A stretch of DNA of 64,000 nt from Macrostomum lignano (lineage: Eukaryota): the NCBI GenBank assembly GCA_002269645.1, contig NIVC01001016.1:186001-250000 (forward strand), in the 5' to 3' direction. Numbering within the stretch: the first letter of the stretch is position 1; every line of letters starts with the position of its first letter. Both the position numbers and the translations under genes were made by a program. The notes beneath the pieces are model-generated. The model made no database searches, was not told where the DNA came from, and worked only from the letters and a program-made list of their open reading frames with translations. Below are positions 1 through 64,000 of this stretch, in pieces.

Positions 1-49
1 CTCGACTTCATTTGTATTATATAATTGTCTACGGATCTACAGGTTTACG

Positions 50-290
50 GGATCAATTATCATCTTGATTTCATGATAAGGGTGGTTTAGGGCCAATTAT
101 CACCTTGATTTCAAGATACCAGGGTAATTGTTGTTTAGGGCCAATTATCACCTTGATTTCAAGATAAGGGTGGTTTAGGGCCAATTATCACCTTGATTTC
201 AAGATACCAGGGTAAATGTTGTTTAGGGCCAATTATCACCTTGATTTCAAGATAAGGGTGGCTTAGCGGTCAATTATCATCTTGATTTCA
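50..290. repeat. Intronic tandem repeat (TTTAGGGCCAATTATCACCTTGATTTCAAGATA core)
   Basis: About 5 variable-length copies. Confidence 0.85.
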
Positions 291-429
291 GAAGGAGTGT
301 GCAAGGGCCTAATTAACAGCACCTGGATTTCTTAAAAAAGCATTGATTTATTACCTAGATTTCACAACGGGGTGTTTAAAACGCGGTTAATTCGCAAAAT
401 TTGAAAATGATTTTATCAACCTTCGCCAG

Positions 430-21068
<20,639 letters not shown>

Positions 21069-21189
21069 GCTTGAGCTTCTTTGTAAATTGAACTTGTTAC
21101 TCTAGTCAGTGTCCGTTGTTCTTGAGCTTGTTGTTATCTGCAGATTTTCACCTTTTTTCTACTTTTTACTTTTGAGTTACTTTGATTTT

Positions 21190-22275
21190 CCCCAGATACC
21201 TCTAGCTTAATAACCCCCCAATTCTCCCAAATCCCTGTAGCTTAATCGTCTAATCTCCCAGATCCCTGTAGCTTAATCCCCTAATCTCCCAGATCCCTGT
21301 AGCTTAATCGTCTAATCTCCCAGATCCCTGTAGCTTAATCCCCTAATCTCCCAGATCCCTGTAGCTTAATCGTCTAATCTCCCAGATCCCTGTAGCTTAA
21401 TCCCCTAATCTCCCAGATCCCTGTAGCTTAATCGTCTAATCTCCCAGATCCCTGTAGCTTAATCCCCTAATCTCCCAGATCCCTGTAGCTTAATCCCCTA
21501 ATCTCCCAGATCCCTGTAGCTTAATCCCCTAATCTCCCAGATCCCTGTAGCTTAATCCCCTATTCTCCCAGATCCCTGTAGCTTAATCCCCTATTCTCCC
21601 AGATCCCTGTAGCTTAATCCCCTAATCTCCCAGATCCCTGTAGCTTAATCCCCTAATCTCCCAGATCCCTGTAGCTTAATCCCCTATTCTCCCAGATCCC
21701 TGTAGCTTAATCCCCTAATCTCCCAGATCCCTGTAGCTTAATCCCCTAATCTCCCAGATCCCTGTTGCTTAATCCCCTATTCTCCCAGACCCCTGTAGCT
21801 TAATCCCCTAATCTCCCAGATCCCTGTAGCTTAATCCCCTAATCTCCCAGATCCCTGTAGCTTAATCCCCTAATCTCCCATACCCCTGTAGCTTAATCCC
21901 CTAATCTCCCAGATCCCTGTAGCTTAATCCCCTAATCTCCCAGATCCCTGTTGCTTAATCCCCTAATCTCCCAGATCCCTGTAGCTTAATCCCCTAATCT
22001 CCCATACCCCTGTAGCTTAATCCCCTAATCTCCCAGATCCCTGTAGCTTAATCCCCTAATCTCCCAGATCCCTGTAGCTTAATCCCCTAATCTCCCAGAT
22101 CCCTGTTGCTTAATCCCCTAATCTCCCAGACCCCTGTAGCTTAATCCCCTAATCTCCCAGATCCCTGTAGCTTAATCCCCTATTCTCCCAGATCCCTGTA
22201 GCTTAATCCCCTATTCTCCCAGATCCCTGTAGCTTAATCCCCTAATCTCCCAGATCACTGTAGCTTAATCCCCGC
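21190..22275. repeat. Minisatellite, 31-bp unit (GTAGCTTAATCCCCTAATCTCCCAGATCCCT), downstream of the NALCN stop
   Basis: About 34 copies. Confidence 0.95.
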
Positions 22276-23057
22276 GGTTGTTGAATGATCCCAATATTTT
22301 CAAACATTGCTACCAACATGTTCCTTACTAATCCTTTGTTAATCTTGCATCCTAAATATTGCGCCCCATGGCATATAAGATAATTTTATTGAACACGCGC
22401 AGTCGCTTACTTTTATGTCGCATTTGTTACCTCTGCTTTTTTGCGACTGCTGAAAAAAGTGATTTATGCTGAAATATAAATCAGCTTATAGCTTTGTATT
22501 GACATTGTTATTTTGTTTTTTTCTTCTATTTACTGCTTTCCTGTGTTTTAAATTCGTCTTTAACGAGCAATTTAAATGAGGTTTTTTACACTTCTTTATC
22601 CGTTTACACGTAGAGCTTATTTAGATTGATGCAATGCATACTACCTAAAGTAGTACACTGAAATCTTTATGTTCTAGTCGTTCTTTTTTTCTATTATTAG
22701 ATCGATTTTGTCAATTAGCTAAAATTCGTGATATTTTTTTCTATCGTTAGTTGTTTCTTTTAACTTATTTTACTACTATTAGTAGTAGTGTTAGTTTGTT
22801 GTTGTTTTTCCACTGCTGTGTTAAATTCTATGCACTATCGTGGTTGCAAGTTGATTAGTTAACTAACCCCTGCGAATTGTGCAACATTTTTATCTCTCGC
22901 ATATAAACGCCAGATGTTTTCTGACAGAAGTTCTAAACGTTGACTACTCACTATGGATTATACAAGTAGTATTAAAAGATGCAAATATTCTTTTATGTAG
23001 TATTATATGTCATATGAGTTATACCAAATTCTCAAACTTATCATTTTCGTATTTATA

Positions 23058-23063
23058 AATAAA
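23058..23063 (+). terminator. Candidate NALCN polyadenylation signal (AATAAA)
   Basis: AATAAA at the end of the AT-rich stretch downstream of the NALCN stop; assignment is inferred. Confidence 0.35.
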
Positions 23064-23269
23064 TAATATCTATTATATATATATTTGGCAATGCTAATTA
23101 ATTCCGCCGTGTTTCTGCTCCTGTGTTCTTTTTGTCAGCCGAAAGAGTTCAGCATAGTTAAAACGGAATTTAGAGCAATATAAATCATCTGTTGATAAGA
23201 TGATTAGCGGCATGGATCGAAGAGCTGCTGAAATTATTGTAGAAACAACGTAGATAAAATACTAGTATC

Positions 23270-24560
23270 GGTCAAAGAGCGGTATAAGTCAAGAGCGGCT
23301 TAGATCAAAGAGTGGTATAAATCAGAGCGGCATAGAGCATTTCAAGGAGAGCGGCATAGAGCAGATTAAGGAGCGGTATAGATCAAAGAGCGGCATAGAT
23401 CAAAGAGTGGTATAGATCAGAAAGCGGCATAGATCAAGAAGTATATATAAAAGAGCAGTATAGATCAAAGAGCGGCATAGATCAAGGAGCGGTATAGATC
23501 AAGGAGCGGCATAGATCAAAGAGCGTCATAGATCAAGGAGCAGTATAGATCAAAGCGGTATAGATCAAAGAGCGGTATAGATCAAAAAGCAGCATAGATC
23601 AAGGAGCATTATAGATCAAAGAGCGGCATAGATCAAGGAGCAGTATAGATCAAAGAGCGGCATAGATCAAGGAGCAGTATAGATCAAAGAGCGGCATAGA
23701 TCGAACAGCGGTATAGATCAAGGAGCAGTATAGATCAAAGAGCGGCATATATCAAGGAGCGGCATAGATCAAAGAGCGTCATAGATCAAGGAGCAGTATA
23801 GATCAAAGCGGTATAGATCAAAAAGCAGCATAGATCAAGGAGCATTATAGATCAAAGAGCGGCATAGATCAAGGAGCAGTATAGATCAAAGAGCGGCATA
23901 GATCAAGGAGCAGTATAGATCAAAGAGCGGCATAGATCGAACAGCGGTATAGATCAAGGAGCAGTATAGATCAAAGAGCGGCATATATCAAGGAGCGGCA
24001 TAGATCAAAGAGCGTCATAGATCAAGGAGCAGTATAGATCAAAGAGCGGCATAGATCAAGGAGCAGTATAGATCAAAGAGCGGCATAGATCGAACAGCGG
24101 TATAGATCAAAGAGCGGTATAGATCAAAGAGCGGCATATATCAAGGAACGGCATAGATCAAAGAGCGTCATAGATCAAGGAGCAGTATAGATCAAAGAGC
24201 GGCATAGATCAAGGAGCAGTATAGATCAAAGAGCGGCATAGATCGAACAGCGGTATAGATCAAAGAGCGGTATAGATCAAAGAGCGGCATATATCAAGGA
24301 ACGGCATAGATCAAAGAGCGTCATAGATCAAGGAGCAGTATAGATCAAAGCGGTATAGATCAGAGCGGTATAGATCAAAGAGCGGCATATATCAAGGAGC
24401 GGCATAGATCAAAGAGCGTCATAGATCAAGGAGCAGTATAGATCAAAGAGCGGCATATATCAAGGAGCGGCATAGATCAAAGAGCGTCATAGATCAAGGA
24501 GCAGTATAGATCAAAGAGCGGCATAGATCAAGGAGCGATATATATCAAAAGCGGCATAGA
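23270..24560. repeat. Minisatellite, 20-21-bp unit (GAGCGGCATAGATCAAA)
   Basis: Immediately upstream of the MCM10 ORF. Confidence 0.95.
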
Positions 24561-24606
24561 ACGAATTGAAAGTGATGCTTCACTATTACAATACTTCGAT
24601 TTCCTG

Positions 24607-27600
24607 ATGTCGAAGCAGCACAATCCAGCTTCCGAGTGCGATGATGAGGCGCGAAAATCCGCGCCATCAGACGACGAGTCTGACTCCGACTCTGACTCCG
24701 ATTGGGACTGCATCCAGGAGGAGAGCATGGAAGATTTCAAAGCCAGACAATTGGAGAAGCAGAAAAATTTGCAACAAAGTTCGTCAGGCTACACAGATAT
24801 CGGCATTGAATCTTTTCTTAATAGCCCGTCTCCCGCCTCGTCTTCAGCCTCAGCTGCTTCATCCAGTAGATTAATAGACAAAGTCAATAAAGAGCTGGAG
24901 AGACGCGGCGGCTCCTATCTGCCACGAGGCTCAAGCGTTGACAATGGTGAACGTCGGGGCATCGACGAACTAGACGATGACGGGACCGTCTCCAGGCGAC
25001 CGAAGAAGCGGCAAGCCGCCGATGCCGCCGCTTTCGACTCGGATGACCGAAACGTCGACGATGAGGGGGAGGCGTTTTCAGAGTTTGGACAGCTGGTTTA
25101 CAAGCGAATGCGACTGTTGGAGGAAGAGTCCCAGGATAGAAGCAGGGACCGGAGATTGAACGACAGTATTAGCGCCAAGGCTTCGGCATCTGCGGAGGAT
25201 AAAGGTTTGATAGCAAAGCAAAAATAAGTTTTATTGGTTTTAGATTGTCTTTGCATCGATAGCTTTAATTATAGAGTAATGTCCTTTCGCACTACTACGA
25301 TAGAAATTCAATAATGAGTAGTATAAAAAAATTAAAAGTAATTCTTCAGTAAATAATAAAAAGAATAACTGATTACACCTGCCCCAATAGGCAGATGTGC
25401 AACCGACAGCTCAGCCGCAGCTATTGCGCAGCGCATCTGAAGGCTGCGTACGGCTGTTCAGTCCAAGGACTGGGGGGTCGCCACACACACCCTCAATTAC
25501 CCATTTTACAGCTCGGAATCGAAAATCGGGTTCGGAATCGAACCCCTGACCTTTCAGTCGTGAGTCCGGCGCTCTGACCACTGGGCTGCAACCCTTCAGT
25601 AAAGTATTAGGAATAGAGCTCGTTTTGTTTTAATTCCTGCTGTAGCTTACCCTAGCTACCGATATGTATCGAAAATAGATTTTTAATAGAGGCCTTCACG
25701 TCAGAAAAAATGTATTATTAAATAATTATTATTCACAGGAGGACTGTGGGGACACCATCTTTGGTGTTGCACATCTGGCCCAATTAGGGCAGGTGTAATC
25801 AATATTATTATTTTTTATTATTATGAGCACACGCTCATGTACAGTCTCTGTGTGCCTTGGGGGCTGGCCTTCGGGGCTGTGAATCGCACAACAACTCGCT
25901 CAGGCAATCGAACCACGGACCGCAGTGGCGCGAGAATCAGACGCTTGTTTTGTCCGATTTATACTACTATGATAGCATTTCAATAATAAGTAGTGTAAGA
26001 CAGACAGATTTATTATTGTTTGCTCAAGCAAGTTTAACCGTTTCTCTTTCAGCAACAAAACAGCAGCAGCAATCAGAGCAGAAGCAGCAATCCCTAGCAG
26101 AAGAATTGAAAGCCAAACGAGAATCTCTCGTGGCCGCAATCAAATCAGATTTTTCAACTCGAAAATCCAGCACAGCTTCCGATCCAGGCGACTTCACAGT
26201 CCTTGCCGGTACTCGACTCCGCCTGACCCGTTTGAAAGTGTCCTCGTTAGACTGGGAGCAACGGTTGATGCGCGGCAGACGCCTAGTTGCCTTGGCAACC
26301 AATGCAGACCAGCTGGGCAGGCAGTTGGAGCAGTGCCGCAGCGATGGTGTGCAGCCGGTGCTGGTTGCCGTGCTGGTTGGAGCAGTTCAGCAGCAGCAGC
26401 AGAAGCGGCAGTCTGGCGGTAGTAAATCTTCGTACTCGATTTGGCGTCTGGCAGATTTAGCTCGACTGGACCAGCAGCCTGCGGGCCTGTTTCTGTTCGG
26501 CAAAGTGCACGAGGCGCACTGGAAGCAGGCGGCCACGGGGCTGGCAGTGGCGGTGCTGCAGCCGCGCATTCTGCCGGCTCGGGCTGGCAGTAGCGGCAGT
26601 TCAGGTTTGTTTCGATTGTTGTTACCTAGATTAGGGATGAGATATCATAGGTGAAAGTTAAGATGTCATCGATTGAAGGTGAGATCTCGTAGATCGTAAG
26701 ATGAAATCTCATAGATCATAAGATGAGATCTCGTAGGTCATTAGTTGGGATCTCGTAGGTCATTAGTTGGAATCTCGTAGGTCTTTAGTTGGGATCTCGT
26801 AGGTCAATGGGATCTCGTAGGTCATTAGTTGGGATCTCGTAGGTCAATGGGATCTCGTAGGTCATTAGTTGGAATCTCGTAGGTAATTAGTTGGAATCTC
26901 GTAGGTCATTAGTTGGGATCTCGTAGGTCAATGGGATCTCGTAGGTCATTAGTTGGGATCTCGTAGGTCAATGGGATCTCGTAGGTCATTAGTTGGGATC
27001 TCATAGATCATAAATAGAGATCTCATAGATCGTAAAATGAGATCTCGTAGGTCATTATTTGGGATCTCAAATATCATAAGTTGGGATCTCGTAGGTCATT
27101 AGTTCGGATCTCAAATATCATAAGTTGGGATCTCGTAGGTCATTAGTTGAGATCTCATAGATCATAAGTTGTGATCTCATAGATCATAAGTTGGGATCTC
27201 ATCGATAGAGGGTGAGGTGAGATATAATAAGTAAAGGTTGAGATCTCATCAATAAAAAGTTCGATCTCTTACGTTAGCGGATATAAATAAGATCTCATAG
27301 ATGATAGGTTAAGACCTCCTAGATTAAAGGGTTCAAATATCTCATAGGTCACTAGTTGAGATTACATACGAGTTAGGTTGGAGAGTGCGATCTCATAGAT
27401 CGAAGGTGAGACGTCATAGGTAGAGGTGCAGACATAGTTAAGGTTAGATATCACAGATTAAATGTTAAGTCATTGTCTCCTAGATATCAGGCATAAGATT
27501 CCATATTAAAAAACCATCTCTCAGGAATGAGTCTGGCCATAGACAATCCGCAGCAGCTGCTTATCCTGGGCAAAGCAGCCGATTATGGAGTCTGCGGCCG

Positions 27601-30600
27601 GCCGACTAAATCCGGAAACAACGGTGGCCGCTGCCAGAATGCCGTTAATTTGGCCGTGTGTCCGGTGTGCGAGTATCACGCTGGTCAGGAGTACAGGAGG
27701 TTGGCTAGCAAACGGTCGGATGTGGCCTCCACCTTTGTCGGAGTGGAGCCTAGGAAGTATCGCGAGGTGAGGGACCGCTCTGAGGGTACGAGTATCCACC
27801 ACTCTTCCTAGCCTTCTTAGTCATTCCGTAGCTTCCAAAGTTGCTCTTCAGACCCCCTTCTCACTCCGCAGATATCCACCTCACACAGGAAACACCCACC
27901 ACAGCTATCTTGAAGACTAGTTAAGTGACAAAAAAATTGCCCAAAAAACGGGTTGTGTTTTCAAAAACAATGCACCACTAGAAGTTTTTATATAAATTTT
28001 CAAAATGATTTTGCGAGATATTTTTATTTTATTGCATGTTTTTACTTTTACAATGATTTCTGTGCTGAAATTATAGCATCTGTGGTCTGGTAGTTAAGGG
28101 TTACTTGTATAATGTATAGCATACGTATAATTTTTGATCAAACATATCAATACATAAATTAGTAAACTTCATTAAATGAAAAATGGTGAATAATTAGACT
28201 TTCAATAACATTTTGATAGAAAATCACCTTTACCTTTAAAAATAGTTATTAACTAAAAGCAACTTGTTCACTGGTGCCGTGAGTTGTACACAATTGTGCA
28301 TTTCAGCAGCTGCTTGCTGTACTGTGCACTCATTTTCGCCACTTTGTAGCTGCTGTCCCAGAGGCGACTGAAGTCCGCATGCACAGCCTCACTTGCCTGC
28401 TCCGACCAGAATCCAAGGCCATGCAGAGCTGATCCAGGCATTTGCGGCTGGTTGCGAAGAAATGGAGCAACATGCTCAAAGACAGCATGGACTTTAGGGC
28501 TGACAGGAATGCCAACATCCTTGTAGGCCGCAGCAAATGCCTTTATTGCTGCATCGTAGCCGTCTAGAAGCACCAGTCCAAAACAAGTCCTACAGACTTC
28601 ACGAAAGGTGCGAAGGGCTTGTACAATAGGCATGGCTGCTATGGCACCGCAGTCTTGCAGCATTTGCTCAAGTGAGTCGACACTGTTTAGCAGCTTGCTG
28701 CAGTGGTTGCCAGTAAACTGCCCACCTTGATATGGTGCCTGCCAGATGTTTAAACGATTAGCAAAGTCCTGTGCTCGTATTGTACAGTTGGAGATTGACT
28801 GTAATCGAGAATAAAGCTCCTTGAACAGCCGATTGACAATACCTAGCATCAAGTGCAACTCCATTGGAGGCACAATGTTGATCACCAAAGTCTCGTCTGG
28901 AAAATCAAGCAGCGGCATTCTAACACAATTCTTGAACCTGGCAGCCGAGTGCCTTGTGCTACTTGTCTGTTGCACCAGCTCTTGGTAGCTGTTAGCATTC
29001 TGTCGTATGCTGCCAAATGACCGCAAGGGAACTTCATGATGTATGCTACAGAATTCTTTGCAGTTCAACTCGCACCATGGACAGGGGTGACTGCTGCTGG
29101 CACACTGGAGGCCAAGTAGTGCGTTAGCCATCTTCATGTCAACAGCAAGACTGAAGCGTACCTGTTGCAGTCTCAGAAGGTCCAGGACAGCCTTGATGTT
29201 GAAGTAGGACTCTCGAACATCTTCGAAAATTGCAAGGATCAGCAGTTTTTTCACTCCACTATCACAGAAACGAGAACTGCATGCGGCAGCAGAATAGCTT
29301 GTCTTTGTTTTAGGTTGTTGCTCTGCTCCAATTCGCACAATAGTGAGACAGACCTTCAAGAAGTTGCCTCCTCCATCTATGCCAATTTTAACTTCAAAGT
29401 TTCCTTCTTCAATGCAGCGGTGGTACAGAAGGCTATCAATGAGTCCCTCCGGGTCCTTGCAGTATACAACGTGTCTCATCTCTGTTGCTGCATCCTTCCC
29501 AACCTCCAGCTGCATTGCCTTTACATCAAAGAAATCACCTAGCTCCTCATCCAGCTGACGTAACTTTGACATCAGTCCAGAGTCCACAGACTTGCGTCCT
29601 TTCCAGTTGCGCAGGAACTCAGCTGCCAGTTTAGTCTGCTGGCCACTTAAGCCAAGAGTATTCTGAAACCTGTTGAACTCTTTGGCAGTCACAGGCTTGT
29701 CAACAAATGTGGCACAAAAGTTTTTGCATTGCGCTGTAGTTGTCACTGTCAGCTGATAAGGTCCACGAGTTGCTAACTGTGTGGAGAGAAAGGCACCACT
29801 GGTGCACTTTGTCTTTATGAGGTCTGATGCATGGATTTCTGCACCTCTTTTGTCCATGGCAAACTGAAGTGAAAGGTTTTTTCTTCTTTGAGTCACATTG
29901 CAATTGTGAGATATACCTTTGCCAAGCACAGAGTAGCAGCGCATGCAGGTTGATACAGGTTGAGCTTCAGGCAGAGGATCTTCGATGCCAGATGAAGGTC
30001 TCCCACGAGGGTGTGCACTGACTTTCCGTGATCCAAGGCCTTTACCAATAGGTGTCCATCTTGCGGCAGTGCAGATGCCACACTCGCACATGGTCGTTGA
30101 GCGTGTTAGGACGGTCATTTTTATGCTTGAAAAGTCGAATGATCGAGGCAAAGCATCTTCTTCTCGCTTTCCTGCCTCAATGTCAGCCAGCAGAGTTCTG
30201 CATCGAGTGCACACTGCAGCTGGTAGTTGCTCATCATCAAGATTACAGCTTGGCATAAAAAACCGGCGAATCCTTGTGAGTACAGTTTCACCAATTGGCT
30301 TCATGCTGTTTCCTTTTTGCATGCAAATGAGACATACTTTGAGCCGATTTTCTGCATGTGATGCTCCGCATGATGGGTTTGGCATGGTTGCAGCTAAATA
30401 CTATATCAGGTTGAGTTAATTTTCCAGTTTTGATTGCTTAAGATGACACTTTCATGCGGCATTGATATTATAGCTTGTTCATTCCACTACCAAATGAGGT
30501 TACAATTTTAGGCTCACACAGCTTGTACAATGTACATAACTTTAAGCTTGTACTCAGCAGTGTAAGTTGATGTCTCAACTGATTTTAGTGTAAATGTACG

Positions 30601-33600
30601 CTTGTATATAGGCATCCAGCCTTTATAAAGTTATGCAATTTTAAAAACACAAAGGCTAGGAGCTGCTACACATCTCTTACATCACATTTTAAAAGTTGTT
30701 CTGCTAAAAAGATACACTGTGTTCTGAATTATTAGTGGGTCACAGATATTCTTAGCTTGGAACTCCTTGTAAAAGTCAAAACATGCAATAAAATAAAAAT
30801 ATCTCGCAAAATCATTTTGAAAATTTATATAAAAACTTCTAGTGGTGCATTGTTTTTGAAAACACAAACTGTTTTTTGGGCAATTTTTTTGTCACTTAAC
30901 TGGTCTTCAAGATAGCTGTGCCACCTCACTCCGCAGACAGCCACCTTTACTCCCTCGACCCACCCCACTCCACAAACACCCACCTCACTCCCTAGACAGC
31001 CATCTCACTCCGCAGACACCCACCTCACTCCGAAAACACCCACCTCACTCCGCAGACACCCACCTCACTCCGAAAACACCCACCTCACTCCGCAGACACC
31101 CACCTCACTCCAAAGACATCCACCTCACTCCGCAGACACCCACCTCACTCCGAAGACACCCACCTCACTCCGAAGATAACCCACCCCACTCAATTTCTCT
31201 TCCCGCAGCCCCACAAGCCGTTGGCCGCGGCAGCCGCCAGTCCGATTGGCGTCACATTTTTGAAGAGCAACAACAACAGCAGCATCAAATTTGGCCAGTC
31301 TCATTCGTCAAGCTTGCCGACGTCACAGGCCTCCGCGACAAGCGGCGGCGGTGGCATCAGCGGAATTCGAGCCTTCCTGCAGCAGCAGAACGCTTCGGCC
31401 AGCAATTCGCCCGGTGCTCGAATGCTGCGTCGGTCTATTGAAGTGTCAGTCACGACACAGAAGCAGAAAAACCAGTCGCAGCAACAGAGCCAATCTTCTT
31501 CGGTTCCATTTTCCGGCATCAGCCGGGTCGGCATGCCGGATCCTAGCAGCGGCACAAATTTGCCATTCTCAGAATTTGCGGCCGGAATGAATCGAGATTT
31601 TCGGCCAACTCTCGGCCGAGGCTGTGGGGTTGGCGACACGGTCGATTTGAACGACACCTGTCCAAGTAATCAGGCTGGTCCGGTGCTGCCCAAACCGACT
31701 GTAATGTCTGTTGGGGAGATTGCCAAGTTGAAGGCAATTAAGAAGGTAAGCAATGTTTTATTATTATTCAGTTTTCATTCATTTAATACCGGTATTGCTT
31801 TTTAAAGACACCCAGATTACTCCATACACACCCACCTCACTCCATAGACACCCACCTCACGCCATAGACACCCAAATCACTCCATAGACACCCACCTCAC
31901 TCCATAGAAACCCACCTCACTCTATGGACACCCACCTCACTCTATGGACACCAAACTCACTCCATAGACACCCACCTCACTCTATAGATACCCACCTCAC
32001 TCTATGGACACCAAACTCACTCCACAGACACCCACCTCACTCCATAGACACCCACCCCAGTCCATACACACCCACCTCACTCCATAGACACCCACCCCAG
32101 TCCATACACACCCACCTCACTCCATAGACACCCACCTCACTCCAAAGACACCCACCTCACTCCGTAGACACCAACCTCACTCCATTGATACACATCTCAC
32201 TCCATAGACACCCACTTCTCTCCTTAGGCACCCACCTCTCTCCATAGGCACCCACCTCACTTCACAGGCACCCACCTCACTCCATAGACTTCGAAGAAAT
32301 ACATCTATTCATGTTTTTCTCTAAAAGCAAGAGTTTTTTACTTGCTACTCACACTTATCGATAGTTTTCCTATTCACCTTTATTTTTCGTTTTCTCTTTT
32401 AACTCTGTTCTACATCTTATAATCTTATTGCCTATGAAAACAATGATTACAACTTACCTTTTATAGCATAGGCTGCTCGCCTTTATTCATAAATTACACA
32501 CCCAGACGTTTGTTCCCCATTAATTACTGCGACAAAAAACAAGTTTTCATTTTCTCTTTTCTGCATTAGCGACATTCCGACGCCCCAAGAAGCCAAAAGA
32601 GCTGAAAATCTTCAGACTTAATGTCTTGAATTAGGGGTCAAATACTCGTGCTCGCCAATTAGGTGTCAGATACTCCAAAATTAGGTGTCAGATACTCGTC
32701 AATTAGGAGTCAGATACTCTTCAATTAGGTGTCAGATACTCCCTAATTAGGTGTCAGATACTCGGTAATTAGGTGTCAGATACTCCACAATTAGGTGTCA
32801 GATACTCCACAATTAGGTGTCAGATACTCTGCCAATTAGGTGTCAGATACTCGGTAATTAGGTGTCAGATACTCGGTAATTAGGTGTCAGATACTCTGCC
32901 AATTAGGTGTCAGATACTCGGTAATTAGGTGTCAGATACTCGGTAATTAGGTGTCAGATACTCGGTAATTAGGTGTCAGATACTCTTCCAATTAGGTGTC
33001 AGATACTCGGTAATTAGGTGTCAGATACTCGGTAATTAGGTGTCAGATACTCTTCCAATTAGGTGTCAGATACTCTGCCAATTAGGTGTCACGCTCCAAA
33101 TAAGGTGTCAGACGCTCAGATTAAGAAGTCAGACGCTCAGATTAAGATGTAAGACGCTCGGATTAAGATGTCACACGCTCGGATTAAGATGTCAGACGCT
33201 CGGATTAAGATGTCAGACGCTCGGATTAAGATGTCAGACGCTCGGATTAAGATGTCAGACGCTCGGATTAAGATGTCAGACGCTCGGATTAAGATGTCAG
33301 ACGCTCGGATTAAGATGTCAGAGTCCCAATTGAGATATGGGACCATCCTAATTAGTGTCAGAAACGCCCAAAACCGTGCACAATCAGGCTTACAACAGAG
33401 TAGCTCCGTCTCACCCCCCCCCCTTTCTGTCAGATGCGAGCAGCGGGCGGCATGGAGCAGCTCCAACAGCAGCACAGCCAGCGCCGTCTAGCCGAACTCA
33501 ACCAGCGACTCAACGAAGATTCCGTTGGAGACGCCGCCGAGACTCAAGCCTCAACTGTTAGCAAGCCTGCTCGGCAACACCGGCTGTTAGGAAACATCGA

Positions 33601-36600
33601 TACTGAATCGCCGGAATTCCTTCGTCTAATGTCGCAATCGTCTGCCTACGCCGAATTAGCTAGCGATCGCGTCAGCAAAGAGCAGGACAGCTATTTCAAT
33701 ACGCTGGAGCGTAAGGAGCAAGTCGAAGCGAAATTGGCCACCATTACGGAGAGGAAAGTTCGGGTAGCCGACTGCGCCCAGTGCGGAGTGAGGTGTCAGC
33801 AGCCTAGCGAGAGGTGCAAACGAGAGGGACACCAGCTGGATTGGACTACTGCGGTGAAGAGGCCGTTCAAGTGAGACTCATGGTTGCTTGCTTGCTGTTG
33901 GGATTGGGACTCTTTTCATGGGGATCGGGACTCTTCATAGGGATCGGGACTCTCTTCATGGGGATCGGGACTCTTCATAGGGATCGGGACTCTCTTCATG
34001 GGGATCGGGACTCTTCATGGGGATCGGGATCGGGACTCTTCATAGGGATCGGGACTCTTCATGGGGATCGGGATCCGGACTCTTCATGGGGATCGGGATC
34101 GGGACTCTTCATGGGGATCGGGATCGGGACTCTTCATGGGGATCGGGACTCTCTTCATGGGTATCGGGACTCTTCATGGGGATCGGGATCGGGACTCTTC
34201 ATGGGGATCGGGACTCTTCATGGGGATCGGGACTCTTCATGGGTATCGGGACTCTCTTCATGGGTATCGGGACTCTTCATGGGTATCGGGACTCTTCATG
34301 GGTATCGGGACTCTTCATGGGGATCGGGACTCTTCATGGGGATCGGGACTCTTCATGGGGATCGGGACTCTTCATGGGGATCGGGACTCTTCATGGGGAT
34401 GGGGATCGGGACTCTTCATGGGGATCGGGACTCTTCATGGGTATCGGGACTCTTCATGGAGTTCGGGATCGGGACTCTTCATGGGGATCGGGACTCTTCA
34501 TGGGGATCGGGATCGGGACTCTTCATGGGGATCGGGATCGGGACTCTTCATGGGTATCGGGACTCTTCATGGGGATCGGGATCGGGACTCTTCATGGGTA
34601 TCGGGACTCTTCATGGGGATCGGGACTCTTCATGGGGATCGGGACTCTCTTCATGGGGATCAGGACTCTTCATGGGGATCGGGACTCTTCATGGGGATCG
34701 AGACTCTTCATGGGGATCGGGACTCTTCATGGGGATCGGGACTCTTTATGGGTATCGGGACTCTCTTCATGGGGATCGTGACTCTTCATGGGAATCGGGA
34801 CTCTCTTCATGGGGATCGGGACTCTCTTCATGGGGATCGGGACTCTCTTCATGGGGATCGGGACTCTTCATGGGGATCGGGACTCTTCATGGGGATCGGG
34901 ACTCTCTTCATGGAGATCGGGACTCTCTTCATGGGGATCGGGACTCTCTTCATGGGGATCGGGACTCTCTTCATGGGGATCGGGACTCTCTTCATGGGGA
35001 TCGGGACTCTCTTCAAGGGGATCGGGACTCTTCATGGGGATCGGGATCGGGACTCTTCATGGGGATCGGGACTCTTCATGGGGATTGGGACTCTTCATGG
35101 GTATCGGGACTCTTCATGGGGATCGGGATCGGGACTCTTCATGGGGATCGGGATCGGGACTCTTCATGGGTATCGGGACTCTTCATGGGTATCGGGATCG
35201 GGACTCTTCATGGGGATCGGGATCGGGACTCTTCATGGGGATCGGGATCGGGACTCTTCATGGGTATCGGGACTCTTCATGGGGATCGGGACTCTTCATG
35301 GGGATCGGGACTCTCTTCATGGGGATCAGGACTCTTCATGGGGATCGGGACTCTTCATGGGGATCGGGACTCTTCATGGGGATCGGGACTCTCTTCATGG
35401 GGATCAGGACTCTTCATGGGGATCGGGACTCTTCATGGGGATCGAGACTCTTCATGGGGATCGGGACTCTTCATGGGGATCGGGACTCTTCATGGGTATC
35501 GGGACTCTCTTCATGGGTATCGGGACTCTTCATGGGTATCGGGACTCTTCATGGGGATCGGGACTCTCTTCATGGAGATCGGGACTCTCTTCATGGGGAT
35601 CGGGACTCTCTTCATGGGGATCGGGACTCTCTTCATGGGGATCGGGACTCTCTTCATGGGGATCGGGACTCTCTTCATGGGGATCGGGACTCTTCATGGG
35701 GATCGGGATCGGGACTCTTCATGGGGATCGGGACTCTTCATGGGGATTGGGACTCTTCATGGGTATCGGGACTCTTCATGGGTATCGGGACTCTTCATGG
35801 GGATCGGGATCGGGACTCTTCATGGGGATCGGGATCGGGACTCTTCATGGGGATCGGGACTCTTCATGGGTATCGGGACTCTTCATGGGGATCGGGATCG
35901 GGACTCTTCATGGGGATCGGGATCGGGACTCTTCATGGGTATCGGGACTCTTCATGGGGATCGGGACTCTTCATGGGGATCGGGACTCTCTTCATGGGTA
36001 TCGGGACTCTTCATGGGTATCGGGACTCTTCATGGGGATCGGGACTCTTCATGGGGATCGGGATCGGGACTCTTCATGGGGATCGGGATCGGGACTCTTC
36101 ATGGGGATCGGGATCGGGACTCTTCATGGGGATCGGGACTCTTCATGGGGATCGGGACTCTTCATGGGTATCGGGACTCTTCATGGGGATCGGGATCGGG
36201 ACTCTTCATGGGGATCGGGATCGGGACTCTTCATGGGGATCGGGACTCTTCATGGGTATCGGGACTCTTCATGGGGATCGGGATCGGGACTCTTCATGGG
36301 GATCGGGATCGGGACTCTTCATGGGTATCGGGACTCTTCATGGGTATCGGGACTCTTCATGGGGATCGGGACTCTCTTCATGGGGATCAGGACTCTTCAT
36401 GGGGATCGGGACTCTTCATGGGGATCGGGACTCTTCATGGGGATCGGGACTCTCTTCATGGGGATCAGGACTCTTCATGGGGATCGGGACTCTTCATGGG
36501 GATCGAGACTCTTCATGGGGATCGGGACTCTTCATGGGGATCGGGACTCTTCATGGGTATCGGGACTCTCTTCATGGGTATCGGGACTCTTCATGGGTAT

Positions 36601-38598
36601 CGGGACTCTCTTCATGGGTATCGGGACTCTTCATGGGGATCGGGATCGGGACTCTTCATGGGGATCGGGATCGGGACTCTTCATGGGTATCGGGACTCTT
36701 CATGGGGATCGGGACTCTTCATGGGTATCGGGACTCTCTTCATGGGTATCGGGACTCTTCATGGGTATCGGGACTCTCTTCATGGGTATCGGGACTCTTC
36801 ATGGGTATCGGGACTCTTCATGGGTATCGGGACTCTTCATGGGGATCGGGACTCTTCATAAGGATCGGGACTCTTCATGGGTATCGGGACTCTTCATGGG
36901 GATCGGGACTCTTCATGGGGATCGGGACTCTTCATGGGGATCGGGACTCTTCATGGGTATCGGGACTCTTCATGGGGATCGGGATCGGGACTCTTCATGG
37001 GGATCGGGACTCTTCATGGGGATCGGGACTCTTCATGGGGATCGGGACTCTTCATGGGTATCGGGACTCTTCATGGAGTTCGGGATCGGGACTCTTCATG
37101 GGGATCGGGACTCTTCATGGGGATCGGGATCGGGACTCTTCATGGGGATCGGGATCGGGACTCTTCATGGGTATCGGGACTCTTCATGGGGATCGGGATC
37201 GGGACTCTTCATGGGTATCGGGACTCTTCATGGGGATCGGGACTCTTCATGGGGATCGGGACTCTCTTCATGGGATCAGGACTCTTCATGGGGATCGGGA
37301 CTCTTCATGGGGATCGAGACTCTTCATGGGGATCGGGACTCTTCATGGGGATCGGGACTCTTTATGGGTATCGGGACTCTCTTCATGGGGATCGTGACTC
37401 TTCATGGGAATCAGGACTCTCTTCATGGGGATCGGGACTCTCTTCATGGGGATCGGGACTCTCTTCATGGGGATCGGGACTCTTCATGGGGATCGGGACT
37501 CTTCATGGGGATCGGGACTCTCTTCATGGAGATCGGGACTCTCTTCATGGGGATCGGGACTCTCTTCATGGGGATCGGGACTCTCTTCATGGGGATCGGG
37601 ACTCTCTTCATGGGGATCGGGACTCTCTTCATGGGGATCGGGACTCTCTTCATGGGGATCGGGACTCTTCATGGGGATCGGGACTCTTCATGGGTATCGG
37701 GACTCTCTTCATGGGGATCGGGACTCTTCATGGGGATCGGGACTCTTCATGGGTATCGGGATCGGGACTCTTCATGGGGATCGGGATCGGGACTCTTCAT
37801 GGGGATCGCGACTCTCTTCATGGGTATCGGGACTCTTCATGGGTATCGGGACTCTTCATGGGGATCGGGACTCTTCATGGGGATCGGGACTCTTCATAGG
37901 GATGGGGATCGGGACTCTTCATGGGGATCGGGACTCTAGATGTGGGATCGGGACTCTAGATGTGGCATCGGGACTCTAGATGTGGGATCGGGACTCTAGA
38001 TGTGGCATCGGGACTCTAGATGTGGGATCGGGACTCTAGATGTGGCATCGGGACTCTAGAAGTGGCATCGGGACTCTAGATGTGGGATCGGGACTCTAGA
38101 TGTGGCATCGGGACTCTAGATGTGGGATCGGGACTCTAGATGCGGGATCGGGACTCTAGATGTGGCATCGGGACTCTAGATGTGGGATCGCGACTCTAGA
38201 TGTGGCATCGGGACTCTAGATGTGGGATCGGGACTCTAGATGTGGCATCGGGACTCTAGATGTGGGATCGCGACTCTAGATGTGGCATCGGGACTCTCGA
38301 TGTGGCATCGGGACTCTCGATGGGGATTGGCACAAAAAGTTCATATGGTGTCACACTTTTTAAATCGCTATGGTATTTTGTGGATCATGACCTAATTAAA
38401 CTACCTAATTTCACCAGGTGCAAGGACTGCAAGCAGACGACGTTCACCTTGGACTGCCGCTATCCAACCGAGCCGTGCCGCCGCTGCGGCGGGCAGAGCT
38501 ACGAGAAGACCAGCTTCGCTACCGAGCGCAAGGGGCCCACGCTGGAGAGGGACGTGCTGCTGGCTAGGGGCGAGGAGAGAAAGTTCGTGGGTCAGTAG
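24607..38598 (+). CDS. MCM10: DNA replication factor Mcm10, 6 exons, ~848 aa (start codon tentative)
   Basis: Exons 24607-25204, 26053-26604, 27525-27766, 31209-31745, 33434-33870, 38418-38598 sum to 2547 nt = 849 codons with consistent phases. OB-fold motifs (YSIWRLADL, LFLFGKVHEAHWK), CCCH finger (CGRPTK...CQNAVNLAVCPVCEYH) and C-terminal Zn motifs (CAQC...C...H...KRPFKCKDC...CRRC...LLARGEERKF). Confidence 0.92.
25354..25593 (-). mobile_element. tRNA-derived SINE (~240 bp) with 10-bp TSD
   Basis: On -: A box (GCAGCCCAGTGGTCAGAG), B box (GGGTTCGATTCC), 3' stem-loop ACATCTGCC-TATTGG-GGCAGGTGT and a TTATT-type tail. Flanked by CTTCAGTAAA at 25344-25353 and 25594-25603. Confidence 0.82.
25766..25824 (+). 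mobile_element. 5'-truncated retroposon 3' end sharing the SINE tail
   Basis: GTTGCACATCTGGCCCAATTAGGGCAGGTGTAATC followed by (TAT)n; nearly identical to the tail of the SINE at 25354-25593 but in the opposite orientation. Confidence 0.7.
26680..27230. repeat. Minisatellite, 22-bp unit (GATCTCGTAGGTCATTAGTTGG)
   Basis: Degenerates toward both ends. Confidence 0.9.
27900..28053. repeat. Left TIR of the Chapaev-like element
   Basis: Reverse complement of 30767-30920. Confidence 0.95.
28268..30385 (-). CDS. Chapaev-like transposase, 705 aa
   Basis: N-terminal H-x7-C-x2-C...D-x3-P-x3-C-x2-C...C-x-C-x2-C zinc region. Putative catalytic D (KIGIDGGG), D (LAVDMK) and E (WSEQASE), plus CPWC and H-x4-H (KVHAVFEH) motifs typical of CMC/Transib/RAG1-like cores. 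Confidence 0.88.
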   Translation of the reverse strand: MPNPSCGASHAENRLKVCLICMQKGNSMKPIGETVLTRIRRFFMPSCNLDDEQLPAAVCTRCRTLLADIEAGKREEDALPRSFDFSSIKMTVLTRSTTMCECGICTAARWTPIGKGLGSRKVSAHPRGRPSSGIEDPLPEAQPVSTCMRCYSVLGKGISHNCNVTQRRKNLSLQFAMDKRGAEIHASDLIKTKCTSGAFLSTQLATRGPYQLTVTTTAQCKNFCATFVDKPVTAKEFNRFQNTLGLSGQQTKLAAEFLRNWKGRKSVDSGLMSKLRQLDEELGDFFDVKAMQLEVGKDAATEMRHVVYCKDPEGLIDSLLYHRCIEEGNFEVKIGIDGGGNFLKVCLTIVRIGAEQQPKTKTSYSAAACSSRFCDSGVKKLLILAIFEDVRESYFNIKAVLDLLRLQQVRFSLAVDMKMANALLGLQCASSSHPCPWCELNCKEFCSIHHEVPLRSFGSIRQNANSYQELVQQTSSTRHSAARFKNCVRMPLLDFPDETLVINIVPPMELHLMLGIVNRLFKELYSRLQSISNCTIRAQDFANRLNIWQAPYQGGQFTGNHCSKLLNSVDSLEQMLQDCGAIAAMPIVQALRTFREVCRTCFGLVLLDGYDAAIKAFAAAYKDVGIPVSPKVHAVFEHVAPFLRNQPQMPGSALHGLGFWSEQASEAVHADFSRLWDSSYKVAKMSAQYSKQLLKCTIVYNSRHQ
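30767..30920. repeat. Right TIR of the Chapaev-like element
   Basis: Reverse complement of 27900-28053. Confidence 0.95.
30921..31190. repeat. Minisatellite, 22-bp unit (CACCCACCTCACTCCGCAGACA); also at 27850-27899
   Basis: Interrupted by the Chapaev-like element. Confidence 0.9.
31805..32290. repeat. Minisatellite, 22-bp unit (CACCCACCTCACTCCATAGACA)
   Basis: Same family as the array in the preceding intron. Confidence 0.92.
32630..33330. repeat. Compound minisatellite (AATTAGGTGTCAGATACTCGGT, then GTCAGACGCTCGGATTAAGAT)
   Basis: One unit grades into the other near 33110. Confidence 0.92.
33900..38325. repeat. 4.4-kb intronic satellite (TCTTCATGGGGATCGGGAC, 19/21/25-bp variants; terminal 20-mer TCTAGATGTGGCATCGGGAC)
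   Basis: Fills MCM10 intron 33871-38417. Confidence 0.97.
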
Positions 38599-38599
38599 C

Positions 38600-40410
38600 C
38601 TGACCCATCCTCCTACTGACCTTGATGGGGATCCTGACCCATCTTCCTACTGACCTTGATAGGGATCCTGACCCATCCTCCTACTGACCTGGTTGGGGAC
38701 TTGGGGATTCTGACCCATCTTCCTACTGGCTTGAATGGGGATCCTGACCCATCCTCCTACTGACCTGGTTGGGGACTTGGGGATCCTGACCCATCTTCCT
38801 ACTGACCTGGTTGGGGACTTGGGGATCCTGACCCATCCTCCTACTGACCTGGTTGGGGACTTGGGGATTCTGACCCATCTTCCTACTGACTTGAATGGGG
38901 ATCCTGACCCATCCTCCTACTGACCTGGATGGGGATCCTGACCCATCTTCCTACTGACCTTGATAGGGATCCTGACCCATCCTCCTACTGACCTGGTTGG
39001 GGACTTGGGGATCCTGACCCATCCTCCTACTGACCTGGTTGGGGACTTGGGGATTCTGACCCATCCTCCTACTGACCTGGTTGGGGACTTGGGGATTCTG
39101 ACCCATCTTCCTACTGACTTGAATGGGGATCCTGACCCATCCTCCTACTGACCTGGATGGGGATCCTGACCCATCTTCCTACTGACCTTGATAGGGATCC
39201 TGACCCATCCTCTTACTGACCTGGTTGGGGACTTGGGGATCCTGACCCATCTTCCTACTGACCTGGTTGGGGATCCTGACCCATCTTCCTACTGACCTTG
39301 ATAGGGATCCTGACCCATCCTCCTACTGACCTGGTTGGGGACTTGGGGATCCTGACCCATCTTCCTACTGACCTTGATAGGGATCCTGACCCATCCTCCT
39401 ACTGACCTGGTTGGGGACTTGGGGATCCTGACCCATCCTCCTACTGACCTGGATGGGGATCCTGACCCATCTTCCTACTGACCTTGATAGGGATCCTGAC
39501 CCATCCTCTTACTGACCTGGTTGGGGACTTGGGGATCCTGACCCATCTTCCTACTGACCTGGTTGGGGATCCTGACCCATCTTCCTACTGACCTTGATAG
39601 GGATCCTGACCCATCCTCCTACTGACCTGGTTGGGGACTTGGGGATCCTGACCCATCTTCCTACTGACTTGAATGGGGATCCTGACCCATCCTCCTACTG
39701 ACCTGGATGGGGATCCTGACCCATCTTCCTACTGACCTTGATAGGGATCCTGACCCATCCTCTTACTGACCTGGTTGGGGACTTGGGGATCCTGACCCAT
39801 CTTCCTACTGACCTGGTTGGGGATCCTGACCCATCCTCCTACTGACCTGGTTGGGGACTTGGGGATCCTGACACATCTTCCTACTGACCTGGTTGGGGAT
39901 CCTGACCCATCCTCCTACTGACCTGGTTGGGGACTTGGGGATCCTGACCCATCTTCCTACTGACCTGGTTGGGGATCCTGACCCATCCTCCTACTGACCT
40001 GGTTGGGGACTTGGGGATCCTGACACATCTTCCTACTGACCTGGTTGGGGACTTGGGGATCCTGACCCATCTTCCTACTGACCTGGTTGGGGATCCTGAC
40101 CCATCTTCCTACTGACCTGGTTGGGGATCCTGACAAATCTTCCTACTGACCTGGATGGGGATCCTGACCCATCTTCCTACTGACCTGGTTGGGGATCCTG
40201 ACACATCTTCCTACTGACCTGGTTGGGGATCCTGACCCATCTTCCTACTGACCTGGTTGGGGATCCTGACACATCTTCCTACTGACCTGGATGGGGATCC
40301 TGACACATCTTCCTACTGACCTGGTTGGGGATCCTGACACATCTTCCTACTGACCTGCTTGGGGATCCTGACACATCTTCCTACTGACCTGGATGGCGAT
40401 CCTGACACAT
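38600..40410. repeat. Minisatellite, 31/42-bp units (GACCCATCCTCCTACTGACCTGGTTGGGG...)
   Basis: Starts immediately after the MCM10 stop codon. Confidence 0.95.
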
Positions 40411-40889
40411 CCTTATTCAATTGAACTATTTGTTCTCTTTTATTGATTTTTGTACAAACTTGGACTTTGCAATCATTGGTTTACTAAATATCGTTATTTT
40501 CATACTTCTCTTTGCAACAAATATACTATTAGCAATATTATGCATTTTTGGCTTTTGCAATTACTATTGCTATCCACTTTTACTTTTTATAATCTATGTC
40601 CAACCTATTCAATATTGGTTTGTGTCGATTGCAATTTGCTTCTTTCTTAATCAATAATTAAGCATTTCTCTGCGATTTGTTTCAAATCACTTTTAACCAG
40701 CTTAATGCATTTAAGCAACCAGTTTAAAATAGTACCAAAAATATACTGAAGCAAAACAAACACTTACGTGCATATTGCCCCAAAACAATTACGGTGCTAA
40801 ATCTACTAAAATGTGTCTGGCTGCTAATTTTTCGCTTTTTTGTTTTTTTTATCCGGCTGTAAAACCTTCAAGTACTCTTAAAGCTTGAC

Positions 40890-41330
40890 GCCCAGGCACC
40901 CACCCCAATGTACACTCGCTCCCGACCAGCCCCCAGCCACCCATCCCAATGTACACTCGCTCCCGACCAGCCCCTAGCCACCCACCCCAATGTACACTCG
41001 CTCCCGACCAGCCCCCAGCCACCCATCCCAATGTACACTCGCTCCCGACCAGCCCCTAGCCACCCACCCCAATGTACACTCGCTCCCGACCAGCCCCTAG
41101 CCACCCACCCCAATGTACACTCGCTCCCGACTAGCCCCTAGCCACCCACCCCAATGTACACTCGCTCCCGACCAGCCCCCAGCCACCCACCCCAATGTAC
41201 ACTCGCTCACGACCAGCCCCTAGCCACCCACCCCAATGTACACTCGCTCACGACCAGCCCCCAGCCACCCACCCCAATGTACACTCGCTCACGACCAGCC
41301 CCCAGCCACCCACCCAAATGTACACCACTA
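40890..41330. repeat. Minisatellite, 41-bp unit (AATGTACACTCGCTCCCGACCAGCCCCTAGCCACCCACCCC)
   Basis: About 10 copies. Confidence 0.93.
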
Positions 41331-42054
41331 TGTCATCTTCCTAATTAAGCTTTAGATAATTTATATAAGATAGGAAAACGATGTTAAAATCTAACGCCAG
41401 TTACACCTCGCTTTTGTCTAGATGGGAATGTGAGACTGGTTTTGTTTTCTAGATAAAGAAAGAAATATTTCAAACAGATATTCGTTTAGTCACCAATAAT
41501 TGCTAGAAAAGTTCTTTTTCTACTTCTCAGCATTGCAAAGTGGACAAATTCATTATTATATTGTCTAGCACTTTCGAGCCTATTCAATTAATTATCTTAA
41601 TTGTGCGCCTGACCGACCCTGGGCAGCGTAAAGTTGACGCTATAAGCTTGTAATTGGGTGGGGCAAGGTGAGGTCTCTATGCAACCAACTCGCGCCTCTG
41701 GCTTCACTCCCACACAATCAGCAAATATGGCCGGCACTGCGGTGACTCGAATCTCTTACGAGCTATATTATTAGCACTTGAGAAGAGTTCGGCGCGTGAA
41801 AATTTGCTCTTCTTTGTCGGTTGTGCTAGGTGCGACTATTGGCTTATTTGCAGTCGGATCTATATTCATAACCTATGCATGCCAGCTTGAAAATCAGAGA
41901 TAGAAAGGCTCTCTGATCGATTGACAACAGAAATTCGCTGCAAGCTATCGAAATTATATTTTTTCTGCGGCTGAATTAAAATATTTCCTACCTGCGTGGG
42001 CGACAGTTAAAGTGCTTGCGTGGGAGACACAAAAGCTAACGACTGGGAGCAGTG

Positions 42055-42169
42055 GACTGACTGACTCACTCACTCACTCACTCACTCACTCACTCACTCA
42101 CTCACTCACTCACTCACTCACTCACTCACTCACTCACTCACTCACTCACTGATTGACTGACTAACTAAC

Positions 42170-42214
<45 letters not shown>

Positions 42215-42347
42215 GACTGACTAACTAACTAACTAACTAACACACTAACTAACTGACTAACTAACTAACTAACTAACTAACTGACTAACTAACTAACTAA
42301 CTAACTAACTGACTGACTAACTAACTAACTAACTAACTAACTGACTG

Positions 42348-42382
<35 letters not shown>

Positions 42383-42383
42383 G

Positions 42384-42422
<39 letters not shown>

Positions 42423-42863
42423 GACTGACTAACTAACTAACTGACTAACTAACTAACTAACTAACTGACTGACTAACTAACTAACTGACTGACTAACTAA
42501 CTAACTAACTAACTAACCAACTAACTAACTAACTAACGAACTAACTGACTAGCTAACTAACTAACTGACTAACTAACTAACTGACTGACCAACTAACTAA
42601 CTGACTAACTAACTAACTGACTAACTAACTAACTGACTGACTAACTAACTAACTGACTAACTAACTAGCTAACTAACTAACTGACTGACCAACTAATTAA
42701 CTAACTAGCTAGCTAACTAACTAACTAACTAACTGACTAGCTAACTAACTAACTAACTAGCTAACTAACTAACTAACTAACTAACTAACTGACTGACTAA
42801 CTAACTAACTGACTAACTAACTAACTGACTAACTAACTAACTGACTGACTTACTAACTTACTG

Positions 42864-42897
<34 letters not shown>

Positions 42898-42933
42898 AAA
42901 CAAACTAATAAACAAACTAACTAACTAACTAAC

Positions 42934-42968
<35 letters not shown>

Positions 42969-42975
42969 TTAACTG

Positions 42976-43009
<34 letters not shown>

Positions 43010-43037
43010 AACCTAACTAACTAACAAACAAACAAAC

Positions 43038-43083
<46 letters not shown>

Positions 43084-43084
43084 G

Positions 43085-43144
<60 letters not shown>

Positions 43145-43205
43145 TTAACTGACTAACTAACTAACTAACTAACTAACTAACAAACAACCTAACTAACTAA
43201 CAAAC

Positions 43206-43258
<53 letters not shown>

Positions 43259-43263
43259 GACTG

Positions 43264-43320
<57 letters not shown>

Positions 43321-43325
43321 GTAAC
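42055..43325. repeat. Compound microsatellite (ACTC)n then (ACTA)n
   Basis: Direct inspection. Confidence 0.97.
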
Positions 43326-43724
43326 TAGCTAGCTACCCAACAAAATAACGAACTAACAAAGTTAACTAAGTCTTAGTTAACTAGGACCTAGCAAGGAAAG
43401 CTAAAAAGACAGAGAAAATGTTTCTATCATACACCTAATCTGCTGCAGGTGGTGGGAATTAGTTCAAGACAGAACAATATGTTTGTTATTTTGAATTTCT
43501 GAATATCAGAGCGAGCGCAACTGCATTCGGTGCAGCATGACTGCTCTCGAGTTTCTGTGCGCCAGTGCGGGGTTGTGTTCCCGAAAATTCTGGATTCCTC
43601 ACTGACACTGTATCAGTCTCCTGCATGTGTTCATCTCCGCTTCCATCCATCTGCGTCCATCTCCAGTGCTCCGCTCTGCTGTTATGATATTAACATTTCG
43701 GTTTGTAGAAATTTTTATAGAAAA

Positions 43725-44040
43725 CAGTGAGAGTAGGAAATATAATGCAGTGAGAGTAGAGAATAGAATGCAGTGAGAGTAGAGAATAGAATGCAGTGAG
43801 AGTAGAGAGTAGAATGCAATGAGAGTAAAGAATCGAATGCAATAAGAGTAGAGAATAGAATGCAGTGAGAGTAGAGAGTAGAATGCAATGAGAGTAAAGA
43901 ATCGAATGCAATAAGAGTAGAGAATAGAATGCAGTGAGAGTAGAGAGTAGAATGCAATGAGAGTAAAGAATCGAATGCAATAAGAGTAGAGAATAGAATG
44001 CAGTGAGAGTAGAGAGTAAAATGCAATGAGAGTAGAATGT
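43725..44040. repeat. Minisatellite, 23-bp unit with 69-bp higher-order period (GAGTAGAGAATAGAATGCAGTGA)
   Basis: Direct inspection. Confidence 0.88.
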
Positions 44041-44259
44041 AGTCTTGCTCTGAAATGTGGTTAACCAAGAATTCAATTCCAATCGAACCCTTTGTCTTTA
44101 TTTTTATTTCTCCAAAAAAGGTCAGTAGCCGATAAAACGAAGAAATTGTTTTAATTTGTTCAGAGTTGGCAGCATGTTGAACCATTCCCTACTTAAATGT
44201 AGACGAAGTTGTTGCATTGGTCCTGAAATCATTTTAGTTTGAGTTGATGCCGAACTGAC

Positions 44260-46728
44260 TCAGGCGATGCGGCCTCTGTCAGATGGCAGCAGCCGGCAGC
44301 TCAGTGAGCATCTCAGAATCACGCACTGATACCCTGGACCGTAAGCCATCTGGCAGTCGCGCTGGCTGAAGCATCGTATATCGAATGTCTCGCAGTTGCC
44401 GTTCGAGTAGTACAGAAATCGCTTGTAGGCAGCGCCTGCAGTAGAGGTTTTTAGAGGTGTTTAGATATGTTTAGAGGTGTTTAGAGATGTTTAGAGGTGT
44501 TTAGAGATGTTTAGAGGTGTTTAGAGATGTTTAGAGGTGTTTAGAGATGTTTAGAGGTGTTTAGAGGTGTTTAGAGGTGTTTAGAGGTATTTAGAGATGT
44601 TTAGAGGTGTTTAGAGATGTTTTGAGGTGTTTTGAGATGTTTAGAGGTGTTTAAAGATGTTTAGAGGTGTTTTGAGATGTTTAGAGGTGTTTAGAGATGT
44701 TTAGAGGTGTTTAGAGATGTTTAGAGGTGTTTAGAGGTGTTTAGAGGTGTTTAGAGGTATTTAGAGATGTTTAGAGGTGGTTAGATGTGTTTAGAGGTGT
44801 TTAGTGATGTTTAGAGGTGTTTAGAGATGTTTAGAGGTGGTTAGATGTGTTTAGAGGTGTTTAGAGATGTTTAGAAGTGTTTAGAGATGTTTAGAGGTGT
44901 TTAGAGATGTTTAGAGGTGTTTAGAGATGTTTAGAGGTGTTTAAAGATGTTTAGAGGTGTTTAGAGATGTTTAGAGGTGTTTAGAGATGTTTAGAGGTGT
45001 TTAGAGATGTTAAGAGATGTTTAGAGGTGTTTAGAGATATTTAGAGGTGTTTAGAGGTGTTTAGAGGTGTTTAGAGGTATTTAGAGATGTTTAGAGGTGT
45101 TTAGAGATGTTTAGAGGTGTTTTGAGATGTTTAGAGGTGTTTAGAGATGTTTAGAGGTGTTTAGAGATGTTAAGAGATATTTAGAGGTGTTTAGAGATGT
45201 TTAGAGGTGCTTAGAGGTTTTTAGAGGTGTTTAAGAGGTATTTAGAGATGTTTAGAGGTGTTTAGAGGTATTTAGAGATGTTTAGAGGTGTTTAGAGATG
45301 TTTAGAGGTGTTTAGAGATGTTTAGAGGTGGTTCGATGTGTTTAGAGGTGTTTAGAGATGTTTAGAGGTGTTTAGAGATGTTTAGAGGTGGTTAGATGTG
45401 TTTAGAGGTGTTTAGAAATGTTTAGAAGTGTTTAGAGATGTTTAGAGGTGTTTAGAGATGTTTAGAGGTGGTTAGATGTGTTTAGAGGTGTTTTGAGATG
45501 TTTAGAGGTGTTTGGGGCTTTAAGAACTTTAAATAGCCTGTCAAACTGCCTAGAAGGAGGGGGCCGCAGTAGCTCAGCGGTAAACGCGTCCGACTCTAAA
45601 CGCAAGTGCCCAGGTTCGATTCCGTGCGATAATAGAAATATTTTCAACGTATAACGCAAACGAACTGATAGGATGTCATGTATACGAGAACCTCGTAGAA
45701 GAGTCTGTGCTGTCCGAAAATAGGCCGCCCGCATAAATTTCGGACTCGTGCTCAGGCAAATATTGGATAATCAACTGATAATGACCGAGGTCTGAATAAG
45801 CTCATCGAGTTTCCATAGAAGGCGTTGCTCTGTTTGCAGCCAAATTGTTAGATTTAGAATCCGAAATGTCCCCGCTCCCCGCTTCTAAGTACCGAGTCCC
45901 AGACAGACCTTGTGACGACACGATGCAAGTCACGCAGCAACTGACAGCAGAAAAGGAGGCTTCTTCTTCCTTTGAGTTCCGTCTTAGCCTTCTGGCTGCT
46001 ACATTTTACAGCCTCAACTTTCTCGCCTCGCAGCTGCGTCCTTGCGTTGTCCCTCTTTTGGTCCTCTAATCTTTGTTTGTGAAGCTAGGCTCAGAGAAGT
46101 TCAGAAGAATGAGATCTACAATTTACTCTTAGAAAGTCGTTAAGGTTTTCTTGCCAAAAGGACAATCTGCAGAGCTGTTTGCGTAGTAAAAAACCGTCGA
46201 TATGTAGCGTCAATAACTTTACAAGGCGCACAGATGTAGAGGACTAATAAACCGATATGTAGCGTGTAAATCTTTAAAAACCATGAAAATAAATAGGAAT
46301 CTCAATCTTTACTCGCCGATATGCTGCGTAAGTAGCTTTATAAGTCGGAAAATAAGTTTTGGAACTCGTATTTTCTGTATCCGATATGTAGCGTCAATAC
46401 CTTTACAAGGCGCACAAATGCAAAGATCTACTAAGACGATATGCAGCGCAAAAAAAATTCTAAACCATGCAAACAAATCGGGATCTCTGATGTTTACCTG
46501 CCGATAGATTTACACTAGATTTAAAAGGCGAAAAATACATTTTGGAATTCGGACTTCTTGTAACCGATATGTAGTGAAAATAAATTTATAAGGCGCGACA
46601 AAATATAAGAAACCCAGATCCTCACCAGCTTGCAGGAGTCTCATGCTTTCAGTTTCCCTGTACATCAGCGCTGATTGGGCGATGAAGATTATCAGAAGCT
46701 GGGCGGCTACGCGGCGAGAGATTTTCAT
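44260..46728 (-). CDS. Unrecognised small secreted six-cysteine prepropeptide, 92 aa, 2 coding exons
   Basis: Exon 46728-46626 (ATG...GCT G|gtgagg) joins exon 44435-44260 (ctgcag|GC GCT...TGA); phases match (1/1). Product: MKISRRVAAQLLIIFIAQSALMYRETESMRLLQAGAAYKRFLYYSNGNCETFDIRCFSQRDCQMAYGPGYQCVILRCSLSCRLLPSDRGRIA. AATAAA on - at 44097-44102. Confidence 0.72.
44445..45515. repeat. Minisatellite, 10/20-bp unit (TTAGAGGTGTTTAGAGATGT)
   Basis: Runs up to the acceptor of the peptide gene's last coding exon. Confidence 0.95.
45563..45630 (+). mobile_element. tRNA-like Pol III head (probable SINE 5' end or tRNA pseudogene)
   Basis: A box TAGCTCAGCGG and B box GGTTCGATTCC at tRNA-like spacing, but the acceptor, anticodon and T stems do not pair. 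Confidence 0.55.
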
Positions 46729-46999
46729 GGCTGTTAAATTATGCTGGTGGCGTGATTCGATGCTATTTCAACAGTTGTCGAGCCGCGGCGAATGTGCGAG
46801 CACCCTGGCATGCGAGAATGCGAGCTGAATGTTTTATAAACATATTCTAAAAAGTCCGATTGTGAACCAACAAAATATTGGGGTTCCCTTAATGATAATG
46901 ACGGGAAGGATGCTGCTCAGCGTTTGAGTAACTAATTAGTGATAAAGATGAGAAGCAGGGAATGAGAAACAGGGGATGAGAAATAGCTAGGGATATTCC

Positions 47000-47620
47000 C
47001 AGAGTGACTCCTAGAGTGATTCCCAGAGTGATCTTAAAGCGATTTCTAGAGTGATTCCTGTGATTCCTGTGAATTCCTGTGATGAAGTGCTCCTAGAGTG
47101 ATTCCTAGAGTGATGGCTAGAGTGACCCCTTAAGTGATCCCAGAGTGACTCCTAGAGTGACTCCTAAAGTGATTCCTAGAGTGACTCCTAGAGTGACTCC
47201 TAAAGTGATTCCTAGAGTGACTCCTAGAGTGATTCCTAGAGTGATGGCTAGAGTGATTCTTAGAGTTATCTGTAGAGTGACTCTTAGAGTGACCCCTTAA
47301 GTGATCCCAGAGTGACTCCTAGAGTGACTCCTAAAGTGATTCCTAGAGTGACTCCTAGAGTGATTCCTAGAGTGACTCCTAGAGTGATTCCTAGAGTGAT
47401 GGCTAGAGTGATTCTTAGAGTTATTTGTAGAGTGACTCCTAGAGTGACCCCTTAAGTGATCCCAGAGTGACTCCTAGAGTGACCCCTTAAGTTATTTCTA
47501 GAGTGACTCCTCGTAGAGTGATTCCAGAGTGAATCCTAGAGTGATTCGTAGAGTGACTTCTAGAGTGACTCCTATAGTGACTCCCAGAGTGATTTCTATA
47601 GTGAATTCTAGTGACTCCTA
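47000..47620. repeat. Minisatellite, 11-bp unit (CTAGAGTGACT/TTC)
   Basis: Direct inspection. Confidence 0.9.
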
Positions 47621-48261
47621 TGACAATTAGCAAGCCGCTATAGTGCAGTTTGAGCTTCAAATCGAATTTCAGCGCTCTGTTTAGGCAGCTCTAAATATTT
47701 TTGCAGAACAATGAAGGCATGCACTGCTAAATACTGCTGGGACGCATGGATGAATATCATTTTAGGCCACATGTGTCTGCTGTAAGTCTGGTTTTGCTGC
47801 AAAAAAGCTTCAAGCCTTTTTCTCATGCTTTCCAATTATCCAGCAGAAATGCAGGGCATCTGTTTAGAGCTTTATTAAGCAGAATTCGGCAGGATAGGGG
47901 GTGTAACAAAAGCGATAAAAAAGGCGAAAATTTTTTCTCTGCTCTTGTGATTCTGAAATATTCTTTTATTCTGTAAAATATTCATTTAGAAAGACATCTA
48001 GAGACTCATTTTTAGTGCTTTTGGTTTGTAACAATTAGATACTACGAGCGCGTTTCTCGAATATTTAATCTCCTCAGCACTGAGCAATTTCTTAGCCACG
48101 ACATGTACCGTCACCAGAAAATTTCTGATCGAACGGTGCAAGTTTCATGAAAATCGGTTGAGCCGCTTTTCTGAAATCAATCGCACTCTTACCTAGAGAC
48201 AGAAAATTCATTTGTAGTAAATAGGACTAGCCAGGTAGTAGCCCCCTTCGGGCGGTATAAG

Positions 48262-48835
48262 AGAGAGAGGAGAGGGGGCAAAGAGAGGGGCAGAGGAGAG
48301 GGGCAGAGGAGAGGGGGCAGAGGAGAGGGGGCAGAGGAGAGGGGGCAGAGGAGAGGGGACACGAGGAGAGGGGGCAAAGGAGAGGGGACAGGAGGAGAGG
48401 GGTAGAGGGAGTGAGGCAGAGGAGAGGGGGCAGAGGAGAGGGGACAGGAGGAGAGGGGCAGAGGAGAGGGGACAGGTGGAGAGGGGGCAGAGGAGAGGGG
48501 ACAGGAGGAGAGGGGGCAGAGGAGAGGGGACAGGAGGAGAGGGGGTAGAGGGAGTGAGGCAGAGGAGAGGGGACAGGAGGAGAGGGGCAGAGGATAGGGG
48601 ACAGGAGGAGAGGGGGCAGAGGATAGGGGACAGGAGGAGAGGGGGCAGAGGAGAGGGGACAGGAGGAGAGGGGGTAGAGGGAGTGAGGCAGAGGAGAGGG
48701 GCAGAGGAGAAAGGACAGGAGGAGAGGGGGCAGAGGAGAGGGGACAGGAGGAGAGGGGGCAGAGGAGAGGGGACAGGAGGAGAGGGGGTAGAGGGAGTGG
48801 GGCAGAGGAGAGGGGGCAGAGGAGAGGGGGCAAAG
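48262..48835. repeat. G-rich polypurine repeat (GAGGAGAGGGGCA/GACA)
   Basis: Direct inspection. Confidence 0.93.
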
Positions 48836-48989
48836 GTTGAGCGGAGACAGGTGCAGGTGCCAGATGAGAGTCAGTCAAGAGGCTACAGAGTGACTTACCT
48901 GAGTGTCTCCAAAGCTATCACTAAATTTGAGAGTTTGACCCAGCGTATTCAGCTTAAAACGCTTTGCGAGAAGCGGCAATTTTGAACAG

Positions 48990-49092
48990 CCAATAACTAC
49001 TGGCTTATAGCCAATGCGACTCACGCTGGTCAGTGGAGAAGTGCAGGACTTTTCGCGTTTGATGGGTCTTTCATGCCAATTTTCAGGCCAAT
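48990..49092. promoter_or_regulatory. Cluster of four CCAAT boxes, candidate promoter
   Basis: CCAAT at 48990, 49011, 49076 and 49088, just upstream (on -) of an exon ending in a perfect CAG|GTAAGT donor at 48899. Confidence 0.4.
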
Positions 49093-49494
49093 CAATGGCA
49101 TTGCAGCCCTGTGGTTTAGCCTGATTCGCTAATCCGAAACGCGATCACGGATGACATGCTTATTTAGGTAACGATACGCTACTACTTACGTGAGTAGCAT
49201 GCTGAATATATGCATCTTTTGTGCTTTGTGAAAAAATTAAGTCAAATATAATTACTACTACCATCAGTTTGCGGAAAAGATACGCGAATATCTGGGTTTC
49301 TAGGCAAAAATGTACTCCTTTTAGAGCTGTTTAAGCCCAGATTTTAATCTGAAGCTTGCAGACAAACTTGAAAATTCCAAATCTAGCTCTTAGTGCGTGT
49401 TGCATAGCGAGCAAGAGAGAAAAGGGGTGGCAGCACCCAGCAAGGCCGATAAACAGCTTGATTTTCCTCCTGCACCGCTTGCGTCTGACCTTGA

Positions 49495-50402
49495 CCTCTC
49501 TCCTTGCTGCTCTCTCATTGGCTGAGCTAGATTGGAGCTGTCTACTAGGCTGAATTTCGTCCGTCTGACTTTGAACTCTCTTCTTACTGCTCTCTCATTG
49601 GCTGAGCTAGATTGGAGCTGCCTTCTAGGCTGAATTTCGTCCGTCTGACTTTGAACTCTCTCCTTGCTGCTCTCTCATTGGCTGAGCTAGATTGGAGCTG
49701 TCTTCTAGGCTGAATTTCGTCCGTCTGACTTTGAACTCTCTTCTTACTGCTCTCTCATTGGCTGAGCTAGATTGGAGCTGTCTTCTAGGCTGAATTTCGT
49801 CCGTCTGACTTTGAACTCTCTTCTTACTGCTCTCTCATTGGCTGAGCTAGATTGGAGCTGCCTTCTAGGCTGAATTTCGTCCGTCTGACTTTGAACTCTC
49901 TCCTTGCTGCTCTCTCATTGGCTGAGCTAGATTGGAGCTGTCTTCTAGGCTGAATTTCGTCCGTCTGACTTTGAACTCTCTTCTTACTGCTCTCTCATTG
50001 GCTGAGCTAGATTGGAGCTGCCTTCTAGGCTGAATTTCGTCCGTCTGACTTTGAACTCTCTCCTTGCTGCTCTCTCATTGGCTGAGCTAGATTGGAGCTG
50101 TCTTCTAGGCTGAATTTCGTCCGTCTGACTTTGAACTCTCTCCTTGCTGCTCTCTCATTGGCTGAGCTAGATTGGAGCTGTCTTCTAGGCTGAATTTCGT
50201 CCGTCTGACTTTGAACTCTCTTCTTACTGCTCTCTCATTGGCTGAGCTAGATTGGAGCTGTCTTCTAGGCTGAATTTTGTCCGTCTGACTTTGAACTCTC
50301 TTCTTACTGCTCTCTCATTGGCTGAGCTAGATTGGAGCTGTCTTCTAGGCTGAATTTTGTCCGTCTGACTTTGAACTCTCTCCTTGCTGCTTTCTCATTG
50401 GC
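49495..50402. repeat. Tandem repeat, 80-bp unit, ~11 near-identical copies
   Basis: Period 80 (e.g. 49741 and 49821). Each unit has CATTGGCTG and ATTGGAG. Confidence 0.95.
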
Positions 50403-51403
50403 TGTTCATTCTGCTCCTGAGGCCGCAAGCCCCGAGGAAGGAAAGGAAATTTCAGCTGCCATATTCTCAGCGAAATGTCACTTAAAATCTAAGCGCCCAG
50501 CGCCCACCACCCAACAGCTCACGCCAATTAGTCAGGCCGGTGAAAATAATAAAAGCTGACTAAAGAGTCAATAACTGATTTCTTACGCACAATTAAATTT
50601 CATTTTGTCAATAAAACATTTAACAGACAGCTAAAGCAGCTGCAGCAAGAAGCAATATATTCTTGTTTAACCACAAACTTAAATAAACGTTTTTGATTTT
50701 GAATTATCCACTTCACGTAACACAGAAAAGCAATACATTAGACTGAAAATTGAACACCAATAAATAGTAGCATTTAAGTTAAACACAATAAATTCATAAG
50801 CAAAACAACAGCATACTCAAGAAATGAAATACCAACAACAAAATCAAAAGAAACTAATCACTAATCAACGAGAGATTAACTAAAACAAATCAAAGACAAG
50901 GCGAACATTTTTGGCAGACAACAAAATAACGCACTCTTTATTAAACATTCTTCTTGCGGGCAAAACTTGCAAAGCACACATGTTTGCAAACAGCAAGACA
51001 ATATGTCGATCGCATTAGCAATAACAAGCGGCATTAGAGAAAATATTGGTGGAAAAATTATGCAACGCTTTTTCATTGATAAGCAACTTTCGGTAGCAGA
51101 ATTTCCTTAATGCTACTTACGCAAGGTCGAAAGTACTTACATCAAAGTTTTTTTCTTTTTTATATAGCAAGAGTTTAAAACTACGGCATTGCTTTTAAAT
51201 GTGCATTTAACAGCCATTGGTTTATAAATAGAGACATTGCGGAAAAGCACAAAGGAAAATGAAACACTGTTTGCAAAAGATAAAGTTTGCACTTTTTGCA
51301 CAAAATTACGATAAACTAAACTGGCAGGAGGCACAAAATACAACGATAATTATTTTCTTTGGCAATAGCGGAATATATGCAGTAGCGTATTCGTTTATTA
51401 TGG

Positions 51404-52010
51404 CAGGGATCAGCTTAGCGAAGTTAACATGAAGCTCATGAGGCTCTGGACTGTGAGTCTGGCCTAGCATCTGGCAGGCTGGCCCAGCAACTGACACTCT
51501 GGGAGGCTGGCCCAGCAACTGACACTCTGGGAGGCTGGCCCAGCAACTGACACTCTGGGAGGCTGGCCCAGCAACTGACACTCTGGGAGGCTGGCCCAGC
51601 AACTGACACTCTGGGAGGCTGGCCCAGCAACTGACACTCTGGGAGGCTGGCCCAGCAACTGACACTCTGGGAGGCTGGCCCAGCAACTGACACTCTGGGA
51701 GGCTGGCCCAGCAACTGACACTCTGGGAGGCTGGCCCAGCAACTGACACTCTGGGAGGCTGGCCCAGCAACTGACACTCTGGGAGGCTGGCCCAGCAACT
51801 GACACTCTGGGAGGCTGGCCCAGCAACTGACACTCTGGGAGGCTGGCCCAGCAACTGACACTCTGGGAGGCTGGCCCAGCAACTGACACTCTGGGAGGCT
51901 GGCCCAGCAACTGACACTCTGGGAGGCTGGCCCAGCAACTGAGGATCTGGGAGGCTGGTCTTTCTCAGCTAAGCTGATCCCTATAGCTCCGCTTAAGAAG
52001 CAGATTTGCA
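51404..52010. mobile_element. Non-autonomous element with inverted repeats around an internal tandem array (Helentron/HINE-like or MITE)
   Basis: AGGGATCAGCTTAGC (51405-51419) is the exact reverse complement of 51968-51982. They enclose ~16 copies of a 28-mer and are followed by an imperfect hairpin (TCCGCTT-AAG-AAGCAGA). No TSD found. Confidence 0.5.
51476..51945. repeat. Tandem repeat, 28-bp unit (GGCCCAGCAACTGACACTCTGGGAGGCT)
   Basis: Essentially perfect copies. Confidence 0.97.
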
Positions 52011-52581
52011 TCATCATAAAATATTTAAAAAACGTTTAATTTATCAAACACCAATCAAATTAAAACTGAATAAAAAAACAAAAAATTGTGAGAATGATGA
52101 TCCGATAAACTTTTTTTAGATGTAAAATCATTTAATTTTCGCATCGACGCGCTTTGTAACTACTTAAACGTCAAGACGCGCTAGTAGTAAGGATGCAAAT
52201 TAATTGTTAATTACCGTAAATAAAAACATTGAGGATTAAAAATCCGACTAATGCGTCTTATCGAGTGTCTGACTAGGGATTCAAAATCTTTTGATTGGAA
52301 GATCCTAAATATCTCTAACAGCCAGAAACTTTATAAGTTTGACTAAGATAACCCTGTGAAAACACAAAGTAATATACGAAACAAGCAAACAGCACTACTT
52401 ACATCGGTAGCAGTAAATTTATAATAGATTGATAGTGAGTACATCGGGACTTTTTGAAATCCGAACAAGAACACAGGCTAAATATTGATGCTGGTATATT
52501 GAGTTGAAAGGATTTATACAATACAAATTTGAATACAGATAATAGATAGAGAGAAAAACAGCTGTTAAGACAGACAGACAG

Positions 52582-52626
<45 letters not shown>

Positions 52627-52683
52627 CACAAAGCTATAGAAGAACAATTAAAATCTTAAAGTTCTAAACACTTCAAAAAATCT

Positions 52684-55600
52684 TTATTGAGCTTTCTTCC
52701 CGTTGCCATTAGCAACCGCAGCGTCAGCAGCAGCAGCAGGAGCAACCAGCTTTGGCTTCCTCTTAACCAGAGACTCGCCAAAAAGGCCAACAAAGACCAG
52801 GCAGGTGCCAAGCCACTGCCTGTTAGTCAGCGGGTGACCAAACAGAATCACGGAGCCGAGAATGGTGAAGAACTTTCGAGTAGTGGTCACCAAGGAGCAG
52901 TTCAGCGGGCCATAATTAACCACGGTGGCAAAGATGAACAGCTGGCCGAGGGCGCTGCACAGGCTAAACAGCAGGATGTCCCACAGTACGGTGTGGTATT
53001 GCACGACGAATGCGACGAACTGAGGCAGTTCGCCTGTTGCTAAGGCAACTAAAACAGTGACAGAAGGGAGAGAATCCTTAATTGAATTGTCGGGTAGTCA
53101 ATTTTTGACAAAAACTGTGATTTTAAAGGCAAAATAAGCAGAAAAAGCAGTGATTTGCAACCAGAAGAAGCAGTGATTTGCAACCAGAAGAAGCAGTGCT
53201 TTGCTATCGGAATAAGCAGTGCTTTGCAACCAGAAGAAGCAGTGCTTTGCAACCAGAAGAAGCAGTGATTTGCAACCAGAAGAAGCAGTGATTTGCAACC
53301 AGAAGAAGCAGTGATTTGCAACCAGAAGAAGCAGTGATTTGCAACCAGAAGAAGCAGTGATTTGCAACCAGAAGAAGCAGTGATTTGCAACCAGAAGAAG
53401 CAGTGATTTGCAACCAGAAGAAGCAGTGATTTGCAACCAGAAGAAGCAGTGCTTTGCTAACAGAAGAAGCAGTGCTTTGCAACCAGAAGAAGCAGTGATT
53501 TGCTAACAGAAGAAGCAGTGATTTGCAACCAGAAGAAGCAGTGCTTTGCTAACAGAAGAAGCAGTGCTTTGCTAACAGAAGAAGCAGTGCTTTGCTACCA
53601 GAAGAAGCAGTGATTTGCTAACAGAAGAAGCAGTGATTTGCTAACAGAAGAAGCAGTGCTTTGCTACCAGAAGAAGCAGTGATTTGCTAACAGAAGAAGC
53701 AGTGCTTTGCTAACAGAAGAAGCAGTGATTTGCAACCAGAAGAAGCAGTGATTTGCTAACAGAAGAAGCAGTGATTTGCAACCAGAAGAAGCAGTGATTT
53801 GCTAACAGAAGAAGCAGTGATTTGCAACCAGAAGAAGCAGTGCTTTGCTAACAGAAGAAGCAGTGCTTTGCTAACAGAAGAAGCAGTGCTTTGCTAACAG
53901 AAGAAGCAGTGCTTTGCTACCAGAAGAAGCAGTGCTTTGCTACCAGAAGAAGCAGTAATTTGCAACCAGAAGAAGCAGTGCTTTGCTAACAGAAGAAGCA
54001 GTGCTTTGCTAACAGAAGAAGCAGTGCTTTGCTAACAGAAGAAGCAGTGCTTTGCTACCAGAAGAAGCAGTGATTTGCTAACAGAAGAAGCAGTGCTTTG
54101 CTAACAGAAGAAGCAGTGCTTTGCTAACAGAAGAAGCAGTGCTTTGCTAACAGAAGAAGCAGTGCTTTGCTAACAGAAGAAGCAGTGCTTTGCTAACAGA
54201 AGAAGCAGTGCTTTGCTAACAGAAGAAGCAGTGCTTTGCTAACAGAAGAAGCAGTGCTTTGCTACCAGAAGAAGCAGTGATTTGCTAACAGAAGAAGCAG
54301 TGCTTTGCTAACAGAAGAAGCAGTGCTTTGCTAACAGAAGAAGCAGTGCTTTGCTAACAGAAGAAGCAGTGCTTTGCTACCAGAAGAAGCAGTGCTTTGC
54401 TAACAGAAGAAGCAGTGCTTTGCTAACAGAAGAAGCAGTGCTTTGCAAACAAAAGTGCCTCAAAATTTTCAATGAAATAGAGAGCAATAAAGCTTACCAA
54501 CAAACAGATAGATAGTAGACCACAAATTCATCTGGAACATCATAGCAAAGCTGGACACTGAGTTATGCTTTAAACAGATTCGATCCTGCACTAAACCAGT
54601 GAGCCCGTCGCACAGCAGAGAGACCAGCTGAAATGATTGTCAATAGGAAATATGAACGATTCAAGACAGGTTTCCAATTATTGAAACCAATTGAAACAAA
54701 AACACAACAAGCATTAACTTACCAATAGAAACTCTCCAAAAACAAAGCTGTGATCGGTGTCTGGGCCTGTGCCTTTGCTGTCTTTCATCAGGAATAACGA
54801 TACGCCAACAACAATGATCAGCACTAGCAGGTATTTTATCATTGGATAGCGTTTGCCGAATAGCAGGCCTAACAGCATCACTGGGATCGGCTTGCATGAC
54901 TTCCCCAGCACCTGGGATGTCGGTTGGTAGAGGCACAGGCTTTGCACCTTTTTCCGTGTATCCTGATCTCCCTGCACCCTGATCTCCCTGTACCCCACAC
55001 CCTGATCTCCCTGTACCCTGATCTCTCTGCACCCTGATCTCCCTGCACCCTGATCTCCCTGCACCCCACACCCTGATCTCCCTGCACCCTGATCTCCCTG
55101 TACCCTGATCTCCCTGCACCCTGATCTCCCTGTACCCTGATCTCCCTGCACCCTGATCTCCCTGATCTCCCTGTACCCTGATCTCCCTGCACCCTGATCT
55201 CCCTGAATCCCTGATCTCCCTGCACCCTGATCTCCCTGATCTCCCTGTACCCTGATCTCCCTGCACCCTGATCTCCCTGAATCCCTGATCTCCCTGCACC
55301 CTGATCTCCCTGATCTCCCTGTACCCTGATCTCCCTGCACCCTGATCTCCCTGAATCCCTGATCTCCCTGCACCCTGATCTCCCTGCACCCTGATCTCCC
55401 TGCACCCTGATCTCCCTGCACCCTGATCTCCCTGCACCCTGATCTCCCTGAATCCCTGATCTCCCTGCACCCTGATCTCCCTGCACCCTGATCTCCCTGC
55501 ACCCTGATCTCCCTGAATCCCTGATCTCCCTGCACCCTGATCTCCCTGCACCCTGATCTCCCTGCACCCTGATCTCCCTGCACCCTGATCTCCCTGCACC

Positions 55601-57137
55601 CTGATCTCCCTGCACCCTGATCTCCCTGCACCCTGATCTCCCTGCACCCTGATCTCCCTGCACCCTGATCTCCCTGCACCCTGATCTCCCTGCACCCTGA
55701 TCTCCCTGCACCCTGATCTCCCTGCACCCTGATCTCCCTGCACCCTGATCTCCCTGCACCCTGATCTCCCTGCACCCTGATCTCCCTGCACCCTGATCTC
55801 CCTGCACCCTGATCTCCCTGCACCCTGATCTCCCTGCACCCTGATCTCCCTGCACCCCACACCCTGATCTCCCTGCACCCCACACCCTGATCTCCCTGCA
55901 CCCCACACCCTGATCTCCCTGCACCCCACACCCTGATCTCCCTGCACCCCACACCCTGATCTCCCTGCACCCCACACCCTGATCTCCCTGCACCCCACAC
56001 CCTGATCTCCCTGCACCCCACACCCTGATCTCCCTGCACCCCACACCCTGATCTCCCTGCACCCCACACCCTGATCTCCCTGCACCCCACACCCTGATCT
56101 CCCTGCACCCCACACCCTGATCTCCCTGCACCCCACACCCTGATCTCCCTGCACCTCATTTGCCCTCCCTAAAATGACTGAATTACAAACCATAACTATA
56201 GCTCACCTGTGTGGGATAGGATACGAACTGAAGAGCGGCATTACTAGACCACATTGCGGTGATGTAGGTGAACGCAGCCAGTGCAAATGAATACACGGAG
56301 GCTGACGGTGGAACTCGCCAGGTGCTGTCAGCCGATGAAGATCCAGATGAAATTGCCACGGGAACTGGAATGCAGGAAATCTATGAATTAACTATTACAC
56401 AAAGACATGGAAATGCAAAAAACACTGATAAATACAGAAACATAGACCGACATACAACAGAAACAAAGACCGCCACACATCACAGAAACAAAGACCGACG
56501 CACATCAGAAACAAAGACTGACACACATCAAAAACAAAGACCGACACACATCAGAAATGAAGACCGACATACATCAGAAATAAAGACCGCACACATCAGA
56601 AACAAAGACTGACACACATCACAGAAACAAAGACCGACACACATCACAGAAACAAAGACCGCCACACATCACAGAAACAAAGACCGCCACCCATCAGAAA
56701 CAAAGACCGACATACATCGAAAACAAAGACTGACACACGTTAGAAAGAAAGTCTGACAATAATATAGCAGAAATAAAGAATGAGAAGCACAATTTCAAAA
56801 GAAACAAAGATCCCCAACACACACAAATACACTTAGACTCACCAATCACGGCGAATGCGGCATTAATGGCGCACTGAATAAGCACCATACTGCAGGTGAA
56901 CGTAAAAGTCTGTTTGTCCAGACCGTACTCAGTCTTTGTGCTGCGAAATGAAGTTATAGTTCAATTTCAGCTAGCAGCAATAAACATATTTATTGCATAA
57001 ATATAAAGCATTTTTATATCAGTTATAGAAAAATCTCACATTTTCTCCTGCAACAATCCGTAGACAAAATAGCTAATAAAAATTCCTAAAGCAAATACCA
57101 GGAATTTTATCATCGATTGAGAGTGCTTTTGCGACAT
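52684..57137 (-). CDS. SLC35B1: Solute carrier family 35 member B1 (UGTrel1/HUT1-type ER nucleotide-sugar or ATP/ADP transporter), 6 exons, 345 aa
   Basis: Exons 57137-57040, 56940-56843, 56364-56207, 54911-54723, 54627-54498, 53048-52684 sum to 1038 nt = 346 codons. Motifs [34 protein letters not shown] and [14 protein letters not shown]-terminal KKAQ fits a dilysine ER-retrieval signal. Confidence 0.93.
53140..54450. repeat. Minisatellite, 23-bp unit (CAGAAGAAGCAGTGCTTTGCTAA)
   Basis: Fills SLC35B1 intron 53049-54497. Confidence 0.96.
54960..56155. repeat. Minisatellite, 17/24-bp units (CCCTGATCTCCCTGCAC[CCCACAC])
   Basis: Fills SLC35B1 intron 54912-56206. Confidence 0.96.
56440..56740. 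repeat. Degenerate ~22-bp repeat (ACATCAGAAACAAAGACCGAC)
   Basis: Inside an SLC35B1 intron. Confidence 0.85.
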
Positions 57138-57229
57138 GACAGTGGCGAGTTATTAGCAGAAATGCAACGAATAACCCTGTGAAGAGGATAGCAACACGCA
57201 GATCGATATTGATTCTTCTGTTTAAAAAC

Positions 57230-57650
57230 CTATGGTGTGACCTTAACTGACACTTAATTTTATGGCATATGGTGTGACCTTAACTGACCCTTAATGTGAC
57301 CTTATTTTTATGGCATATGGTGTGATCTTAACTAACCTTTAATCTGACCTTAACTGACCTCAACCCGTAGCCTAAAGTGTGACCTTAACTGACCCCTAAT
57401 CTGACCTCAACCCGTAGCCTAAAGTGTGACCTTAACTGACCCCTAATCTGACCTCAACCCGTAGCCTAAAGTGTGACCTTAACTGACCCTTAATGTGACC
57501 TTAATTTTATGGCATATGGTGTGACCTTAACTAACCTTTAATCTGTCCTTAACTGACCCCTAATCTGACCTCAACCCGTAGCCTAAGTGTGACCTTAACT
57601 GACCCTTAATCCGACCTTAATTCATAGCCTATAGAGTGACCTGTAACTGA
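57230..57650. repeat. Compound tandem repeat (GACCTTAACTGACC core)
   Basis: Between NDUFV2 and SLC35B1. Confidence 0.85.
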
Positions 57651-57843
57651 CTTTGAAATTACGATGGCTATAATTTTAACACATCGAAAGTAAGCAAAAG
57701 TCACATATTACATTACATTTTGTCAGTAATATTCTATATTTAGCATATAGTTACGAAACATATCTCTATTAAACTAGACAATTGAAATATACAAGAGAAG
57801 TAGCTAATTGTAGTACTGCTGACAAACAAGTTTTAATTCTAGT

Positions 57844-57849
57844 TTTATT
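57844..57849 (-). terminator. Candidate NDUFV2 polyadenylation signal
   Basis: AATAAA on - about 90 nt after the stop. Confidence 0.5.
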
Positions 57850-57938
57850 CTAACTGTTTCTTATCTGACACTAAATTGAATTGAATAAGTTGATTAACGT
57901 GTTGCTGACAGGTCATTGATAAGCAGATAAATAAAGAT

Positions 57939-58676
57939 TCAAAGTTCGGGCAGAACTTTAAATCCAGGACCTTTAGGCGGTTCGGTCAGCGAGGTCAAAC
58001 TGCCCTTGGGTTCGCAGCAGTGCCGCCAGTCCTGGCCAGACTGCGGCCCGGGTTTCGGCGGCTTCTCGCCCCGCTTCAACGCCATGAGGATGGCTTCAGT
58101 ATCCTCCGGTGTCAGGTCTTCGTAGTAGTCGTCGTTAATCTGCACCATTGGCGCGTTGACGCAGGCGCCAAGGCATTCCACTTCAGACAGGGTGAACAGC
58201 CGCTCAGAGTCTGTCTGGCCCGGCTTCAACCCCAGCACCCGTTTGCAAGTGTCCAATATTGGTCCGGAGCCGCAGCCGCCCAGCATGCAGGGAGTTGTAG
58301 TACAGATCTGTACATGATATTTGCCAATCGGGTCGCGATTGTACATAGTGTAGAAGGTGGCCACTTCGTACACTCGCATACGCGGCACCTTCAACATGTC
58401 GGCAACGCAGTGCATAGCAGAAATCGGCAACCAGCCGCCGTGCTGGCGCTGAGCCAAATCTAACAGCGGCATCATAGCGGCGCGCTCGTGTCCAACAGGA
58501 TAGTTTGAAATCAAACTTCGAGCTCGTTCGAGATTTTCTGGCGTAAATTCGAACGGGGTGTCTACATTGTTTTCTGGCGTGTCCCGATGGACGAATAGCT
58601 TGTCGCTAAGGCAGCGCTGGGGCAGAGAGAGCCGCGCGGGAGCAGCCAAGATTCGACGAGACAGAAATGACAGCAT
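57939..58676 (-). CDS. NDUFV2: NADH dehydrogenase (ubiquinone) flavoprotein 2, 24-kDa subunit; single coding exon
   Basis: 245-aa ORF with a mitochondrial presequence, [23 protein letters not shown] and 2Fe-2S ligands CTTTPC and CLGAC. Confidence 0.97.
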
Positions 58677-58884
58677 CGTGTGAGCGCTTCAATCTTTATT
58701 GGCTATAATAACTGTTCTCTTCTGTCAAGACTCTATTGATTGATTTTGATTAATTTGATTCAACCATGCAACAAGTTCAAAGCGATTACAGACACATTTC
58801 AGGACTTCAATGAGCAATGCCACTTTTGAATATCTCTCGAGTCTGAAGCATTTGAAGTTACTACTATTCCCTGGATCGATAAAT

Positions 58885-59935
58885 AAGCGGGAACCGCTAT
58901 CCCCCTAAACTAATTATCATTCAGGGGCACCGCTATCCCCCTAAAATAATTATTATTCAGGGGCACCGCTATCCCCCCTAAACTAATTATCATTCAGGGG
59001 CACCGCTATCCCCCCTAAACTAATTATCATTCCGGGGAACCGCTACCCCCCTAAACTAATTATCATTCAGGGGCACCGCTATCCCCCCTAAACTAATTAT
59101 CATTCCGGGGAACCGCTATCCTTCTAAACTAGTTATCATTCCGGGGAACCGCTATCCCCCTAAAATAATTATCATTCCGGGGCACCGCTATCCCCCCCTA
59201 AACTAATTATCATTCAGGGGCACCGCTATTCCCCCTAAACTAATTATCATTCCGGGGCACCGCTATCCCCCCCTAAACTAATTATCATTCAGGGGCACCG
59301 CTATCCCCCCTAAACTAATTATCATTCAGGGGAACCGCTATCCCCCCTAAACTGATTATCATCCAGGGGCACCGCTATTCCCCCCTAAAATAATTATCAT
59401 TCCGGGGCACCGCTATCCCCCCCTAAACTAATTATCATTCCGGGGAACCGCTATCCCCCCTAAACTAATTATCATTCAGGGGAACCGCTATCCCCTCTAA
59501 ACTAATTATCATTCAGGGGCACCGCTATCCCCTCTAAACTAATTATCATTCAGGGGCACCGCTAGCTCCATAAACTAATTATCATTCAGGGGAACCGCTA
59601 TCCCCCCTAAACTAATTATCATTCACGGGAACCGCTATCCCCCTAAACTAATTATCATTCAGGGGAACCGCTATCCCCCTAAACTAATTATCATTCAGGG
59701 GAACCGCTATCCCCCCTAAACTAATTATCATTCAGGGGAACCGCTATCCCCCTAAACTAATTATCATTCAGGGGAACCGCTACCCCCCTAAACTAATTAT
59801 TATTCAGGGGAACCGCTATCCCCCCTAAACTAATTATCATTCAGGGGCACCGCTATCCCCTAAACTAATTATCATTCCGGGGAACCGCTACCCCCCTAAA
59901 CTAATTATTATTCAGGGGAACCGCTATCTCTCTAG
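58885..59935. repeat. Minisatellite, ~35-37-bp unit (GGGAACCGCTATCCCCCTAAACTAATTATCATTCA)
   Basis: Between MRPL21 and NDUFV2; copies vary in C-run length. Confidence 0.95.
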
Positions 59936-60068
59936 ATTAATAATCGTTCAACGCTATACCCTACATTAATAATCATTAATTGGACACCGTTACCTCTTCC
60001 AAAATGATTGGTAATTAAAAAAATCAGCAACTGAAACAGAAATATATCAAGCAAAGGTTATCCATCTG

Positions 60069-60074
60069 TTTATT
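60069..60074 (-). terminator. Candidate MRPL21 polyadenylation signal
   Basis: AATAAA on - about 160 nt after the stop. Confidence 0.45.
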
Positions 60075-60232
60075 TTTCAAACAATTAGATGAATAAATTA
60101 AAAAATGCGACAAAAAGCAAACGCTTTAGTTTCTACTCTTAGTAGGCAATAAAAATACGCAGTCAAAACTTCCAGACAAACTGCAATAGCAACTAAACTA
60201 ACTGTTGTTTTGAACACGCTTTGATCAATAAT

Positions 60233-60901
60233 TTACAGAGCCTGTTGAACCGCTGGCTTATTAAACTCAATCGACCCAATACGCAGCACAGTCGCATTAG
60301 TTTGATGGATATTCATTCGACGAAAATTTTGTCGCTTACGAAATTCGAATCGAATTTTTGGCGGCTCCAGGGTCTTCTCGACTACGGTGGCTCGGACTGT
60401 GACACAATCCCGAGACAGCATGGGTCTGCCATAGAGAGTGAAGTCTGTGAATCCCAGAGCCAGCACCTTCTCTAAGACGAGTTCGTCGCCCAGTTCGGCT
60501 AGCAAACTTTTGCCAACTAATTGAACTAGATCGCCTTCGGACACTTTGTACTGCTTGCCAACCAGGTGGACTATGGCAAAGGGTCGGCCGGATGTTGACT
60601 GCTCATGATTGACAGCGGAAGCTAACTGTTCAAGGAGGCCCGATTCAGTTGCAGTTGGCGCCGAAGGCTCCGGGATGTTCAATGGATCAAGACGCTCATG
60701 CGGCAAAATCAATTGAGTCTTTGGCACCCTGTAGATTTCTTCTTTGCGAAAGATTTTCTTTGGTGTGAAATAATATTTTGCATACTTTTTGCCAAGCAGA
60801 GCCGGGCTAGAGCGCAGAGTGCGATTGATGACTGCTGCTGGAGTGCACCTGATGGAGATTGGGCTCAGCAGGCGGTGTAGAGTGAAGTTGGCTAACTGCA
60901 T
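60233..60901 (-). CDS. MRPL21: Mitochondrial ribosomal protein L21 (bL21m); single coding exon
   Basis: 222-aa ORF with a presequence-like N-terminus and bL21 motifs FAIVHLVGKQYKVSEGDLV, LEKVLALG, LYGRP, VRATVVEKT and TVLRI. Confidence 0.93.
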   Translation of the reverse strand: MQLANFTLHRLLSPISIRCTPAAVINRTLRSSPALLGKKYAKYYFTPKKIFRKEEIYRVPKTQLILPHERLDPLNIPEPSAPTATESGLLEQLASAVNHEQSTSGRPFAIVHLVGKQYKVSEGDLVQLVGKSLLAELGDELVLEKVLALGFTDFTLYGRPMLSRDCVTVRATVVEKTLEPPKIRFEFRKRQNFRRMNIHQTNATVLRIGSIEFNKPAVQQAL

Positions 60902-62808
60902 TGTTGTTTATTAGGCTGACAAAGCTTAATTGACAGCATGAATTTAAGTTTGGATTTATAATGCTACTAAACTATTTTTAGTCTCAAGGATGCTTTGATA
61001 ATTTTTTTATTAGAGTCAGGGGGTTGTGTGCACCCTGGCGCACTTTAAGCGACATAGGCACACAACCGGCGAGAGGCATTACTGCCCATTCCGCCGACTC
61101 CCCTGAGCAGGCATACAAGCGCGCGGATACGTACGCAGGCACACACTCACACAGGAGTGTACAGCGGCCCTAACTTTATATTGTCGTTAGGCATGTACAC
61201 TTCACTGCGCCTTGGGGGGTTGGCTCTCAAGGCCGTTAATTGCACGAGCAGACTAGCATTTAGGAAAGGACATTATCATACATATCTGATCATAATGTTT
61301 AGGTTCTTTGTCATAGTGTCATGACACAAACCTTATCTGACCAAGACCAGATTTTGGTTTTTGAGCAAGATTGAGTGAGAATTGCTCAAAAGCAATTGAT
61401 AAATTTTCTCAGTTCTATATGAACTGATCTCAATAGCAGCTCACAATGGATGCAATCGATATCGAGGATGAAAAGTTCTAGAGGATGGAGAGAGTTTTGT
61501 CACTGTGGACGACGCTGCTGGAGAACCAGTTCAGGCAGCAGCAGCATGGGGTCCATATGCCAAGATAAGCAATGAAAAATATGAACTGGTAATGAGTGCA
61601 CTTGAGCAAAGAGACAGTGCTATGCAGATTTCCAGGTTTTTTGTCATATATTGGACAGCTTTACTGAAGAAAATATTTTAGAGTTTCATTTTATACTTTT
61701 CCCTAAGTTGTGCATACCAGTTTATTTCTCTGTTTTGTCATATTACATAGTCACTTTTTTGTACCACCTTTTGGCTTATATACAGTATCACAGTTAGCCA
61801 TCTTTGAACTTTGATCTTTGAAGAGCAATAGAAATTTGCTAAGTACTGAGAAATTTATCAATTGCATGCCCGCATTATTTATTTAGTTGTAGTAATGCTC
61901 ATGGCTTTGACCATAGACAATAAGAAAATCCATTGACTTTGCCATCAATAATTTAATTGCTTGCTCACATTTTCTACTAGCTTGCAAAATGTTATATTAG
62001 CTTTAATAATAGAGACTAATACTGTTGACTAAGAAATTGATTATATCATAACTGTTTCCTATGATATATTTTAACTGACTTAATGCAAGTATTAAGCTAA
62101 AGTGTTACAATGCATGTGAATGATTCAATAAGATCTAAGCCTAGATATTAATAGACTAAACTGTTAATGCAACCAACAGGGTTTTAATTTTTTTATAAAA
62201 TTTTATATAAATAGTTTTTTAGAGTGAAGAAAACTTAATGAAATAAAAGAAATAATAGAATCATTCGGTTTTTAAGATTCCAAGGCTTAGAGAGATGGGA
62301 GATAAAGTGCTGAGATATTAAGCATATGAAATAATTTAACATATAATATAACATAATAATAAGCACATATTAAAGCTTACATGTTTGCCAATGTAAAAGA
62401 GCTTTTGTCTATGGTAGCAAGGCTAATACAATAGCATTTAATTTGGTCCAACAAGCATCAATTTGGTCCAAATGCTTGTGGACCAATTTGCTATGTAGCT
62501 AATGCTGTGCTGGCTATAGAACTTTGCCTTCACATGTGCCCAGGTGATAATGTTTATATACATAATGGGACTGTTTGGATCAATGAAATGCAGATGATAT
62601 TTGGCAAACATGTGGTTAGAAAGTGCATTATATGCCAGGATGAAATTTTTGTACAAAATCATAATGCATTTCATGTGTACAAACAAAAATTGTGCACTTG
62701 TGTGTATATTTCTGGCACTTGTGCAATTCTAAAAAGGTTTACATGTGTGCAACTTATATTTGTTCAAAAAACTTGCATGATTCTATTGAAAATGTTGAAT
62801 CTTATACT

Positions 62809-63094
62809 CATACATGCGCAACCTCCAAAATTCAGTCGGCCATGCGACTTAGTTTTAACAAAAATGCGACTTAGTTTTTGGCCAAAAATGCAAAAAACCC
62901 TAAAGCAAAATTAACGCAAGTTTAGGTAAACGGCAGGAGTAACTATGACTGTCTTATTAAGTCAAAATGCCTCGTCAGCTACTTAGTACTACTACTTTGG
63001 TGTTTTTTTGGGTGGGCATTTTTGCGACTTCCTTGGTTTGCCGCCAAATTGGTCGGCCGGATCGGCCGACTGGGCCGACTGTTGCGCATGTATG
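62809..63094. mobile_element. 286-bp MITE with 14-bp TIRs and 8-bp TSD (hAT- or P-type)
   Basis: CATACATGCGCAAC (62809-62822) and GTTGCGCATGTATG (63081-63094); subterminal CAGTCGGCC / GGCCGACTG; identical flanks CTTATACT (62801-62808, 63095-63102). Confidence 0.88.
62926..62987 (+). pseudogene. Degenerate 62-bp fragment of eukaryotic 28S rDNA (helix 69 / R2 and I-PpoI target region) inside the MITE
   Basis: GTAAACGGCaGGAGTAACTATGACTgTCTTAttaagtCaAAATGCCTCGTCAgCTAcTTAGT versus the recalled consensus GTAAACGGCGGGAGTAACTATGACTCTCTTAAGGTAGCCAAATGCCTCGTCATCTAATTAGT: 51/62 identical. Confidence 0.8.
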
Positions 63095-64000
63095 CTTATA
63101 CTTGTTACAATAAAATAAAGTCATTATATTTAAAAGCAAAGCCACTTCTACTTAGTATTATATTAACATTATAAGATATTTATAAAAATTTATTTTTACA
63201 TATTTATTTAAACTTTGTATAAAACATCATAAAAACAGTTGCTTTTAAAATTAAAGTGCCAAAACACTTGCACAGTTTAAGTTAAAAACTTAAGCGCAAC
63301 TTTTTGTTCCCAAATAGGCATGCAAAGATTCTATCCTAGATTGCATGCTTGCCAACTCAACTATCAGTCAAAATATATGTCCCAGGCAATATACATTAGC
63401 TATTACTAAATAATTGGCAGCAATACTTAGCAGACCTTAAGTATACTTTAATAAACTTGCTTTGATTATTGATAATTTTATTCAAAAACTTTTATGCCAA
63501 AATAATTAAATATAGGAAAATAGGCCTAGATCTAGGACATTGCCTAAAATTTAGCAATTTTTAGTTTGTTTTGTGATATAATTTAAAGTTTGCATTGGTA
63601 TTTCATGCCATAGTAGAAAATTATCTATGACCAAAAGGGATGGGAAATGGTATCAGAAAATCCTCTAGCATCTAGCCTTATTTATTTTTCTATCTACATT
63701 CTACTGCTCTATCTATTGCTCTATTTACTTCTTTATCTATTGCTAGTTTTATTGCCCTATGGCCTATTTATTACTTTATGTACCATTCTACTAGGCTTAG
63801 CTATTGTTTATAATCAGGAAAATGACCTTTTTCATGGAAAATTATAAGTATAAAAAGGGGTTAGACATGTACTGCAACTACACTAGCATATTTTGGCATA
63901 ATAGCAAGCAAGAGAAAAAGTTTGGTATAGTATAGGGCCTAATGCAAGACAAAAAATTTTGGAGACACTATTTCTATAGACAGAAAATTAGCAGTTTATT

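Follow-up and report, generated by a model that had tools for sequence, protein, structure and literature searches.

Several kinds of small secreted cysteine-rich peptides can be compared with the locus described here. Defensins and scorpion K+-channel toxins of the CS-alpha/beta type are of similar size, have three disulfides and carry a helix on a beta-hairpin. In many cases from insects and scorpions, the primary product is a precursor whose pro-piece can be removed. Knottins contain six cysteines within about 30–35 residues, and the cysteine frame of their squash-type members opens with C-x6-C-x5-C. The ShKT domain ends with the spacing C-x3-C-x2-C. Precursors of the crustacean hyperglycaemic hormone (CHH)/ITP type consist of a signal peptide, a precursor-related peptide, a KR site and a six-cysteine hormone; CHH itself is about 72 aa long, all-helical and differs in cysteine spacing from the peptide considered below. 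Invertebrate genomes commonly encode secreted cysteine-rich peptides that are restricted to one lineage.

The window analysed (the whole stretch of 64,000 nucleotides from contig NIVC01001016.1 of the flatworm Macrostomum lignano) contains a gene, BOX15_Mlig004136g1, with a layout analogous to that of CHH/ITP-type precursors, a single dibasic site standing immediately ahead of a conserved six-cysteine part; the analogy is one of layout only and is not accompanied by sequence similarity. With moderate confidence, we consider BOX15_Mlig004136g1 to be a transcribed gene for a convertase-processed secreted peptide, which belongs to a lineage-restricted family and is most likely an extracellular signalling ligand. 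What is new here is the presence of two near-identical copies of the gene and of a coherent family of four gene groups with a sharply defined processing site and its own cysteine frame. This new aspect is modest: a 'hypothetical protein' is placed in a family whose predicted fold matches no solved structure. Since lineage-restricted cysteine-rich peptides are common, a specialist would not be surprised by the existence of such a family.

Gene structure and the deposited model

The gene consists of two coding exons on the reverse strand (Table 1). Splicing at 46626/44435 gives a CDS of 279 nt and a product of 92 aa, the same product that had been quoted in a preliminary description of this DNA made from the sequence alone. 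The two-exon gene is real: its product is 100% identical to GenBank PAA73360.1 (UniProt A0A267FHU1), which is BOX15_Mlig004136g1, a 'hypothetical protein' of the M. lignano assembly Mlig_3_7, and the span of BOX15_Mlig004136g1 on the contig maps exactly to 46728–44260. The Mlig_3_7 annotation is based on STAR/StringTie/TACO RNA-seq assemblies and TransDecoder ORFs (PMC5730564). The support for the 46626/44435 junction comes from this published transcript-derived annotation, for which reads may have mapped to more than one of the three near-identical copies of the gene. The preliminary description had called the gene hidden, its prepropeptide unrecognised and the locus the best candidate for an undescribed gene in the window. 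However, an identical model has been deposited since the 2017 annotation, and because the GenBank annotation was derived from RNA-seq transcripts, the gene is neither hidden nor undescribed as a model. Being already deposited, the gene model is no discovery.

The public entries for BOX15_Mlig004136g1 are without family, domain or function. In exact-sequence look-ups, the family was found on NCBI genome contigs only, with no transcript-type contigs. The Mlig004136, Mlig025436, Mlig006190 and Mlig017203 identifiers (the last three belong to paralogues, see below) are absent from the supplements of four papers on M. lignano expression, PMC5816591, PMC7336406, PMC5730564 and PMC5977470. A full-text literature search returned zero papers with Mlig004136 or Mlig025436, and searches of the literature on neuropeptides of Macrostomum, on secreted proteins rich in cysteine and on toxins of flatworms turned up nothing about a family of the Mlig004136 type.

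Table 1. Positions of the gene parts and neighbouring elements in the window.
Feature	Position	Strand	Details
Putative core promoter, TATAAA box	46833..46838	-	110 nt 5' of the ATG
Exon 1, coding part	46626..46728	-	103 nt; Met1 to base 1 of the Gly35 codon
Predicted signal peptide (aa 1-19)	46728-46672	-	Encoded by exon 1, together with the start of the pro-region
Intron	44436..46625	-	2190 nt, GT..AG, phase 1; Gly35 codon split
20-bp satellite (TAGAGATGTTTAGAGGTGTT on the + strand)	44442..45513		54 copies (Tandem Repeats Finder)
Exon 2, coding part	44260..44435	-	176 nt; remainder of pro-region, KR, mature peptide, stop (44262-44260)
Lys39-Arg40 codons	44419..44424	-	Predicted proprotein-convertase cleavage site
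Predicted mature peptide, Phe41-Ala92	44263..44418	-	52 aa
Cys1-Cys3 codons	44394-44392, 44373-44371, 44355-44353	-	
Cys4-Cys6 codons	44325-44323, 44310-44308, 44298-44296	-	
Two overlapping AATAAA poly(A) signals	44097..44108	-	152 and 158 nt past the stop codon

The intron of the gene has the donor GTGAGG and the acceptor CTGCAG. About half of its length is occupied by the satellite, which stops 6 nt short of the 3' splice site. A tRNA-like stretch in the intron gave no call by ARAGORN and none by Rfam (E ≤ 1). In the mechanical ORF list, exon 1 is represented just by a 72-aa read-through, and exon 2 is absent; thus, the gene had rightly been described as missed by the ORF track. The cysteine frame of the encoded peptide is C-x6-C-x5-C-x9-C-x4-C-x3-C, and the six-cysteine domain is single-copy within the window (tblastn). 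This spacing had been read correctly beforehand, as had the satellite in the 2.2-kb intron, the canonical splice sites and an AATAAA signal at approximately 155 nt downstream.

Two copies of BOX15_Mlig004136g1, g2 (PAA69942.1) and g3 (PAA60013.1), are 96–97% identical to it. They are located on syntenic duplicated segments, with the reading frame intact and the splice sites as well as the six cysteines retained. The neighbours shared by the copies are a gene of a UAA/TPT-type sugar transporter upstream and the Mcm10 gene downstream, on the opposite strand. The donor GTGAGGAT and the acceptor CTGCAG are common to g2, with an intron of 2201 nt, and g3, with an intron of 1540 nt. The TATAAA box lies inside a 250-nt upstream block, which is 98–99% identical across the three gene copies; beyond this block, the copies are approximately 10% divergent and rich in satellite. 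The 3' flank with the AATAAA signals is 98% identical overall among the three copies, with the first signal present in all three and the second one changed in g3. The promoter and UTR blocks and the CDS are conserved to about the same degree; the repeat-rich flanks misalign. Because the promoter and UTRs are equally conserved, the divergence of the three copies is uninformative on coding constraint, so this constraint was judged from the old paralogues.

The paralogue family and precursor processing

Three older paralogue groups, Mlig025436, Mlig006190 and Mlig017203, all annotated as 'hypothetical protein', were found in the same genome with phmmer E-values of 9e-8, 1e-6 and 2e-5 in an exhaustive search against 1.84 billion proteins; these paralogues and the identity with the deposited entry put the gene well beyond chance. 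Word-indexed homology searching, run both with the protein alone and with a profile of the mature domain, is too insensitive for peptides of 50 aa and gave just the protein's own cluster plus one paralogue. When metagenomes were scanned with back-translated motifs, there were 122 pattern matches, none of which was confirmed by tblastn. The duck protein XP_071890466.1 (E = 3e-8) was rejected as a relative: it is without KRF and Cys4–6, and its score is spurious because a three-cysteine segment repeats five times in it. So far, the family has been seen in public data only from M. lignano, and it matches no named family.

The four groups are located on four different contigs and do not form one tandem array. 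The paralogues are 30–36% identical to the window protein overall and 43–45% identical in the core. They differ from it in several respects: their loop 3 is x10, whereas that of the window peptide is x9; their pro-regions are 28–56 aa long compared to 21 aa in the window protein; their tails are unrelated to its tail and are without GR; and their introns are 201–902 nt long, with no satellite noted in any of them.

In an alignment of eight sequences from the four gene groups, the family is described by the motif KR followed by F[LM][YF]xS[NG]GxC-x6-CF-x3-DC-x9/10-C-x4-C-x3-C, which the window protein also has. The invariant columns are K39, R40, F41, S45, G47, C49, C56, F57, D61, C62, C72, C77 and C81. 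Every member has a hydrophobic N-terminal segment, exactly eight residues ahead of Cys1 and the cysteine spacing 6-5-9/10-4-3. In all four groups, the coding sequence lies in two exons, and the phase-1 intron between them interrupts a Gly codon soon after the predicted signal peptide, as established by the exact rebuilding of all six annotated CDSs out of genomic DNA.

Conservation is distributed unevenly along the precursor. Pairwise identity is 7–26% in the prepro part, 43–61% from KR to Cys6 and 0–14% in the tail. The dN/dS of the core is 0.17–0.56 and the dS is 1.1–2.0 (Nei–Gojobori), with saturated synonymous sites; the core is under purifying selection. No stop codon and no frameshift were found in any copy examined. 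The KR dipeptide does not vary in the eight-sequence alignment and sits where the poorly conserved prepro part gives way to the KR-to-Cys6 part, which supports the processing site proposed in the preliminary description. The signal-like N-terminal segment proposed there can be recognised as well: in the window protein, the N-region MKISRR has a charge of +3, the core VAAQLLIIFI has a mean Kyte–Doolittle hydropathy of 2.8, and AQS|AL fits the –3/–1 rule, the signal peptide being judged by these simple rules. A furin-type R at P4 is present only in Mlig025436.

The proposed amidation at GR was not supported. A conserved C-terminal amidation site (Gly plus a basic residue) was rejected, as GR is confined to the Mlig004136 copies and absent from the three other groups, the tails of which end with VPVPRQ, HHVNNGL and MRPYMKSTK and show the low identity given above. 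The net charge of the mature peptides ranges from –1 to +5; it is –1 in Mlig025436 and +2 to +5 in the other three groups, with +2 for the window peptide. Thus, cationicity is not conserved in the family. The pro-regions of Mlig006190 and Mlig017203 have charges of –2 and –5.

Predicted fold and comparison with named families

Two independent AlphaFold2 runs agree on a small strand–helix–hairpin core with a pLDDT of 85–90. Both models contain an 8-residue helix (alignment residues 26–33) with one cysteine within it. The preliminary description had been unable to place the six-cysteine part in a named family, and the searches agree with this. No Pfam-A family was found at E ≤ 10 for the window protein and the family members P0007, P0009, P0010 and P0018; for Mlig006190 (P0008), there was only a sub-threshold Nodulin_late match with 19.7 bits, where the cut-off is 30.4. 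The PDB gave no significant match by sequence or by profile; the profile search returned nothing below E of about 1 and no Kunitz chain. Foldseek found nothing significant, the best E-values being 1.6 and 2.1 with probability ≤ 0.30. The non-significant Foldseek neighbours that recur are scorpion K+-channel toxins, rice defensin and half-SLPI, which is WAP-like.

Automatic names in UniProt clash, as both ShKT and Kunitz are given to one peptide. The ShKT domain, named for the paralogue A0A267DLA0, was rejected: Pfam found none at E ≤ 10 for P0007 and the window protein. Unlike ShKT, the family has a terminal spacing of x4 and then x3, and the predicted structure, with its beta-hairpin, is not a purely helical mini-fold. 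Some older models of Mlig025436 are named 'BPTI/Kunitz inhibitor domain-containing'; this identity was also rejected, with no Pfam match at E ≤ 10 for P0009 and P0018 and no Kunitz chain in the PDB profile search.

Membership in the CS-alpha/beta peptides was rejected, too. Their CxxxC in the helix and CxC in the last strand are absent here: there is no x3 pair in the helix and no x1 pair in the last strand, and the last two cysteines are separated by x3. Structural kinship with them was rejected as well, since their members in the PDB were matched by Foldseek with E-values of 2.9–7.2, probability ≤ 0.12 and TM of 0.25–0.51. As for knottins, a kinship with which had been suggested from the cysteine opening, they are essentially of beta/loop structure, in contrast to the 8-residue helix predicted for the family. 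The strand–helix–hairpin appears in both models, and no knottin match was obtained by sequence and no significant one by fold, so this suggestion is unsupported. The second-half spacing x9-x4-x3 is unlike that commonly described for squash inhibitors or for toxin frames containing CC.

Possible roles of the mature peptide

The signal peptide (about residues 1–19) would bring the protein into the ER, and the C-terminal 52 residues would take up the compact three-disulfide strand–helix–hairpin core. A subtilisin-like proprotein convertase would then cleave after Lys39-Arg40 to give a mature peptide starting with FLYYSNGNC, which would be secreted. Conservation is found in the mature part, including a flexible octapeptide at its N-terminus that lies outside the predicted disulfide core, and the signal peptide, pro-region and tail are beyond alignment. 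From this conservation of the mature part and the drift of the remainder, we infer a conserved partner on which the peptide acts. Judging by the conservation pattern, it is most likely a hormone- or neuropeptide-like ligand rather than a fast-evolving toxin. More speculatively, and with low confidence, the family might represent peptide hormones or neuropeptides of macrostomids or of the wider early-branching flatworms, with an undescribed three-disulfide fold, four distinct ligands and FLYxSNG as the receptor-activating end.

Between a signalling ligand and a defence peptide, the evidence leans slightly towards the ligand. Possibly, although we consider it rather unlikely, the peptide is a host-defence effector, i.e., a lineage-specific defensin-like antimicrobial or a toxin-like secretion aimed at prey or predators, which would start as an inactive precursor and, after its pro-piece is cut off at KR, act directly on the membranes or channels of microbes or target cells. 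The predicted strand–helix–hairpin three-disulfide topology corresponds to the general CS-alpha/beta shape, the weak Foldseek neighbours are a defensin, scorpion toxins and WAP-like peptides, and the sub-threshold match of Mlig006190 is to the defensin-like Nodulin_late. Mature peptides of three groups are cationic, with acidic pro-regions in Mlig006190 and Mlig017203, and defensin-type antimicrobial peptides also pair a conserved mature part with a variable pro-piece. The classical AMP families of lophotrochozoans are reportedly missing from flatworms, and most of the predicted AMP-like peptides of helminths are cysteine-rich candidates (PMC10414684). On the other hand, the canonical CS-alpha/beta signature is missing, the Mlig025436 peptide is anionic, and the charge of the window peptide is just +2. 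The loops and the N-terminus before Cys1 are conserved and the signal peptides and pro-regions are not, and this is opposite to the usual pattern of toxin genes, such as conotoxin and spider-toxin precursors. The core dN/dS is below 1, and the groups are dispersed rather than gathered in a single tandem array.

Transgenesis, RNAi and in situ methods are established for M. lignano. The compact conserved putative promoter block of approximately 250 nt with its TATA box and the small size of the gene make the family easy to test, and such tests could yield either a new flatworm peptide-signalling system or a first class of defensin-like effectors.

It is improbable that the peptide is a secreted small canonical protease inhibitor, similar in function to Kunitz, WAP or squash-knottin inhibitors and directed at digestive, reproductive or microbial proteases. 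The C-x6-C-x5-C opening is reminiscent of squash-type inhibitors, half-SLPI (a protease-bound WAP domain) is the best or a top-five Foldseek neighbour in both searches, and there are the 'BPTI/Kunitz' names of some older Mlig025436 models. However, the Foldseek matches have probability ≤ 0.30 and E ≥ 1.6, none of the family members has a Pfam match to the Kunitz_BPTI, WAP or squash models at E ≤ 10, and the automatic names conflict with each other. In addition, the spacing departs from the cysteine frames commonly described for Kunitz and WAP domains, and such inhibitors are not typically released at KR as mature peptides that have a conserved free N-terminus.

Finally, it is highly improbable that the locus is a young ORF which is transcribed but decaying or without function, or that transcript assembly across repeats created an artefact in the annotation. 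In favour of this reading, the gene model is known from DNA and transcript-derived annotation and not from protein, the gene sits among satellites, and a comparison of the three near-identical copies shows the promoter and UTRs to be conserved to about the same degree as the CDS. The paralogue comparison largely refutes it, as four groups with saturated dS, free of stop codons and frameshifts in the copies examined, keep the frame, KR, the six cysteines, the octapeptide motif and the intron phase.

Gene model and public annotation

The Mlig004136g1 gene (PAA73360.1; A0A267FHU1) comprises two coding exons on the minus strand, and all elements of the preliminary description are present in the window. 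The spliced coding sequence is 279 nt in length, and its translation gives exactly the 92 residues proposed. The canonical splice sites were found, as were the AATAAA motifs expected about 155 nt downstream, and the cysteines of the C-terminal part are spaced 6-5-9-4-3. The phase-1 intron, which divides the Gly35 codon, had been described as satellite-filled; about half of it is a 20-bp satellite. The mechanical ORF list indeed misses the gene: exon 1 is represented only by a 72-aa read-through, and exon 2 not at all.

Contrary to the earlier claim, the gene is not hidden or undescribed, because the same gene model has already been annotated from RNA-seq and is public as an unnamed hypothetical protein. 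The 4 kb of contig NIVC01001016.1, from assembly GCA_002269645.1 (Mlig_3_7), surrounding Mlig004136g1 are identical to the window sequence, and the annotated span of 2469 bp corresponds to window positions 46728-44260. The Mlig_3_7 gene models were derived from RNA-seq data by STAR mapping and StringTie and TACO assembly, merged with a de novo transcriptome, and trimmed at trans-splice and poly(A) sites that had been observed experimentally, with ORFs assigned by TransDecoder (PMC5730564). Since the public models derive from RNA-seq assemblies, the proposed check of the junction in transcripts is indirectly positive. Exact-sequence look-ups gave genome contigs only and no transcript contig with the gene sequence.

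Features of the Mlig004136g1 locus and its surroundings in the window
Feature	Position	Strand	Details
Start codon	46728	minus	ATG; read from window sequence
Coding exon 1	46728-46626	minus	103 nt; last base 46626, then GTGAGG
Intron	between 46626 and 44435	minus	2190 nt; phase 1; acceptor CTGCAG
Coding exon 2	44435-44260	minus	176 nt; final codon TGA
Poly(A) signals	152 and 158 nt past stop codon	minus	two overlapping AATAAA
Intron satellite	44442-45513		20 bp, 54 copies; ends 6 nt short of acceptor
Tandem array	43000-43369		(ACTA)n
Tandem array	43717-44036		23/69-bp satellite; begins just beyond poly(A) signals
Tandem array	46997-47620		12/155-bp satellite; ends ~160 nt upstream of TATA box
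UAA/TPT/EamA-type transporter, upstream	~57650-52570	minus	347 aa; inferred by synteny with annotated g2 and g3 loci
Mcm10, downstream	below ~40200	plus	838-841 aa; convergent; inferred by synteny with annotated g2 and g3 loci

Four groups of paralogues

When 1.84 billion representative proteins were searched exhaustively with phmmer, seven matched at E ≤ 0.001. Two belong to the gene's own cluster: P0001 is the copy g2, and P0005 is a chimeric model of older date. Four are M. lignano proteins representing three additional gene groups, namely Mlig025436 (92 aa; its peptide was also matched through an older model of 149 aa), Mlig006190 (117 aa), and Mlig017203 (a partial model). A duck repeat protein was also matched and was rejected as spurious. 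The family was seen only in M. lignano in the searched data, in which public protein sets contain nearly no other macrostomorphs, and a metagenome contig scan revealed no relative.

All aligned members have an N-terminal hydrophobic segment and an invariant Lys-Arg; the pro-region of 21-56 residues is not alignable from group to group. In every member, the eight residues F[LM][YF]xS[NG]Gx precede Cys1, which is followed by the frame x6-CF-x3-DC-x9 or x10-C-x4-C-x3-C and by a tail of 6-11 residues, unrelated among the groups. The conservation boundary lies at KR: between groups, the prepro parts are 7-26% identical and the tails 0-14%, against 43-61% for the stretch from KR to Cys6. In each group, the coding sequence is divided into two exons by a phase-1 intron (201-2201 nt) that falls within a Gly codon just past the predicted signal peptide.

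In the mature core, dN is 0.29-0.61 and dS 1.1-2.0, at which synonymous sites are saturated, with dN/dS of 0.17-0.56. Judging by these comparisons, the groups are old duplicates retained as coding sequence under purifying selection. Their retention is the best evidence for a peptide that is produced and matters; an ORF without function is unlikely.

On NIVC01000540.1, the mature-peptide exon of Mlig017203 recurs in a second, inverted copy ~3 kb downstream of that gene's annotation, where no gene is listed (minus strand, 10396-10521 in the coordinates of L006, the genomic sequence of this locus).

Predicted fold, processing and possible function

Five other sequences were scanned against Pfam-A (E ≤ 10) along with the window protein; only Mlig006190 gave a match, to Nodulin_late, and this was below threshold (19.7 bits, cut-off 30.4). 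In the PDB sequence set, the window protein had no match, and the family profile gave only noise (E ~1). Two AlphaFold2 runs on six-sequence mature-domain alignments, with the window peptide or Mlig025436 placed first, agree in predicting a short strand, an eight-residue helix, and a beta-hairpin (mean pLDDT 73 and 76; core 85-90). The best Foldseek E-values against PDB were only 2.1 and 1.6, with half-SLPI, scorpion K+-channel toxins, a rice defensin, and a designed-library cystine-dense peptide as repeated weak neighbours. The predicted topology resembles that of cysteine-stabilised alpha/beta peptides; however, the family lacks the CxxxC and CxC pairs by which those peptides are defined. 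With every named-family test failed, the earlier statement that the peptide could not be placed in a named family stands, whereas the suggested knottin relationship finds no support in Pfam or Foldseek, and the GR proposed as an amidation signal is present only in the Mlig004136 copies.

Among the UniProt entries of Mlig025436 (P0007, P0009, P0018), one is auto-named 'ShKT domain-containing' and two, which are older models, 'BPTI/Kunitz inhibitor domain-containing'. Neither name is given by Pfam at E ≤ 10, and they should not be propagated, because they conflict with each other and lack this support. A protease inhibitor is an unlikely reading of the family.

We infer that the precursor would enter the ER via a predicted signal peptide cleaved near AQS/AL, form three disulfides by oxidative folding, and be cut after Lys39-Arg40 by a subtilisin-like proprotein convertase; the secreted product would be a peptide of 52 residues with Phe41 at its N-terminus. 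What is conserved is the mature peptide, together with its flexible N-terminal octapeptide, which lies outside the disulfide core; the net charge of the mature peptide varies among the groups from -1 to +5. Given that the gene is real, an extracellular signalling ligand is tentatively and slightly favoured, because the mature peptide is conserved, its charge is not, and the groups are old and dispersed over contigs. A defence peptide, itself a doubtful reading, is nearly as likely: the predicted fold type would suit it, three groups are cationic, two with acidic pro-pieces, and classical AMP families are reportedly absent from flatworms (PMC10414684). The M. lignano literature searched yielded no tissue, peptide, or activity data for the family.

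Thus, the preliminary observation is confirmed and its interpretation partly supported. What is added, besides the failed named-family tests, is a four-group family that is defined by its cysteine frame, its processing site, a conserved intron, and a predicted fold. The family is new within the very familiar class of small secreted disulfide-rich propeptides.

Near-identical copies and surrounding sequence

The copies g2 (PAA69942.1) and g3 (PAA60013.1) are 96-97% identical to Mlig004136g1, with the same splice sites and intron satellite (introns of 2190, 2201, and 1540 nt in g1, g2, and g3). They are located in segments syntenic with the window locus, with a UAA/TPT-type transporter upstream and Mcm10 downstream on the opposite strand. 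The M. lignano assembly is known to be redundant, and in the DV1 line that was sequenced the large chromosome is present in extra copies. The copies are little informative on coding constraint, because pairs show only 1-4 non-synonymous and 2-3 synonymous differences and the ~250 nt preceding the ATG, with a TATAAA at -110, are likewise 98-99% identical, as is a block of ~250 nt downstream. Farther out, the repeat-rich flanks diverge by about 10%.

The unique parts of the gene are small islands amid four tandem arrays, and the intron satellite itself provides sequence almost up to the 3' splice site. A large array lies at ~53.1-54.5 kb on the transporter side. At ~33900-40400, where the flank is syntenic with the copies' Mcm10 side, long tandem-repeat arrays of short period, rich in G+C (0.56), were recognised from ladder-like offset BLAST matches against the loci of g2 and g3. 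A tRNA-like stretch at 45562-45640 (plus strand, intronic, antisense to the gene) carries motifs that resemble an A-box and a B-box, TAGCTCAGCGGTAAA ... GGTTCGATTCC, and its acceptor stem is broken. The window holds it only once; it is 97-98% identical across the three copies, and neither ARAGORN nor Rfam at E ≤ 1 calls it. It probably represents either the head of a tRNA-derived SINE or a tRNA pseudogene.

The start codon is preceded, at a distance of 2 nt, by an AG (46729-46735, minus strand, ttaacag/CC ATG) that could be a trans-splice site, since many M. lignano mRNAs are SL trans-spliced. The older chimeric model A0A1I8FFU4 (177 aa, auto-named 'DUF4149 domain-containing'), in which this ORF is joined to exons of the upstream transporter (~54.9-54.7 kb and 52.8 kb), appears to use the AG as an acceptor, because the window has no matching continuous frame upstream of the ATG. 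A second old model, A0A1I8FHC4 (230 aa), is a chimeric prediction from the earlier assembly: it joins residues 1-71 of this gene, in its g3-type copy, to frames 13 kb off on the Mcm10 side (31228-31709).
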